Assembly: GCA_027491235.1 (NCBI GenBank) | Contig: JAIXWO010000022.1 | Span: 654,102 to 718,101, forward strand | Source of the DNA: Sphingomonadales bacterium | GTDB lineage: Bacteria > Pseudomonadota > Alphaproteobacteria > Sphingomonadales > Sphingomonadaceae | Length of the DNA: 64,000 bases | Reading direction: 5' to 3' | Shown: positions 1 to 64,000 of the stretch, piece after piece | Layout: every line of letters starts with the position of its first letter | Position numbering within the stretch: the stretch's first letter is position 1 | Notes under the pieces: model-generated | The model's input: the letters and a program-made list of their open reading frames with translations, nothing else | Database searches by the model: none | What the model was told of the DNA's origin: nothing | Translations under genes and position numbers: made by a program

Positions 1-113
1 AAAGCCTCAGACGTCTCACCATGTTCCGATCGCCAAGTGCCTCCGCGAACGGCCTGCGTTGCGGTGCGCCACTTGGACGTAATAGCGCGATTCTGTCCGG
101 TATCCTTCTTCAT
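1..113 (-). CDS. metZ: O-succinylhomoserine sulfhydrylase (trans-sulfuration family), 5' part, runs off window start
   Basis: Hand translation from ATG at 113: MKKDTGQNRAITSKWRTATQAVRGGTWRSEHGETSEA, matching the N-terminus I recall for sphingomonad MetZ; AGGAAGAGG RBS-like sequence upstream. Not in the ORF track. Confidence 0.75.
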   Translation of the reverse strand, partial: MKKDTGQNRAITSKWRTATQAVRGGTWRSEHGETSEA

Positions 114-139
114 GCCAGCCTCTTCCTAGCGTCTGGCGT

Positions 140-1108
140 TCAGGTCAATGGGGTTTGACCCGACAGGACGACGGCGACTTGGCTTTGGTCCATGTTTCCG
201 CCGGAAAGAATGACGGCAACGCGCTTGCCCTTCATCGAGTCTTTTTCTTGCATCAGGGCCGCCAGTGCGACGGCTCCTGCGCCTTCGGCAAGATTATGGG
301 TGTCTTGCCAATAGGCACGAATGGCCTCTGCAACCTCATCATCGGTTACGCCAACAAATCGGTCCGCACCTTTACCAAAATAGTCGAGGGCGGCCTGAAC
401 CGGGGTGCAGACGGCCACACCATCGGCAAAGGTATGGGCCGTCGGGCTCGCAATCAGACGTCCTGCTTCAAAGGACAATTTGGCCGCATCGACATGCGCC
501 GAAACAACGCCGACAATTTTGGTCTTCAATCCCAACGCATCGCGCGCGGCAATCGTCCCGCAAAGCCCCGATCCGCAGCCGACGGGAACATAGACCGTGT
601 CGAGGTCAGGCACCGCATCAAACAGCTCAAGTCCATAAGACGCAACACCCCGCACCAGCTCTTCATGGTAAGATGGCACCATGAACAGGCTATATTGCGC
701 CGCGCGGGCAACGGCTTCGGCCTTTGCGCTGTCGAAATCATCGCCATGTTCGATCAGGTCGGCGCCAAAAGCGCGCATGGCCGCGTTCTTTTCGCGCGCA
801 TTCCCAAGCGGGACGATGATTGTCGCCGTCAAACCAGCTTTTACCGCAGCCCGAACCTGCGCCTGTCCGTGATTGCCCCGCGTCGCAGTGATGATGCCTT
901 TGACATCTGGATGCTCGGCCCGAAGCCAGTCAATGAACGTGATCGCCCCACGCACCTTGAAGGCGCCTGTTGGCGTGTGGTTTTCATGCTTGACCCAAAC
1001 CTCGCATCCCGTCCGCTCAGCCAACAGAGGCCAAGCATATTGCGGGGACGGCGGCATGTCCTGATAGATACGCGCGGCGGCCGTTCGAAGGTCGTCAAGC
1101 GTGAACAT
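140..1108 (-). CDS. PLP-dependent threonine/serine dehydratase family protein without ACT domain
   Basis: VKHENHTPTGAFKVRG (PLP lysine), TRGNHG, VPVGCGSG phosphate loop, LSGGN; 322 aa catalytic domain only. Confidence 0.85.
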   Translation of the reverse strand: MFTLDDLRTAAARIYQDMPPSPQYAWPLLAERTGCEVWVKHENHTPTGAFKVRGAITFIDWLRAEHPDVKGIITATRGNHGQAQVRAAVKAGLTATIIVPLGNAREKNAAMRAFGADLIEHGDDFDSAKAEAVARAAQYSLFMVPSYHEELVRGVASYGLELFDAVPDLDTVYVPVGCGSGLCGTIAARDALGLKTKIVGVVSAHVDAAKLSFEAGRLIASPTAHTFADGVAVCTPVQAALDYFGKGADRFVGVTDDEVAEAIRAYWQDTHNLAEGAGAVALAALMQEKDSMKGKRVAVILSGGNMDQSQVAVVLSGQTPLT

Positions 1109-1114
1109 CGGTTT

Positions 1115-2158
1115 TCAGAGTTTCCCGAGAACAGCATCGCCCATTTGTGCTGTCGTCATGTTACCGCCAAGATCCGGGGATCGGGCGCCATCAGCAAGGG
1201 CGGCGGCGACGGCAGCTTCAATTTTGTCAGCATGTTCTGGGAGATCCAGCGAATAACGCAGCATCATGGCAGCCGACAGCATGGTCGCAAGGGGGTTCGC
1301 CTTGCCCTGCCCTGCGATGTCAGGCGCCGACCCATGGATAGGCTCATACAACCCTTTCTTGCCGTCATCGAGTGACGCTGAAGGCAGCATGCCAATGGAA
1401 CCCGCACACATGCTCGCCTGGTCCGACAGGATATCGCCAAACAAATTGCCCGTCACAATGACATCAAACTGTCCAGGATTGCGGACAAGCTGCATGGCTG
1501 CATTGTCGACGTACATGTGGCTCAACTCAATGTCCGGATATTCGGCTGATGTTTCGATGATCACATCCCGCCACAATTGCGATGTTTCGAGCACATTTGC
1601 TTTATCAACAGAGCATAAGCGGCCGTTGCGGGCACGGGCCGTTTCAAACCCGACCTTGGCAATTCGGCGGACCTCGGCTTCATTATATGACATGACGTCA
1701 TAGCCTTCGCGCAGCCCGGACACTGTTGTGCGGTGGCCTTTTTCGCCAAAATAGACGTCACCGTTCAATTCCCGGATAATGACCATATCGATTTGTCGCG
1801 CAACCTCTGGACGCAGCGCAGAGGCATCGGCGAGTTCTGGAAAAAGTTTGGCAGGACGGAGGTTGGCAAAAAGCCCCAGTTCCTTGCGGAGGCCCAGGAT
1901 CGCCTGTTCTGGACGGAGATGCCGCTCCAGAGCGTCACAATCCGGATCGCCGACCGCGCCGAACAGAATGGCATCGGCGCGTTTCGCGACATCGAGCGTG
2001 GACGGCGGCAAGGGATGGCCGAGGGCCTTAAATGCTGCACCACCGACCGGTGCTTCCTCGTAGGTTAAGCCGGCAATATTCAGGGCATCCAACACGCGCT
2101 TGGCTTCGGTGACGACTTCCGGTCCGATTCCGTCTCCGGGCAATAGGGCGATGAGCAT
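1115..2158 (-). CDS. leuB: 3-isopropylmalate dehydrogenase
   Basis: [41 protein letters not shown]; start moved to ATG 2158 after a GGAGG RBS. Confidence 0.97.
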
Positions 2159-2203
2159 GTTGTTTTCCTCCGTTTGGCCGCGCAAATGGCGGGAAGTGCG
2201 CCA

Positions 2204-2806
2204 TTACGCAACTGCCCTTTTCATCCTTTCCATCAAACGGTCGCGGGCGCTGAGGACATCAGTTCCCCGTCCCTGAAAGATGTGACGCCCCAATTGCGCG
2301 CCATTGGCATTCAACAGTGTGAGTGTTTCGTTCCAATCCTTGGGGATATCCGTTGATCCGGTCCCATAGCCTAGTGCCCTGAGCAACAGCAGCTCATAGG
2401 CGGCCAAGGCACCTGCCCAATCCCGCACCAAATTAGCGTATTCAATAGCTGAAATAACAGCAGCAAGTGATTGATATATTTCGGGATATGGTTGTTCGTC
2501 CGGTAGAGTGGACGCGGTCACCGCGCAGCACCACTCCAAGGCTGCAGAGGCCAGTGGTTCTGTCATCAATGGTGCACGGGAAATGAGGAGCTCAACAGTG
2601 AGGCCAGCCAACTGGCCAGTGGTTCGTTCCCGAAATTCAGCGGTGACGGCATTTGCGGCCATCAAAATGGGGCGCATCGTGCGGGAGCGTCCGCCCCGAA
2701 CATAGCCGGCGATCAGACCATGATCCGGCGTCATAAGGCGCGCAATGACCCCATGTTCACCATGAGGCCGTAGCGCACAGACAATCGCGTTGGTCCGAAT
2801 AATCAC
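2204..2806 (-). CDS. recO: DNA repair protein RecO (short form)
   Basis: HGEHGVIARLMTPDHGLIAGYVRGG OB-fold N-terminus; YELLLLRALGYG. GTG start at 2806 is uncertain. Confidence 0.88.
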   Translation of the reverse strand: MIIRTNAIVCALRPHGEHGVIARLMTPDHGLIAGYVRGGRSRTMRPILMAANAVTAEFRERTTGQLAGLTVELLISRAPLMTEPLASAALEWCCAVTASTLPDEQPYPEIYQSLAAVISAIEYANLVRDWAGALAAYELLLLRALGYGTGSTDIPKDWNETLTLLNANGAQLGRHIFQGRGTDVLSARDRLMERMKRAVA

Positions 2807-2877
2807 GGGTGAAGCATTGGTGTGGATTGCCAGATTTAGCAAATCCTTAGGATGGCGTCGCTATTCGGGCCATTGTC

Positions 2878-3903
2878 ATGACCTATATGGACTCCAATCT
2901 GCTGCCTGCACGGCACGCACGCAGCCGCAACGCCCAGTGCCCTATCGAGCCGGGACGACGCCTGCGACCGGGCAAGGACTTTGGTCGGCGGTTCATCCTC
3001 TTCGTGGATACGGAAGAGGAATTTGATTGGAAGGCGGATTTTTCGCGAGCGGCCAACAGCACCGTCGCCATATCCGCACTGAGAAAGGCCACGGCACGTT
3101 TCAACGGCCACGGCGTTCACCCTGTCTATCTGTGTGATTACCCTGTGATCACGAGGCCCGACAGCAGGCTCATCATCCAAGAACTGGCACAATCCGGGGC
3201 CTGCGACATTGGGGCGCATCTCCACCCTTGGGTTAACCCCCCGCACGACGAAGCCATGGTCCAACGCAATAGCTTCACCGGGAACTTGCCGGCTGCTTTG
3301 CAGCGGGAAAAGCTAAGGCGCCTCACTGCGACGATGACCGAGTTAACAGGCAAATCGCCGACGGTGTTCCGCGCCGGGCGCTATGGCTTGGGGCCTGAAA
3401 CGATGACCCACCTGAACGAGCTTGGTTACCGCATGGATGTGTCGGTCCGTTCCCTTTTCGATTATTCGGGCGAGGACGGGCCAAGCTATGCGAACTGCCC
3501 GGTCTGGCCCTGGCGGACGCCGGAGGGGATCGTTGAGTTGCCGCTAACGAGCGGTTGGACGGGGCGCCTGCGCAAGTTTCCAGCCCTCTACCGCAGCCGC
3601 AAATTGCACGGCGCCTTGGCAAAGACGGCCTTGCTCACGCGTGTTCCACTTACGCCGGAAGGGACCCCGGCCAAGCAGGCCATAGAAGTCATTGAGGCCC
3701 TTCTCGAAGATGGCCTCGATATCTTCAGCCTCTCATTCCACTCGCCGACATTGGCCGTGGGGCACACGCCCTATGCGAAAAATGGCATGGAATTAGAACG
3801 TTTTTGGAATTGGTGGGATGCCATCTTCAAGGCTTTTGATCGGCTCGGTGTAAAGCCCGTGCGCTATGATGCCTTGGCCGACGCGCTTTGCGGGACGGAA
3901 TGA
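2878..3903 (+). CDS. polysaccharide deacetylase family protein (CE4/NodB-like, WalW-type)
   Basis: ILFVDTEEEFDW, GAHLHPWVNPPH (metal-binding His), FRAGRYG, FSLSFHS. Confidence 0.8.
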   Translation: MTYMDSNLLPARHARSRNAQCPIEPGRRLRPGKDFGRRFILFVDTEEEFDWKADFSRAANSTVAISALRKATARFNGHGVHPVYLCDYPVITRPDSRLIIQELAQSGACDIGAHLHPWVNPPHDEAMVQRNSFTGNLPAALQREKLRRLTATMTELTGKSPTVFRAGRYGLGPETMTHLNELGYRMDVSVRSLFDYSGEDGPSYANCPVWPWRTPEGIVELPLTSGWTGRLRKFPALYRSRKLHGALAKTALLTRVPLTPEGTPAKQAIEVIEALLEDGLDIFSLSFHSPTLAVGHTPYAKNGMELERFWNWWDAIFKAFDRLGVKPVRYDALADALCGTE

Positions 3904-5081
3904 TGTCCTCCTTACCCATCTTGCAGGACGCGCAAACAAGGGTTGTGTCTGCGTCCGACATCTCCGCGCAATTGGCAGCGGAGTGGGATGACCTTACCCG
4001 ATGCGCGAGCGAGCCCAACAGCTTCTATGAACGTTGGTTTGTCGAGGCGAGCCTGCGCCATCTGACAATCCCCGACAGTGTGCAATTCCTGTTCGTCCGC
4101 GATGCCAACGGCACGCTGGTGGGGATGCTCCCCTTGCGTACCGGCCAGAATTATGGACGGATGCCCATGGCTGCCGTTCAGAACTGGCTGCATTACAATC
4201 AGTTTTTGGGCGTGCCGCTGGTGCGTAAGGGATCGGAAGACCTCTTTTGGCGCGAAGTCATCGCAGAATTTGATGAAAACCGTCTGCGTTCCGACATCCT
4301 TTATCTTTCTGAAATGCTGGCGGAAGGGCCCGTTACGGAGGCGCTTTTTGCTGTGTGCAGAGATTTGGGAAGATCTGCAGCTGTCGTCCATCGTTATCAG
4401 CGGGCCCTGCTCGTCGCCGGTTCAACGCCGGACGAGTATTGGTGCGAAGCCGTCCGCAAAAAGAAGCGTAAGGAAATTGCGCGGCTGGAAAACCGTCTGT
4501 CTGAGATTGGCGAGATACGTGCTGATCGCCTTCGTGATGAAGGAGAAACAGAGGCGTGGATCTCGGCATTCCTCTCGCTAGAGGCGGCGGGTTGGAAGGC
4601 ACTGGATGGGGGTGCTCTCGCCAAGGAGGATGGCACCCGCAACTTCTTTGCTGCAGCCATTGCTGAGGGGTTGAAGCAAGGGCGCGTTGAAATCCTTCGC
4701 CTGCGCGTTGGCACAGAGACGATCGCCATGCTGGTCAACTTCCTCACAGGGTCCGGCTCATTCTCCTTCAAAATTGCCTATGATGAAGATTATGCGCGGT
4801 TTTCCCCGGGCATCCTGATTGAAAAGGCAAATCTCCAACGTCTGGCTGATCCGTCCTTCGGCTGGATGGACAGTTGTGCCGTTGAAGATCATCCGATGAT
4901 CAACAGTTTGTGGCGTGGGCGGCGTGAGATCGTCCGCATCGCTTTGCCGCGAAAGGGCCTGCGGGCAGCCGTCATGTTTCGCGCTGCGCGCCTTGTTGAG
5001 ACGGGCTGGTCGGCCATCAAACAATTCCGCAAGCGCAGCCAGAATGACAATGGGGCTATAAATGATGACCACGAGCTTTGA
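3900..5081 (+). CDS. CelD/BcsL-like (Acetyltransf_6-type) GNAT acyltransferase
   Basis: EPNSFYERWF, VRKKKRKEIARLENRL, FLSLEAAGWK, FKIAYDEDYARFSPGILI, DSCA; ATGA overlap with the upstream stop. Confidence 0.82.
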   Translation: MMSSLPILQDAQTRVVSASDISAQLAAEWDDLTRCASEPNSFYERWFVEASLRHLTIPDSVQFLFVRDANGTLVGMLPLRTGQNYGRMPMAAVQNWLHYNQFLGVPLVRKGSEDLFWREVIAEFDENRLRSDILYLSEMLAEGPVTEALFAVCRDLGRSAAVVHRYQRALLVAGSTPDEYWCEAVRKKKRKEIARLENRLSEIGEIRADRLRDEGETEAWISAFLSLEAAGWKALDGGALAKEDGTRNFFAAAIAEGLKQGRVEILRLRVGTETIAMLVNFLTGSGSFSFKIAYDEDYARFSPGILIEKANLQRLADPSFGWMDSCAVEDHPMINSLWRGRREIVRIALPRKGLRAAVMFRAARLVETGWSAIKQFRKRSQNDNGAINDDHEL

Positions 5082-5922
5082 CGCCGCCGCGCTGGCGACG
5101 TTCAACAACCTCTATCCCGAAACAAGCGGCACCCTGAGGCATCAGCTGGTCAATCACCCGCTGCTTCAACTGGACCGCCTCGCTGAATTTGCCGCGCGAA
5201 TTGATCCGGCAAACGTGGAATATAATATCGGCCATCTGCCGGTTGGCATCGACCCTACGGCCGTACCCGGCAACGGGCTAAGCATTGAAGAAACCGTCCG
5301 TTCTATCGAACAGAATGGGTCTTGGATGGTTCTCAAATGGATTGAGAATGATCCCGAATATCGGGAGCTCCTCCACGACTCTCTTGCGCCGTTGCAGCCT
5401 TATGTCGCGCCAAAAACAGGCGAAATGTTGACGTTACAGGGCTTCATCTTCGTCTCATCGCCGGAGGCGGTAACGCCCTATCATATGGACCCGGAGCACA
5501 ATATTCTGCTCCAAATCCGAGGCGATAAAATCATGACCGTTTTCCCGCAGGTTGACGATCAGCTGCTCTCGGATCAGGACCATGAACGCTATCACTCAGG
5601 TGGCCATCGCAATCTGGTGTGGCAGGACGCGTTCGCCGCTAAGGGCAAGCCAGTCCCGCTTGCGCCCGGTGACGCCGTCTATGTTCCGGTAAAGGCACCG
5701 CATTGGGTGAAGGTTGGCAAGGAGCTGTCCATCTCCCTATCGATCACTTGGCGGTCAAACTGGAGCTATCGGGAGGCCGATGCCCGGGGCTTTAACTCTG
5801 TGCTGCGGGAAATGGGCCTGACACCCACCGCACCCGGACGGTTTCCAAACCAGAACCATGCAAAGTCTCTCGCTTTCCGTGCGATCCGACGGGTCAGAAG
5901 CCTTGTCGGAAAGAGCGACTAA
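5062..5922 (+). CDS. JmjC/cupin-like Fe(II)/2-oxoglutarate oxygenase
   Basis: TPYHMDPEHNILLQIRGDK (HxD plus Lys), LAPGDAVYVPVKAPHWV (distal His), SLSITW; overlaps the GNAT stop by 20 nt. Confidence 0.78.
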   Translation: MMTTSFDAAALATFNNLYPETSGTLRHQLVNHPLLQLDRLAEFAARIDPANVEYNIGHLPVGIDPTAVPGNGLSIEETVRSIEQNGSWMVLKWIENDPEYRELLHDSLAPLQPYVAPKTGEMLTLQGFIFVSSPEAVTPYHMDPEHNILLQIRGDKIMTVFPQVDDQLLSDQDHERYHSGGHRNLVWQDAFAAKGKPVPLAPGDAVYVPVKAPHWVKVGKELSISLSITWRSNWSYREADARGFNSVLREMGLTPTAPGRFPNQNHAKSLAFRAIRRVRSLVGKSD

Positions 5923-6377
5923 AAAGCGCGCGACAATTGGTCGATTAGTGCCCGGGCCGGACTTTCGGGCTGATCTTCATTTCCCAACTCTGCATCAAGC
6001 CGCGCAATGCGGGCATAGAGATCGAGGCTCGCTTCAATGCGTGTGCGAGCGCCTTCTGGTAAACCCGCCACTAGCGCGAGGTCCGTCACTGTGGGCCCAC
6101 CTAGTTTGCTGGGAGGTGTTGTATTCATCCCCGATGGGGGAGACGAAAGAGACCTCTGCCCGAGCAGCCAAGCAATGATATACATCAGTCGTGTCGTCAC
6201 TTTCAGCGACTCACAAGAGAACGCGACCCGGAGCACCGGGCCAAGCGCATCCCGATCTTCGCGACTAAATGTGTCGAAATAGGCGCGCGCATCATCCGCC
6301 AGCACCATGGCTTCGACATAAAGTGCATCAATGACCTTTGCCGTCACTTTTGATTGGGGTGCTGCAACCGCGTCCAT
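5919..6377 (-). CDS. rcdA: DUF1465 family protein / regulator of CtrA degradation
   Basis: LYVEAMVLADDARAYFD, FSCESLKVTTRLMYIIAWLL, SLDLYARIARLD. Confidence 0.8.
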   Translation of the reverse strand: MDAVAAPQSKVTAKVIDALYVEAMVLADDARAYFDTFSREDRDALGPVLRVAFSCESLKVTTRLMYIIAWLLGQRSLSSPPSGMNTTPPSKLGGPTVTDLALVAGLPEGARTRIEASLDLYARIARLDAELGNEDQPESPARALIDQLSRAF

Positions 6378-6436
6378 TGGGCGGATATGACAAGCGCCTT
6401 GCTGGGCGACCAGTTAGAAACGGCGTTAACGGGGTG

Positions 6437-6634
6437 TCAGGCGATGATATCCGGAATGAGATGCGACTCAATCGTCGCAATCTCATCACGCAGCGCCAAT
6501 TTCCGCTTTTTGAGACGCGCTAAGCGCACCTGATCATGCACGACCGTTTCCCGCAACGCGTCAATGGCAGCGTCCAAATCCCGATGCTCTTCGCGGAGTG
6601 ATTCGAGCCGCGCGCGCATGAATTGCTGTTCCAT
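6437..6634 (-). CDS. DUF465/YdcH family small coiled-coil protein
   Basis: LREEHRDLDAAI...RLKKRKLALRDEI; start moved to ATG 6634 after GAGGAG. Confidence 0.85.
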   Translation of the reverse strand: MEQQFMRARLESLREEHRDLDAAIDALRETVVHDQVRLARLKKRKLALRDEIATIESHLIPDIIA

Positions 6635-6821
6635 CTCGCTCCTCAACAACATTTATGCGCAGTCGCCAGACATGTCTGCAAACTGTCACGAAACTTTCTT
6701 TTAGGGTCATTCGGTCTGTCGCGGGAAAATGCTCCATTGTCGAGATAACTGCAATATGGACGCGACAGAACCGGCGGATGGTGATCTACTCGGCACCTCA
6801 GAAATAAATGGAGTGTCGCTT

Positions 6822-6977
6822 ATGGAACATAATCATGTTTTCGCACTCGAAGCCAAGCACGCCTTGCTTGACCAGAAGATCCATCAGGAAGCGCAACGGC
6901 CCTACCCTGATCAGATCACGCTGAGCCGGCTCAAAAAAGAAAAGCTGAGAATTAAAGAGGTTTTGGCAACCGGCTAA
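6822..6977 (+). CDS. DUF465/YdcH family small coiled-coil protein
   Basis: LEAKHALLDQKIHQE...RLKKEKLRIKE; GGAG at 6810-6813 precedes ATG 6822. Confidence 0.83.
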   Translation: MEHNHVFALEAKHALLDQKIHQEAQRPYPDQITLSRLKKEKLRIKEVLATG

Positions 6978-6998
6978 CGGTGCCGATCGGTGTGCTGC

Positions 6999-7019
6999 CC
7001 TGAGGCGATCTGCCTCAGG
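6999..7019. terminator. hairpin between convergent genes, possible bidirectional terminator
   Basis: CCTGAGGC-gatct-GCCTCAGG perfect 8-bp stem; no clear U-tract. Confidence 0.5.
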
Positions 7020-7032
7020 TCGGCATCCGAAA

Positions 7033-7425
7033 TCAGGTCATCTTCAAACCGGGACGCCGTGTTGGCGAAAATTTCAGAAAATCTGGCCTTGGGTCTTCGC
7101 CTTTGCCAACAGGCTGACGTGCTTTGGCGGGATCGATTTCAGCATTAAAGGCAATGCCCATCCGGCCATCGGTTGCCCAAACCACCTTGCCCTTGGTGGG
7201 CGGCAGGTTCTTCATGTCAACAACAACCGCTGTTCCAACAGCCAGAATAGTTGGCGCTTCGGCCATCAATCCCGTCGGAGAGAGATTGCGGATGCGGATC
7301 GGTTCGCTGGCAACGCCGCCATCGACGCCCATTTTCCCGAGAAGAAACAGGCTGGACCGGTTGGTCGAGCGCTGCCCTCGCGCATTCAACGCTTCATCGT
7401 CGCTCGGATTGGGTACAGTTGCCAT
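7033..7425 (-). CDS. stand-alone PilZ domain protein
   Basis: QRSTNR (RxxxR) and RNLSPTG (NxSxxG); GKVVWATDGRMGIAF. Confidence 0.85.
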   Translation of the reverse strand: MATVPNPSDDEALNARGQRSTNRSSLFLLGKMGVDGGVASEPIRIRNLSPTGLMAEAPTILAVGTAVVVDMKNLPPTKGKVVWATDGRMGIAFNAEIDPAKARQPVGKGEDPRPDFLKFSPTRRPGLKMT

Positions 7426-7478
7426 AACGTCGCGATAGTCCAAATAGATTTTCAATCGGTAAACGACGTAAACTTCAA

Positions 7479-7925
7479 TCACTCATCGCGCGAAATTTTC
7501 TCATGCCGTTCATGCGCTTCCTGTGCCTCAACCGTCATTGTCGCAATCGGCCGAGCCTCGAGCCGCCCAAGCGAAATAGGCTCACCAGTGACTTCGCAAT
7601 AGCCATATTCCCCTTCGTCAATGCGGCGAAGCGCTGAATCGATTTTGGAGATGAGCTTGCGCTGGCGGTCGCGCGTCCGCAGTTCGATGGACCAATCCGT
7701 TTCACTGGACGCGCGGTCGGTGAGATCAGGTTCACGCAACGGCTCATTTTGAAGCGTATTCAGCGTATCCTGAGATTCCTTCAGGATCGACTCTTTCCAG
7801 TCGAGCAACTTTTTCCGGAAATACGCCAATTGGCGGGCATTCATGAACTCTTCGGCTTCACTGGGGCGATAGTCGATATCGACTGCGCCAGCCGAACCTC
7901 CCTGACCGCTGATCGCATTCGCCAT
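7479..7925 (-). CDS. dksA: RNA polymerase-binding protein DksA
   Basis: FMNARQLAYFR, DLTDRASSETD coiled-coil tip, RTRDRQRKLISKID, YGYCEVTGEPI; start moved to ATG 7925. Confidence 0.95.
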   Translation of the reverse strand: MANAISGQGGSAGAVDIDYRPSEAEEFMNARQLAYFRKKLLDWKESILKESQDTLNTLQNEPLREPDLTDRASSETDWSIELRTRDRQRKLISKIDSALRRIDEGEYGYCEVTGEPISLGRLEARPIATMTVEAQEAHERHEKISRDE

Positions 7926-8122
7926 AACTCGCAACTCCCTGGCTTTCAGCCTTGGAACCGGCTTTCGCCGACGCCTGTCGTGAGCCGCGCTATAATGACC
8001 CCATTTCGGAGGCACAAGCGGGCGAATCACCGCAAATTTATCGAAATCGGCGGTCGAGACGATCAGGAAGATTTGCTTCGGTGGTTTGACAGACGCCCCA
8101 TAAACAGCCCCTATTTGGCACA

Positions 8123-8130
8123 TTAACCAT
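8123..8130 (+). promoter_or_regulatory. TTAACCAT CtrA-type half-site in the dksA/PAP-CTERM intergenic region
   Basis: Exact TTAACCAT, with further TTAA motifs in the same intergenic region; no perfect TTAA-N7-TTAA. Confidence 0.35.
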
Positions 8131-8290
8131 AACCGTTGTTCCGCTGCGGCAGATGGAACCGTCAAAATGGCATGAAAGACGGTTAATCCGGTTGCGGCGT
8201 CGTAACGTCTTAAGCAATCCAGCCCCATTGTTTCTGTCGACGCGGCAACGAGCTTGTTAGCCGGGTGACGAGTAAAAGGGGTTAAACGCC

Positions 8291-9355
8291 ATGTCTGTTC
8301 GTATGGCACTAACAAAACTTTGCGCTTGCGCATGCGGTGGAGCTGTCATTGGCGGTGGCGCCATGCATGCGACCCAGGCCCAGCCCCTGCGGTCGTCCTA
8401 TTCCGCTCCTGCTCCTAAGGTCAAAAAAGTCGTCCGGCAGCGGCTCGCAGCAGCCCCGCGGTCAAACGGTCGGGTCGTCAAGCGCATTAAGCGCGTAACC
8501 ACGACGACGACCAGTATGTCTTGCGCCCCGCAGACAATCCGCCTCGCATCTGCAGGACAAGAACCTCTTCGCTCTCGCCTTTCTGAGGCGCAGCCGATCA
8601 TTTCGGGAGGTGGCGGCGTCCCCGTCGTTATTGGTGGCGGCCCAATCGGTGGTTTCGGCGGCGGCTTCGGTGGCGGTGGCTTTATTGGCGGGGGTTTCTT
8701 CGGCGGCGGCGGTGGCGGTGGCAGCATTGTTGTCTCATCGACCAGCAGCGGCGGATCAACATCGACATCGTCGGGTGGATCATCAACGTCGACCGGTGGC
8801 CTTTCCACATCGACCGGTGGTGTATCCAGCACATCTTCTACCGGCGGATCTTCGACGTCTTCGGGCACGGTATCGAGCACGTCGTCAACCGGCGGTTCGT
8901 CGACCTCTTCGGGCAGCGTGTCGAGCACGTCGTCCACGGGCGGATCGTCCAGCTCAACGTCTTCGGGCGCCGTTTCCAGCACCTCTTCAACCGGTGGATC
9001 ATCATCGTCCACCTCGAGCGGGACAGTTTCAAGCACGTCGAGCTCGTCGGGTAACGTCTCCAGCTCTTCCAGCTCTTCGGGCAACGTGTCCAGTACCTCG
9101 AGCTCATCCGGCAACGTATCGAGCAGCACGAGCACGTCTTCGAGCTTTGGCGGATCGACCACATCCACGTCGACCTCAACCTCGACGTCGTCCTCTTCAA
9201 ATGGCTCCAGCAGCCATGGCGGTTCCAGCAGCAATGGCGGCTCAAGCGGAAATGACGTGCCAGCCCCACCAATGCTCCTTCTTTTCGGTGGTGCAGCAGC
9301 CGGGCTTATTGCGCGGGCACGGGCCGCCAAAAAGGCGACATCAACTTCAGTGTAG
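8291..9355 (+). CDS. Ser/Gly/Thr-rich low-complexity surface protein with PEP-CTERM-like (VPAPP) sorting tail
   Basis: N-terminal LCACACGGAVIGGG hydrophobic segment; long Ser repeats; C-terminal DVPAPPMLLLFGGAAAGLIARARAAKK. Confidence 0.8.
   Translation: MSVRMALTKLCACACGGAVIGGGAMHATQAQPLRSSYSAPAPKVKKVVRQRLAAAPRSNGRVVKRIKRVTTTTTSMSCAPQTIRLASAGQEPLRSRLSEAQPIISGGGGVPVVIGGGPIGGFGGGFGGGGFIGGGFFGGGGGGGSIVVSSTSSGGSTSTSSGGSSTSTGGLSTSTGGVSSTSSTGGSSTSSGTVSSTSSTGGSSTSSGSVSSTSSTGGSSSSTSSGAVSSTSSTGGSSSSTSSGTVSSTSSSSGNVSSSSSSSGNVSSTSSSSGNVSSSTSTSSSFGGSTTSTSTSTSTSSSSNGSSSHGGSSSNGGSSGNDVPAPPMLLLFGGAAAGLIARARAAKKATSTSV
8745..9245 (+). repeat. coding tandem repeats: VSSTSSTGGSS(SS)TSSG(T/S/A) about 4 times, then VSS(T/S)SSSSGN-type units about 4 times
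   Basis: Visible in the translation; repeat units use different Ser codons, so DNA identity between units is low. Boundaries approximate. Confidence 0.8.
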
Positions 9356-9390
9356 TATCTGCGTAGCGTAAAGCCGTAGTCTGGCACCCT

Positions 9391-9431
9391 AAAGGACGCT
9401 GTCTCGCGACCAGACAGCGTCCTTTTTCTTT
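9391..9431 (+). terminator. rho-independent terminator
   Basis: AAAGGACGCTGTCT-cgcgacc-AGACAGCGTCCTTT followed by TTCTTT. Confidence 0.85.
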
Positions 9432-9470
9432 GCCCTTGGCAAGCCAGAGGACGCACGCCATAGCGCAAAT

Positions 9471-10745
9471 ATGCATGATATTCGATTGATCCGCGAAAAC
9501 CCCGAAGGCTTTGATGCGGGCCTCGCCCGTCGTGGCTTGCCCCCCCAAGCCGCAACTTTGCTGGCCATTGACGAACAATCCCGCGCCGCAATCCGCATTT
9601 CTGAAGACCTCCAATCCACCGCAAATGCGGCGGCAAAGGCCATTGGCGCTGCGATGGGCAAGGGCGACAAAACGGAAGCAGAGCGCCTGAAGGCCGAAGT
9701 TGCCGACATCAAGGGTACCCTGCCCGCCTTGGAAGCCAAGGCCAAAGAACTGGGCGCAGACCTGCGCAACGCCCTTGCCGCCATCCCCAACATTCCTGCC
9801 GATGATGTGCCGATGGGCTCAGATGAGGCAGGCAACGTCTACGTCTCCGAAAGCGGAAAGAAGCCCGAACTGGACTTTGAAGCGTTGGAGCATGACCGGC
9901 TCGATGCTGGCCTGGGACTTGATTTTGAGACAGCTGCTGCTGTGGCAGGTGCCCGCTTCGCCTATCTGCGTGGGGGCGTGGCACGATTGAACCGCGCCAT
10001 CGGCCAGTTCATGCTTGATCTGCACACGCGCGAATTTGGCTATGAAGAGATCGCACCACCCGTTTTGGTGCGCGACGATGCCCTGTTCGGCACTGGACAG
10101 CTTCCGAAGTTTGCAGAAGATCTGTTCCATACCACAGACGGCCGCTGGCTTATTCCAACCGCCGAAGTGTCATTGACCAACATGGTCCGCGAGAAAATCC
10201 TGTCGGATACGGAGCTGCCTTTGCGACTAACGGCGCTGACTCAGTGCTTCCGTTCCGAAGCTGGCTCGGCGGGCCGCGATACGCGCGGCTTCATCCGCCA
10301 GCATCAATTTGAAAAAGTTGAACTCGTCTCCATCACGACGCCGGAGGCGTCAGATGCCGAACATGAGCGGATGACCGAGGCCGCCGAAACGGTCCTCATT
10401 CGCCTTGGCCTGCATTTCCGGCGCATGTTGCTCTGTTCGGGCGACATGGGCTTTACGGCCCGCAAAACCTATGATCTTGAGGTCTGGTTGCCGGGCCAGA
10501 AGGCCTATCGTGAAATCTCCAGTTGCTCCAACTGTGGGGACTTTCAGGCCCGCCGCATGAACGCCCGCTTCCGTCCGCAAGGCGAAAAGGGCACGCGCTT
10601 TGTCCACACGCTCAACGGGTCTGGCCTTGCAGTCGGTCGCACGCTCGTTGCGGTGCTGGAAAACTATCAGAACGCTGATGGCAGCATCACCGTGCCAGAC
10701 GTGCTTCGGCCCTATCTCGGTGGGACGGACCGGATTGGCGGCTAA
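9471..10745 (+). CDS. serS: serine--tRNA ligase
   Basis: [59 protein letters not shown]. Confidence 0.98.
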
Positions 10746-10798
10746 AGCCCCAGTTTGTCGTGACTTCCACCGGGAGTTCCTCTAATGGCGCGTCGATC

Positions 10799-12136
10799 AT
10801 GAAAACGACTAAACTTCCTACCCAGCCCAAGGTCGGCATGGTGTCACTCGGCTGCCCCAAGGCACTTGTGGACAGCGAGCGGATCCTCACCAAATTGCGC
10901 GCTGACGGCTATGGCCTGTCACCCGATTATGAGGGCGCGGACGTCGTTCTCGTGAACACCTGCGGGTTTCTCGACAGCGCCAAGGAAGAGAGCCTTGAAG
11001 CCATCGGGGAGGCCATTGCCGAAAATGGGCGGGTCATCGTGACCGGCTGCATGGGGAATGAAGCCGACGTTATTCGAGCGCGTTTCCCGGAAGTGCTCGC
11101 CATCTCCGGGCCACACCAGTACGAGGCCGTGGTGAGTGCCGTCCATGACGCCGCACCGCCGGTTCCGCATGCTTTCGTGGATCTCGTGCCTGAAGCTGGC
11201 CTGAAGCTGACACCGAAGCACTATAGCTATCTCAAAATTTCCGAAGGCTGCAACCACCGCTGCGCCTTCTGCATCATCCCGTCGATCCGTGGCGACCTCG
11301 TCTCGCGGCGTCCGGATGCCATTTTGCGAGAGGCGGAAAAGCTGATCGAAGCCGGCACACGCGAATTGCTGGTCATCAGCCAGGACACGTCGGCTTACGG
11401 TGTGGATATCCGTCATGAACCGCGTCAGTGGAAGGGCAATGATGTGCGCGCCCACATGACTGACCTCGCGCGCGAACTCGGCAAGCTCGGCGCTTGGGTG
11501 CGGTTGCATTATGTCTATCCCTACCCTCATGTCGATCAGGTCATTCCGCTGATGGCAGAGGGGCTTGTGCTTCCCTATCTGGACATTCCTTTCCAGCACG
11601 CAGCCCCCTCCGTCCTCAAAGCGATGAAGCGCCCGGCGAATGAAGCCAAGGTGCTGGAACGCATTCGTAACTGGCGCGACATCGCCCCCGATATCACCAT
11701 CCGGTCAAGCTTTGTTGTTGGTTTCCCGGGCGAGACAGAGGCGGATTTCCAGTATCTGCTCGACTGGCTTGATGAGGCACAATTGGATCGCGTCGGTGCT
11801 TTCCGATTTGAACCCGTTGAAGGCGCAGCGGCCAACGCCCTTCCAAATCCTGTGCCGGAAGAGGTCAAGGAGGAGCGCTACGCCCGCCTGATGGAGCGGA
11901 CAGCGGCGATCTCGGCAGCCAAGCTTGCGGCGAAGATTGACCGCAAAATGGACGTCATCATTGATATCGTTGATGAAGATGGCGGCGCCAATGCGCGGTC
12001 AAAGGCCGATGCGCCTGACATTGACGGTCACGTCTTTCTGCGGGATGCAGGGCATCTTTCCCCCGGTGATATCGTGCCTGTCCTGATCGAAGATGCGGAC
12101 GACCATGATCTTTACGGGGTGCCGCTGCAACGGTGA
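10799..12136 (+). CDS. rimO: 30S ribosomal protein S12 methylthiotransferase
   Basis: [30 protein letters not shown] radical SAM motif, APDIDG TRAM domain. Confidence 0.97.
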
Positions 12137-12185
12137 CCGCCATCAGCAACCTTTCAATACACCCCAAGTCTGACGGAGCCCGGAC

Positions 12186-13574
12186 ATGAGCCGCTTTGCC
12201 CATCTCATCCAACCTGACCAAGGCCAGGAAGCACGGACGATCACGTTGGTCACCAAAACGGGCTTTGAGGAGTGGATGAAGGTACTGACAGAGCGGGAGC
12301 AAACCGCAGCCCTGCTGTCCGGATTTTCAGGCAACTCCGGTGACATAGCGATCCTACCCGGAGACAAGCCGGGTGAATGGAGCGCCGCGGTCGGCATTGA
12401 TGAAAAGCGATCCGTTTGGGACCTTGCACCCGCCGCCCAAAAGCTTCCTGCGGCAACCTACCGTCTTGCGGGTGATACAGCAGGTCCAGCCGGGCTTGGA
12501 TGGTTGCTCGCACAGTATAAATTTGATCGCTTCCTCTCCAAAGCAGACACTGCAGGTGACCGCATTCTGCTGGTCAGCGAACCCGGAATCATTGTCGATC
12601 AGGTCCGTCAGGCGGAAGCGACGGCGATGGTACGGGACCTCGTCAATACACCTGCAGCGGATCTTGGGCCAGCAGGCCTTCAAGCCGCAGCGGAGGCGCT
12701 AGGGACAGAGTTTGAAGCCACAGTGCACGTCACCAAGGGCCATGAGCTTGAAGTGGGCTATCCTATGATCCACGCCGTCGGTCAGGCGGCGGAAAAGCAT
12801 CGGGCGCCGCGTCTCATCGAACTTGTCTGGGGGAACCCCAAACATCCTCGTGTTGCCGTCATTGGCAAAGGCGTTGCCTTTGACACCGGCGGTCTCAACA
12901 TCAAAACCGGCCCGTATATGCGGCTGATGAAGAAGGATATGGGTGGCGCAGCCCATGCCTTGGGGCTTGCTCGACTGGTGATGGAAGCCCGCTTGCCTGT
13001 CCATCTCCATCTGCTGATCCCAGCCGTTGAAAACGCTGTTGCTGGCAACGCCATGCGCCCGGGGGACGTGCTGAAAAGCCGCAAGGGGTTGACGGTTGAG
13101 ATCGACAATACGGACGCAGAAGGCCGTCTCATCCTAGGCGATGCACTTGCGAAGGCTGGAGAAGACAAGCCGGAGATGATGGTCGACTTTGCGACGCTTA
13201 CGGGCGCTGCGCGCGTTGCGTTGGGGCCGGACCTCCCTGCCCTGTTTGCCAATGACGAACAACTGGCCGCAGACGTCGCCGCAACCTCTGCCGATGTGCA
13301 GGACCCGACTTGGCGGATGCCGCTTTGGGATCGCTATGACGATATGCTGAAGTCGGACATCGCGGACATGGTCAATTCTGCCGAGGGTGGCATGGCAGGC
13401 GCCGTGACGGCGGCATTGTTCTTGCGCCGGTTCGTGCCTGAAGGAACGCCTTGGGTTCATCTGGATACATTTGCCTGGCGCCCCTCGACGACGCCGGGCC
13501 GCCCAAAAGGTGGCGATGCCATGGGAATGCGCGCGGTGTTTGAACTCCTTCGGCGTCGCTATCCGGTTGCTTGA
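12186..13574 (+). CDS. M17 leucyl aminopeptidase family protein
   Basis: GKGVAFDTGG, MKKDMGGAA, NTDAEGRL metal-binding motifs. Confidence 0.93.
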   Translation: MSRFAHLIQPDQGQEARTITLVTKTGFEEWMKVLTEREQTAALLSGFSGNSGDIAILPGDKPGEWSAAVGIDEKRSVWDLAPAAQKLPAATYRLAGDTAGPAGLGWLLAQYKFDRFLSKADTAGDRILLVSEPGIIVDQVRQAEATAMVRDLVNTPAADLGPAGLQAAAEALGTEFEATVHVTKGHELEVGYPMIHAVGQAAEKHRAPRLIELVWGNPKHPRVAVIGKGVAFDTGGLNIKTGPYMRLMKKDMGGAAHALGLARLVMEARLPVHLHLLIPAVENAVAGNAMRPGDVLKSRKGLTVEIDNTDAEGRLILGDALAKAGEDKPEMMVDFATLTGAARVALGPDLPALFANDEQLAADVAATSADVQDPTWRMPLWDRYDDMLKSDIADMVNSAEGGMAGAVTAALFLRRFVPEGTPWVHLDTFAWRPSTTPGRPKGGDAMGMRAVFELLRRRYPVA

Positions 13575-13634
13575 ATACTGCCTTTGCGCAGTGCCATTGC
13601 GTAAGGGCCGCTTGCTCGGCTATTGCGCCGCGCA

Positions 13635-13967
13635 ATGACTAACAAAACCAGAACCAGCTTCACCCTCAGCGGACCCTCTATCGAGCTTGATGCACGGACC
13701 CTCGCGGTTCGGGGTGATCTTGCCGATATCGCCTTAGCCGGAAAGCTCTTCGTGCCGCATTACGCGCAGCCTATGGCAATGACCTGCACAGACGAAGCGA
13801 CCACGATCTTCGCCACGCCGGATCGCGAGAGCGAAACGGTCGGTGGTCTAGAGCGCGACACAACCTTCATGGTCGTGGATATGGCAGGCGGCTGGGCTTG
13901 GGGATTTCGGGCATCTGATCACATTGTCGGCTATGTCGACATGACCAGCTTGGCGCAGGCCAAATGA
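13635..13967 (+). CDS. SH3-like domain protein (resembles the non-catalytic N-terminus of alphaproteobacterial NlpC/P60 proteins)
   Basis: RGDLADIALAG...HYAQP, then GGWAWG...VGYV; about 110 aa; ATGA overlap with argC. Confidence 0.65.
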   Translation: MTNKTRTSFTLSGPSIELDARTLAVRGDLADIALAGKLFVPHYAQPMAMTCTDEATTIFATPDRESETVGGLERDTTFMVVDMAGGWAWGFRASDHIVGYVDMTSLAQAK

Positions 13968-14887
13968 CACGCGTTTTCATTGATGGCGCGCATGGGACCA
14001 CGGGACTTGAGATTGCGGAGCGGCTCTCCGGTCGCCCGGAACTTGATCTGATCTCCCTCGACGATGATCGCCGCAAAGACACCGAAGCCCGTCGTGATGC
14101 CATTAATGCCGCCGATGTGGTCATCCTCTGCCTACCAGACGATGCCGCGCGCGACTCTGTTGCTTTGATTGATAATGATCGGACGCGCGTGATTGATGCA
14201 TCGACCGCGCATCGCACCGATCTGGCCTGGACTTTTGGGTTGCCTGAATTGGTTGGCCGGGATGTCGTTGCCGCCTCAAAGCGGGTGTCCAATCCCGGCT
14301 GCTATTCGACCGGATTTATTGCCCTTGTGGCCCCGCTGGTAAAGGCAGGCCTTTTGCCATCTGATTGGCCTTATGTCTGCAATGCGGTGTCCGGATATTC
14401 GGGCGGTGGCAAGGCGATGATCGCTGAGTTTGAAGGCGGCACCGCTGCGACGGCTTGGCGCACCTACGCCCTGTCGCTTTCACACAAGCATGTGCCCGAA
14501 ATGCAGGTGCGTTGCGGACTGCACTATCCGCCCCTCTTTTCGCCATCTGTAGCGGCAACGCACAGGGGCATGATTGTCGAAGTGCCTCTGATGACGTCGG
14601 CCATGCCCGGCAAACCCTCAGCCGACGCTCTACGCGCCGCCTTGGCGGTGGCCTATGAAGCCTCTCCGGTGGTTCACGTCATCGATGGCCTTGAAGAGGC
14701 CAATTTGATGATTGAGCGTTGCGCGGGCACGGATCGTTTGGAACTGTTTGTTTTTGGTCGCGCTGACGATGCGCAAGTCCGGCTGGTGGCCGCGCTCGAT
14801 AATTTGGGCAAAGGCGCCGGTGGCGCTGCTGTGCAATCGCTCAACCTGATGGCGGGTCTTCCGGAAACGTCGGGATTGCGCCTTTAA
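13964..14887 (+). CDS. argC: N-acetyl-gamma-glutamyl-phosphate reductase (type 2)
   Basis: FIDGAHGTTGL, SNPGCYSTG, AVSGYSGGG, LDNLGKGA. Confidence 0.95.
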   Translation: MTRVFIDGAHGTTGLEIAERLSGRPELDLISLDDDRRKDTEARRDAINAADVVILCLPDDAARDSVALIDNDRTRVIDASTAHRTDLAWTFGLPELVGRDVVAASKRVSNPGCYSTGFIALVAPLVKAGLLPSDWPYVCNAVSGYSGGGKAMIAEFEGGTAATAWRTYALSLSHKHVPEMQVRCGLHYPPLFSPSVAATHRGMIVEVPLMTSAMPGKPSADALRAALAVAYEASPVVHVIDGLEEANLMIERCAGTDRLELFVFGRADDAQVRLVAALDNLGKGAGGAAVQSLNLMAGLPETSGLRL

Positions 14888-14891
14888 GTTT

Positions 14892-14968
14892 TGGTGCACC
14901 CGACTGGATTCGAACCAGTGGCCCCCAGATTAGGAATCTGATGCTCTATCCTGCTGAGCTACGGGTGC
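14892..14968 (-). tRNA. tRNA-Arg (anticodon CCT)
   Basis: Reverse complement GCACCCGTAGCTCAGCAGGATAGAGCATCAGATTCCTAATCTGGGGGCCACTGGTTCGAATCCAGTCGGGTGCACCA: 77 nt, T-loop GTTCGAATC, encoded CCA. Confidence 0.96.
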
Positions 14969-15004
14969 GCCAAGGCCGCTGACTAGGGCCGGCAAAACCC
15001 TAGG

Positions 15005-15463
15005 TCAATTCTGCTTCTCTGGCGGCACCACGGGGATCAGAAGCGGCATCACCGAAATGCCATCTTCCAAAAGTTCGCGCGCTTCATCGGCAGATGTTTG
15101 GCCATGGATCAAAGCGTGATCCATTTCGCCCGCATCCATTGCTCTTGCCTTTTGCGCAAAATCACGGCCAACCCATTGTGACTTTTTAATAATTTCTGCC
15201 TGCGCTGCTGCAATTTTTGTCATCATGGCCTTCATCTCGGCAGATGCCGCCGCTGCATCGCTGACCATGTTCATTCCTGCCTCTGGCCGCTGGTTGCCCT
15301 TTGTCGGGACATTGGGCGCCATCACAGCCTTGTCGATGTCAGAGGCTCCGCACATTGGGCAGGACAGCAGACTCCGCGCCTTCTGGTCCTGAAATGCCTC
15401 TGAACTGGCGAACCACGCTTCAAACACATGGCCCGTTGTGCATTTAAGATCAAAGACGATCAT
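15005..15463 (-). CDS. DUF1178 family protein
   Basis: MIVFDLKC..GHVFEAWFASS, CPMCG, KAVMAP, VGRDFA, IHG. Confidence 0.88.
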   Translation of the reverse strand: MIVFDLKCTTGHVFEAWFASSEAFQDQKARSLLSCPMCGASDIDKAVMAPNVPTKGNQRPEAGMNMVSDAAAASAEMKAMMTKIAAAQAEIIKKSQWVGRDFAQKARAMDAGEMDHALIHGQTSADEARELLEDGISVMPLLIPVVPPEKQN

Positions 15464-16281
15464 CTTACGATCTCAACTGCTGGAATGGCACGACGGTGCG
15501 TTATCACAGGCACGCGGCCGCGGACGTCGTCGACAAGGCCCAGATCAATCTCTGCAAAAGCCAGACCGGACTGTTCCTTCATGTCCAAAGCGATCGTACC
15601 CCAAGGGTCAATTACAAGCGAATGGCCGAAGGTTTTGCGCCCATCCTCGTGCGCCCCATATTGAGCGGCAGCAACGACCCAGCAGGCATTTTCAATGGCG
15701 CGTGCCCGCAAAAGGGTGTGCCAATGCGCCTCACCTGTCGGGACAGTGAAGGCTGCAGGGACAGACAAGACGCGCGCGCCGGCTTGCGACAGCGCCTGAA
15801 ACAGGGCGGGAAAGCGGATGTCATAGCAGATGGATAGGCCGAGCGGGCCAACGGGCGTATCGGCGACCACACTGCCTTCCCCGGGCACATAGGCATTGGA
15901 TTCGCGCCAAGATTCACCGGTCGGCAAGTCAACATCAAACAGGTGTAACTTGTCGTAGCGCGCCCGAACCTTGCCCTCGCTGTCAATCAGGAAGCCGCGA
16001 TTGGCCCAACGCGAACCGGCATCAACGGCGAGTGAGCCAAGATGCACCCAAATACCGGCGGCTTTGGCCGCGGCGCACACATCTGACAGAACTGGATTTG
16101 TCTCTTCCGAAACAACATGAGGCCGCGCGCGGTCCCGATTGGAATCGAGCAGACCTGACATTTCCGGTGTGAAGAGGATTTGCGCCCCACCCAATGCAGC
16201 ATCCTTCACCGCCGCACATAATAGGGCACTATTCTCGACAGGATCGATCCCTGCCGTCATTTGAAAAAGGGCAATGCGCAC
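15460..16281 (-). CDS. carbon-nitrogen hydrolase (Nit1-like, possible deaminated-glutathione amidase)
   Basis: Glu-Lys-Cys triad in TPEM, YDKLHLFD, ICYDIRF; RARAIEN; adjacent to a glutaredoxin. Confidence 0.88.
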   Translation of the reverse strand: MRIALFQMTAGIDPVENSALLCAAVKDAALGGAQILFTPEMSGLLDSNRDRARPHVVSEETNPVLSDVCAAAKAAGIWVHLGSLAVDAGSRWANRGFLIDSEGKVRARYDKLHLFDVDLPTGESWRESNAYVPGEGSVVADTPVGPLGLSICYDIRFPALFQALSQAGARVLSVPAAFTVPTGEAHWHTLLRARAIENACWVVAAAQYGAHEDGRKTFGHSLVIDPWGTIALDMKEQSGLAFAEIDLGLVDDVRGRVPVITHRRAIPAVEIVR

Positions 16282-16284
16282 CGT

Positions 16285-16542
16285 TTAGGCCGCCAACATC
16301 GGGTCCAGTCCGCCCCGCGCGTCCAACGCGGCCAGATCATCCGATCCACCGACATGCTGCCCATTGATGAAGACTTGCGGCACGGTCGTCCGTCCATCGG
16401 CACGGCCGATCATTTCCTGACGAAGATCCCGATCCATCGTGATGTCGATATCCTCTGGCTCAACGCCTTTTGAGCGGAGCAGCGCCAATGCGCGGGAGCA
16501 GTAGGGGCAGAAAGCTTTGGTGTAGATTTCAACTTTGGCCAT
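16285..16542 (-). CDS. grxC: glutaredoxin 3
   Basis: CPYC, TVPQVFI, GGSDDL. Confidence 0.95.
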   Translation of the reverse strand: MAKVEIYTKAFCPYCSRALALLRSKGVEPEDIDITMDRDLRQEMIGRADGRTTVPQVFINGQHVGGSDDLAALDARGGLDPMLAA

Positions 16543-16606
16543 GCACAGTTCCTTTGACCATGGAATTGGTGTGCGATGAGGTGAATGTCAACGCCAGCCC
16601 CGATGC

Positions 16607-17311
16607 TTAGGCCCCTTCTTTTAGAACACGTGCCCAGCACAGGACGTGAACCTTCTGTGCCCCTGCCCGCTTAAGGACGCCTGCACAGGCATTTGTCGTC
16701 GCACCGGTGGTATAAACATCATCCACCAACAGCACGTGCCTGCCTTTGATGGCGCCAAGTTGCGCGGGGTCCATGATAAAAGCCCCGCGGACTTCGCGGC
16801 CGCGCGCGGTGCGGCTGAGACCACCGAGCGGTGAGGTTCGCTTAGTCCGCAAGATAGGCGAAGCCAGCACCTCTTGTCCGGTCAACCGGGCGACGCTGCG
16901 CGCGATGAGCAGAGACTGGTTGAAGCCCCGCTGCCAGATTCGCCAGCGGTGTAACGGAATGGGCACCAGCACAGCGTCGGGATGCTTTCGCGCATGTCGA
17001 ACCATTAGCGCCGCCATTACGTCCGCGACGCCCGGCTTGCGCCCGTATTTTAGCTTTAAAGCGAGGTCGCGGGCCGTGTCGCAATAATCAACCGCAGCCA
17101 GCACACCATCGTGCTTGGGTGGGACATCCAGGCATGGCCCACAAATCGACCCCGCAAGCGCAACGGGTTGGTTACAGAGCTGGCAGCCGTCATCGGGAAG
17201 GATGTCCAGCTGGCTCCAACAACGGGTGCAGAAATTGCCATCTGCCCCGGAAATATGCCCGCAGCCTGCGCAACGTTTTGGCAGGGCAAAGTTGACCGGG
17301 GCCATCAACAT
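16607..17311 (-). CDS. comF: ComF family protein (double zinc ribbon plus phosphoribosyltransferase domain)
   Basis: CAGC, FCTRC, CQLC, CGPC; RGFNQS; LLVDDVYTTGAT. Start uncertain. Confidence 0.9.
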   Translation of the reverse strand: MLMAPVNFALPKRCAGCGHISGADGNFCTRCWSQLDILPDDGCQLCNQPVALAGSICGPCLDVPPKHDGVLAAVDYCDTARDLALKLKYGRKPGVADVMAALMVRHARKHPDAVLVPIPLHRWRIWQRGFNQSLLIARSVARLTGQEVLASPILRTKRTSPLGGLSRTARGREVRGAFIMDPAQLGAIKGRHVLLVDDVYTTGATTNACAGVLKRAGAQKVHVLCWARVLKEGA

Positions 17312-17370
17312 TGAACGTATTCCGACCATAGGCCCTTGTCCGCAATTCCGCGGGGCGTCACAAGGCCCCA

Positions 17371-18162
17371 ATGTCCGATGAAATTTTTTGCCGAAAACGC
17401 AGACAGTTGAACCGAAGGCGCGCGCTCAGTTCGCCCGGTGATTCGCGGTGGTTGATTGATCGCATGGAAGATGACCTTGCGGATCGGCTCTCTTACATGT
17501 CGGTCGAGGTTCAGACGGCGCTTGTCATTTGCGATGGAGCCAGCCGCGTTCAGCAGCAATTGCCACCCCATGTCCGCATCCTGACGACGGATGTTACGGC
17601 GTCGCCCCAGACCCAGATTGTGGCAGATGAGGACAGGCTTCCCATAGCGGATGCCAGTTGCGATCTGGTTTTTGCAGTCGGATCGCTTGACAGCGTCCAT
17701 GATCTGCCCGGCGCCCTTCTCCTCATCCGCCGCTGCCTGAGACCCGGTGGACTGTTTCTAGGGGCAATGATGGGCGCGGGCTCACTCCCCACCTTCCGAT
17801 CAATGGTGCAGAGCCACGAGGCGGAAGCGACCGGCAGTGCTGGGGCGAGGTTCCACCCTCAGGTGGATGTCAGGGCGGCAGGCGACCTCCTGTTCCGCGC
17901 GGGTTTCTCAACGCCAGTGGCGGACCTCGACACGGTGCACGTGTCTTACTCCAATGCCCGGCGACTATTGGGCGACGTCCGTGCGACATCGGGGAATGCC
18001 CTGCCGCACATTCGCCCCTTCCCCTTTGTAGCTGGGCGGAAGCTCTTGACGGCGTCGCCTTTTCAGGAACAGTTCGGGTTGCTCTACTTGACAGGCTGGG
18101 CGCCAGAAAAAGGCGTCCAGCGCCCATCAGGGCCCGTTAAAGGACGTACCTCAGCTGGTTAA
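17371..18162 (+). CDS. BioC/NDUFAF5-like SAM-dependent methyltransferase-fold protein
   Basis: ADEDRLP, DLPGALLLIRRCLRPGGLFLG, RFHPQVDVRAAGDLLFRAGFSTPVAD; head-to-head with comF. Confidence 0.78.
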   Translation: MSDEIFCRKRRQLNRRRALSSPGDSRWLIDRMEDDLADRLSYMSVEVQTALVICDGASRVQQQLPPHVRILTTDVTASPQTQIVADEDRLPIADASCDLVFAVGSLDSVHDLPGALLLIRRCLRPGGLFLGAMMGAGSLPTFRSMVQSHEAEATGSAGARFHPQVDVRAAGDLLFRAGFSTPVADLDTVHVSYSNARRLLGDVRATSGNALPHIRPFPFVAGRKLLTASPFQEQFGLLYLTGWAPEKGVQRPSGPVKGRTSAG

Positions 18163-18559
18163 GGAGTGGCACATCCGCAGGCGGCATCGCAAGCTGTGTC
18201 AACTCGTCAAAGCAACACCATTTCAATTCCGATGCGGCCAATGGCTGCGGCACGCCAGACCATTTACGGCACATATATAGCAGCAAGAGAAGTTGACGGC
18301 CTGCCAGTGGTTCAAACGCAAAAGTGAGCGGAACCAAATCACTTTTCTTCACGTCGATGGAAAGTTCTTCCTGCAACTCCCGCACGAGTGCAGCATCGGC
18401 ATATTCGCCCTCTTCCACCTTTCCTCCGGGAAATTCCCATAAGCCCGCCAATGGCTTACCCTCAGGTCGCAACTGCACCAACACGCGATCCTCAGCATCT
18501 ACCAAGGCCACCGCCGTGATTAGTAACAAGGGGTTAGCGGTTGGGTAACGGTCCATCAT
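18137..18559 (-). CDS. mutT: 8-oxo-dGTP diphosphatase (Nudix)
   Basis: Nudix box GGKVEEGEYADAALVRELQEEL; GLWEFPG. Confidence 0.88.
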   Translation of the reverse strand: MMDRYPTANPLLLITAVALVDAEDRVLVQLRPEGKPLAGLWEFPGGKVEEGEYADAALVRELQEELSIDVKKSDLVPLTFAFEPLAGRQLLLLLYMCRKWSGVPQPLAASELKWCCFDELTQLAMPPADVPLLNQLRYVL

Positions 18560-18625
18560 AGACGTTTCCTTAACCCCAAATCGGCTAAACCGGCGATGGG
18601 GAACACTTGAGACTGGAACACAAAC

Positions 18626-18802
18626 ATGTGGAGCAAATTTGCAAGCCGGTTGTGGCGGAGTGAGCGGGGAGCGACAGCAATCGAATATGGCCTGATTGCT
18701 GCGCTTATCGTTGTCGCAATTATGACGTCGATCGGATCAATTGGCGAAACGGTTAGCGCCATGTGGAACGATGTCGCCGATAACTACATGTCGGTGGCTT
18801 AA
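18626..18802 (+). CDS. Flp/Fap family type IVb (Tad) pilin
   Basis: Hand translation, 58 aa, below the ORF-track cutoff: MWSKFASRLWRSERGATAIEYGLIAALIVVAIMTSIGSIGETVSAMWNDVADNYMSVA; prepilin motif G|ATAIEY. Confidence 0.92.
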   Translation: MWSKFASRLWRSERGATAIEYGLIAALIVVAIMTSIGSIGETVSAMWNDVADNYMSVA

Positions 18803-18848
18803 AGAGGCCCCCCTCTTCCCTTGAAACGGTCAGGGTCCTCTTTTCACG

Positions 18849-20327
18849 TTAGGAGCCCTGCACCACAATTTTGACCTTCTGACCGGGCTTCAGCGCTTCT
18901 TCAGCGCCAAGCCCGTTCAGAACGCGGAAGCGTTCCAGCTTGTAATCCGGATAGGCCATGCGTTCCGCGAGTGAGCGGACACTATCGGACGACTTTACCG
19001 TCACCACATCAATCCGCCGTGGCTTGATAGCGGCAACTTCTGAGGGGCTAAGCCGCCTTACGCTTTGAAAGAGTGTGCTGAACGGCGCCGCGCCGACCGG
19101 ATTGATCGCAACGATATGAAATGCCGTCGTCGGCCCGAAGACATAGGCATAGACAGTCACATCGACTGGACCTGATTGGGTGTTGGCCCGTGTCGTAGCA
19201 TAAGCCACATCGAGGCCGTTGACCGTTGTCCGGTTGACAGATCCATAGTCCAGCTGGCCCTGACTGCCACCAACAGCCTTGAGCACGTTCGCAACATAAG
19301 TGTTGAGATTGCCATCAAATGGCCCGCCGGAAAACTGTGCCTTCCCCCCTGTTCCTGTGATGGAAACGGCCTGCGTCCCATTGACCATCACAAAGCCCGA
19401 AGGGGCATTAAAGCCCAACTTCAGGTCAGGATGACGGAAACTGCTCCCTTCGATGACGCCTTGTTTCGGATCGTCATCATAAATCATGCCGTCCAACATC
19501 TGGAGAAATCCGTCGCGGTTGTTCACCTTGGATGTCGTTGGAATTGCGAGAGCTTTCTGGCGCGCGCGCGTGACGCGGCTGGCAGGATCAGGATGGGTGC
19601 TGGCCCATTCCGGCAATGCGTTGTCAGACTTACCCGCCCGCCGGGAATCCAGAGACGTTTGTGCAGCGAGGGAGGCCAACATCGTAGAGGATGCCACAGG
19701 ATCATACCCACTCTTTGCAAGATAGGTCACTCCAAGGTCATCCGCCTCATATTCCTGCGCACGAGAGTAGCTAAGCACATATCGTTGCGCGATCGCGCCT
19801 CCAAGTTGCTGACCAAGCTTCGCGCCGTCACCACCCAGAAGGACGCCGCCCAAGACGGTCGCTAAGGCCGCCCCAAGGCCTGCACGCGTGGCCCGATTGC
19901 TGCGTTTTTGGGAATGGCGGGCCGCCACATGGCCGACTTCATGGCCGAGAACTGAGGCAAGCTCTGCCTCGTTGTTCATCAACGCCATCAACTGACGCGT
20001 GACGTAGACATACCCTCCGGGGATCGCGAATGCGTTGTTGACGGGTGAGTTGAGTAAGGTGATCGTGAATTCGGTCGGCTGGTTTGCCAATCCCGATTGA
20101 GCCGCAACTTTACGCCCAACCGTTGTAACATAGGCCGCCTGAGGCCCTTCATAGAGTCCCCCAAATTCGGCCAGCAATTCAGGGTGTGCCTTGGCGCCGG
20201 TCGCCTTGTCTTTCGCCGACATGGACTGAGGAACGGCAACAGCAGCAGGCTTCGTGACGCTTTGCGCCGACAGTCCCTGCGCCATCAGAACAGCAAAGGC
20301 GGACCCCGCCAACACCCACTTCTTCAT
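18849..20327 (-). CDS. M48 family zinc metalloprotease (BepA-like) with C-terminal LysM-like domain
   Basis: Signal peptide; NAFAIPGG, HEVGH, EYEAD, STHPD; C-terminal LNGL...KPGQKVKIV. Confidence 0.9.
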   Translation of the reverse strand: MKKWVLAGSAFAVLMAQGLSAQSVTKPAAVAVPQSMSAKDKATGAKAHPELLAEFGGLYEGPQAAYVTTVGRKVAAQSGLANQPTEFTITLLNSPVNNAFAIPGGYVYVTRQLMALMNNEAELASVLGHEVGHVAARHSQKRSNRATRAGLGAALATVLGGVLLGGDGAKLGQQLGGAIAQRYVLSYSRAQEYEADDLGVTYLAKSGYDPVASSTMLASLAAQTSLDSRRAGKSDNALPEWASTHPDPASRVTRARQKALAIPTTSKVNNRDGFLQMLDGMIYDDDPKQGVIEGSSFRHPDLKLGFNAPSGFVMVNGTQAVSITGTGGKAQFSGGPFDGNLNTYVANVLKAVGGSQGQLDYGSVNRTTVNGLDVAYATTRANTQSGPVDVTVYAYVFGPTTAFHIVAINPVGAAPFSTLFQSVRRLSPSEVAAIKPRRIDVVTVKSSDSVRSLAERMAYPDYKLERFRVLNGLGAEEALKPGQKVKIVVQGS

Positions 20328-20373
20328 TTACGCCCTCCCATCGTCCAGCATTGGGACGAGGGAGAAAGTGGGA

Positions 20374-21315
20374 TTACAGACCGCCCATCGCAAGAAATTT
20401 CTGTCGGCGTTCCTGCTTTACCTGATCACGGGTCAAACGAGACAATGAATCCAATGACTTGCCGATCGCGGCGCCCAACGCATCGATGGCTGTCGACGGG
20501 GAGCGGTGTGCCCCACCCACCGGTTCAGCAACAATTTCATCGATGACGCCAAGACGTTTCAAGTCTTGCGCCGTGATTCGCATGGCTTCAGCGGCATCTG
20601 CCGCCTTCTCGGCTGTCCGCCATAGAATAGAGGCGCAGCCTTCAGGCGAGATGACGGAATAAACGGCATGTTCAAACATCAAAACGCGGTTTGCAGCGGC
20701 CAATGCAACAGCGCCGCCCGAGCCACCTTCTCCAACGACGGCCGCAATGTTCGGCACGCCCAGTTCCAGACATTTTTCAGTCGAACGGGCAATTGCCTCC
20801 GCCTGCCCGCGCTCCTCCGCCTGAACGCCCGGGAAAGCCCCAGATGTGTCGACGAGTGTAACGACAGGGACGTTGAACCGATCCGCCAGCTCCATCAGGC
20901 GAATGGCTTTGCGATATCCCTCAGGCTTGCCCATCCCAAAATTGTGGCGGATGCGCGTCGCGGTATCGTCGCCCTTTTCATGGCCAATGACCATGACACG
21001 ACGTCCGCCCAGACGGCCAAGACCGCCAAGAATGGCCTGATCATCCCCAAATGCACGATCACCCGCCAAAGGCATATAATCGTCGATCAACTGGGCGACA
21101 TAGTTTTTGAAGTGGGGCCGGTCCGGATGCCGCGCCACCTGCGTCTTTTGCCAAGGCGACAGCTTCGCGTACGTGTCATGCAAAAGGCGGTCCGCCTTTG
21201 CCTCTAGCTTCGCAATTTCAGGCTCAATGTCCGTGGCGTCAGAGCTTTCCCGCAATTCCGCAATGCGTGCGAGAAGTTCAGCAACCGGTTTTTCAAATTC
21301 TAGCAAGGCAACCAT
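20374..21315 (-). CDS. accA: acetyl-CoA carboxylase carboxyltransferase alpha subunit
   Basis: [45 protein letters not shown]. Confidence 0.97.
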
Positions 21316-21326
21316 GAGTGCAGCGG

Positions 21327-22232
21327 TTACGAGCCACGACGCCGGACGTCAACGAGAGGATGGCGTGCATTGACCAGTTCCACCAGCCGCTTGCTGTCCA
21401 CATGGGTATAGATCTCGGTCGTTGATATGTCGGCATGACCGAGGAGCATTTGAAGCGCGCGGAGATCTGCCCCGCCTTCCAACAAATGCGTCGCAAAGGC
21501 ATGACGCAGCACGTGAGGGCTAATTCTGTCCGGAGAAAGTCCTGCTTGTGCCGCCAGTTCCTTGATCATTTGAAAAAGGCGAACGCGGCTCAAATGCGAT
21601 TTGCCCGATGGGAAGAGCCATTGCGAACCGGCAGGACGGACGACCAACCAATCAGCCACCGCTTGCCTTGCGCGGTCTGACACAGGCACCAGACGCTCTT
21701 TATCGCCCTTCCCCTTCAGTATGGCGAAAGGCCGGTCCGGAACGATGGCTCGAACAGTAAGCGAAACCGCCTCCGTCGCCCGCAATCCAGACCCGTAAAG
21801 AATTTCGAGAAGCGCGTGGAGGCGAATGTCGGCTGCCTTTGGATGCTCCAATGACTTACGACGTTCAACCTCGACGAACAGCGCCTGAATGTCAGCATGG
21901 CTCAGCGTCTTTGGCAAATGTCTGCCCCGGCTGGGCTTTGGCAGGGCGTGAGACGGATCATCCTCGCGATGCCCTTCATCCACCAAGAAGCCATAGAAAC
22001 GCCGAAGAGCAGATGACTTACGGGCAACTGACGAAGCGGCCAGATCAGACCAATGATCCGCCAATCGGTTGATCGCGGCGTCATCCGCCGTTGCAAGCCC
22101 TCCGCTGAGCTGCGTTGAGGCGGCCCGCAGATCGGATTCATAGGCCATCAGGCTGTTGCGCGCGGCGCCCGCCTCAGCCGACATCATCTCCAGGAATCGT
22201 GCAATCAACCCATGGTCCGACGACATGGACAT
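21327..22232 (-). CDS. xerD: site-specific tyrosine recombinase XerD
   Basis: [51 protein letters not shown]; upstream of accA as is usual in alphaproteobacteria. Confidence 0.88.
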
Positions 22233-22234
22233 TC

Positions 22235-24088
22235 TCAGACGCGAGAGACGGCCTCAACCGCAATCATGCGCGCTTCCGCGTCGAGACCGACCCGGCGCAA
22301 GGCAGAGACAACGTGATAAAGATGGGCCGGAGGAATGTCCTCCCAGTGCGTCGATTGCAGACCAACCGCGCACAGAATGGCAACTGCCCCAACGGATTTG
22401 CGTTGAACGGCCTGCTCCAATGCGTCGGACCATGCCGATCTGCGCCCAATCGGAACCTCAAACTGCTCGGCCATCGACGTCATCGACGAGCCCGGGATTC
22501 GCCCAAGTCCGGCCAGTCCTGCAAAGAGGAACCGGGACCGTAGAGGACCATTTTCCTCACCGGCGCTGCCAAAATTCTCAATGTCGCCCTCAGTCAGGGT
22601 TCCGACGCTGCGGGGCGCACCAACCGCGAGATAGCCCCAGGCCAGTGGAATATCACTTGTCTGAACCACCGGTATCCAAGCGGCCGCCTGCTTGTCGAGA
22701 CCCGCAGAAAACATCGACGAGATCAGCAGGGGCGCTTCATCAGCAAAGGAATCGGTCGGGCGGATCTGTGATGCCAGCCGAGCCGTGGTGATCTGCCGGG
22801 CATAGTCCTGCCATTCGCCCATCGTCTCCATGGACCAATACTGCGTCATCATCTGGACACGGTCTGCTTCGCTTTCGGCAATGAACGCCTGCCGCAAAAC
22901 ATCAAAGGGTTTCCCGCCCCGTTCAGCCGGGTCAGTCTCATCGAAGGCGGCGCCGAAAAAATCTACCAGCGCGCGGCTGGAAAGAATCCCGGCAGCCCCT
23001 GCACGCTCTGCATCATTCAAACGCGTGGTGAAGCTCAGCAAAGGCGCCTGCGCGCGCCAGAGACGCGTCCGCGGATTTTGGCTCTGCATTAATCGTTCGG
23101 GGATATCGAGGCCGGTGGCCGTCGCCATTCCGAAACGCCAAGGGTCGATCGACTCGATCTCATCCCAATTTACAGTCACCGCACGCCGCGTATTTGAAGC
23201 GGCGCCAACAACTTTCTCAGCGAAGATCACATCGGGGTTGTTGTCCCCCTTGCGGCTCCGCGCACGATCAAGCTGAGCAGACGAAAGCGACGACTCCCCC
23301 GAAAATGCGGAGCAAATGGCCCGCGCCAAAGTCCAGCTGGTATCCTTGTTCGAAATGTCCACGCCCTCTGTCATCGGACAAAGAGCTGCTGGATCAGCAG
23401 AGGCGAGCGCGGCCTGCATCCCTGCGGAGTATAGAGCCGGTGTATACTGATCCACATCCACGGCTTGAACCAGGGCACGGGCGCTGTTTGCTTCCCCCAT
23501 GCGCACCAAAAGTCCAGCGCGCGCGGCCGCCCAATCTGCGCCATTCACACCAGAGGGCGTCTGTGCCTTGCTGAGCAATGCCCGCCTGAGAACAATAGAG
23601 GCCCAGCGCGACGCAATAGGTGCTTCAATTTTGTGGAGGACGGACTGGAGGTAGCGTCCATTTATCCCTGCAAAGGCCCCAACACCCATATCCCCATCGG
23701 TCGCCCCCAAAAGCCCAACAACATCGGTGGACCGACGAACTTGTGCCGGAATATCGACAAGCAAAACGGGGGTGTCTGTCGCTTCCTCGTCTTTGCTCTC
23801 CTCCGGCAAGGCTAACGCGGTTGTAGATGCCGGGTTTGCTGTCGTCGCTGATGACGGTGTATTTGCCGAAGAAGGCGTGACGACAGAACGCGCATCCGCA
23901 TCCGAACGTGGGCGCGGTGCTTCCTGTTCCTGCCTGCGGGGCGCCGGCGCCTCGGGTGCGTCGCCAAAGCCGGGGGGAAGGATCGATTCGGGTCGGTCCT
24001 GGCTCAATGCCGGGATCGCAGCGAGGACGATGCCGGCTGCGGCAACCAAAGCCAATCGAGAGACACGTGTGTCAGGACGCATGAACAT
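22235..24088 (-). CDS. conserved exported hypothetical protein (617 aa, largely helical)
   Basis: Signal-peptide-like N-terminus, PESILPPGF, Pro/Thr/Ala linker, ends EARMIAVEAVSRV; 2-nt gap to xerD. Confidence 0.8.
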   Translation of the reverse strand: MFMRPDTRVSRLALVAAAGIVLAAIPALSQDRPESILPPGFGDAPEAPAPRRQEQEAPRPRSDADARSVVTPSSANTPSSATTANPASTTALALPEESKDEEATDTPVLLVDIPAQVRRSTDVVGLLGATDGDMGVGAFAGINGRYLQSVLHKIEAPIASRWASIVLRRALLSKAQTPSGVNGADWAAARAGLLVRMGEANSARALVQAVDVDQYTPALYSAGMQAALASADPAALCPMTEGVDISNKDTSWTLARAICSAFSGESSLSSAQLDRARSRKGDNNPDVIFAEKVVGAASNTRRAVTVNWDEIESIDPWRFGMATATGLDIPERLMQSQNPRTRLWRAQAPLLSFTTRLNDAERAGAAGILSSRALVDFFGAAFDETDPAERGGKPFDVLRQAFIAESEADRVQMMTQYWSMETMGEWQDYARQITTARLASQIRPTDSFADEAPLLISSMFSAGLDKQAAAWIPVVQTSDIPLAWGYLAVGAPRSVGTLTEGDIENFGSAGEENGPLRSRFLFAGLAGLGRIPGSSMTSMAEQFEVPIGRRSAWSDALEQAVQRKSVGAVAILCAVGLQSTHWEDIPPAHLYHVVSALRRVGLDAEARMIAVEAVSRV

Positions 24089-24278
24089 TCACCCGCATTT
24101 CCATATCCTTGGCGGACGTTGCCAAAACAAGGCTCGCAAAAATCATCAGATATCCGATGCGTGCCGGAAGCGACACATCGAACTTTACTGTTCTGCCCAT
24201 AAACGTCCAACCGCTCTCTTCAAGACGGTTTCTTCGCCGTTTTGCCCGACAGGCCTTGCCTGTGTATAGACCCCGCCG

Positions 24279-24815
24279 ATGAATCCGTTCACCGCATCCT
24301 CGCCAGACAAAAAGTCAAAGCCGATTGCCCTTGTCGGGATGATGGGCGTGGGGAAGACGAGTATTGGCCGTAGGCTGGCACAACGACTGCACATTCCGTT
24401 CGTTGATGCAGATCAGGAAATCGTTGATGCAGCAGGTCTATCCATCCCAGAGATCTTCGAGCGGTTCGGAGAAGCACATTTCCGGGATGGAGAACGGCGT
24501 GTCATTGCACGGCTCTTTGATGGAAAGCGAAAGATCATCGCCACAGGCGGCGGCGCGTTTGTTAACGAAGAAACCCGCCAACTCATGCTGGAGCGCGCCA
24601 TCGTGATCTGGCTCGATGCCGATATCGACACCCTGGTGGAACGCACCGCGAGAAAGGGCGACCGTCCGTTGCTCGCAAATGGCGATGCCCGAGAAATACT
24701 TACCAAACTCGCGCAGGAGCGGAACCCGCTCTACGCGCAGGCGCACGTCCATGTGAAAAGCCAATCCACACCCCATGAGGCGACGTTGGACGCCATTATG
24801 AAGGCGCTATCATGA
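24279..24815 (+). CDS. aroK: shikimate kinase
   Basis: GMMGVGKTSIG P-loop, IFERFGEAHFR, ATGGG, RPLL. Confidence 0.96.
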   Translation: MNPFTASSPDKKSKPIALVGMMGVGKTSIGRRLAQRLHIPFVDADQEIVDAAGLSIPEIFERFGEAHFRDGERRVIARLFDGKRKIIATGGGAFVNEETRQLMLERAIVIWLDADIDTLVERTARKGDRPLLANGDAREILTKLAQERNPLYAQAHVHVKSQSTPHEATLDAIMKALS

Positions 24816-25909
24816 AAGCCACCGTCAACGTCGGGCTTGGTGTCCGCAGCTATGACATCCTCATCGGCAACGGTCTGCTCGACCGGGCGGATCATTGCAT
24901 CGCACCGGTGCTGGCGGGACGTCCGCCGATCATCATCACCGACGAGACTGTGGCAAAAACCCAGCTCCCGCGTCTCCAATCGGCGTTTGGCAACGAGGCA
25001 AGGACAATCATTCTCCCCGCCGGGGAAGGCACGAAAAGCTGGCTGCAGCTGGAACGACTGATTGACGCGTTGCTGGACCTAGGTGTCGAACGCAAAGATA
25101 AAATCATAGCATTGGGCGGCGGCGTCATTGGCGACCTTGTCGGCTTCGCGGCCTCCATCCTGAAGCGTGGCTGCGGCTTCATACAGGTCCCGACGACGCT
25201 GTTGGCGCAAGTCGACTCATCGGTTGGCGGCAAGACCGCCATCAATGTCCGGGCTGGCAAAAACCTGGTCGGCAGTTTCCACCAGCCGGCGCTTGTCGTC
25301 ATCGACCCGACTGTCCTTGAGACCTTGCCGGATCGACAGATGCGCGCAGGTTATGCCGAGGTTGTGAAATACGGCTTGATCAACGACGCGGACTTCTTCG
25401 CCTGGTGTGAAACGCACGCGGCCAAGATCCTCGCGCGGGAACCGCACGCACTTGTGAAGGCCATTGAGCATTCCGTGCGCGCCAAGGCTAAGATCGTCGC
25501 GGCAGATGAGCGCGAAACGGAAGACCACCGCGCCCTGCTCAATCTTGGCCATACATTCGGCCATGCGCTTGAGGCGGAGACCGGCTTTTCCGATGTTCTG
25601 CTTCATGGCGAAGGTGTGGCGGCAGGTATGGCCCTCGCCCATGCCTATTCCGCCCGTATCGGCCACCTGACGGCAGAAGATGCCCAACGCGTCACCAACC
25701 ATCTCGCCAGCGTTGGCCTGCCCGTGTCCGCACAGGATGCCCATGTGCAGGCCAGCGGACAACGACTTGTCGAGCATATGTTGCATGACAAGAAGATGTC
25801 CGGTGGGAAGCTACCCTATATTCTCAGCAAAGGCATCGGCCGCGCTTATGTTGATCACAACGTTATGATCGACGATGTGGCGGCGTTTCTGGATGGTATC
25901 GCGCGCTAG
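24812..25909 (+). CDS. aroB: 3-dehydroquinate synthase
   Basis: GGGVIGDL, PTTLLAQVDSSVGGKT, LNLGHTFGHALE, HGEGV. Confidence 0.97.
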   Translation: MKATVNVGLGVRSYDILIGNGLLDRADHCIAPVLAGRPPIIITDETVAKTQLPRLQSAFGNEARTIILPAGEGTKSWLQLERLIDALLDLGVERKDKIIALGGGVIGDLVGFAASILKRGCGFIQVPTTLLAQVDSSVGGKTAINVRAGKNLVGSFHQPALVVIDPTVLETLPDRQMRAGYAEVVKYGLINDADFFAWCETHAAKILAREPHALVKAIEHSVRAKAKIVAADERETEDHRALLNLGHTFGHALEAETGFSDVLLHGEGVAAGMALAHAYSARIGHLTAEDAQRVTNHLASVGLPVSAQDAHVQASGQRLVEHMLHDKKMSGGKLPYILSKGIGRAYVDHNVMIDDVAAFLDGIAR

Positions 25910-26229
25910 CGCCGGGCGAATTGCCAGGCGAGCCAAAGCCAGCCTGCAATCATCAACAAACCGCCAATCGGCGTGATCGCACCCAGCCAGCGCGGGGCGC
26001 CTATCGCCATCAGATATAGCGTGGCAGCAAAAACCACTGAGCCAGCCAGCAGCATGGCAGACGGACCGGACGCCTGCTTGGCAAGCAGGACCACGGCCAC
26101 GGCGTGGATCAACTGATAGAAGCCCCCAGTCCTCAGCCATTCTGCCGCCTGACCTGAGGCCCCATGGGCCCCAAAGGCACCGGCTCCAATCGCAATGGCA
26201 GCTGACACAGCGCCAATAACTTCAAGCAT
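25906..26229 (-). CDS. DUF423 family small membrane protein
   Basis: GAFGAHG, YQLIHA, GAITPIGG. Confidence 0.88.
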   Translation of the reverse strand: MLEVIGAVSAAIAIGAGAFGAHGASGQAAEWLRTGGFYQLIHAVAVVLLAKQASGPSAMLLAGSVVFAATLYLMAIGAPRWLGAITPIGGLLMIAGWLWLAWQFARR

Positions 26230-27965
26230 CAGCCTTTACTCCGAAAATAGATTTCCTTGAGCGCGTGAAGATCACCTGAGGCAATTTGGGCCTCGAGCCG
26301 CGCGCGATCACGGCTCCGATAGTCCTTCTCCGCCTCAATGATCTCATCATCGCTGAAACCGATGTGGGACAAGGCTTCCCCACCCATGCGAATGGCGGAC
26401 TCCTGAACTTCGCGGATAACACCTGCCAGATCGAATTCGCTCAGCGATATGACCTGCCTGCGATCATAGGCCCGAACCATGACGGCCGCTTGCGGGAAGG
26501 CCTCCAGCACAGGACCGATCTGTGCCGGACCAATTTCAGCGTCATCCGTGCAGAATAGGATAAGCTGGGTGTCCTCTGCTCCTGCCTTGCGCAAAATGTC
26601 GATGCGCCGCCCATCGCCATAATAGACCTTGGAACCGTAGGTGCCGCTCCGTTCAATCTGCGCTGGCTTCACATCAATGAGCGTGACGGACAGGCCGCGG
26701 CCCATGAGGATTTGGGCCACAGTCTGCCCAAACCGGCCAAACCCAACGATGATCGCCTTGGCCTGCGAGGCGTGTTCCGGCCCCTCATGCAAATCACCCG
26801 GTGCATCCTGCGAGAATTCAAAGCGACGGGCGATCATCAGCAGGAAGGGTGTCGTTGCCATCGACAACGTCACGATGGCGCTGAACAAGCTGGCGGCTTC
26901 CGGCTCGATCAGCATCGCGCCTTGTGCCTGTGCAAAGAGGACAAAGCCGAATTCCCCGCCCTGACTTAGCAGCAGGCCGAGCCCCAAAGCCTGTCGACCG
27001 CCGACACCAAAGGCACGGGCAATGGCCCAGATGATACCTGTCTTAATGCCAATCAACAGGGCTGCCATGCCGAATACAAAACCGGGATTTTGGAGAATGG
27101 CGGGAATATCGAGCACCATGCCGACGGCAAGAAAGAAAAGTCCGAGCAAGATCGAGCGAAACGGCTCCACATCGCTTTCAATCTCATGGCGATAGGGAGA
27201 GTCGGCGAGCATCACGCCGGCTACAAAAGCCCCCAAAGCCGTCGACAGATGCAGCGCCTCCATGAGAGCGGCCGCTCCAAGGACGGTGAACAGACCGACG
27301 ACGACGAAGAGTTCGCGTTCTCCCATCCGTCCGGCGACGCGCAAGATGGGGGCAATCAAGAACCGACCGGCAGCGACCAATCCACCGATCGCCAGCACGG
27401 TGTAGAGCGCGAGTACAAAGCCCGGTGGCGTTGCAGGATCAGCAGGCGCCCGAGACAGCGCAGCGATGATGGTAATGAGGGGAACAATGGCCAGATCCTG
27501 AAACAACAGGATGGAAAAGGCACGTTCCCCAAAGGGCGTGTTGATCCGTCCCGAAGATTTGAGGCTCGGAAGCACCTGCGCTGTGGATGACAGCGCCAAC
27601 GGCAGGCCCAATGCGAAGGCCGCCCCCCAGGTGAAGCCTGCAACGAGGGCCACCGCCGCGGATAAAACCAGACCACAAATCAGCACCTGAACCAGGCCGA
27701 GCCCGAATATGTCGCGCTTAAGGTGCCAGAGCCGCGCCGGATTAAGCTCAAGCCCGACAAGGAAAAGGAGCAGAGCAATGCCAATTTCCGCAATGGCAAG
27801 CTTGGATTCTCCACCGCCTGCAAGGCCGAGGCCATGAGGCCCAATGATTGCTCCTGCGACAAGATAGCCAAGAACCGCGCCTAGGCCGAACCGGCGAAAC
27901 AGCATAACCATGAGAAGCCCCGCACCAAGCAGGACCACCGCCTCACTCAGAAGCGACTCATGCAT
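26229..27965 (-). CDS. KefB/KefC-like CPA2 K+/H+ antiporter with KTN domain
   Basis: LGAVLGYLVAG, LFQDLAIVP, LSQGGEFGFV, GFGRFGQ, YYGDG. Confidence 0.92.
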   Translation of the reverse strand: MHESLLSEAVVLLGAGLLMVMLFRRFGLGAVLGYLVAGAIIGPHGLGLAGGGESKLAIAEIGIALLLFLVGLELNPARLWHLKRDIFGLGLVQVLICGLVLSAAVALVAGFTWGAAFALGLPLALSSTAQVLPSLKSSGRINTPFGERAFSILLFQDLAIVPLITIIAALSRAPADPATPPGFVLALYTVLAIGGLVAAGRFLIAPILRVAGRMGERELFVVVGLFTVLGAAALMEALHLSTALGAFVAGVMLADSPYRHEIESDVEPFRSILLGLFFLAVGMVLDIPAILQNPGFVFGMAALLIGIKTGIIWAIARAFGVGGRQALGLGLLLSQGGEFGFVLFAQAQGAMLIEPEAASLFSAIVTLSMATTPFLLMIARRFEFSQDAPGDLHEGPEHASQAKAIIVGFGRFGQTVAQILMGRGLSVTLIDVKPAQIERSGTYGSKVYYGDGRRIDILRKAGAEDTQLILFCTDDAEIGPAQIGPVLEAFPQAAVMVRAYDRRQVISLSEFDLAGVIREVQESAIRMGGEALSHIGFSDDEIIEAEKDYRSRDRARLEAQIASGDLHALKEIYFRSKG

Positions 27966-28389
27966 CGGCTAAGGCGTTGGTTGCGGCTTCTGCGACAGCT
28001 TCAAACGGAAGCTTTATCGCCGCATGACGCGCGACATGCCCCAGAGCGGGTTCAAAGACGTCTAGGCCCGGCCAACCTTCCGGCCGCGCCCCCTCACCTG
28101 CCAACCAAGCGGTGAGCGCGTCGCGCGCGGCATTAAGGTCCGTCGCTGAACGGCCAACCGCGCCTTGCCCCATGATCGCAGCAGAGGCCTGACCCAGCGC
28201 ACAGGCACTCACAATTTGTCCGATTTCCAGAATGTGGCCCTCTGCGTCCATGATAACGTCGACAGTTATGCGACTACCACAGATCGGCGACCGCCGCTCA
28301 GACGTCCCTTGCGGCTCTGCCAAGCGCCCAAGATGCGGGATCGACGTCGCCAATCGCAATATATCTTTGGAATAGAGCGCGCTTGCCAC
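27958..28389 (-). CDS. IscU/NifU_N-like Fe-S scaffold-fold protein
   Basis: LYSKDIL, SPICGSRITVD, ACALGQASA. Confidence 0.8.
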   Translation of the reverse strand: MASALYSKDILRLATSIPHLGRLAEPQGTSERRSPICGSRITVDVIMDAEGHILEIGQIVSACALGQASAAIMGQGAVGRSATDLNAARDALTAWLAGEGARPEGWPGLDVFEPALGHVARHAAIKLPFEAVAEAATNALADA

Positions 28390-28390
28390 C

Positions 28391-28891
28391 TCAATCCGCC
28401 TTGCTGCGGTGTTCGTTCACAAAACCGATGAGCGCATCACCACTCGCCCGCAGCAATGGATAGGTGCGAGACTGCGTCATCCATTCGGGTCGATTTTCAC
28501 TGCCCCTTATGAGATCAAAAATCAGCGCAAAGAAGAGAAACACGACGGTTGCCAGAATGAGACCCTTCACAACGCCAAAGCCAAGCCCGAGCACGCGATC
28601 AAACGACCCAATGAACGAACTCTTGGTCTCAGCGCCAATTTTGCGGGCGATCATTCTACCAACGAACATAGCCACACCAAATATCAAAGCGAAGGCCAGC
28701 GCAGAGCCGCCAGATTCGGTCCCGACGATCCCGGCAAGTCGAGATGAGACCGGCCCGTGCAAAACCTTCACGGCTGCAATGGCCAACACCCATGCGCCTA
28801 AGGACAGCGATTCAGTGACAAAACCCCGCTTGAAGCCAAGCAAGCCTGCCCCGCCCATCAGGAGCAGAACGAAGATATCGAGAGCGGTCAT
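28391..28891 (-). CDS. cvpA: CvpA family membrane protein
   Basis: GFKRGFVTE, DRVLGLGFGVVKG, SRTYP. Confidence 0.88.
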   Translation of the reverse strand: MTALDIFVLLLMGGAGLLGFKRGFVTESLSLGAWVLAIAAVKVLHGPVSSRLAGIVGTESGGSALAFALIFGVAMFVGRMIARKIGAETKSSFIGSFDRVLGLGFGVVKGLILATVVFLFFALIFDLIRGSENRPEWMTQSRTYPLLRASGDALIGFVNEHRSKAD

Positions 28892-28900
28892 GCACTATCG

Positions 28901-30274
28901 CTATCCTCGGGCGAGGAGATGGTCAACGAATTGGCCGAGTGTTCGGAAAGATTGAACTCTGATGTCACCGCCAATGGCATCCAAGCCCACTGGCCCAAAC
29001 GCCCTTTCAAACCCGAGTTTAGACGCTTCCTTCAAACGCAGGGAAGAATGCGCAACAGGCCGGATCTCACCCGACAAAGCGACTTCTCCAAACGCAATCG
29101 TATCGATGGGCACGGGTCGTTCTGTCCAAGACGAGATCAGGGCCGCCGCCACGGCCAAGTCCGCAGCCGGGTCTGACAGGCGATAACCGCCGGCGATGTT
29201 AAGATAGACTTCTGCTGACGACAAAGAGAGGCCGCAACGCGCCTCAAGAACAGCTAAGATCATGGCAAGACGCCCATTGTCCCAACCCACCACCGCGCGA
29301 CGCGGCGTTGCCCCACTGGCCAGCCGCACCGTCAGCGCCTGCACCTCAACCAACACAGGGCGTGTGCCTTCCAAGGCCGGGAATACTGTTGTCCCCGTTA
29401 CCGTCTCATCGCGTGCGGTGAGAAAGAGCGAGGACGGGTTGCCGACTTCGGACAGACCCGCCGTCTCCATTGCGAAAACGCCAATTTCATCCGTTCCGCC
29501 GAAGCGGTTCTTGATGGCCCGCAAAATGCGATATTGATGGCTGCGTTCCCCCTCAAAGCTCAGGACAGTATCAACCATATGTTCAAGGACACGGGGGCCC
29601 GCAATAGAGCCGTCTTTCGTCACATGGCCGACGAGAACAAGTGCCGTGCCGCGTTCCTTGGCAAAGCGGATGAGTTCCTGCGCAGATGCCCGCACCTGAC
29701 TGACAGTGCCCGGCGCGCCTTCGATGAGATCACTGTGCATCGTCTGAATGGAATCGATGATCGCCAAAGCCGGTGGCGACGAAGAGCTCAACGTGGTCAG
29801 AATATCCCGCACCGATGTTGCAGCGCCAAGCATCACTGGGGCATCTGCCAAACCGAGGCGCCGCGCGCGCAACCTGACCTGATCCGTCGCCTCTTCGCCC
29901 GAGATATAGGCGACCGACTTGCCTTCTTTGGCGAGCCGCGCGGACGCCTGCAGCAACAGTGTTGATTTCCCGATACCCGGATCACCGCCGATGAGCGTGG
30001 CAGAGCCTGCGACAAATCCGCCGCCCAGGGCGCGGTCCAACTCCTTGATGCCGCTTGAAAGGCGGTCCGGAAGGGAAATCTTGGTGTCGAGCCCGACCAG
30101 TTCGATCCATTGACCGCCGCCCTGCAAGTCATGCTTGGCACGAAACGGCGTCACGACAGCGCCTGCGTCTTCAACGATGCAGTTCCATTCATTGCAGTCC
30201 ACGCATTGGCCTGCCCATTTGGAGCTAACGCTGCCGCAATTCTGGCAAACAAAGCGCTTTTGGACGCGCGCCAT
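28901..30274 (-). CDS. radA: DNA repair protein RadA/Sms
   Basis: CQNC...CVDC zinc finger, GGDPGIGKST, KNRFG, S5-like C-terminal domain. Confidence 0.97.
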   Translation of the reverse strand: MARVQKRFVCQNCGSVSSKWAGQCVDCNEWNCIVEDAGAVVTPFRAKHDLQGGGQWIELVGLDTKISLPDRLSSGIKELDRALGGGFVAGSATLIGGDPGIGKSTLLLQASARLAKEGKSVAYISGEEATDQVRLRARRLGLADAPVMLGAATSVRDILTTLSSSSPPALAIIDSIQTMHSDLIEGAPGTVSQVRASAQELIRFAKERGTALVLVGHVTKDGSIAGPRVLEHMVDTVLSFEGERSHQYRILRAIKNRFGGTDEIGVFAMETAGLSEVGNPSSLFLTARDETVTGTTVFPALEGTRPVLVEVQALTVRLASGATPRRAVVGWDNGRLAMILAVLEARCGLSLSSAEVYLNIAGGYRLSDPAADLAVAAALISSWTERPVPIDTIAFGEVALSGEIRPVAHSSLRLKEASKLGFERAFGPVGLDAIGGDIRVQSFRTLGQFVDHLLARG

Positions 30275-30291
30275 CAAGATTCTCCAAACGT

Positions 30292-30306
30292 GAACGAAAT
30301 GGGAAC
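30292..30306 (-). promoter_or_regulatory. alphaproteobacterial LexA (SOS) box upstream of radA
   Basis: GAAC-gaaatgg-GAAC on +, i.e. GTTC-N7-GTTC on -, 17 nt upstream of the radA ATG. Confidence 0.8.
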
Positions 30307-30328
30307 ATATGGCCGTTGGTGGACGACG

Positions 30329-31045
30329 TCAATCGCGATCGCGGGCCATTGCATCCGCAGGATGCGCTTCGTTGCGGCAGGAAAGCCAGACCTGCAGCGC
30401 CGCCGGCTCTGGAATATCAACGCGGCCATAGCCGGACTTTACAAATCCAAGCGCCGCCAACTGGGCTAAAGCATTGCTCACAGCGACACGGGATGCGCCA
30501 AGCCGTTCGGCTAAGTCATTTTTGGCGACAGGAACAACACCGGCATTTCCGCTCAACCGATCAAGATCGAGCAACAACCTGCCAAGCCGGTCGATCAAGG
30601 GAAGTCGCAGAATTTCATCAATCGCAATGATGGCGCGCGCCTGACGCAGCGCCATTAACTCTAAAACAAGATCCACGACATCCGGAAACTCCTCAAGAAA
30701 GAGACGAAAACGGGCAGCCGAAAGATGGTCGATGACGGTCTGGCCATAGGCATGGGCATCCTGCATCCGGGAGAGTCGCCCAAAGACAGTCACTTCCCCG
30801 AACATGTCCCCAGCGGACAGCATGAATGCAGAGATTACTTGTCCGGAGCGCCCAACTGCTCCGAGCCGAACCATGCCGGAAATGATGAAATCAACACCGG
30901 CGCGCTTGTCGCCTCTTTGGTGGATCAATTGACCGGAACCGTATGTTTTACGGGTGCAAACAACCTGCAGCCTCGCCCTTGCCGCAGGGCTAAGTCGGGA
31001 AATAATCCCCCGCTTAGGCATGCCGTCTGCGTCCACAGCCACCAC
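30329..31045 (-). CDS. Crp/Fnr family transcriptional regulator
   Basis: cNMP-like cassette FGEVTVFGRLSR; HTH KNDLAERLGASRVAVSNAL. Start may instead be ATG 31021. Confidence 0.85.
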   Translation of the reverse strand: MVAVDADGMPKRGIISRLSPAARARLQVVCTRKTYGSGQLIHQRGDKRAGVDFIISGMVRLGAVGRSGQVISAFMLSAGDMFGEVTVFGRLSRMQDAHAYGQTVIDHLSAARFRLFLEEFPDVVDLVLELMALRQARAIIAIDEILRLPLIDRLGRLLLDLDRLSGNAGVVPVAKNDLAERLGASRVAVSNALAQLAALGFVKSGYGRVDIPEPAALQVWLSCRNEAHPADAMARDRD

Positions 31046-31062
31046 CCGCCAAAAAGGAAAGC

Positions 31063-31076
31063 AAAGTGTACACTTT
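31063..31076. promoter_or_regulatory. perfect 14-bp palindrome, candidate operator
   Basis: AAAGTGTACACTTT in the divergent Crp/patatin intergenic region. Confidence 0.45.
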
Positions 31077-31222
31077 TTTACAGTCCTCGAAAGACAGTAT
31101 CGTTACAGAGTTGCCCGTGAGGCCGTTCGGCCTTTTGAAGTGTCCTGGGTCGCAATCAGGAAATGGGGGCGTCGGGCGTTAATTCGCTCGACCATTGGTG
31201 CCAGCCGCGATACCTTTTCGCC

Positions 31223-33526
31223 ATGCGTGAAAAGGAATTGCGGCTGGCACTCGTTTGTTATGGCGGCATCAGCCTCGCCGTTTACATGCATGGCATCACC
31301 AAAGAGATTTGGAAGCTCACCCGCGCAAGTCGATCTTTTCATGCGGGAGACGGCGGCCTTTCCGCCACTGAAACCATCTATAGCGACATTTTGGCGCAAA
31401 TTGCGGATGAGCAACACCTCAAGCTTCGCGTCCTGACAGACATTATCGCAGGGGCCAGCGCGGGCGGTATCAATGGCATCTTCTTAGCCAAGGCCATCGC
31501 CACCGGACAGTCGATTGAGCCGCTCACCAAACTTTGGCTAGAAGAAGCCGATGTCGACAAGCTTCTCGATCCAGATGCCCGCCCCATGTCACGCTTCACC
31601 AAGTTTTGGGCCATGCCTTTTGCTTGGTATTTGGCCAACCGATCGGGTGGGGCGATTGAGAAGACCGTGGCCAGCGAGGCGCGACAAGAGGTGCGCAGCA
31701 AGTTAACCCGCTTTGTCCGCGCCCGATGGTTTGAACCACCCTTTGGCGGCCCGGTGTTAAGCGGTATGATCCTCGATGCCTTTGCCGCCATGGACAAAAC
31801 CGAAACGGGCACCCCTCTCCTTCCCGTCGGTCAACCGCTTGATCTCGCAGTGACAGTCACCGATTTTCGGGGGCATCCAGAGCAGTTACGCCTTAACTCT
31901 CCCCAACATGTTGTCGAAAGTGAGCATCGTCTTGTGCTGTCCTTCAGGCATGATCCTGATCAGAACCAGTTGCTTGGCAGTTCGGCATCTCTCGCTTTTG
32001 CTGCACGCGCCACGTCCAGCTTCCCCGGCGCTTTTCCACCCCTAAAACTTGCAGAGATGGACCAGTTAATCACCGCGCGGGCGGATACATGGCCGGACCG
32101 TGCCGCATTTATCAATGCAACTTTCCCTAAGACCATTCCGAACATCAACGATCTTACCCTGATCGACGGATCAGTGCTGGCCAACGCCCCTTTCCGGGCA
32201 GCTGTCGACAAATTGAAGGACCGTCCGGCCCGTCGCGAGGTAGATCGGCGGTTTGTCTATATTGATCCCAAACCCGGGATCCGCGCGATCTCCCTTAAGC
32301 GCGCGGGCCAGTCTGACCGCCCCGGCTTTTTCACGACCATCATCGGGGCGATGTCAGAACTTCCCCGCGAACAACCTATCCGGGACAATCTGGAAGCCAT
32401 CGACGCCCGATCGACACGCATCCGACGCATGCAGCATATCGTGGATGCCCTGACGCCCGAGGTGGAAGAGACAATACAATCGCTGTTCGGCCGCACCTTC
32501 TTTTTGGACCGTCCGACGGCTAAGCGGGTCGCGAACTGGCGCGTCAAAGCGCATGATCGCTCCGCATCAGACGCCGGTTTCGCTTACGCGGCCTATGCCC
32601 ATATGAAACTCTCCGGCGTCGTTGAGGAGTTGGCAGACCTTGCAGCCCGCATTGGCACGGGTCAGGCCGATTTTGCAGCCGATCAGTTTCGGCGGGGCCT
32701 GTGGGATGAGGTTCGGGCCCGCGGAGTCGACCGTATCAACTGCAACAGTCACAGCGAGCGTGACCCTTCGATTCTCTTTTTCCGGCAGCTTGACCTTGGC
32801 TTCCGCATTCGACGCCTTCGATTTCTAGCCAGAAATGTCACGGAGATGGTCGATACGGGCGAAGCTGCAGATGCCGATCTCGTCCATTTGCGCGGCACGA
32901 TCTACGACAGGCTGGCGCCGTTGATCGATTTGCAAAATGCCGGGACCTACAAAGACATTTGCATGGACAGCCCTGGCGCCTTCCTCGACGCAGTGGCCGC
33001 CCAGCAGGACCTTGTCCGGCTGGATGCGGAGACAGACGAGGCCTTGGCCGCAGCGCTGACCGCTTGTCCAAAGGCATTATGTCGTCGTCCGCTCCTGACT
33101 TATCTCGGCTTTCCTTTTTACGACATCAGCACGCTGCCGATGTTGCAAGGCGAGGGATTGGACGAGTTTAACCCGATCAAGGTCGACCGGATCGCCCCGG
33201 ACGACGCACAATCCATTCGTTCCGGCGGTGCGGCGGCGAGCCTGAAGGGAATCGAGTTCAACAGCTTCGGTGCATTCTTCAGCCGCAAATATCGCGAAAA
33301 CGACTATCTTTGGGGTCGGCTGCATGGCGCCGAGAGACTGATCGACATCATCTTTTCGACCGCACCGCCCCAAGCGCCAGACGTCATAGACCGCTTCAAA
33401 TTCCGCATGCTTTCGGCGATTTTGGCGGAAGAGGAAGCGCAACTGACTGCCGTATCCGATCTCTTCCCCATGTTACGGGCAGAGCTTGCACAGGGTCCAC
33501 TGGCCAAAATGGCCACTGTGTCCTAA
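31223..33526 (+). CDS. patatin-like protein with DUF3376-type C-terminal domain
   Basis: GGISLAVYMHG oxyanion loop, GASAG nucleophile, IDGSVLAN, RENDYLWGRLHGAERL. Confidence 0.9.
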   Translation: MREKELRLALVCYGGISLAVYMHGITKEIWKLTRASRSFHAGDGGLSATETIYSDILAQIADEQHLKLRVLTDIIAGASAGGINGIFLAKAIATGQSIEPLTKLWLEEADVDKLLDPDARPMSRFTKFWAMPFAWYLANRSGGAIEKTVASEARQEVRSKLTRFVRARWFEPPFGGPVLSGMILDAFAAMDKTETGTPLLPVGQPLDLAVTVTDFRGHPEQLRLNSPQHVVESEHRLVLSFRHDPDQNQLLGSSASLAFAARATSSFPGAFPPLKLAEMDQLITARADTWPDRAAFINATFPKTIPNINDLTLIDGSVLANAPFRAAVDKLKDRPARREVDRRFVYIDPKPGIRAISLKRAGQSDRPGFFTTIIGAMSELPREQPIRDNLEAIDARSTRIRRMQHIVDALTPEVEETIQSLFGRTFFLDRPTAKRVANWRVKAHDRSASDAGFAYAAYAHMKLSGVVEELADLAARIGTGQADFAADQFRRGLWDEVRARGVDRINCNSHSERDPSILFFRQLDLGFRIRRLRFLARNVTEMVDTGEAADADLVHLRGTIYDRLAPLIDLQNAGTYKDICMDSPGAFLDAVAAQQDLVRLDAETDEALAAALTACPKALCRRPLLTYLGFPFYDISTLPMLQGEGLDEFNPIKVDRIAPDDAQSIRSGGAAASLKGIEFNSFGAFFSRKYRENDYLWGRLHGAERLIDIIFSTAPPQAPDVIDRFKFRMLSAILAEEEAQLTAVSDLFPMLRAELAQGPLAKMATVS

Positions 33527-33556
33527 GCTACTGAACTCGGTTGGAGTTGATGTCGC

Positions 33557-33895
33557 ATGCAGTTTCTCAAAACCATCTTCTGGGTCGTGATTGCGGTGGT
33601 CCTTGTTGCGTTTTCGATCAGCAACTGGACCAGCATTACCATTACGCTTTGGAGCGGATTGCTGCTGCAAACTTATCTGCCCCTGGTCATTGGCGCCGCC
33701 TTTCTCCTTGGATTTCTTCCCTATTATCTCCTTCACCAGGCGACCCGCTGGTCGCTGCACCGCAAATTGATGCAGGTAGAACGCCAATTGGCCGAGACAC
33801 GCGCTATGCTTGAGCCCAAGTCCGTCGAAACACCCGCGCCGGGAGCGATTCCCCCTTCCGCTGCACCAATTGCCGTGCCACCGGGGGTGTCATGA
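33557..33895 (+). CDS. LapA-like (lipopolysaccharide assembly protein A domain) small membrane protein
   Basis: Two hydrophobic helices, FSISNW, basic coiled tail; position before pyrF/trpF. Confidence 0.65.
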   Translation: MQFLKTIFWVVIAVVLVAFSISNWTSITITLWSGLLLQTYLPLVIGAAFLLGFLPYYLLHQATRWSLHRKLMQVERQLAETRAMLEPKSVETPAPGAIPPSAAPIAVPPGVS

Positions 33896-34566
33896 CCAGT
33901 CCTATCTATGTCGCCATCGACACCCCTGAACTCGAAAAGGCCCGCGACATCGTCGCGAAGGTCAAACACCATGTCGGCGGGATCAAGCTTGGCCTTGAAT
34001 TCTTCTCCGCCAACGGCCGCGCCGGTGTTCGGGAAATGGCACAGCTTGGCCTGCCGATTTTCCTCGATCTGAAACTGCATGACATTCCCAATACCGTCGG
34101 CAAGGCGGTGCAGGCCCTCGCTCCTTTGAAACCAGCCATACTTACGGTGCATGCCGCCGGTGGCCGCGCCATGATGGAAGACGCGAAGGCAGCAGCTCCG
34201 ACCGGCACAAAGGTCGTCGCCGTAACAGTGTTGACCAGCCTTGATGGCACCGATCTGCAGTCAATAGGCGTCAATGCCAGCCCGCATGACCAGGTGGAGC
34301 GCCTGACGCTGCTGGCCAAGGAATCTGGCCTCGACGGCGTCGTTTGTTCGGGCAATGAAGTCGCCGCCGCCCGCAAACTATGGCCCGGCGGTTTCTTCGT
34401 CGTGCCCGGCGTCCGACCCAATGATGGCAAGATCGGCGATCAGAAGCGTGTCGTGACACCGCGACAGGCGTTGGATAACGGGGCGTCAATTTTGGTCATT
34501 GGACGACCAATCACGCAGGCCGATGATCCGGACGCGGCAGCACGGGCCATCGACGCGACAATTTGA
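33892..34566 (+). CDS. pyrF: orotidine-5'-phosphate decarboxylase
   Basis: FLDLKLHDIPNTV, VTVLTS, VPGVRP, VIGRPIT. Confidence 0.97.
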   Translation: MTSPIYVAIDTPELEKARDIVAKVKHHVGGIKLGLEFFSANGRAGVREMAQLGLPIFLDLKLHDIPNTVGKAVQALAPLKPAILTVHAAGGRAMMEDAKAAAPTGTKVVAVTVLTSLDGTDLQSIGVNASPHDQVERLTLLAKESGLDGVVCSGNEVAAARKLWPGGFFVVPGVRPNDGKIGDQKRVVTPRQALDNGASILVIGRPITQADDPDAAARAIDATI

Positions 34567-34568
34567 TC

Positions 34569-34931
34569 ATGGCTGATCAAGCGACCCCCAATCTTCCTTC
34601 GCGCAGTTTTGACGCGACAGAAGCCTTTTATCTCCTACTCGGATTTGAACGGAGCTGGCGCGATGACGGCTGGATGATCCTTGGAAAGGGAAAGCTTTGC
34701 TTAGAATTCTTTCTGCTTCCTGATCTTCAGCCCGAAAATAGTACCTTTAGTTGCTGCCTACGCCTCGACGATCTTCCGAGCTTTGTGGCACAATGCCTTC
34801 AGGCGGGCATTCCCGACACGCGGAAAGGCTGGCCGCGCCTGCACCCAACCAAGCGTGATGCCAACGGACTGGACATCGCTTATCTAATCGATCCAGACGG
34901 CACGCTTCTGCGCCTGATACAGAACGACTAA
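34569..34931 (+). CDS. ble: bleomycin-binding/resistance protein (VOC fold), BleMBL-like
   Basis: MADQATPNLPSRSFDATEAFY, GWMIL, CCLRLDDL, GWPR, YLIDPDGTLLRLIQN match the bleomycin resistance protein family as I recall it. Confidence 0.85.
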   Translation: MADQATPNLPSRSFDATEAFYLLLGFERSWRDDGWMILGKGKLCLEFFLLPDLQPENSTFSCCLRLDDLPSFVAQCLQAGIPDTRKGWPRLHPTKRDANGLDIAYLIDPDGTLLRLIQND

Positions 34932-34934
34932 GCA

Positions 34935-35564
34935 ATGGCCATTCAAGTTAAAATCTGCGGCATCTCAACCGAAGAGACGCTTGATGCAGCGATCAGTGGC
35001 GGGGCGTCGCATATCGGCTTCAACTTCTTCGCCAAAAGCCCGCGCAGCGTGGCGCTGGAGCGGGCATCGGCACTTGTACAGCGGCTGCCAGATCATGTGA
35101 CCGCTGTTGGTCTGGTTGTGGATGAGGAGCGGGACCGCATTGACGCGATCCGCGCGCAGACCGGCATTCAAACCATTCAGCTTCACGGCGAAGAGAGCCC
35201 TGAATTCGCGGCGTCGCTCGGTGGTGACGTCTGGAAGGCCATTCCCGTTAAGACTCGGGATGATTTGGCTGCAGCGCACACCTTTGCAGGTGCCGTTAGC
35301 CACCTTCTCTATGATGCAAAGCCGCCCAAGGGCGCCGACCTTCCAGGTGGAACGGGCATGCGTTTTGATTGGTCGCTCCTCGATGGCTTTGCACATCCTT
35401 TGCCCTGGCTGCTGGCCGGGGGTCTTGATGCGGGCAATGTCGCAGAAGCGGCGGCCAGAACAGGTGCCCGTTTCATTGACGTTGCTTCGGGTGTTGAATC
35501 CGCACCGGGCATCAAGGATGTGGACAAGATCGCCGCATTCCTTAAAGCGACAGCCGACTTATGA
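34935..35564 (+). CDS. trpF: phosphoribosylanthranilate isomerase
   Basis: [38 protein letters not shown]. Confidence 0.96.
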
Positions 35565-36769
35565 CACTTATCAACTCCCTCCGTACGCAGCCCGACGACC
35601 GCGGGCATTTTGGCCAGTTTGGCGGACGTTATGTCGCCGAAACGCTGATGCCGCTCGTCCTCGATCTGGAAACGGAATATCGCAAGGCAAAGGCGGACCC
35701 CGCCTTTCACGCCGAGTTTGACGATCTGCTCGAACATTATGTCGGCAGGCCAAGCCCGCTTTATTTCGCCCCACGACTGACCGAAGAGCTGGGCGGTGCC
35801 CAAATCTGGTTCAAACGCGACGAGCTGAATCATACCGGTGCACACAAGATCAACAACTGCATCGGCCAGATCCTCCTCGCCATTCGCATGGGGAAGACGC
35901 GGATCATCGCGGAAACCGGAGCCGGCCAGCACGGCGTGGCGACGGCAACCGTCTGCGCCCGCTTTGGCCTGCCCTGCGTCGTCTATATGGGTGCGACCGA
36001 CGTTGCCCGTCAGGCGCCCAATGTGTTCCGCATGAAGCTGCTCGGCGCGGAAGTCGTGCCGGTCACCTCGGGTGCTGCAACACTCAAGGACGCCATGAAC
36101 GAGGCGCTGCGCGATTGGGTCGCGAATGTGGACGACACCTTTTACATCATCGGCACCGCCGCCGGTCCACACCCCTACCCCGAACTGGTCCGCGATTTTC
36201 AGAGCGTGATCGGCAAGGAAGCCCGTGCCCAGATGTTGTCGCGTGTCGGTCGCCTGCCAGACGTTCTCGTCGCGTCCATTGGTGGCGGTTCCAATTCGAT
36301 CGGACTGTTCCATCCCTTCCTTGATGATCCGTCGGTCAAGATGCTCGGTGTCGAAGCCGCAGGCCATGGGCTGGATAAGGAACATGCCGCCTCACTGGCG
36401 GGCGGTCGCCCCGGCATTCTGCACGGCAACAAGACATATTTGCTGCAGGATGAAGACGGCCAGATCATCGAAGGCCATTCGATATCCGCCGGCCTCGATT
36501 ATCCGGGCATTGGGCCGGAACATAGCTGGCTGAAGGAAATCGGCCGCGTCGATTATACCTCCGTCACCGATACCGAAGCGCTGGAAGGCTTCCAGCTGCT
36601 CTGCCGCACCGAAGGCATCATCCCCGCGCTTGAACCCGCGCACGCGATTGCAGCTGTCCGCAAACTCGCGCCGACGATGGACAAGGACCAGATCATCCTC
36701 GTCAACCTGTGCGGTCGCGGCGATAAGGACATCTTCTCCGTGGCGGAGCATCTTGGGGTGTCGCTTTAA
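35561..36769 (+). CDS. trpB: tryptophan synthase beta chain
   Basis: [40 protein letters not shown]. Confidence 0.98.
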
Positions 36770-37569
36770 TGTCGCGCTTCGCTTCCGCCTTTCGGCCCGA
36801 TCATTCCGCCCTCGTCTGCTTTGTCACGGGTGGCGATCCGACGCCGGATGCAACACCCGCCATCCTCGACGCCCTCGTTGAAGGCGGTGCAGATGTCGTC
36901 GAACTCGGCATGCCGTTCACGGACCCGATGGCGGATGGCCCGGCCATCCAGCGGGCCAACCTCCGCAGTCTTGGCGCGGGCACCAAGACAGCGGACATCT
37001 TCGCCATCGCCACCGGCTTTCGCGCTCGTCATCCCAACGTGCCGCTCGTCCTTATGGGCTATGCCAATCCGATGACGATCCGCGGCGCCGACTGGTTTGC
37101 CGCAGAATGCACCAAGGCCGGTGTGGACGGCGTCATCTGCGTCGACATTCCGCCGGAAGAAGACCCTGAACTTGGCCCCGCACTGCGAGCCGAAGGCATC
37201 TCGCTGATCCGCCTCGCCACGCCGACCACAGACGCAGCGCGGCTTCCGGCAGTTCTCGATGGCTCCTCGGGCTTTCTCTATTACGTCTCGGTCGCCGGGA
37301 TCACCGGATTGCAGCAGGCAGCACAGGCTTCCATCGAAGACGCCGTCGCCCGCCTGAAGGCCGCCACCAACATTCCCGTCGCGGTCGGATTTGGCGTCCG
37401 TACGCCGGAACAGGCCGCCGAAATCGCCAAGGTTGCCGATGGCGTGGTTGTTGGTTCCGCCATCATTGATATTGTCGCGACCGAAGGCGCTAATGCGCCC
37501 GCCAAAGTCCGCGACTTCGTCCGCTCGCTTCGTACAGCGATGGACCATGCCCGGGAGAAAACCGCATGA
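36769..37569 (+). CDS. trpA: tryptophan synthase alpha chain
   Basis: [39 protein letters not shown]. Confidence 0.97.
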
Positions 37570-38420
37570 ACTGGCTGACCCGCGTCCGCAATGCGATGCC
37601 CTTCATCGCCAAGCGCGAAACCGAGGGCAATCTTTGGAACAAGTGCCCGTCCTGCTCGCAGATGATCTTCATCAAGGAATATGAAGAGAATTTGTCGGTT
37701 TGCACCGTCTGCGGGCACCATGGCCGGATTGGGCCGCATGCGCGCTTCAGCCAGATTTTCGATGCGAACAGCTGGTCCATGTTGCCGAGCCCGCGGGCGC
37801 CCGAAGACCCGCTGAAGTTCCGCGATTCCAAAAAATATGTGGACCGCATCAAGGCTGCCCGTGCCGCCACTGGCGAGCATGACGCGCTGCTCAACGCCAA
37901 AGGCCGGATCGAAGGCCAGGGTGTTGTCGTTGGCGTGCAGGACTTTGCCTTCATGGGCGGCTCAATGGGCGTCGGCGTGGGTGAAGCGTTCATCGCAGGC
38001 GCCAAGGCCGCACTGGCTGACAAGGTGCCGTACATCATCTTCACCGCCGCCGGCGGCGCGCGGATGCAGGAAGGCATTTTGTCGCTGATGCAGATGCCCC
38101 GCACCACCGTTGCCATTGCGCAGCTGCGGGAAGCCGGCCTGCCCTATATCGTCGTCATGACGGACCCGACCACGGGCGGCGTCACGGCCAGCTATGCTAT
38201 GCTCGGCGATGTGCAGATGGCAGAACCAAATGCGCTGATCGGCTTTGCGGGACAGCGCGTCATTCAGGATACGATCCGGGAGAAACTCCCGGAAGGTTTC
38301 CAGCGCGCCGAGTATCTGCTTGATCACGGCATGCTCGATATGGTCGTCGAACGGAAAGACCTGCGCGAAACGCTCGCTCGTCTGATCAGCTATCTGATGC
38401 CGGAAAAGGCCGCGGCCTAA
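37566..38420 (+). CDS. accD: acetyl-CoA carboxylase carboxyltransferase beta subunit
   Basis: CPSC...CTVC zinc finger, [33 protein letters not shown]. Confidence 0.97.
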
Positions 38421-38426
38421 CCTTAA

Positions 38427-39764
38427 GTGGCAGATCACGCGCATTCCGATGACCCTGCGGTTCAGGCGCAGCTAGACCGTTTCGCCCAATTGTCACCCGG
38501 TCGTGACATTCTGGGGCTGGAGCGGATTGAGCGTCTGCTCGCCCTACTCGACAATCCACATCTCGACCTGCCGCCCGTCTTTCATGTCGCGGGCACCAAC
38601 GGCAAAGGCTCGACCTGCGCCTTCCTGCGCACTGCTCTTGAAGCCGGAGGCCGCCGGGTCCACGCTTATACCAGCCCACATCTTGTGCGCTTCAATGAAC
38701 GCATAAGAGTTGCCGGCAATCTGATTACAGATGAGGCTTTGGCGCCGCTCCTTGCCGAAGTGCTGGATGCCGCCGAAGCTGACGGAATGGCTCCGAGCTT
38801 CTTTGAAGCGACGACGGCGGCAGCGTTCCTGGCCTTTTCCCGCACAAAGGCGGATGTCGCGATCATTGAGGTTGGGCTTGGCGGACGGCTGGATGCGACC
38901 AACATTATCCCAAAGCCATTGATCTGCGGGATTGCACAGCTTGGCATCGACCACGAAGCATTTCTTCTGGACCCAGAGAATGGCCCAGACTTTGCGCCAC
39001 TGGAGCGGATTGGTTTTGAAAAAGCGGGCATCGCCAAGGCAAACGCACCGCTGGTGACGATGGCCTATCCGGAGACTGTCGCCGTTCGGATTGCAGATGT
39101 GGCAGCATCCATCGGCACCACAACGCTTGTCCAAGGGCAGGACTGGCATTGTCAACTGAAGGGCGACGCTCTCATTTACCGCGACGCCAAGGGTCCCTTG
39201 CGGCTTCCGCTGCCACACATGGCGGGGGATCATCAAGTCGCGAACGCTGGCCTTGCGATCGCCATGCTGCGGCATCAGGACCGAATTACCTTGCGTGACC
39301 ACGCCTTTACTGTTGCGATGGAGAAGACACAGTGGCCCGCGCGAATGCAACGTCTCACGTCAGGGCCATTTGTTGATCTCGTCAAGCCGGCCCAGTTGTG
39401 GCTCGACGGGGGTCATAATCCCAATGCAGCCGAAGCCATTGCCGCAACCTTCCTGCGCGGTCCTGCGCTAGACGTCATCATCGGCATGCTCGCCAACAAG
39501 GATGCAGCGGAGTTCCTCCGGATCATCGCCCCAGTGACCCGCAGCGTGACGGCGGTTCCAACCCCCGGGCATGACTGCCATGCGCCCGACGATTTGGCCG
39601 CGATGGCACAATCAGCGGGCATTGGAACGACTGCAACCGCGCCTGATGTTGAGAGCGCACTGCGACAGCTTAGCGCCCGAGGCGACGTGCGCCGTGTGGC
39701 CATCCTCGGCTCGCTCTATCTGGCGGGCGTCGTCCTGAAGGAAAACGGCCCGCTGCCGGACTAG
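38427..39764 (+). CDS. folC: bifunctional folylpolyglutamate/dihydrofolate synthase
   Basis: HVAGTNGKGS, YTSPHLVRFNERI, EVGLGGRLDATN, LDGGHNP, GSLYLAG. Confidence 0.96.
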   Translation: MADHAHSDDPAVQAQLDRFAQLSPGRDILGLERIERLLALLDNPHLDLPPVFHVAGTNGKGSTCAFLRTALEAGGRRVHAYTSPHLVRFNERIRVAGNLITDEALAPLLAEVLDAAEADGMAPSFFEATTAAAFLAFSRTKADVAIIEVGLGGRLDATNIIPKPLICGIAQLGIDHEAFLLDPENGPDFAPLERIGFEKAGIAKANAPLVTMAYPETVAVRIADVAASIGTTTLVQGQDWHCQLKGDALIYRDAKGPLRLPLPHMAGDHQVANAGLAIAMLRHQDRITLRDHAFTVAMEKTQWPARMQRLTSGPFVDLVKPAQLWLDGGHNPNAAEAIAATFLRGPALDVIIGMLANKDAAEFLRIIAPVTRSVTAVPTPGHDCHAPDDLAAMAQSAGIGTTATAPDVESALRQLSARGDVRRVAILGSLYLAGVVLKENGPLPD

Positions 39765-41080
39765 ATCTTTTCGCCTGCCGTTCCCATCGCCGCATCGACC
39801 AGACCCGTGCGCATCATGATCCAGAAGATCAAAATGCCCGGCAAAGCCGCAAGCGTCGTCAGCAGGTAGAAGTTCACATAACCGAGCGTTTCAATAAGCC
39901 CGCCTGCCGTGGTTCCGGTCAGGAAGCGCCCAACGACACTCGCGCCTGCTGAAATCAGCGCATATTGCGCTCCGGTAAAGCGCAGATCGCACAGTGCGGA
40001 GAAGTAGGCAACGACGACAACGCCGCCGAACCCACTCGCCATGTTTTCAAATCCAATGGCTCCGGCCATGGCGAGGTTGCTGTGGCCTGTCGCGGCCAAT
40101 CCGGCGAAGCTCAGATTGGAGAAGGCCATCAACACCAGCGCGATCAGGACAGAGCGTTTTAAGCCAAGCTTCGTGAAGGCAACGCCGCCAATGAAGATTC
40201 CGATCAAATATGCCCAGAAACCGACGCCCACATCCCAAATTGCGATCTCATCATTGGTGTAGCCAAGATCATCAAAAAGCAGGCGGAACGTTAGGTTTGC
40301 CAGCGTATCACCGATCTTGTGGACGAGAATAAACAGCAGCACGAGCAGAGCACCCGACCTTTGAAAAAACTCTGTGAACGGGCCAATGATCGAAGAAAGC
40401 ACATCGTTTACTGAGCGCTTTTCGTTCGTCACGACATGCCGCTTCGGTTCACCCATGAAGAGCCCTGTCAGCATCGCCGGAAGCGCAAAGAGGGCACACG
40501 CCATATAGGCTGCCGACCAACCAATCCGGTCTGCCAGCACCAGCGCCAATGCCCCTGCCCCTGCCGATCCGATCCGCCAGCCATATTGCGACATGCCGGA
40601 TCCGACGCCGAGCTGGTAAGGCTTCAGCGTCTCAATCCGGTAGGCGTCGATCACGATATCGAACGTGGCGCCTGCTGCACCGACGAGAATAGCTGCGAGA
40701 ACCGTCACGCCAATGTCCGCCGATGGATCCACCAGCGCAAGGTTGATAACGGCAGCCATCACGGCAAGACCGGACACTAGGAGCCATGAAACACGTTGGC
40801 CCAAATGACCGATCAAAGGCAGACGAATGCCATCAACAATCCAGGCCCAAAACACCTTGAGATTGTAGACGAGAAAGGCGAGCGTGAAGGCGGTGACGGT
40901 CTTTTTGTCGATGCCATCCTGCGCCAAGCGCGTCGTCAGCGTGGCCCCGATCATCGCATAGGGAAAGCCAGAGGACACGCCGACGAAGAAGGCTGCGAGC
41001 GATTCCTTTTCCAGATAAGGCTTTACCGCGCCCCAGACGCCCGGTTCAGCTGCCGCTACGGCTTGGCTGGCTTCACTCAT
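39761..41080 (-). CDS. ampG: AmpG family muropeptide MFS permease
   Basis: GVSSGFPY, ATFDIVIDAYRIE, YLIGIFIGG, GAQYALIS. Start moved to ATG 41080. Confidence 0.88.
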   Translation of the reverse strand: MSEASQAVAAAEPGVWGAVKPYLEKESLAAFFVGVSSGFPYAMIGATLTTRLAQDGIDKKTVTAFTLAFLVYNLKVFWAWIVDGIRLPLIGHLGQRVSWLLVSGLAVMAAVINLALVDPSADIGVTVLAAILVGAAGATFDIVIDAYRIETLKPYQLGVGSGMSQYGWRIGSAGAGALALVLADRIGWSAAYMACALFALPAMLTGLFMGEPKRHVVTNEKRSVNDVLSSIIGPFTEFFQRSGALLVLLFILVHKIGDTLANLTFRLLFDDLGYTNDEIAIWDVGVGFWAYLIGIFIGGVAFTKLGLKRSVLIALVLMAFSNLSFAGLAATGHSNLAMAGAIGFENMASGFGGVVVVAYFSALCDLRFTGAQYALISAGASVVGRFLTGTTAGGLIETLGYVNFYLLTTLAALPGILIFWIMMRTGLVDAAMGTAGEKI

Positions 41081-41144
41081 GCAACTTGCTCCCCGCTCGA
41101 ATTCGGGCAAACTAGCGCGATAAACGGAGAAGGATAGCCCCGTC

Positions 41145-42278
41145 ATGAACATGATGACGCCCACTGCTGGTCAAGTCGCGCTTGCCCAACGCATTGCGGA
41201 CGACAGTGTTCAGACGCCTGTGGCCATCACCACGGTGCCCGCCAGCCGCTATACAGACCCAGACTGGTTTGCGCAGGAAAAGGCCACTTTGTTCGACCGG
41301 TTGCCGCAGGTGATCGCACCGTCAGCACTGGTGCCGGAACCCAACATGGCGGTGCCGCATGAAGGCTTTGGGCGTCCCCTGCTCATTACGCGGGACAAAG
41401 ATGGCAAGGCGCACGTCTTCCTCAACGTCTGTCGCCACCGGGGCACCCGACTTGTTGAGGGTCAGGAGACCGTGTGCGCGGCCCGCATGGTTTGCCCCTA
41501 TCACGCATGGACCTATGCCATGGACGGCGCGCTTGTCGGCTTGCCGCGCCCTGAAACCTTCCCCGGTTTTGATAAAACGACCCACGGCCTGAAAGAACTG
41601 CCGAGCAGGGAAGCCGGTGGCCTCATCTGGTTCGCCCCCGGCGAAGACGCCGACTTTGGTGAAGCTGATGCCCTTGGCGCAGACTTTGACGCCTTCGGCA
41701 TGCGAGACCTGCACCTTTTTAAACGTCGGACGCATGAGGTCACCTCTAACTGGAAGCTCATCATGGATGCGTTTCTGGAAAGCTATCACGTCTCACGGCT
41801 GCATGCGTCGACGATAGGCCCCTTCTTCAAAGATGGCGTGACGTCGGGCGACTGCATCGGCCCGCATCAGCGCTCGGCCGTGGGTCGCGCGGCTGATCTG
41901 GCGACGATGGACCTGGGGGACTGGCCACAACTGCGTGCCGCCGTGACTTTCGCCTACCAGCTCTTCCCCGCCACCATCATGATCGTCAGCCCTGATTATG
42001 TGAACCTGATGGTGCTGATGCCACAGACAGTTGGGCGCACTTTGGTGGAAGACTTCATGCTGATCCCTGAGGAACCCAAGACTGAGAAAGCGATGTCGCA
42101 CTGGCAGCGCAGTTGGGAACTGCTCGACGGCGGCGTGTTTGCAGCAGAAGATTTCCGCGCTGCAGCTTTGGGTCAGGAAGGCCTGTCTTCCGGCGCTATC
42201 GATCATCTCACGCTCGGCACGCTGGAGACCGGCATCCGCCGTTTCCATGACGAGATTGAGGCGCGTCTTCTCCGCTAA
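41145..42278 (+). CDS. Rieske non-heme iron oxygenase alpha subunit
   Basis: NVCRHRG...CPYHAW Rieske motif; [19 protein letters not shown] mononuclear iron motif; distal EDF. Confidence 0.92.
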
Positions 42279-42313
42279 AGACATTGCTCGCCAATTCCGC
42301 TACTGGCCCCGCC

Positions 42314-43168
42314 ATGAGTATGAACGAACCGCAGCGCATCGCCAAGCTTTTGGCCCGTGCCGGCATTGCCTCGCGCCGCGAAATTGAACGCATGATCGAA
42401 GATCGCCGCATTGCAATTGACGGCGTGCCGATTGAAACGCCCGCCACCATCCTGACCAGCCTGACAGGGGTAACCGTCGATGGAAAGCCGGTTGCGCCGC
42501 CCAAGGCCGCCAAGCTGTTCTGCTTCCACAAGCCGTCTGGTGTTCTGACCGCAGAACGTGATCCGCAGGGTCGCCGTACAATTTATGACGTCCTGCCAAA
42601 GGGCCTGCCGCGCGTGGTGCCTGTCGGGCGGCTCGATCTGAATACCGAAGGCCTGCTGCTGCTCACCACCGATGGGGAGTTGAAGCGGCAGTTGGAATTG
42701 CCATCGACCGGCGTCGTCCGTTCTTACCGAGCCCGCGCGTATGGCAATGTCAGCCAAGCACAATTGGAAGAGCTGATTCATGGCATCGAGATTGACGGCG
42801 TCCGCTACGGCTCCATCGACGCCAATCTTGAGCGCCGGACCGGCGCAAATACTTGGGTTGAAATGCGCCTGACCGAAGGCAAGAACCGCGAAGTCCGCCG
42901 CGTGCTGGAACATCTGGGCCTACGCGTCTCCCGCCTGATCCGCACCAGCTATGGCCCCTTTGGTCTGGGTGATCTGGAACGTGGTGAAGTCGCCGAAATT
43001 GATCGCAACCAGTTGTTCATGTTCCGCCAGTCGCTCACTAAACAGGGCGGACCGAAAGAAAAATCGCCTGAGAGAGGGCCGTCAGCTGCGCCGTCGTCCC
43101 CGCGCCGCACGCCATCCTCTCCTGCCGCTGCCAAACGGCAACATTCTCGGCCACCGCGTCGTCCATGA
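42314..43168 (+). CDS. rluB: S4-domain rRNA pseudouridine synthase (RluB/RsuA family)
   Basis: RIAKLLARAGIASRR, VGRLDLNTEGLL, EGKNREVRR, RLIR. Confidence 0.85.
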   Translation: MSMNEPQRIAKLLARAGIASRREIERMIEDRRIAIDGVPIETPATILTSLTGVTVDGKPVAPPKAAKLFCFHKPSGVLTAERDPQGRRTIYDVLPKGLPRVVPVGRLDLNTEGLLLLTTDGELKRQLELPSTGVVRSYRARAYGNVSQAQLEELIHGIEIDGVRYGSIDANLERRTGANTWVEMRLTEGKNREVRRVLEHLGLRVSRLIRTSYGPFGLGDLERGEVAEIDRNQLFMFRQSLTKQGGPKEKSPERGPSAAPSSPRRTPSSPAAAKRQHSRPPRRP

Positions 43169-43722
43169 GAATCATTGCTGGAAATTGGCGCGGCCGTCCT
43201 CTGGTTGCGCCCAAGGGAGACGCGACCCGCCCGACCGCAGACCGGACGCGGGAGGCCTTGTTCTCCATGCTCGTCAGCCGCCTTGGCAGCTTTGAAGGTT
43301 TGAGCGTGGCCGATCTGTTCGCAGGCTCCGGCGCGCTCGGCCTTGAGGCCCTGTCCCGTGGAGCAGGCAGTTGCATCTTTGTGGAGCAGGACCGCGCCGC
43401 TGTGGACGCCCTCAAGACCAACATCGCAAAGCTTGGGGCGAATGGCGCGGAGATCCGTCAGGGCTCTGTCCTCGCATTGCCCCCTGCCCGCGCGCCATTG
43501 GACTTGGTGATGATGGACCCACCCTATGAAAGCGGCGCCGGGTCCGTCGCGCTCGACAAACTGGGCCGCTTGGGCTGGATTGGCCCCGCCACCCTTGTCA
43601 GCATTGAAACCTCTCGCAAGGAGACTGTTGACGTCGCCGGGTTCGAGTTGGACGTCCAGCGCGATTATGGAAAAGCGCGCATCACCCTTTTGCGCGCAGT
43701 GCCAGCAGACCCACAAGGCTGA
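43165..43722 (+). CDS. rsmD: 16S rRNA m2G966 methyltransferase
   Basis: MRIIAG..RGR, TRPTADRTREALF, DLFAGSGALG, DPPY, YG. Confidence 0.95.
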   Translation: MRIIAGNWRGRPLVAPKGDATRPTADRTREALFSMLVSRLGSFEGLSVADLFAGSGALGLEALSRGAGSCIFVEQDRAAVDALKTNIAKLGANGAEIRQGSVLALPPARAPLDLVMMDPPYESGAGSVALDKLGRLGWIGPATLVSIETSRKETVDVAGFELDVQRDYGKARITLLRAVPADPQG

Positions 43723-44938
43723 GGCCTGAGCATAGCGCAAGATAGGCGCCAACCGCGCCGAGCCCTGCACTGTCCGAAAGGCGCTGCGCGATCAGCGGCG
43801 CCAATCCGCCGCCCAAAATCCCCGCCATGTTAAACGCCACCGATGCACCCGAATAACGCACGCGTGCCGGGAACAGGCTGGGCAGCCAGGCGCCAAGCGG
43901 GCCATAGGTCAGCCCCATCGCGAACAATGCCATGGAAAGGAACAGCGCAACCATCGGCGGCTCTCCACTGCCCAAGGTTGGCACGATGGTGAGCGCCACC
44001 AACATCGTCAGGCCACAGCCCGCCATCAGGACATTGCCTGCGCCATATCGGTCCGCCGCGAAGCCCGACACGATAATGCCAGCCGCCAGAAACAGAATGG
44101 CGAAGAGCTGCAGTCCGAGGAATGCCTCACGCGCCATACCGAGCTTGGTCGTGCCGTAGCCAAGGGCAAAGGCCGTTGCGAGGTAGAAGATCGCGAAACA
44201 GGCAACGGCCGCAAAGGTGCCCCCCAGCACTTCGCGCCAATGCCCGCGCATCAATTCACCAAAGGGCACCTTGGGTGGCGGCGCTTCCGCCAAGGCAGCG
44301 GCAAAGGCGGGCGTTTCCGTCAGCTTCAACCGCACCCAAAGGCCGATACCGACCAAAAGCGCGCTGCCGAGAAAAGGTATCCGCCAGCCCCATTCCTTGA
44401 AGTCGTCTCCGGACAGATACAATCCGAGAAGCAGGAACAAGCCGTTCGACGCGATGAACCCGACGGGCGCCCCCAATTGCGGGAACATGCCGTAACGCGC
44501 GGCCTTGCCCGGTGGCGCATTCTCCACCGCCAACAGCGCCGCCCCGCCCCATTCCCCGCCAAGGCCAAAACCTTGTCCGAAGCGCAACAAGCAGAGCAGT
44601 ACAGGTGCCCACCACCCGATCACTGCATGCGTGGGCAGAAACGCAATGAGGAAGGTCGATAGCCCCATGATGAGGAGAGAGGTGACGAGCGTCGATTTAC
44701 GCCCGATCCGGTCCCCGAAATGGCCAAACGCAATTGCGCCTAGGGGTCGGGCAAAAAAGGCAACGGAAAAGCTGGCATAGCTGGCGAGCAGCTGCAGACC
44801 GGGTTCTTCCGACGGGAAGAACAGCGGTCCGAACACGAGCGCGGCGGCGGTCGCGTAGATATAGAAATCGTAGAACTCGACCGCCGTCCCGACCAGCGAC
44901 GCGGCCAGAACGCGTTTGTGCGATGTTGGTGTGGACAT
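43682..44938 (-). CDS. MFS transporter, metabolite:H+ symporter (MHS/ShiA-like)
   Basis: GTAVEFYDFYIY, FGHFGDRIGRK, GLGGEWGGA, WGWRIPF, RVRYSG. Confidence 0.92.
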   Translation of the reverse strand: MSTPTSHKRVLAASLVGTAVEFYDFYIYATAAALVFGPLFFPSEEPGLQLLASYASFSVAFFARPLGAIAFGHFGDRIGRKSTLVTSLLIMGLSTFLIAFLPTHAVIGWWAPVLLCLLRFGQGFGLGGEWGGAALLAVENAPPGKAARYGMFPQLGAPVGFIASNGLFLLLGLYLSGDDFKEWGWRIPFLGSALLVGIGLWVRLKLTETPAFAAALAEAPPPKVPFGELMRGHWREVLGGTFAAVACFAIFYLATAFALGYGTTKLGMAREAFLGLQLFAILFLAAGIIVSGFAADRYGAGNVLMAGCGLTMLVALTIVPTLGSGEPPMVALFLSMALFAMGLTYGPLGAWLPSLFPARVRYSGASVAFNMAGILGGGLAPLIAQRLSDSAGLGAVGAYLALCSGLSLVGLLALRAKG

Positions 44939-45030
44939 GGTCAGTTCGCTCCCCCGCTTCTTTTCCCATCGCCATTGTCAATTTGCGCGGTGTGTGTCGA
45001 GCCTTTCAAGCCGGTGTGACGCTGTTTCAC

Positions 45031-45064
45031 AAAGAAAAGCGGCCCCGGGTTTCCCCGAGGCCGC
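45031..45064 (-). terminator. rho-independent terminator of the PEPxxWA-CTERM gene
   Basis: GCGGCCCCGGG-tttc-CCCGAGGCCGC stem preceded on + by AAAGAAAA (U-tract on -). Confidence 0.75.
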
Positions 45065-45091
45065 TGCCAATCTAAAACGCGAAAGCGAAGA

Positions 45092-45796
45092 TCAGGCGAA
45101 GGTAATGGCGGTCTTCTGACGACGACGCATCGCCGAACCCACAAGACCAAAGCCAGCGAGCATCATAGCCCAAGCAGCCGGCTCCGGCACCGCAGCCTTG
45201 TCAATGGACAGCGCCACCTTGTCGAGAAGCGGGCCAACGTTGTCGGCGCTGTCTGTGCCGATGTTGAAGGTGAGCGCACCAGCCGACCCAGCCGTGAAGA
45301 AGATCGAATAGGTGCTGAATGGCTTGTTTGCGGCGATTCCGGAAGACGTTGTGATTCCAGACCAAGTATAGGTTGGAAGGACGATCACATCGCCACTACC
45401 GAAGTTGAAGCCATAATTCAGCAAGGTTTCAGTGCTGCCAAAATCAAATCCGGCAAAGAAACCGTCAAAATCGCTATTACGCTGGTTTCCACCGAGGTCG
45501 AATGACAGGCGAACCTTGTCACCGGCGTTGAAGGCGAAAGACGCGAGCGAAGAAATCTGGCCTGGGCCGGTTGATCCATCAAGATCGACGCACGAGCCGC
45601 TGCAGGTAATCCCATAGTCACCGCTCTTCACGACATCGACGTTGCCGACGACCGAGAAGTTTGCGAAACTTGCATAGTTGAGCGCAGAATTTCCGCCAGC
45701 TTCGGCGTCAAACGTATCCGAGAAAACCACTGCAGCAGATGCCGGTGCTGCAAGGCTAAGCGCACCAAGCGCCAGAACAGAAGAAACGAGTCGCAT
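45092..45796 (-). CDS. PEPxxWA-CTERM sorting-domain surface protein
   Basis: Signal peptide; C-terminal VPEPAAWAMMLAGFGLVGSAMRRRQK. Confidence 0.93.
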   Translation of the reverse strand: MRLVSSVLALGALSLAAPASAAVVFSDTFDAEAGGNSALNYASFANFSVVGNVDVVKSGDYGITCSGSCVDLDGSTGPGQISSLASFAFNAGDKVRLSFDLGGNQRNSDFDGFFAGFDFGSTETLLNYGFNFGSGDVIVLPTYTWSGITTSSGIAANKPFSTYSIFFTAGSAGALTFNIGTDSADNVGPLLDKVALSIDKAAVPEPAAWAMMLAGFGLVGSAMRRRQKTAITFA

Positions 45797-45937
45797 TAAA
45801 AAACCCCTTTATTTCCAATGCGGCAAAGGACGCAGCCATATTGGTTACATTTCTTTAATCAAACATAGATCGACCCGTCAAATAGAGATTTGTGAAGGCG
45901 CTGTCCCAATCTGGGACCCCTTGCCCAGCGGAACAAT

Positions 45938-45952
45938 GTTCCCTAATCGTTC
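45938..45952 (+). promoter_or_regulatory. alphaproteobacterial LexA (SOS) box upstream of uvrD
   Basis: GTTC-cctaatc-GTTC, 5 nt upstream of ATG 45958. Confidence 0.8.
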
Positions 45953-45957
45953 ACGCG

Positions 45958-48225
45958 ATGACGTTACCCGTAAATCCCGATGAACCCGCCTATATCCAAG
46001 GCTTGAACGCCCCGCAGCGTGAGGCTGTCCTCACAAGTGAGGGTCCTGTCCTGATGCTGGCAGGCGCCGGCACAGGGAAGACGGCGGCTCTGACCGCACG
46101 GCTGGCGCATCTCATCGCGACGCGCCGCGCATGGCCTTCGGAAATCCTCGCCGTCACCTTCACCAACAAGGCCGCGCGTGAGATGAAGGAGCGCGTGGGT
46201 CGCATCATCGGCGACGCGGTGGAGGGGATGCCCTGGCTGGGCACCTTCCATTCTATCTGCGCAAAAATGCTCAGAAGACACGCCGAACTCGTTGGTTTAC
46301 AATCAAATTTTACAATTCTTGATACCGATGATCAACTGCGGTTGCTCAAGCAGATCGTTACAGCGGCCGAATTGGACGAGAAGCGCTGGCCAGCCCGACA
46401 GTTGGCGGGGTTGATCGACCAGTGGAAGAATAAGGGCTTAACGCCAGCGGATGTCGATACGGCAGAAAGCCAGCGCTTTGCCGACGGTCAGGGCGCCAAG
46501 CTCTACACAATCTATCAGGACCGACTGAAAGCGTTGAATGCCTGCGATTTTGGCGATCTCCTTTTGCATATGCTGACGATCCTGAAGACCCATCGGGACG
46601 TGCTGCAAAGCTATCAGCAGAGGTTCAAATACATCCTTGTCGACGAATATCAGGACACAAATGCCAGCCAATATCTGTGGCTGCGGCTATTGGCCCAATC
46701 GAGCAAGAACATCTGCGTCGTGGGAGATGATGACCAGTCCATCTATTCATGGCGCGGCGCGGAAGTGGCGAATATCCTTCGGTTTGAGAAGGACTTTCCG
46801 GGTGCGGCCGTCATCAAGCTTGAACAGAATTACCGCTCCACCCCGCACATCCTTGGCGCGGCGTCGGGACTGATCGCGAAGAATGGCGGGCGGCTCGGCA
46901 AGACGTTGTGGACGGAAGTCGACGCCGGCGACAAGGTTGAGATCATCGGCGTGTGGGACGGGCCGGAAGAAGCCCGCCGCGTCGGCGAAATGGCGGAAGA
47001 CCATCAGCGCGCCGGAGGCTCGCTTGACGATTTGGCCATCCTCGTGCGCGCCCAGTTCCAGACGCGGGAATTTGAAGACCGCTTTATCTCCATCGGCCTG
47101 CCCTATCGCATTATTGGGGGTTTCCGCTTTTATGAACGCGCCGAAATCCGTGATGCACTCGCCTATCTCCGGCTGGTGAACCAACCTGCAGATGATCTTG
47201 CCTTTGAACGGATCGTCAACCAGCCCAAGCGCGGCTTGGGGGACAAAGCCCTTGCCCGCATCCAGACGTTTGCGCGCGGCATGAGCGGTCCCCTCTCCCA
47301 CGCTGCCGTCTCGATCCTCGACAGTGATGAACTGACCCCGCAGGCCCGCCGTGCGCTGGGCGGGTTCATCGGCGATATCGCCCGCTGGCGGGATCTTTCG
47401 GCCAGCCTGCCGCACTATGAGTTGGCCCGGCAAATCCTTGATGAAAGCGGCTATACCGCGATGCTGCAGGCAGACAAATCGGCCGAAAGCGCTGGGCGGC
47501 TCGAAAACCTCAACGAACTTGTCCGCGCGATGGAGGAATATGAAACGCTCGGCGCGTTTCTGGAGCATGTCAGCCTCGTCATGGACAATGACGCACAGGG
47601 TGATGGCGAGAAGATCACCATGATGACGATCCACGCCGCCAAGGGGCTGGAGTTTGACCGCACCTTCCTCGTGGGATGGGAAGAAGGCGTGTTCCCTTCG
47701 CAACGGGCGCTGGATGAAGGCGGCATGGCGAGCCTGGAGGAGGAACGCCGCCTTGCTTATGTCGCGATCACGCGGGCGCGACGGAAGTGTACCATCCTCC
47801 ACGCCGCCAACCGCCGTATCTATGGCCAGTGGACATCCAGCATCCCCAGCCGCTTTATCGCAGAACTGCCTGCCGATCATATCGAGCAGGAAAACTCCAT
47901 GTCCGGCGGGGAAAGCATGTGGAGGGCCAATTGGTCCCAAAATGCGGACCCATTCGCGCACGTCAACCGAGGCACAGGACGCGGACCGGGCTGGCAGCGG
48001 GCTTCAACAAGCTATTCCACGGCACCCACCCGCATTGTCGAGGCCCGCGCCAGCGCGGTCAGCCTTGGCAATAAGGGCCGGTCGGATCTCTCCATCGGCA
48101 AACGCGTGTTCCACGAAAAGTTTGGCTACGGCCTTATCGCCGAGATAGAAGGCAACAAGCTGGAGATCGACTTTGAACAAGCGGGCCGCAAACGCGTGCT
48201 CGACACCTTTGTCACTCTCGACTGA
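45958..48225 (+). CDS. uvrD: UvrD/Rep/PcrA ATP-dependent DNA helicase
   Basis: AGAGTGKT, VDEYQD, VGDDDQSIY, QNYRS, TIHAAKGLEF, EERRLAYVAITRA, C-terminal RVFHEKFG. Confidence 0.95.
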   Translation: MTLPVNPDEPAYIQGLNAPQREAVLTSEGPVLMLAGAGTGKTAALTARLAHLIATRRAWPSEILAVTFTNKAAREMKERVGRIIGDAVEGMPWLGTFHSICAKMLRRHAELVGLQSNFTILDTDDQLRLLKQIVTAAELDEKRWPARQLAGLIDQWKNKGLTPADVDTAESQRFADGQGAKLYTIYQDRLKALNACDFGDLLLHMLTILKTHRDVLQSYQQRFKYILVDEYQDTNASQYLWLRLLAQSSKNICVVGDDDQSIYSWRGAEVANILRFEKDFPGAAVIKLEQNYRSTPHILGAASGLIAKNGGRLGKTLWTEVDAGDKVEIIGVWDGPEEARRVGEMAEDHQRAGGSLDDLAILVRAQFQTREFEDRFISIGLPYRIIGGFRFYERAEIRDALAYLRLVNQPADDLAFERIVNQPKRGLGDKALARIQTFARGMSGPLSHAAVSILDSDELTPQARRALGGFIGDIARWRDLSASLPHYELARQILDESGYTAMLQADKSAESAGRLENLNELVRAMEEYETLGAFLEHVSLVMDNDAQGDGEKITMMTIHAAKGLEFDRTFLVGWEEGVFPSQRALDEGGMASLEEERRLAYVAITRARRKCTILHAANRRIYGQWTSSIPSRFIAELPADHIEQENSMSGGESMWRANWSQNADPFAHVNRGTGRGPGWQRASTSYSTAPTRIVEARASAVSLGNKGRSDLSIGKRVFHEKFGYGLIAEIEGNKLEIDFEQAGRKRVLDTFVTLD

Positions 48226-48381
48226 CGAAGCGGCCACGCGTACCGAAAAGCATCAAAGTTAGCCGCGTCTTTCATGGCTGCGGCCTCTTAAACTTTACGA
48301 CGCTAAACCGTTAACGGGTTGGGCCGACGCCCCCCCATTATCGTCTGTCGGCCCCATGCACGCAGCAACAGGGAAAACATC

Positions 48382-49125
48382 ATGACATTTCGAAAATTCG
48401 GCGCAGCACTGCTTCTCGCCACGGCGCCTGCTTTTGCATCGGGCGATGCGCATTGGACATATAGCGGCCCAAGTGGACCCGAGCATTGGGGCGATTTGAA
48501 GCCAGAATTTGCCACTTGCCGCACCGGTAAGATGCAGTCCCCGATTGATCTGGCGCAGGCGAACACGGCCGGTCAGATTCCCGTGCGCGCGGACTATAAG
48601 GCTGCGCCGCTCACCATTTTGAACAATGGCCACACGGTGCAGGTCAACTTTCCCGCCGGGTCTTCAATGACGAGTGCGGGCCGTGAGTTTTACCTTGTGC
48701 AGGTTCATTTCCACACGCCATCAGAAGAAGCCATTAACGGCAAGCGCTTTCCCATGGTCGCGCATTTCGTCCACAAGGACGCCACAGGGGCGCTCGGCGT
48801 TCTCGGCGTTTTGTTCGAAGAAGGCGCTGCCAACAGTGAGCTCGCAAAAATCATCGCTGCTGCACCAAAGCATGAAAAGGCGGCAACAGCTGTCGCTGGC
48901 GTGACGATCAACCCGGCGGATCTCATTCCCTCAACATTGAACGTCTATCGCTTCCAGGGGTCGCTCACCACTCCGCCCTGCAGCGAGGGCGTGAATTGGC
49001 ACGTTGCACAGTCGACGGTCACAGCAAGCCCAGACCAGCTGCGCGCCATGGCCACCATCATGGGCAACAACGCCCGACCGCTTCAGGCACTTAACGGTCG
49101 TCTGGTCGTCGCTCCGGCGAACTGA
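48382..49125 (+). CDS. exported alpha-class carbonic anhydrase
   Basis: Signal peptide, HWTYSG, QSPIDL, NNGHTVQV, HFH...H zinc ligands, GSLTTPPCSEGV. Confidence 0.93.
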   Translation: MTFRKFGAALLLATAPAFASGDAHWTYSGPSGPEHWGDLKPEFATCRTGKMQSPIDLAQANTAGQIPVRADYKAAPLTILNNGHTVQVNFPAGSSMTSAGREFYLVQVHFHTPSEEAINGKRFPMVAHFVHKDATGALGVLGVLFEEGAANSELAKIIAAAPKHEKAATAVAGVTINPADLIPSTLNVYRFQGSLTTPPCSEGVNWHVAQSTVTASPDQLRAMATIMGNNARPLQALNGRLVVAPAN

Positions 49126-49135
49126 TTGGGTTCAA

Positions 49136-49166
49136 GCTGTGCTCCGGGCCAAGCTCGGAGCACAGC
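49136..49166. repeat. 11-bp perfect inverted repeat between convergent genes (REP-like or bidirectional terminator)
   Basis: GCTGTGCTCCG-ggccaagct-CGGAGCACAGC. Confidence 0.7.
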
Positions 49167-49181
49167 CATTCCCGAGAACCT

Positions 49182-50936
49182 CTAAAAAACCGCCTTCGCC
49201 TCTGTGCCCATCATGGCGCCGCGCACCATCGGGATCGGCGGACCACCATAGCCCAAGAAGGTGTCATGGAACGCCTTCCACTTGGATCGGTCGCCTCCTG
49301 TCCAATCCTCACGCAGCTTTCGGATCATCAGCTTGCCCATCGTGTAATTGAGGTAGGCCGGATCATAGGTGCCGCGTGCCGATTGCTGGCGGGCATTGCC
49401 TTCGTCCTGATAGCATTCCTTGATGAACATCTTGCGGGACTGATCCTGCGTCATGCCGCGTGCATGCATGCCGATGGCGGATAGATAGCGGCAGTCGCGC
49501 AGCAAGGCGTTCGACAGCTGACCGATGTGTGTTTCCGGATCACCTTTATTCAGGCCGGCGTCCCACATCATTTCCTCCGTATAGTGGGCCCAGCCCTCAG
49601 CAAAGGCATAGCCGACAAAGACACGCCCAAAGAGTGACTTCGCCCGATTGGCATGGAGGAAGTTGAGGAAGTGGCCAGGCCAGACCTCATGCACCGACGT
49701 GAACAGCAAATCCTTCGTCCCCGGCACATAGGCGTTACGCGTTTTGGCGTCCCAAGAAGGGTCTGGCGGGGAGATATAATAAACTGACGGCAAACCTTTC
49801 TCATAAGGTCCGGGAATGTCGATGTAAGCGCTATTCTGGCGGTTGTACGGCGGCGATTCCTCGACTTGGGCCTGTTCCGTTCCGGGGATGGACACGATAG
49901 TGTTGTCGATGAGGAACTGACGGAGAACCGGCAGTTGCTCCCGTGCCTCTGCCACGGGACCGGCATCGGACTTTTTGGAATTCATCTTGTCCATACACGC
50001 CGCAATGCTCTTGCCCGGCGCGAACTTGGCGCATTCAACCTTCAAAGCATCCTGATTGCGCTTGAGGTCAGCACGACCCACAGCCTCAAGCTCATCAAGC
50101 GACACATCGACGCCTTCCGTTGCGGACAACATGCGGGAGAACCGTTCTGCTCCCAAGGCGAAGTCAGTCGTCGCCGTCTTCTTCTGCCCTTCTAGCCATG
50201 TCGCCATGCCGTTCATCGCCGTCGCCGCATCCTTGGCGGCGGCATCAAATTCGGCCTGAAGGGCTGGATCCTTCACGCTGGCAAAGGCAGCCTTGGCATC
50301 GCCTGTGTAATAGTCTGCAAATCCTTTGAAACCGGGGATCGCATAATTGACAAAGCTGATCGGCATTGGCGTTTTCAGATTTTGTCGGATCTGCTGGACT
50401 GCACCTGGAATGGCGCGCGCATATTTGATGAAGGCCTTCATCCGCGTTTCAGCATCAGCATAGGGACGCGCGATGTAGACATTGGGGTCTAGACCGTTGT
50501 CGAAATACCAAGTGACGTCGGTGTGCGGTGAGTCCGCGTCTTCAATCCAGAACAATTCACCCTGCGCAACATGGACCAGATAGTCCCGTTCAAACTTTTC
50601 CTCGGCCGTCATCCCATCGCTGTTGAGAGCCTTGGCAGTGGCGATGGCATTTTTGAGGAAGGCGATGCGGGCCGCGATCCCATCTTCGCTCCAGTCCGCC
50701 AACACGCCATCATATTCATGGCGCCCCTGATAGACGGCAAAGCTGGGGTTAAGCCGGAAATAGTCTTCCAGAAAGCGATCCGTAAAGGCCTGCCAGGGCC
50801 GAACGGCGGGCGCAGCGGGCGGCGGGGTGGTGACCACAGGTGGTGCCGCTGCCACATCGGGCTTCGTCGCGCATCCGCTAAGCGACAAGGCACCGATAGC
50901 AACGGACAGAACGAGCGTAAGACGCTGCGATTTCAT
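49182..50936 (-). CDS. DUF885 family lipoprotein (putative metallopeptidase)
   Basis: Lipobox LSLSG|C; HEVWPGHF, EGWAHY, YTMGKL. Confidence 0.88.
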   Translation of the reverse strand: MKSQRLTLVLSVAIGALSLSGCATKPDVAAAPPVVTTPPPAAPAVRPWQAFTDRFLEDYFRLNPSFAVYQGRHEYDGVLADWSEDGIAARIAFLKNAIATAKALNSDGMTAEEKFERDYLVHVAQGELFWIEDADSPHTDVTWYFDNGLDPNVYIARPYADAETRMKAFIKYARAIPGAVQQIRQNLKTPMPISFVNYAIPGFKGFADYYTGDAKAAFASVKDPALQAEFDAAAKDAATAMNGMATWLEGQKKTATTDFALGAERFSRMLSATEGVDVSLDELEAVGRADLKRNQDALKVECAKFAPGKSIAACMDKMNSKKSDAGPVAEAREQLPVLRQFLIDNTIVSIPGTEQAQVEESPPYNRQNSAYIDIPGPYEKGLPSVYYISPPDPSWDAKTRNAYVPGTKDLLFTSVHEVWPGHFLNFLHANRAKSLFGRVFVGYAFAEGWAHYTEEMMWDAGLNKGDPETHIGQLSNALLRDCRYLSAIGMHARGMTQDQSRKMFIKECYQDEGNARQQSARGTYDPAYLNYTMGKLMIRKLREDWTGGDRSKWKAFHDTFLGYGGPPIPMVRGAMMGTEAKAVF

Positions 50937-51022
50937 GAAACAAACTCCAGACCTGATTTCTATTCGACTCGTAGATGCCACAAAGGTTGCACCAGACCAT
51001 CTGCCACGCCAAGAACAATCCC

Positions 51023-52297
51023 GTGACTGAGACCATCCCCGCCCCCACCCATCCGCTCGCCTATCGCGATTACCGCTTTTTCTGGATTGCCCGATTTTCT
51101 GCGGTTGTGGCGACCATGGGGATCGTCGTTGTCCTCGGCTACCAGTTCTATGATGTCGCCCGCACCGATTATGGCATGTCGATCAAGGAAGCCTCGTTTC
51201 AACTTGGGTTGCTCGGTCTCGCTCAATTTGTCCCGCTGGCGGTACTCACGCCGGTGGCCGGGTGGGTCGCGGACCGGTTTGACCGGCGCTATGTGGCGAT
51301 GCTCGCCAATATGATTGACGCGTCTGTGGCGCTCACATTGGGATTGATGACCGCCAATGACGGGCTGACCCTGCCGCTGCTCTATGTGATGGCGGCGTTG
51401 CACGGTGTGGCGCGTGTGTTTGTGGGCCCGTCCATGTCATCCATCGTGCCCAATATCGTGCCGCCGCAGATTTTGCCGCGGGCCATCGCGTTCAATTCCA
51501 TGGCCTGGCAGACAGGCACCGTGATCGGGCCGGGCATCGGCGGTATCTTGTTTGGAGTTATTCCTGCCCTCCCTTATTTCTTGGCGGCAACCCTCCTTAT
51601 CCTGGCATCGCTCGCTGTCGCGCAGATCAAGCCGCTGCCCAAGGTTGAAATCAAGGGCACCGCTCACCCCTTCCGGCAGATGATCGACGGGCTGCATTAC
51701 ACATGGAATGAGCGCTTCCTCCTTGGCGCCATCACGCTCGATCTGTTCGCGGTGCTGCTGGCGGGGGCAACGGCGCTGCTACCCGTCTATGCGCGCGACA
51801 TTCTTATGGTTGGGTCGGAGGGGCTTGGTTGGCTGCGCGGTGCGCCGGCTGCCGGTGCCACGCTAATGGCGCTCTGGTTCTCTTTCCGCCCTCTCCAGCA
51901 CAATGTTGGGGTGAAGATGCTTTGGGCTGTTGTCGTGTTTGGCCTCGCGACCATCGTGTTCGGCCTCTCCAAAAACTATTGGCTTTCGCTCGGCGCAATG
52001 TCTGTGCTGGGTGCAGCCGACATGCTCTCCGTCTATGTTCGCTCGTCGCTTGTGCAACTCAATACGCCCGATGACATGCGTGGACGGGTCGGCGCCGTCT
52101 CGTCCCTCGCCATTTCCGGTTCCAATGAACTGGGGGAGTTGCAGTCTGGCTTTGCAGCAGCACTGCTCGGCCCGGTTGGGGCGGTTGTTTTTGGCGGCGT
52201 TGGGGCTATCTTTGTTACAGCACTCTGGGCCAAGCTGTTCCCGGAACTTAAAAACGCAAAAACGTTCGAGCCGCAATTCAGGAAGACATCACAATGA
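51023..52297 (+). CDS. MFS transporter (EntS/DHA3-like)
   Basis: [43 protein letters not shown] start inferred. Confidence 0.88.
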
Positions 52298-53214
52298 AGT
52301 TCGATTCGATCCTCTCGACCATTGGCCAAACCCCGCACGTCCGCGTGTCCCGCCTGTTTCCAGACCATGATGTCTGGATCAAGTCAGAACGCGCCAACCC
52401 CGGCGGGTCGATCAAAGATCGTATCGGCCTTGCGATGATCGAAGATGCCGAACGCTCCGGCGCGCTCTCGCCCGGTGGCACGATTGTCGAGCCGACGTCG
52501 GGCAACACCGGCATCGGCCTTGCCATGGTCGCGGCGGTCAAGGGGTATAAACTAATCCTTGTTATGCCGGAGAGCATGTCAGTCGAACGCCGCCGGCTGA
52601 TGCTGGCTTATGGCGCCAGCTTTGACCTGACCCCCCGCGAAAAGGGCATGAAGGGTGCCATTGAGCGCGCATTGGAAATCGTCGCCTCTACGCCCGGTGC
52701 ATGGATGCCGCAGCAGTTTGAAAACCCCGCCAATATCGACGTGCATGTCCGCACAACTGGGCCAGAAATCCTTGCGGACTTTGCGGACAAGCCGATCGAT
52801 GCTATCATCACCGGCGTCGGTACCGGCGGCCACATTACGGGTGTCGCCCAGTTCCTCAAGCCGCATTGGCCCAACCTCAAAGTTTACGCGGTGGAACCGA
52901 CGCTCTCCCCCGTCATCTCCGGCGGCGCGCCGTCGCCCCACCCCATTCAGGGGATTGGCGCGGGCTTCATCCCGAAGAACCTCCATACCGATCTGCTTGA
53001 CGGTGTCATTCAGGTGGACCCTGCCGATGCCAAAGAGATGGCTCGCAAGTCCGCCACTATGGAAGGCATGCTGGTCGGCATCTCATCGGGTGCCACACTC
53101 GCCGCAATCAAGCAGAAGTTGCCAGACCTGCCCGCCGATGCCCGCGTGCTCGGCTTCAACTATGACACCGGTGAGCGCTATCTCTCCGTTCCGGACTTCC
53201 TGCCGGAGGCGTAA
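52294..53214 (+). CDS. cysK: cysteine synthase A
   Basis: [46 protein letters not shown]. Confidence 0.96.
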
Positions 53215-53232
53215 GCCCCCGGCTTCCTTTTC

Positions 53233-54579
53233 GTGGCAGATCGTGACCTTTATCATTTAACGCACGACGCCATTGTCGGTGCGATCAAACAAGCGGACAC
53301 CAAAGGCGTCCGTGCGGGGCCGATCATTGCCTTGTGCCTGATTGCCGCGCTCGCGCTCGGCGTCTGGGCATGGTCCGCCGGATGGCTCAGTCAGGCCTTT
53401 GATGGCGTGAGACAGAGTGCCGTCGATGACTATTCAATCAGCGTGCCTACCAATGTCCCGACGGTCGAACCGCTGGAACTAAAGGAAGTCCCGGTCGAGA
53501 TCGCCAAGAAGATCAACGACGCAACGCCGTTCACTAAGGAACCCGTTCCGCCGGCAGCACCTTTCCGCATTGCAGGAAGTGCCACGGACATTGCCCGCGC
53601 AACTGACTGTCTGGCCGCCGCCATCTGGTATGAGGCTGGGGCAGAAACACTCGCCGGCAAGAAAGCAGTGGCGCAGGTTGTGCTCAACCGGGTGCGTCAC
53701 CCGGCTTATCCAAAATCCGTTTGCGGCGTCGTCTTTCAGGGGCAGGAACGCGCAACGGGATGCCAGTTTACCTTCACCTGCGATGGCGCGATGGCCCGCG
53801 TGCCGGGCGTTGAGGCTTGGGCGCAGGCCCGTGGCCTTGCCCGCATCATGTTGAATGGTGAAGTTTTCAAACCCGTCGGTGTTGCCACACATTATCATAC
53901 AGACTGGGTGCTTCCGGCCTGGAGCGCAAAGCTCGATAAGGTCCATAAAGAAGCGACGCACCTCTTCTTCCGCTGGACCGGCTTCTGGGGCACGCCTGCG
54001 GCTTTCCGAGGCCGCTATGCCGGGGTCGAGCCTGCCGTTCAGAAGCTTATCATGCTCTCCCCCGCACATGCGCAGGTTGACGCCGATGATGCTGTTATCG
54101 GAGATGTACCGCCGCTTGATCCGACGCTCGGGGTTCCAGGTGCTGATGGACAAATGCCGCCCGGCACGCCGCCTGTCGGCAATGGCGTGCCAGCCAACGC
54201 CTATGGTTTCAAGCCCCGCCTCCAAAGCCCATCGGGTGACTTCATCGCCTTTGTTGTTCCCAAGACGACGGACCCCAGCCAGCTGCTGGGCCTTGTCCTC
54301 GCATCCTGTTCGGTAAAACCGTATTGCAAGGTGCTCGTCTGGACGGACAATCGCCGCGCACCCACCAAGATGCCTGTCACCGATGATCAATTGGCAGCGA
54401 TGGCCTTTAGCTATCTGCGCAACCGCTCCAACGGGCTCGACAAAGTGCTTTGGAATTGTGACGTCTTTCCGCGGCCCGATCCGACCCAATGTATGAAGCA
54501 GCGGGTTGTGCCAACGCCTGTGGCGCCGGCGGCGAAGCCTGCGGTCGCGCCGCCAGTTCCAGCAGCGGGGACGTTATAA
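53233..54579 (+). CDS. SleB/CwlJ-like cell wall hydrolase (Hydrolase_2) with N-terminal TM anchor
   Basis: CLAAAIWYEA (catalytic Glu), AVAQVVLNRVRHPAYP, CQFTFTCDG, ATHYHTDWV. Confidence 0.9.
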   Translation: MADRDLYHLTHDAIVGAIKQADTKGVRAGPIIALCLIAALALGVWAWSAGWLSQAFDGVRQSAVDDYSISVPTNVPTVEPLELKEVPVEIAKKINDATPFTKEPVPPAAPFRIAGSATDIARATDCLAAAIWYEAGAETLAGKKAVAQVVLNRVRHPAYPKSVCGVVFQGQERATGCQFTFTCDGAMARVPGVEAWAQARGLARIMLNGEVFKPVGVATHYHTDWVLPAWSAKLDKVHKEATHLFFRWTGFWGTPAAFRGRYAGVEPAVQKLIMLSPAHAQVDADDAVIGDVPPLDPTLGVPGADGQMPPGTPPVGNGVPANAYGFKPRLQSPSGDFIAFVVPKTTDPSQLLGLVLASCSVKPYCKVLVWTDNRRAPTKMPVTDDQLAAMAFSYLRNRSNGLDKVLWNCDVFPRPDPTQCMKQRVVPTPVAPAAKPAVAPPVPAAGTL

Positions 54580-54582
54580 CTT

Positions 54583-55887
54583 CTATTCCGCCGGAACAGC
54601 GACCCGAGGCCCCTTCCCCGTCACCCATCGCACGACGCGCGGGATCGGGGCATAGGCCTCCATCCAATTTGCATAAGCGACATAGTCTGGGTCTGTCAGG
54701 AGATGTTTCTCCTCGGTCCGCGCGCGCCAGTAATAGACGGCACTGACCAAAGCCAGCATCACGGTGTTCCGCACAGCATCGACCATGTTGTCTGTCGTCA
54801 CAAGGAACGGCAAAGTGGACAGCCACCAGAACGCATTCTTCGACACATAGGCCGGATGCTTCGTGAAGGCATAGGGCCCGTTGGTGATGATCCCGCGATG
54901 CGTCAGGTTGGAAAAGCGTAACCCAAAAGCCACGGTGGCCCAGGCGTAGATCGCCGTGAGGAGCACAAGCAGCGCGCCCCAGATCGCGAGCACAACTGGC
55001 GATCCGTCAAACCAGTGCATCCAGCTGGCATCCCCCCAAGTCCCCATCTGGTAGTAGAGGACGCCGCCTTCAACCATCAGGACAAAGGGCGGATAGCACA
55101 TCAACGCTGCAACCCAGCCCTGCATGTGCGGGTTCGCCGTGCGGATGTGCGCATCCAGCGGCTTCATGGTCAGCAGATAGCCAACTGTCGCGAAGGCAAC
55201 ATCCACCAGGAACATCAGGCTGATCAGCCAATTGGCCATCGACACCGGGCTAGCAAGGATGTCTGCCGTTGCCCAACCGACCACATGAGCAAAACCACCG
55301 GGCACAATCGAAAACATGAAGGCGAGGAAGAAGCCTTTGACCGCCCATGCCCGGGCATGATGGCGGATATCTTCCCCATTCCAGCCCGACTGTCCGATGA
55401 GCCATGTGCCAAAATGCCACGCTCCATCCCGTGGTTCCTTCAAATACCGGTCAAGCCAGAGAACATAGGGCACTGAAAACGCCAACAGAAACGGGATAGC
55501 AGAGCTAAACACCTCCATCGAAAACAGATAATTGCCGCGCCAATACCAACGGCCAATGCAGTAAACGGCGGCAATGACACCCCAAGTGGCCCATAGTCCC
55601 GCAATCTTGACCAGCGAGATATCCACCACCTCCCGCAATGGACGTGGATGCGCCCAGTCGATCCCGGTTGAAGCGCGCAGATGTACCTTATCGATCAGCA
55701 GCGACCAGAGAACCATCGGAATGCCGCAAGCCAACAAATTGGTGAGCGCCGACCAGCTGCCGTCCATGCCATATTGCCGTGATACCGTGACCCAGAAGGA
55801 CAGACCGGCAAGCCCTGCAAGGCCAACGCCTGCAGAAACAGCGGACACTGGCCGTGCTGGCCGCGTCTGGCGGGTGGGTTCATCCAT
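54583..55887 (-). CDS. isoprenylcysteine carboxyl methyltransferase (ICMT/PEMT)-like polytopic membrane protein
   Basis: FSNLTHRGIITNGPYAFTKHPAY and RARTEEKHL at the C-terminus; about 10 hydrophobic segments. Confidence 0.8.
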   Translation of the reverse strand: MDEPTRQTRPARPVSAVSAGVGLAGLAGLSFWVTVSRQYGMDGSWSALTNLLACGIPMVLWSLLIDKVHLRASTGIDWAHPRPLREVVDISLVKIAGLWATWGVIAAVYCIGRWYWRGNYLFSMEVFSSAIPFLLAFSVPYVLWLDRYLKEPRDGAWHFGTWLIGQSGWNGEDIRHHARAWAVKGFFLAFMFSIVPGGFAHVVGWATADILASPVSMANWLISLMFLVDVAFATVGYLLTMKPLDAHIRTANPHMQGWVAALMCYPPFVLMVEGGVLYYQMGTWGDASWMHWFDGSPVVLAIWGALLVLLTAIYAWATVAFGLRFSNLTHRGIITNGPYAFTKHPAYVSKNAFWWLSTLPFLVTTDNMVDAVRNTVMLALVSAVYYWRARTEEKHLLTDPDYVAYANWMEAYAPIPRVVRWVTGKGPRVAVPAE

Positions 55888-55910
55888 ATGAGCCGTTTAG
55901 CGACGAGCAG

Positions 55911-55925
55911 TTAAGGTTGATTTAC
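55911..55925. promoter_or_regulatory. CtrA-like box (one mismatch)
   Basis: TTAA-ggttgat-TTAC in the divergent ICMT/sppA intergenic region. Confidence 0.45.
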
Positions 55926-56002
55926 CGTTCCCCGAAGGCCGATTTACAGGCCACGTCCAAACCGCTAGCTCCGTAAAGACAAATCAAATTGGCGGGTATT
56001 CA

Positions 56003-57862
56003 ATGGCGTTTCTAGGCAAGGCATGGCGATTTCTGGTTGGAGTGAAGGACGCCCTAGTCCTTCTCCTCCTCCTTGTGTTCTTTGGAGCGCTCTATGCCCT
56101 CCTTTCCGGCACGCCTAACGCGGGTCAGATTGAAGACGGCGCACTGATTGTGACGCTGGACGGCTCTGTTGTGGAGCAACCTGAAAGTGCAAGCCCAGCG
56201 GAACTGCTGTCCGGTGCCGCCAGCAACGCTGGCCAAATCCGACTGCGCGATGTCGTCTATGGCATTGAGACAGCCGCCAAGGATGAACGAGTGAAAGTGA
56301 TCGCACTTGATCTCGATAGCTTCTGGGGTGGTGGTCAGGTCGCCCTGCAAGACGTTGGAAACGCACTCGAAAAATTTCGCAAGACCGGAAAGCCGGTCAT
56401 CGCCTTCGCCACCGCCTACACCGATGACAGCTATTTGCTCGCCGCGCACGCAAGCGAAGTTTGGCTCGACCCTATGGGCATGACGTTTATCGCCGGTCCG
56501 GGCGGGACCCAGCCTTACTTTAAAGGTCTAATCGATAAGCTGGGCGTCAACGTCCATGTCTATCGCGTCGGCAAGTTCAAGTCGTTCATCGAACCCTATA
56601 CCCGCAGCGAACAGTCACCTGAGGCCAAGGCCGCAGGACAGGGGCTGGCCGATGCGCTGTTTTCCGCATGGAAAGCCGATGTGAAGGCCGCACGCCCTAA
56701 GGCGAAGCTGGACAGCTACATCGCCAACCCCGCCACCTCCGTCGCCGGTGGCAGCTTTAGCAAGGCCGCACTCAACGCCGGTATGGTCGACAAATTGGGC
56801 GATCGGATCGCATGGTCGCGTCGGATCAGCGAAATTGCCGGGAAGGACAGCGACGCTGCTGCGGACACCTTCCGGGGGACTGAGTTCGCCGATTATATGG
56901 CCGCCCACCCCTTTACCCCTCATGGGGGCAAGGTTGGCGTTGTTACGGTTGCCGGGAGCATCGTTGATGGTGAGGCGGCCGCGGGAACGGCGGGTGGCGA
57001 CACCATCTCTCGCCTCATTCTCGACGCGGTTGCATCGGCGGACCTTGACGCCCTCGTGGTACGGATCGACTCACCGGGTGGTTCCGCTCTGGCGTCAGAG
57101 CGCATCCGCTTAGCCATCATGGAGGCAAAGAAGGCCAAGTTGCCCGTCATCGTTTCCATGGGCAATGTCGCGGCATCCGGCGGCTATTGGATTGCGACCG
57201 CAGGCGATAAGGTGTTTGCCGAGCCCGCGACAATCACCGGTTCCATCGGGGTCTTCGGCATCCTCCCGACCTTTGAGAAAACGTCCGCAAAAATCGGCGT
57301 CTCTGGAGATGGGATCGCCACCACGCCCCTCTCTGGCCAACCCGATATCCTGCGTGGGACAAATGCTATAACCGATCAGTTGATGCAGGGCGGCGTGGAA
57401 GACATCTACCGACGCTTTACAGGGCTTGTTGCCGCAGAACGCAAGCTGCCGCTGTCCCGCGTTGAAGAGATAGCACAGGGTCGAGTCTGGGATGGCGGAT
57501 CAGCGCGTCAGCTCGGCTTGGTCGACGCCTTCGGTTCCCTTGACGCGGCCGTTGCGGAAGCGGCCAAGCGGGCCAAGCTGGACCCAAGCAAGGTCCGCCC
57601 GCTTTATCTCGACCGCATCCCATCATGGATGGAACTGCTCGCCCAGGACTGGTTTGCCGAAGAGCCCGCAACACCCGCCCGCGATGCATGGTCAAAGGCC
57701 ATTCTGCGGCAGCAGGCGTCTATGGCAACAGGCCTGGAAGATGGTCTCCATGTCCTCTCCGGCCCCGCCGTTCAGGTCCGCTGCCTGTCTTGCCCCTCTG
57801 TGCCCCGCCAGAAAGCGCGGGACAGCTTCTTTAAAACCCTGTTGAGTAAGGTAGTTTCATGA
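56003..57862 (+). CDS. sppA: signal peptide peptidase SppA (67K type)
   Basis: Tandem S49 domains; VGKFKS, RIDSPGGSA, SMGNVAASGGY, ITGSIGV, QGRVWDG. Confidence 0.95.
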   Translation: MAFLGKAWRFLVGVKDALVLLLLLVFFGALYALLSGTPNAGQIEDGALIVTLDGSVVEQPESASPAELLSGAASNAGQIRLRDVVYGIETAAKDERVKVIALDLDSFWGGGQVALQDVGNALEKFRKTGKPVIAFATAYTDDSYLLAAHASEVWLDPMGMTFIAGPGGTQPYFKGLIDKLGVNVHVYRVGKFKSFIEPYTRSEQSPEAKAAGQGLADALFSAWKADVKAARPKAKLDSYIANPATSVAGGSFSKAALNAGMVDKLGDRIAWSRRISEIAGKDSDAAADTFRGTEFADYMAAHPFTPHGGKVGVVTVAGSIVDGEAAAGTAGGDTISRLILDAVASADLDALVVRIDSPGGSALASERIRLAIMEAKKAKLPVIVSMGNVAASGGYWIATAGDKVFAEPATITGSIGVFGILPTFEKTSAKIGVSGDGIATTPLSGQPDILRGTNAITDQLMQGGVEDIYRRFTGLVAAERKLPLSRVEEIAQGRVWDGGSARQLGLVDAFGSLDAAVAEAAKRAKLDPSKVRPLYLDRIPSWMELLAQDWFAEEPATPARDAWSKAILRQQASMATGLEDGLHVLSGPAVQVRCLSCPSVPRQKARDSFFKTLLSKVVS

Positions 57863-58410
57863 TCGAACTTCGCGCCGCCACCCCCGACGACGCTTCAGCC
57901 ATTGCCGCGATTTATGCGCCCTATGTCGCCACGAACGCAGTTTCGTTTGAGACGTCGGCTCCCAATGCGCGCCAGATGCGCACGCGCATTGAGAACGGCA
58001 ACCATCTCTTTCCCTGGATCGTCGCGGCCGAAGGCGATGTCGTGCTTGGCTATGCCTATGCCAAGCCGTTCCGCCCGGGTGAAACACATCGCTTCGGCGT
58101 CGAAGTCGCGGTCTATGCGGCCGGTGAACTCGAAGGCAAAGGCATCCGCCGCACGCTATTGCAGGCGTTGGTCGCAACGCTGACCGAACAGAACTTCACC
58201 CAAGCCATCTGCACGCTGATCACGCCCAATGACAAGCTGATCCAACTCTATGAGTCAGTCGGTTTCCGCCGCGCTGGAGCCTATCGTGAGGTCTGCTTCA
58301 AGAACGGCCAATGGAGCGACATCGGCCTGTGGCAGCGCGAACTCTCCGAGCCCGCCAATCCGCCTGCGGACTTGAAACCGTTTAGCGAAACGGGCGTGGT
58401 ACGGGGGTAA
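57859..58410 (+). CDS. GNAT N-acetyltransferase, phosphinothricin/methionine-sulfoximine acetyltransferase-like
   Basis: IAAIYAPYV..AVSFE, FPWIVA, GYAYA, GFRRAG.YREV.FK.GQW.D.GLWQ. Confidence 0.8.
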   Translation: MIELRAATPDDASAIAAIYAPYVATNAVSFETSAPNARQMRTRIENGNHLFPWIVAAEGDVVLGYAYAKPFRPGETHRFGVEVAVYAAGELEGKGIRRTLLQALVATLTEQNFTQAICTLITPNDKLIQLYESVGFRRAGAYREVCFKNGQWSDIGLWQRELSEPANPPADLKPFSETGVVRG

Positions 58411-58447
58411 CGGCCTCCGTAGATTAAGGCATAGAAGAGGATAGAAC

Positions 58448-59284
58448 ATGACCAACCATGTCGAAGGTAAAAGCATCATCATCACCGGCGCAGGCGGCGG
58501 GTTTGGTCGGCTCGTATCTGAAAAGGCTGCCGCCCTTGGCGCGAAGATCATGTGTGCCGACATCGACGCTGCCGCTGCAGAAGCCGTGGCGTCGGCCATC
58601 CGTGCCGATGGTGGCATTGCGCGCGCCGCGGGCGTGGACGTGCGCGACATCGGCCAAATGAAAGGCCTTGCGACCGCGACAGTGGCCGAATTCGGCGCGA
58701 TCGACGTGATGGTCAACAATGCTGGCATCATGCCGCTGGCCTTCTGGGCCGACCATGAGGCCGCACTGGACGCTTGGAACCGCTGCATCGACATCAACCT
58801 GAAGGGCATCATGCACGGCATCATCGCGGTGCACGACCAGATGATCAGCCAGGGCCGTGGTCAGGTCGTCAATGTCGCAAGCATTTACGGCAACTTCCCC
58901 GTGGCGGGCGCTGGCATCTATGGCGCTACCAAGGCCGCCGTCAGCTTCCTGTCCGAAAGCCTGCGCGTAGAATCGCGCGGCAAGATCAAGGTGACGACGG
59001 TCAAGCCGACGGGGGTACCCTCAACCGGCCTCTCCGGCACGATAATCAATCAGGCCGCAAGTGTCGGCATCCTTGGGCAGAACACGCCCGCCTTTTTAGA
59101 GATGGTGGAGCAGATGGGCGCAGGCACCTTCCCCGCCGAACGGCTCGACCCCGAGAATATCGACTATGCCAGCCTCGCGCCCGAACACATTGCCGATGCC
59201 ATCTTGCACGTGATCAACCAGCCTTGGGGCGTTTCGATAGGCGACATCACCGTCCGCGGCGCAGGGGATCACTTCATTCTATAG
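58448..59284 (+). CDS. short-chain dehydrogenase/reductase
   Basis: TGAGGGFG, NNAG, catalytic Ser in NVAS, YGATK. Confidence 0.92.
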   Translation: MTNHVEGKSIIITGAGGGFGRLVSEKAAALGAKIMCADIDAAAAEAVASAIRADGGIARAAGVDVRDIGQMKGLATATVAEFGAIDVMVNNAGIMPLAFWADHEAALDAWNRCIDINLKGIMHGIIAVHDQMISQGRGQVVNVASIYGNFPVAGAGIYGATKAAVSFLSESLRVESRGKIKVTTVKPTGVPSTGLSGTIINQAASVGILGQNTPAFLEMVEQMGAGTFPAERLDPENIDYASLAPEHIADAILHVINQPWGVSIGDITVRGAGDHFIL

Positions 59285-59798
59285 TGCCGAGCGCTGTCCG
59301 GCACACATCGCCCATCCCAATGGCACGGAGGAAGACGGTGCCTTCCAGTGTCACCATCAGGCGTGCGGCATCGATATCGGGCGTATCGCTTTGAAGCTGG
59401 GCCTTGCCCCAGTCGAGAAAGCCGCGCCCAATGGCCTCGCCGATCTGCGAGAGAGTGGCGTCGCCATTGGCAGCGCCACTCGCCACCTCAAGAAAGACGC
59501 GCATATAGGGCGCAAATCCGGGGTCGGAGAGGGCCGCCGACAGCCGAGCCAGCAGCACATCATAGGGTAATGGTTGGGGCGCAGTTGCACCCTCCATCGC
59601 AATAACCATCCGCGCTGCAATGTGCTGCAGCACCTCGGCGATCAGCGCGCTTTTGTCTGTGAAGTAATAGAGCAACATACGGTCGCTCGTCCCAGCAGCC
59701 TTGGCAAGCGGACGCAGACTTGAGGCGGACAGGCCATGGGCGAGTACATGATCGGCCAACTTGTCGAGGATCAGGGCGCGCTTTTCATCGGATGTCAT
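59274..59798 (-). CDS. TetR/AcrR family transcriptional regulator
   Basis: GLSASSLRPLAKAAGTSDRMLLYYF HTH. Confidence 0.9.
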   Translation of the reverse strand: MTSDEKRALILDKLADHVLAHGLSASSLRPLAKAAGTSDRMLLYYFTDKSALIAEVLQHIAARMVIAMEGATAPQPLPYDVLLARLSAALSDPGFAPYMRVFLEVASGAANGDATLSQIGEAIGRGFLDWGKAQLQSDTPDIDAARLMVTLEGTVFLRAIGMGDVCRTALGTIE

Positions 59799-59853
59799 TC
59801 GGCGCTTGTAGCAAGTGCTACAATAATGTGGCAATCTCTACAGGCCGCGATAA

Positions 59854-61182
59854 TCAGGTCGCCGCCGTCGCAGGTTTATACTTCGCCGCATCCGAAGTGA
59901 ACTCGGCATGGCCGTATCCCGCCAACTGACGCCGCAGCTTTGAAATCAGGTGCTGGTCAGCAAGATCGCTGATCACCGGCAACTTGCCTGCGAGACGGTA
60001 GGCCGCCATGCGGAACAGGATGACGGCGATGGTCGCTGCGTAGAGGAATTTGTCCATACCTGTGATGCGAACGCCAACGCGTTCGGCGGCGGCATAATCG
60101 CCGTTTAGAAACGCCTTGGCGAAGAACACCCGCGCAAAGGAGCGTTCCAGCTTCCGGAAGGCGCGGCCCTGCAACGATCGATCGGTCGATAGCTCTGCCT
60201 CCATGGTCGCTCGTAACAGGCCGCCGCAGATCTTATCGTCATATTCGTGGCGCAATGTCGCACTGCGTGTCAGCCAAATGCGGACAATCTCTTCGGGCGT
60301 GTCGGCGAGCAGATCTTCCGGCAGGCCGAGCAAAAAGCAGCGGTAACGCGCCAGCTCCACCCGCGCCCGCTCAGCAGGCGTGAACGCCTTACGCCCCGCC
60401 TTCAGCACGTCGTTCGACAGAAAATAGATGGGGATGAGGCCAGCAGGCATCTGGTCCAGCTGCGGGATCGGCACGCCATAGGTCTTTTCATCCCACATGC
60501 CGGGCCGAGAAAGGACATTCACCCGCACCATCGAGTGCATCAACCGCACCATGGCGGCCGCATGAAATCCCGGGCCAAACCGCTGCAGCGCGCCGGGAAG
60601 GATCGTCGTGGTGAAGAAGGTCGCGGTTTCCTTCACCCGCCGTGCCGCCGTCGCATGGCTCAATGTTCCCGTTAGCGCCATGGGGAGTGCCGAATACTTG
60701 TTGAGGAAAGTGGCGATGAAGGCGCCACGGATCGCGAAAGGCGACAGGTTGGCCGCGCTATTGCGCTCTTCCTTGGCGCCCGCTTCGACCATGCGCATAT
60801 CGAGCCAGTCGGGCACGCGCTCCATCTCTGTGATCAGCGCGACGAGTTCCGGCGGCGCGTTGGGCACGGCGTCCAGCCCCTTGTCACACGCCGTCCGCAG
60901 CATATCGACGAGCGGACGGAAGCCGTATTGCGGCATCAGCGCTGCATAGGCATCGCCGGTGATGTCGCCGAGATTGGTATATTCACGAAAGCGCCCGACG
61001 AGATCGCTGTCCTTGAGCATTTCTTCGCGCGGAAAGGCAGAGCCTGCTCGGAATTCGGTTACATCTTCCGGCTTAGCCGCAAAGCGCTCCGGCATCTGAT
61101 CGAAATCAAAGCGGTCATACAAGGCGGGCAGAAGTTCCTTTTGGGAACGAACGCGGGCGGCGATCTGGTCAACGGTGCTCAT
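59854..61182 (-). CDS. MpaB/Lcp-like (DUF2236) heme oxygenase-family protein
   Basis: GDITGDAY, VPDWLD, RRVKET, VRLMHSMVR (heme-His-like motif), YGVPIPQ, FLLGL. Start ATG 61182. Confidence 0.8.
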   Translation of the reverse strand: MSTVDQIAARVRSQKELLPALYDRFDFDQMPERFAAKPEDVTEFRAGSAFPREEMLKDSDLVGRFREYTNLGDITGDAYAALMPQYGFRPLVDMLRTACDKGLDAVPNAPPELVALITEMERVPDWLDMRMVEAGAKEERNSAANLSPFAIRGAFIATFLNKYSALPMALTGTLSHATAARRVKETATFFTTTILPGALQRFGPGFHAAAMVRLMHSMVRVNVLSRPGMWDEKTYGVPIPQLDQMPAGLIPIYFLSNDVLKAGRKAFTPAERARVELARYRCFLLGLPEDLLADTPEEIVRIWLTRSATLRHEYDDKICGGLLRATMEAELSTDRSLQGRAFRKLERSFARVFFAKAFLNGDYAAAERVGVRITGMDKFLYAATIAVILFRMAAYRLAGKLPVISDLADQHLISKLRRQLAGYGHAEFTSDAAKYKPATAAT

Positions 61183-61243
61183 GAACCCATGCTGCGTCAG
61201 GATTGACGGACACGTCAACCCTCACATGCAACAGCCCAACCCG

Positions 61244-61846
61244 TCAGCCCTTATAGGAGGGGATCGCCCAACCTTTCACAATGGCCATCGCCCGCAACGC
61301 AAAGCCCGCCAGAGCGCCGATAATGGCTGCGATGAGCAATGGCACGCCTGCCCATCCCATCAACACAAACAACCCAGCTGCAAGCGCCGCCGCGGTCACA
61401 TAGATTTCAGGGCGCAGCAGGATCGAGGGCTCACCTGCCAGAACATCACGGATGATCCCACCGACGCAGGCCGTGATGACGCCCATCAGCACTGCGGTGA
61501 TCGGCGCAATGCCCATGGCAAGCGTTTTGGACGCGCCCAAGACCGCGTAGACCGACAGCCCAACCGCATCGAACCAGTCGAGCGCCCTGCCCTGCCACCA
61601 GCGCACCGGTGTGATCCAGATCAGCCCTACCACCGCCAGGCAGATGGCTGGCACGCGCCAATCTTGCACCCAGAAAACCGGCGCACCGATCAGCAAATCG
61701 CGCACTGTCCCTCCACCCACACCCGTCACAAGCGCGAAGAAGGAGAAGGTGACCAGTGTTTGCCCACGATACGCCGCCGCTAGCGCGCCCGACGCCGCAA
61801 AAACCGCGATACCAAACAGATCGAGCCAGACGGGCAACGGGATCAC
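61244..61846 (-). CDS. UPF0126 / trimeric intracellular cation channel family membrane protein
   Basis: Duplicated motifs ASGA...TGVGGGTVRD and DAVGL...TACVGGIIRDVL; GTG start overlaps the PepSY stop (GTGA). Confidence 0.9.
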   Translation of the reverse strand: MIPLPVWLDLFGIAVFAASGALAAAYRGQTLVTFSFFALVTGVGGGTVRDLLIGAPVFWVQDWRVPAICLAVVGLIWITPVRWWQGRALDWFDAVGLSVYAVLGASKTLAMGIAPITAVLMGVITACVGGIIRDVLAGEPSILLRPEIYVTAAALAAGLFVLMGWAGVPLLIAAIIGALAGFALRAMAIVKGWAIPSYKG

Positions 61847-62532
61847 GGCGTTTTGCCTTTCTGCGTTCGCCGCGACGCGAGCGGCAGGAGCACCAGCCCA
61901 AGGATGGTGCCAATACCGGCAAACGCCGCCATCACAATCAGGATCGGATGATGCGTATCCTCGCGTGTCTGAAGGTCCATGATGTGCAGCCCCCACATGA
62001 AATCAAACCAACGCCACTGATCTGTCCGCACAGCCAGAAGTGCGCCGCTATCGGCGTCGATAAAAACATGGGTCCCGTCATCAAAATCAGCTTCCCATGC
62101 CGGACGCCCTCTTCGAAGCTCCAGCGGGTTCTTGTCTGCTGCCACAAACCTTAGCGCCTCAAGCTTGGCCGTGCCCGCATAACTCGCAAGAGCCGCCTGA
62201 CGCGCCTCTAGGAGCGAAAGACGCTTGAGATATCGCCCCGTCGCCGGGTCCGACCGCCCGACGCCGCCATCGGCATAGTCGATGGTCCATTGCGCGCCCC
62301 AAGGGCGCTGTTCCAGCTTGGCGGACAGGATCGGGCGGCCATCCGTCTTCGGCGCTATCACCTGAGCCGGCAGAACAAGCCGGGCGGGTTCCGCCTTGAG
62401 GTGCGTGCCGCGCACTTCCTCAATGGGCCGCGCGACCATCCAGAGACCGCTCACGGTCCAAAGCAGAAGCGGAATGCCGATCAGCCAGCCGGTCCACAGA
62501 TGGAGCCGGTAAAAAGCGCGCCGTGGCCGCAT
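61843..62532 (-). CDS. PepSY-associated TM helix domain protein
   Basis: RLHLWTGWLIGIPLLLWTVSG, VFIDADSG, WRWFDFMWGLHIMD. Confidence 0.85.
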   Translation of the reverse strand: MRPRRAFYRLHLWTGWLIGIPLLLWTVSGLWMVARPIEEVRGTHLKAEPARLVLPAQVIAPKTDGRPILSAKLEQRPWGAQWTIDYADGGVGRSDPATGRYLKRLSLLEARQAALASYAGTAKLEALRFVAADKNPLELRRGRPAWEADFDDGTHVFIDADSGALLAVRTDQWRWFDFMWGLHIMDLQTREDTHHPILIVMAAFAGIGTILGLVLLPLASRRTQKGKTP

Positions 62533-62535
62533 TGA

Positions 62536-63930
62536 TTACATGTGGATCGGTTTGCCGGTCACAGCCATCGCCGCTTCCTTCAGCGCCTCCGCATGTGTCG
62601 GGTGCGCGTGACAGGTGTAAGCGATGTCTTCGCTCGTCGCACCAAACTCCATGGCGAGCGCGGCTTCGGCGATCATCGTGCCCGCAAGCGAGGCGACAAT
62701 GTGCACGCCGAGCACACGGTCGGTCTTGGCATCGGCGATGACCTTCACAAAGCCGTCGGTATCGCGGTTGGTCTTGGCGCGGCTGTTCGCCATCATCGGG
62801 AACTTGCCGACCTTGATCTCGCCCTTTTCCTTCGCCTGCTCTTCGGTCAGGCCGACGCTGGCGAACTCGGGCATGGTGTAGACCACGCCGGGGATGACGT
62901 CATGGTTCACAATGCCGGTCAGGCCTGCACAGAATTCGGCAGCGGCAATGCCCTCATCCTCAGCCTTGTGCGCGAGCATGGGTCCGGGCGTGACATCACC
63001 AACCGCATAGATGCCGGGCACTTTGGTCTGGAAATCATGGCCGACCTCGATCTGCCCGCGCGCGTTGAGCGCGACGCCCGCCTTGTCGAGCGCCAAGCCT
63101 TCGGTGTTCGGACGACGACCAATGGCCACGAGCACGCAATCGGCCTCCAGCGTTTCGGCAGCGCCGCCAGCAGCGGGCTCGACCGTCACAGTCGCCTTGC
63201 CGCCCTTGACCGCAACACCGGTCACCTTGGTCGACAGCTTGAGCGCCATGCCCTGTTTCTTGAAGATCTTGGCCGCTTCCTTGCGGACTTCACCGTCCAT
63301 GCCGGGCAGCAGCTGATCGAGATATTCGACCACCGTAACCTCGGCGCCAAGACGCTTCCACACGCTGCCCAGTTCCAGCCCGATGACCCCGCCACCGATA
63401 ACAATGAGATGCTTGGGCACCTTGGGCAGGGAAAGCGCGCCGGTGGAATCGACGACAACCTTCTGGTCAACCTCGACACCCGGCAATGGCGTGACCGAAG
63501 ACCCTGTCGCGATCATGATCTTCTTCGCGGTATAGGCGGTGCCACCGACATCAATGCTGTTGGGCGAGGTGAACGCCGCGCGACCCTTGATCCAGGTGAC
63601 CTTGTTCTTCTTGAACAGAAACTCGATCCCGCCGGTCAGCTCGCCCACGGCCTTGGCCTTTTCGGCCTGCATCGCGGGGATATCGACCTTCACATCCTTG
63701 AAAGTGATACCGAACTTGGTCAGCGACCCGGAATGGGCTTCCTCATAAAGTTCGGACGCGTGCAACAACGCTTTGGAGGGGATGCAGCCGACATTCAGGC
63801 ATGTGCCACCCAACGTCTCGCGGCTTTCGACACACGCCGTCTTCAGGCCGAGCTGCGCCGCACGGATCGCCGCCACATAACCACCCGGGCCTGCGCCGAT
63901 GACGATAAGGTCGAAATTGGTGTCGCTCAT
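62536..63930 (-). CDS. lpdA: dihydrolipoyl dehydrogenase (E3)
   Basis: GAGPGGY, GGTCLNVGCIPSK, GGGVIGLE, LAHKAEDEG, HAHPT; GGAGA RBS before ATG 63930. Confidence 0.97.
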   Translation of the reverse strand: MSDTNFDLIVIGAGPGGYVAAIRAAQLGLKTACVESRETLGGTCLNVGCIPSKALLHASELYEEAHSGSLTKFGITFKDVKVDIPAMQAEKAKAVGELTGGIEFLFKKNKVTWIKGRAAFTSPNSIDVGGTAYTAKKIMIATGSSVTPLPGVEVDQKVVVDSTGALSLPKVPKHLIVIGGGVIGLELGSVWKRLGAEVTVVEYLDQLLPGMDGEVRKEAAKIFKKQGMALKLSTKVTGVAVKGGKATVTVEPAAGGAAETLEADCVLVAIGRRPNTEGLALDKAGVALNARGQIEVGHDFQTKVPGIYAVGDVTPGPMLAHKAEDEGIAAAEFCAGLTGIVNHDVIPGVVYTMPEFASVGLTEEQAKEKGEIKVGKFPMMANSRAKTNRDTDGFVKVIADAKTDRVLGVHIVASLAGTMIAEAALAMEFGATSEDIAYTCHAHPTHAEALKEAAMAVTGKPIHM

Positions 63931-63946
63931 CTCTATCTCCAATTGT

Positions 63947-63966
63947 GCTCCGGCGAAGGCCGGAGC
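63947..63966. repeat. REP-like palindrome
   Basis: GCTCCGGC-GAAG-GCCGGAGC perfect 8-bp stem with a tetraloop, intergenic. Confidence 0.65.
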
Positions 63967-63975
63967 CCAGGGCCG

Positions 63976-64000
63976 TTAGCGCATCAGTTCGTCGAACAGA
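63976..64000 (-). CDS. 3' end of an upstream gene (...LFDELMR*), truncated by the window edge
   Basis: Only 7 codons and TAA visible; not identifiable. Confidence 0.35.

Follow-up and report, generated by a model that had tools for sequence, protein, structure and literature searches.

The interval between pyrF and trpF was found to be a variable accessory slot across the Sphingomonadales. In the 64-kb window, that is, the whole stretch of DNA analysed here, it is a distant, vertically inherited version of the slot, lacking a metallo-β-lactamase (MBL) gene, in a freshwater Chakrabartia-like bacterium. The window locus supports a putative sphingomonad origin of the NDM-ble-trpF module without identifying the donor, and the informative signal is the gene order: three independent markers (MBL, ble and the passenger trpF) converge on one chromosomal slot in one order. 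Published accounts still treat the progenitor of blaNDM as unknown. A proposal of 2011 that placed its origin in Erythrobacter was built on the 55% identity of one protein and was disputed. No description of the pyrF/trpF synteny was found in the literature searched, the subscription papers (Girlich 2012, Zheng 2011) lying outside it.

Layout and inheritance of the window locus

The genes of the locus were as follows.

33557..33895, + strand: gene for a small membrane protein resembling LapA (Pfam LapA_dom, E 2.1e-5, under the gathering score)
33892..34566, + strand: pyrF, orotidine 5'-phosphate decarboxylase (Pfam OMPdecase, E 1.6e-55); left border of the variable slot
34569..34931, + strand: ble, 120-aa acidic protein of BLMT/Ble-MBL type, assigned by identity to BleMBL and Tn5 BLMT
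34935..35564, + strand: trpF, phosphoribosylanthranilate isomerase (Pfam PRAI, E 1.5e-41); right border of the slot
35561..36769, + strand: trpB (Pfam PALP); 4-nt overlap with trpF (ATGA)
36769..37569, + strand: trpA (Pfam Trp_syntA, E 7e-86)
37566..38420, + strand: accD (Pfam Carboxyl_trans and Zn_ribbon_ACC), within the same tight array
38427..39764, + strand: folC-like gene (Pfam Mur_ligase_C), closing the co-directional array

The order was thus lapA-pyrF-(2 nt)-ble-(3 nt)-trpF-trpB-trpA-accD-folC, with ble as the sole occupant of the slot and a 4-nt overlap between the lapA-like gene and the start of pyrF. The spacing that had been noted on both sides of ble was confirmed by the open reading frames and by the junction sequences, which read pyrF TGA-TC-ATG ble and ble TAA-GCA-ATG trpF. 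The start codon of ble was ATG, and an in-frame TTG was present at 34563. Homologues of lapA were located upstream of pyrF in related loci, making this gene a conserved left neighbour across the Sphingomonadales. Between pyrF and trpB, no promoter-like or terminator-like site was detected on the + strand, and scans of the surroundings of ble for promoters, terminators, repeats and Rfam matches gave nothing meaningful. Given the 2- and 3-nt spacers and the absence of intervening signals, ble is probably transcribed by read-through from the promoter of pyrF. When RNA evidence of co-transcription was sought, the sequence was matched in DNA metagenome runs only. Furthermore, no NDM-like gene was found in the 64-kb window by tblastn (E ≤ 1e-5), and β-lactamase and mobile genes were absent from the window.

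The original prediction had taken the G+C counts of two 60-nt lines of ble (24 and 32, versus 41 in a trpB line) as a hint of an inserted gene. These hand counts were right on recount, with 24 at 34681, 32 at both 34621 and 34741, and up to 41 in the trpB lines; the mean over the window was 35.4 per line (sd 3.7) and the 1st percentile was 26. The GC content of ble was 53.7% (GC3 55%) versus 59.1% for the window, which corresponded to the 5th percentile of 363-bp windows. The low GC and the presence or absence of ble across the order mildly favoured insertion, whereas vertical descent within the Chakrabartia lineage (dN/dS 0.12) spoke against it. The window was collinear with a Chakrabartia MAG (Sphingomonadaceae) over 12.4 kb at 90.3% nucleotide identity, and PyrF and TrpB of the two shared 97% (dN/dS 0.025) and 100% amino acid identity, respectively. 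In addition, Ble was under purifying selection, with dN/dS values of 0.12–0.14 versus two related MAGs. Hence ble is vertically inherited in the Chakrabartia group. The view of the locus as native and non-mobile also held, with housekeeping genes on both flanks, collinearity with the Chakrabartia MAG, and neither IS nor flanking repeats at ble.

Family and presumed function of Ble

Window Ble and BleMBL were 61.3% identical across 119 aa, without internal gaps, the reference sequence of BleMBL being taken from an IncX3 NDM-7 plasmid. The identity to BLMT of Tn5 (PDB 1ECS/1EWJ) was 60%, with residues 1–120 aligned gap-free on residues 1–120 (E 1.5e-41), and 59 of the 120 positions were identical in all three proteins. 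Window Ble was a single-domain protein within the length range of about 120–126 aa and aligned end to end with BLMT and BleMBL. The pI of window Ble was 4.72 (17 D+E versus 12 K+R), and those of BleMBL and BLMT were 4.62 each. The seven peptide blocks that had been listed as shared with BleMBL (TPNLPSR, TEAFY, GWMIL, CCLRLDDL, GWPR, YLIDPD and RLIQN) were all present in both proteins.

In the NCBIfam comparison, window Ble scored 157.1 bits with the BLMT model (NF000005, cut-off 210) and 153.7 bits with the Ble-MBL model (NF012202, cut-off 250). Both are allele-level 'exception' models, so window Ble is a relative of the BLMT and Ble-MBL families and, according to NCBI, a member of neither. 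It had no match to Pfam PF00903 (VOC superfamily) even at E ≤ 10, and BleMBL itself reached 19.5 bits on this model, with a cut-off of 20.6. The PF00903 model is insensitive to the BLMT/Ble-MBL branch, and the fold of window Ble is predicted from that of BLMT.

Compared with the known proteins, BleMBL of Tn125 resembled window Ble in length (121 versus 120 aa) and in acidity, and its gene likewise directly preceded trpF in the same orientation. However, BleMBL is preceded by an MBL gene and is mobile, whereas window Ble is preceded by pyrF and is chromosomal, with no link to a mobile element. The N-terminal arm of BLMT (PDB 1ECS, 1EWJ, 1MH6) was nearly identical to that of window Ble; the BLMT gene lies within the neo-ble-str operon of Tn5, in contrast to the pyrF/trp context of the window. 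The 60% identity to BLMT over 120 residues is the basis for a sequestration mechanism. Most likely, Ble would act as a dimer that binds glycopeptides of the bleomycin family (bleomycin, phleomycin, zeocin) one-to-one, and the bound drug would be sequestered before DNA cutting, as judged from the full-length similarity to the crystallised Tn5 protein.

A protein of the same fold that is not a bleomycin binder, and that sequesters another natural product or has a general DNA-protective, fitness or housekeeping role, is unlikely. The scores below the curated NCBIfam cut-offs and the lack of a Pfam match would fit such a protein, as would the constitutive operon position, which is unusual for a resistance gene, and the probable co-transcription with pyrF and trp genes, which could mean a housekeeping function. 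Reports of altered fitness or mutation rate caused by Tn5 ble and bleMBL in the absence of the drug were also counted in its favour. On the other hand, window Ble shared 60–61% gap-free identity with two proteins whose bleomycin binding or resistance has been demonstrated. It also kept the N-terminal arm MxDQATPNLPSR, the residues invariant among the three proteins and the same acidic pI, all of which argue for the binding of bleomycin-type drugs.

The pyrF-trpF slot of the Sphingomonadales

The frame of the slot was lapA-pyrF-(0–2.5 kb, variable)-trpF-trpB-trpA-accD in at least 86 loci, and the window fitted this frame. The slot was empty or contained ble, a subclass B1 MBL gene, ble followed by MBL, MBL followed by ble, or genes for SIMPL, GNAT or secreted proteins. 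For the 86 pyrF...trpF loci, the counts were 15 empty, 9 with ble, 10 with MBL, 3 with ble+MBL, 1 with MBL+ble and 48 with other genes, which are not population frequencies because the sampling of loci was driven by the queries. A second scan gave nine further ble loci in the slot, all from Sphingomonadales, and 59 non-sphingomonad Ble genes, all of which were located elsewhere in the genome, outside the slot.

The MBLs of the slot were of the lipoprotein type of subclass B1. The fetched NDM-like MBLs with 48–58% identity to NDM, ElBla2 included, were all located between pyrF and trpF, and the MBLs with 38–42% identity were outside the slot. Relatives with an MBL gene between pyrF and ble or trpF had been predicted, and these fetched loci supplied them. 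For instance, the slot of Pontixanthobacter sp. CEM42 read pyrF-hyp-MBL-ble-hyp-trpF, with an MBL 58% identical to NDM and 3 nt between MBL and ble, as in Tn125. The exact string MBL-ble-trpF was present in no sequenced genome; in CEM42, a further gene separated ble from trpF. In the lineages with the closest Ble, the order was ble-MBL. For lipoprotein B1 MBLs and putative bleomycin-binding proteins, aquatic sphingomonads appear to be a natural reservoir.

ElBla2 of Erythrobacter litoralis HTCC2594 has 56% identity with NDM-1 (Zheng 2011, Jiang 2018 PMC5770381), and the flanks of its gene are conserved among Erythrobacter genomes that lack it (Jiang 2018, PMC5770381). The text of that study makes no mention of trpF, ble or a parallel to the NDM context. 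The elbla2 locus had the same frame as the window, purB-lapA-pyrF-(slot)-trpF-trpB-trpA-accD, but its slot held an MBL gene and no ble, whereas the window slot held ble and no MBL gene. The TrpF of E. litoralis HTCC2594 belonged to another type and shared 45% identity with that of the window. The chromosomal slot Bles of CEM42 and Parerythrobacter aurantius 1C24 were 63% and 68% identical to window Ble, respectively. Their slots also carried an NDM-like lipoprotein MBL (58% and 55%), which the window lacked; CEM42 had the order MBL-ble, and P. aurantius had ble-MBL.

With respect to Tn125, the window locus corresponded in position to ble-trpF of the NDM module, as had been proposed. The gene ble directly preceded a trpF of the same orientation, the spacer being 3 nt versus 4 nt in Tn125, and the locus was chromosomal, free of mobile elements and syntenic among relatives. 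Directly upstream of ble, however, pyrF ended 2 nt before it in place of a B1 MBL gene. Near-identity to the mobile proteins was also lacking, with 61% for Ble and 51.5% for TrpF, and window Ble was equally near to Tn5 BLMT (60%). The claim that the novelty lay in the closeness of this copy was thus not sustained. More than 120 protein clusters were nearer to BleMBL than window Ble, many of them in unrelated contexts, such as the Bles of Brevundimonas alba (74%) and a Caulobacteraceae MAG (73%). In the TrpF tree, the window protein formed a separate long branch outside the clade that contained Tn125 TrpF. The natural Bles closest to BleMBL (73–76%) were in pyrF-SIMPL-ble-MBL-trpF loci, and the closest was that of P. 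aurantius, whose Ble (76%) and TrpF (70%) matched the Tn125 proteins far more closely than those of the window did. The Ble tree (119 columns) grouped the slot Bles and BleMBL at 17% bootstrap, with 17–50% at the key nodes; Ble is too short to resolve these relationships, and the argument was therefore not built on its phylogeny. By this comparison of sequences, the window locus is neither the donor of the NDM/AFM module nor a near relative of the donor.

The low GC of window ble relative to its neighbours and the patchy content of the slot across the order would also agree with flow in the reverse direction, with sphingomonads having received ble and MBL from Tn125-related elements that inserted near trpF. 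This is highly improbable. Neither the window nor the other loci inspected contained IS, ISCR, integrase or terminal repeats, and the divergence (42–52% for MBL and 24–39% for Ble) is far too deep for a recent spread. Moreover, ble is vertical within the Chakrabartia group, and a housekeeping trpF of sphingomonad type on a mobile module is a signature of capture from a chromosome, the direction preferred here.

Origin of the NDM and AFM-1 modules

Among 5.8 billion proteins, the nearest to Tn125 TrpF were those of Novosphingobium, Croceicoccus and Altericroceibacterium (70–76%), and Tn125 TrpF nested within the TrpFs of Novosphingobium/Erythrobacteraceae in a neighbour-joining tree. All trees were neighbour-joining trees without non-sphingomonad TrpF outgroups, and within that frame Tn125 trpF fell inside the Sphingomonadales and not outside them, as the original prediction required. 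A second mobile copy of the three-gene string is the ISCR-flanked blaAFM-1-bleMBL-trpF (PMC8075316), which suggests that the ble-trpF adjacency is older than its mobilisation. The AFM-1 module is mobile, with trpF truncated at the ISCR junction; it was 85.7% identical to the NDM module at the nucleotide level and as far from the window locus as Tn125. The two modules were gap-free and collinear over 1674 bp with the same spacer, and all three genes had dS values of 0.56–0.70 and dN/dS values of 0.03–0.11. This collinearity under constraint suggests that the donors already had MBL-ble-trpF as their native gene order, and NDM and AFM-1 would sample two orthologous versions of the slot.

A coincidental origin, in which ble came to lie beside trpF independently and the module stemmed from a non-sphingomonad (Brevundimonas/Caulobacterales or Xanthomonadaceae), is improbable. 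In a previous study, the best match of ble was to Brevundimonas (64%) and Pseudoxanthomonas was favoured on groES/groEL (Sekizuka et al. 2011, PMC3179503); the non-sphingomonad source has been proposed from the best matches of groEL and ble. The values for B. alba and the Caulobacteraceae MAG given above, which exceed those of window Ble and TrpF, point the same way. However, none of at least 59 non-sphingomonad ble loci had pyrF, trpF or an MBL gene nearby, the housekeeping passenger TrpF was closest to Novosphingobium/Erythrobacteraceae, and all NDM-like MBLs of at least 48% identity adjoin trpF in Sphingomonadales. The genes groES/EL, cutA and the DsbD fusion are located past a junction that directly follows trpF. 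Because the trp loci of sphingomonads contain no counterpart of these genes, a separate source is possible for them. The Tn125 genes past trpF (the DsbD_N/GH109 fusion 'tat' and cutA) were beside trpF in no sphingomonad locus examined.

In the preferred reading, the mobile MBL-ble-trpF segment next to blaNDM in Tn125 and next to blaAFM-1 would come from this slot. One excision cut would fall within the MBL gene or shortly before it, and the other no more than about 10 bp past the trpF stop. No trpB fragment was found after Tn125 trpF and no pyrF fragment upstream of AFM-1. The donors may have been two related unsampled sphingomonads with TrpF of the Novosphingobium/Erythrobacteraceae type. It is likely that the following hold jointly: Ble is of the BLMT/Ble-MBL type, the slot is variable, the NDM and AFM modules came from it, and the window is not the donor. 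With somewhat less confidence, we regard as probable the fuller account, in which the slot is the ancestral home of blaNDM and blaAFM, two congeneric unsampled donors with TrpF of this Novosphingobium/Erythrobacteraceae type (type A) carried pyrF-MBL-ble-trpF-trpB, ISCR/ISAba125 lifted MBL-ble-trpF twice, and trpF is exchangeable. The position of trpF in the exchangeable part of the slot, with deep allelic types discordant with pyrF and trpB, would explain why a trp gene travels with a carbapenemase. The question of origin would thereby become a bounded search for pyrF-MBL-ble-trpF-trpB at >90% identity in sphingomonads whose TrpF is of type A.

The search of the 5.8 billion proteins with Tn125 TrpF, BleMBL and NDM as queries gave nothing natural above 76%, 76% and 58% identity, respectively, and no natural MBL fell between 58% and 86% identity to NDM. 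Several apparent intermediates were rejected as not being natural relatives. The NDM matches of 66–90% on ENA contigs of about 1–2.5 kb were barcoded, noisy single-molecule contigs, and the NDM of 94% identity in assemblies of Halioglobus and Zhongshania was a cloning-vector contaminant (bla promoter, pMB1 ori). The 85% TrpF (P0008) came from a trpF with an internal deletion, located in an ordinary NDM context, and the 86% MBL in Comamonas was AFM-1.

Gene array and Ble protein of the window

The gene array of the window was read from the ORF listing and Pfam (ble from the ORF listing).

Genes of the array in the window
33557–33895, + strand, lapA-like gene
33892–34566, + strand, pyrF
34569–34931, + strand, 120-aa ORF (ble)
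34935–35564, + strand, trpF
35561–36769, + strand, trpB
36769–37569, + strand, trpA
37566–38420, + strand, accD
38427–39764, + strand, folC

The genes from lapA-like to folC were all co-directional, with a patatin-like gene, a Crp-type regulator and radA on the 5′ side and an MFS transporter on the 3′ side. The pyrF TGA was separated by 2 nt from the ble ATG, and the ble TAA by 3 nt from the trpF ATG, while trpF and trpB overlapped in ATGA. The ORFs, Pfam and junctions confirmed the original prediction that ble lies between pyrF and trpF, and its spacing agreed with direct reading of the sequence. Its G+C counts for two 60-nt lines of ble (24 and 32) were also right; the line with 24 fell under the 1st percentile of window lines, and the GC content was 53.7% in ble versus 59.1% in the window. 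No promoter-like or terminator-like sites were found between pyrF, ble and trpF, no repeats flanked ble, no Rfam family matched the ble region, and no NDM-like gene was found within the 64-kb window.

The region was collinear with a Chakrabartia sp. MAG over 12.4 kb (90.3% nucleotide identity) and with a second Sphingomonadales MAG (84%). Compared with these MAGs, the dN/dS of ble was 0.12–0.14, similar to that of trpF (0.11), which indicates that ble is vertically inherited and under selection in this lineage. In addition, sequence identical or nearly identical to 33557–36769 was present in over 20 metagenome runs from freshwater, river and aquatic samples, suggesting a planktonic sphingomonad host that is widespread in fresh water.

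The window Ble shared 61.3% identity with the BleMBL carried by about 2,000 NDM plasmids, and the seven peptide blocks listed in the original prediction were all common to both. It was as close to Tn5 BLMT (60% identity, gap-free, E 1.5e-41), whose structure is known both free and bleomycin-bound (PDB 1ECS, 1EWJ). The three proteins shared 59 of 120 positions and were all acidic (pI 4.6–4.7). The window Ble appears to be a relative of BLMT and BleMBL and a member of neither named family, because the top-ranking NCBIfam models, BLMT (157 bits) and Ble-MBL (153.7 bits), scored below their allele-level cut-offs and Pfam, blind on this branch, gave no match. Proteins of the BLMT/Ble-MBL group act as dimers that sequester bleomycin-type drugs stoichiometrically, and the window Ble would act in the same way. 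The window ble is an ordinary-looking new member of this group in a native operon.

The expectation that the novelty lay in the closeness of this copy to Tn125 was not borne out. The window TrpF was only 51.5% identical to Tn125 TrpF, and more than 120 clusters in a 5.8-billion-protein collection were nearer to BleMBL than the 61% of the window Ble. The best natural match there was from Parerythrobacter aurantius (76%), and homologues at 62–74% occurred in unrelated contexts in Brevundimonas, Caulobacter, Devosia, Burkholderia and even actinobacteria. Because such nearer relatives abound, many in unrelated contexts, the window copy seems nothing special by sequence identity alone.

The pyrF–trpF slot in Sphingomonadales

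Loci were gathered by four genome scans, using the window Ble, Tn125 TrpF, an NDM/sphingomonad metallo-β-lactamase (MBL) alignment and a BleMBL-type alignment as queries, and PyrF, MBL, Ble, TrpF and TrpB were mapped onto them. In Sphingomonadales, pyrF was almost universally upstream of trpF, and the gap between them, the slot, varied.

Slot contents (frequencies mirror the choice of queries, not natural frequencies)
Empty (11–88 nt): 15/86 loci
ble only (window included): 9/86 loci
MBL only: 10/86 loci
ble then MBL: 3/86 loci
MBL then ble: 1/86 loci
Other genes, chiefly SIMPL/DUF541, GNAT acetyltransferases and secreted hypotheticals: 48/86 loci

The last scan, with the BleMBL-type alignment, gave nine further slot ble loci, all in Sphingomonadales (9/9); pyrF or trpF was near ble in none of 59 non-sphingomonad loci.

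All fetched MBLs with 48–58% identity to NDM were located in the slot. They came from Pontixanthobacter spp., Parerythrobacter aurantius, Alteripontixanthobacter, Pseudopontixanthobacter, Blastomonas marina, and several MAGs and metagenome contigs, whereas MBLs at 38–42% (Hyphococcus, Kordiimonas) were outside it. ElBla2, the published NDM relative from Erythrobacter litoralis HTCC2594, was in the slot too (pyrF-elbla2-trpF-trpB). The inspected slot MBLs possessed a lipobox (LASC and LSAC), as does NDM (LSGC). The closest match to the Tn125 gene order was Pontixanthobacter sp. CEM42, with pyrF-hyp-MBL-3 nt-ble-(opposite-strand gene)-trpF. Thus, relatives did carry an MBL in the slot, as had been predicted.

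The commonest other occupants were a periplasmic SIMPL/DUF541 protein and GNAT acetyltransferases (L080 6184–6951, L077 5555–6328, L122 6269–6784 and L129 6504–7001 in the fetched loci); in Parerythrobacter-type loci, SIMPL was also found 5′ of ble-MBL. Another small insertion within the trp array was a CdiI_2-type immunity-like gene between trpB and trpA of E. litoralis HTCC2594 (L192 6753–7082).

TrpF occurred as deeply divergent types at odds with the flanking genes (e.g., L192 4800–5429, L161 5815–6435, L014 6934–7557 and other loci, and 34935–35564 in the window). E. litoralis HTCC2594 and P. aurantius were 88% identical in PyrF and 93% in TrpB, but 48% in TrpF. Type A was found in Novosphingobium, Croceicoccus, Parerythrobacter and Tn125/AFM, type B in Pontixanthobacter, E. 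litoralis, Blastomonas and Sphingopyxis, and the window TrpF was a third type. This disagreement with PyrF and TrpB suggests that trpF was exchanged along with the slot.

Source of the NDM and AFM-1 modules

Outside plasmids, Tn125 TrpF had its nearest relatives in Novosphingobium, Croceicoccus and Altericroceibacterium (70–76%), and all chromosomal matches in the genome scan with this protein were Sphingomonadales. In the neighbour-joining tree, Tn125 TrpF fell inside the large Novosphingobium/Erythrobacteraceae clade, the window TrpF formed a long branch of its own, and a third group (bootstrap 98) comprised Pontixanthobacter, Sphingopyxis and Blastomonas. NDM and AFM nested within the clade of slot MBLs (bootstrap of 82 relative to the outgroup); slot Bles grouped with BleMBL, but without support. 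Synteny and the TrpF and MBL phylogenies make it well supported that the window holds a native form of the sort of locus that gave the captured ble-trpF, as originally proposed, with relatives holding a slot MBL. The window is valuable for pointing to a Sphingomonadales-wide slot, which turns the origin of blaNDM into a bounded, testable search.

A Comamonas scaffold carried blaAFM-1 (100% to AFM-1) followed by ble and trpF, an order published before (PMC8075316). The NDM module (L072 5880–7553) and the AFM-1 module (L075 3317–4990) aligned gap-free over 1674 bp at 85.7% nucleotide identity, with an identical MBL/ble spacer and, in MBL, ble and trpF alike, dS of 0.56–0.70 and dN/dS of 0.03–0.11. 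This pattern is the one expected of orthologous chromosomal loci from two related donor species rather than of plasmid-born variants, which argues that MBL-ble-trpF was already the native order in the donors. The module GC content of 61–66% was consistent with high-GC sphingomonads.

Two sets of apparent intermediates were rejected. NDM at 94% amino acid identity on 1.2-kb contigs of the Halioglobus japonicus BC5_1 and Zhongshania aliphaticivorans BC9_2A assemblies (L155, L156) had ambiguous bases and a flanking pUC-type bla promoter and pMB1 origin, and is cloning-vector or mutant-library contamination rather than a natural NDM relative. NDM-like proteins at 66–74% (L187, L188; ENA ERZ15225022) were on barcode-named, error-rich single-molecule contigs.

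Previous studies regarded the blaNDM progenitor as undefined; an origin in Erythrobacter (Zheng 2011) was weighed against a groEL-based plant-pathogen proposal, and the best ble match then known was from Brevundimonas (64%) (PMC3179503, PMC3630922). Large MBL phylogenies grouped NDM among enzymes of alpha- and deltaproteobacteria (PMC5637372, PMC13616975). Jiang et al. (2018, PMC5770381) found the elbla2 flanks conserved among Erythrobacter genomes, and their text made no mention of trpF, ble or pyrF. Our library search found no paper combining NDM with pyrF and trpF, and those with Erythrobacter, trpF and NDM together did not concern synteny; subscription papers lay outside it, and an earlier description there is possible.

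On the right side of Tn125, a convergent DsbD_N/GH109 fusion ORF faced trpF with its 3′ end, 10 bp past the trpF stop, followed by cutA. The capture junction probably lies right at the trpF end, because no counterpart of either was found in sphingomonad trp loci. This ORF, commonly labelled 'tat' or dsbD, joined a DsbD N-terminal domain to a C-terminal GH109/oxidoreductase-like part (Pfam DsbD_N and Glyco_hydro_109_C; L072 7650–8681, − strand; L268 2001–3032). At the ble-trpF junction, Tn125 (L072 6990–7015; TGA CCGC ATGCCCGCGAAAATCAAGAT) resembled, in nucleotide sequence, the Altererythrobacter and Pelagerythrobacter loci (L142 around 6988, L092 around 6982; TGA CCGCCG ATGCCCAAAATCAAGAT).
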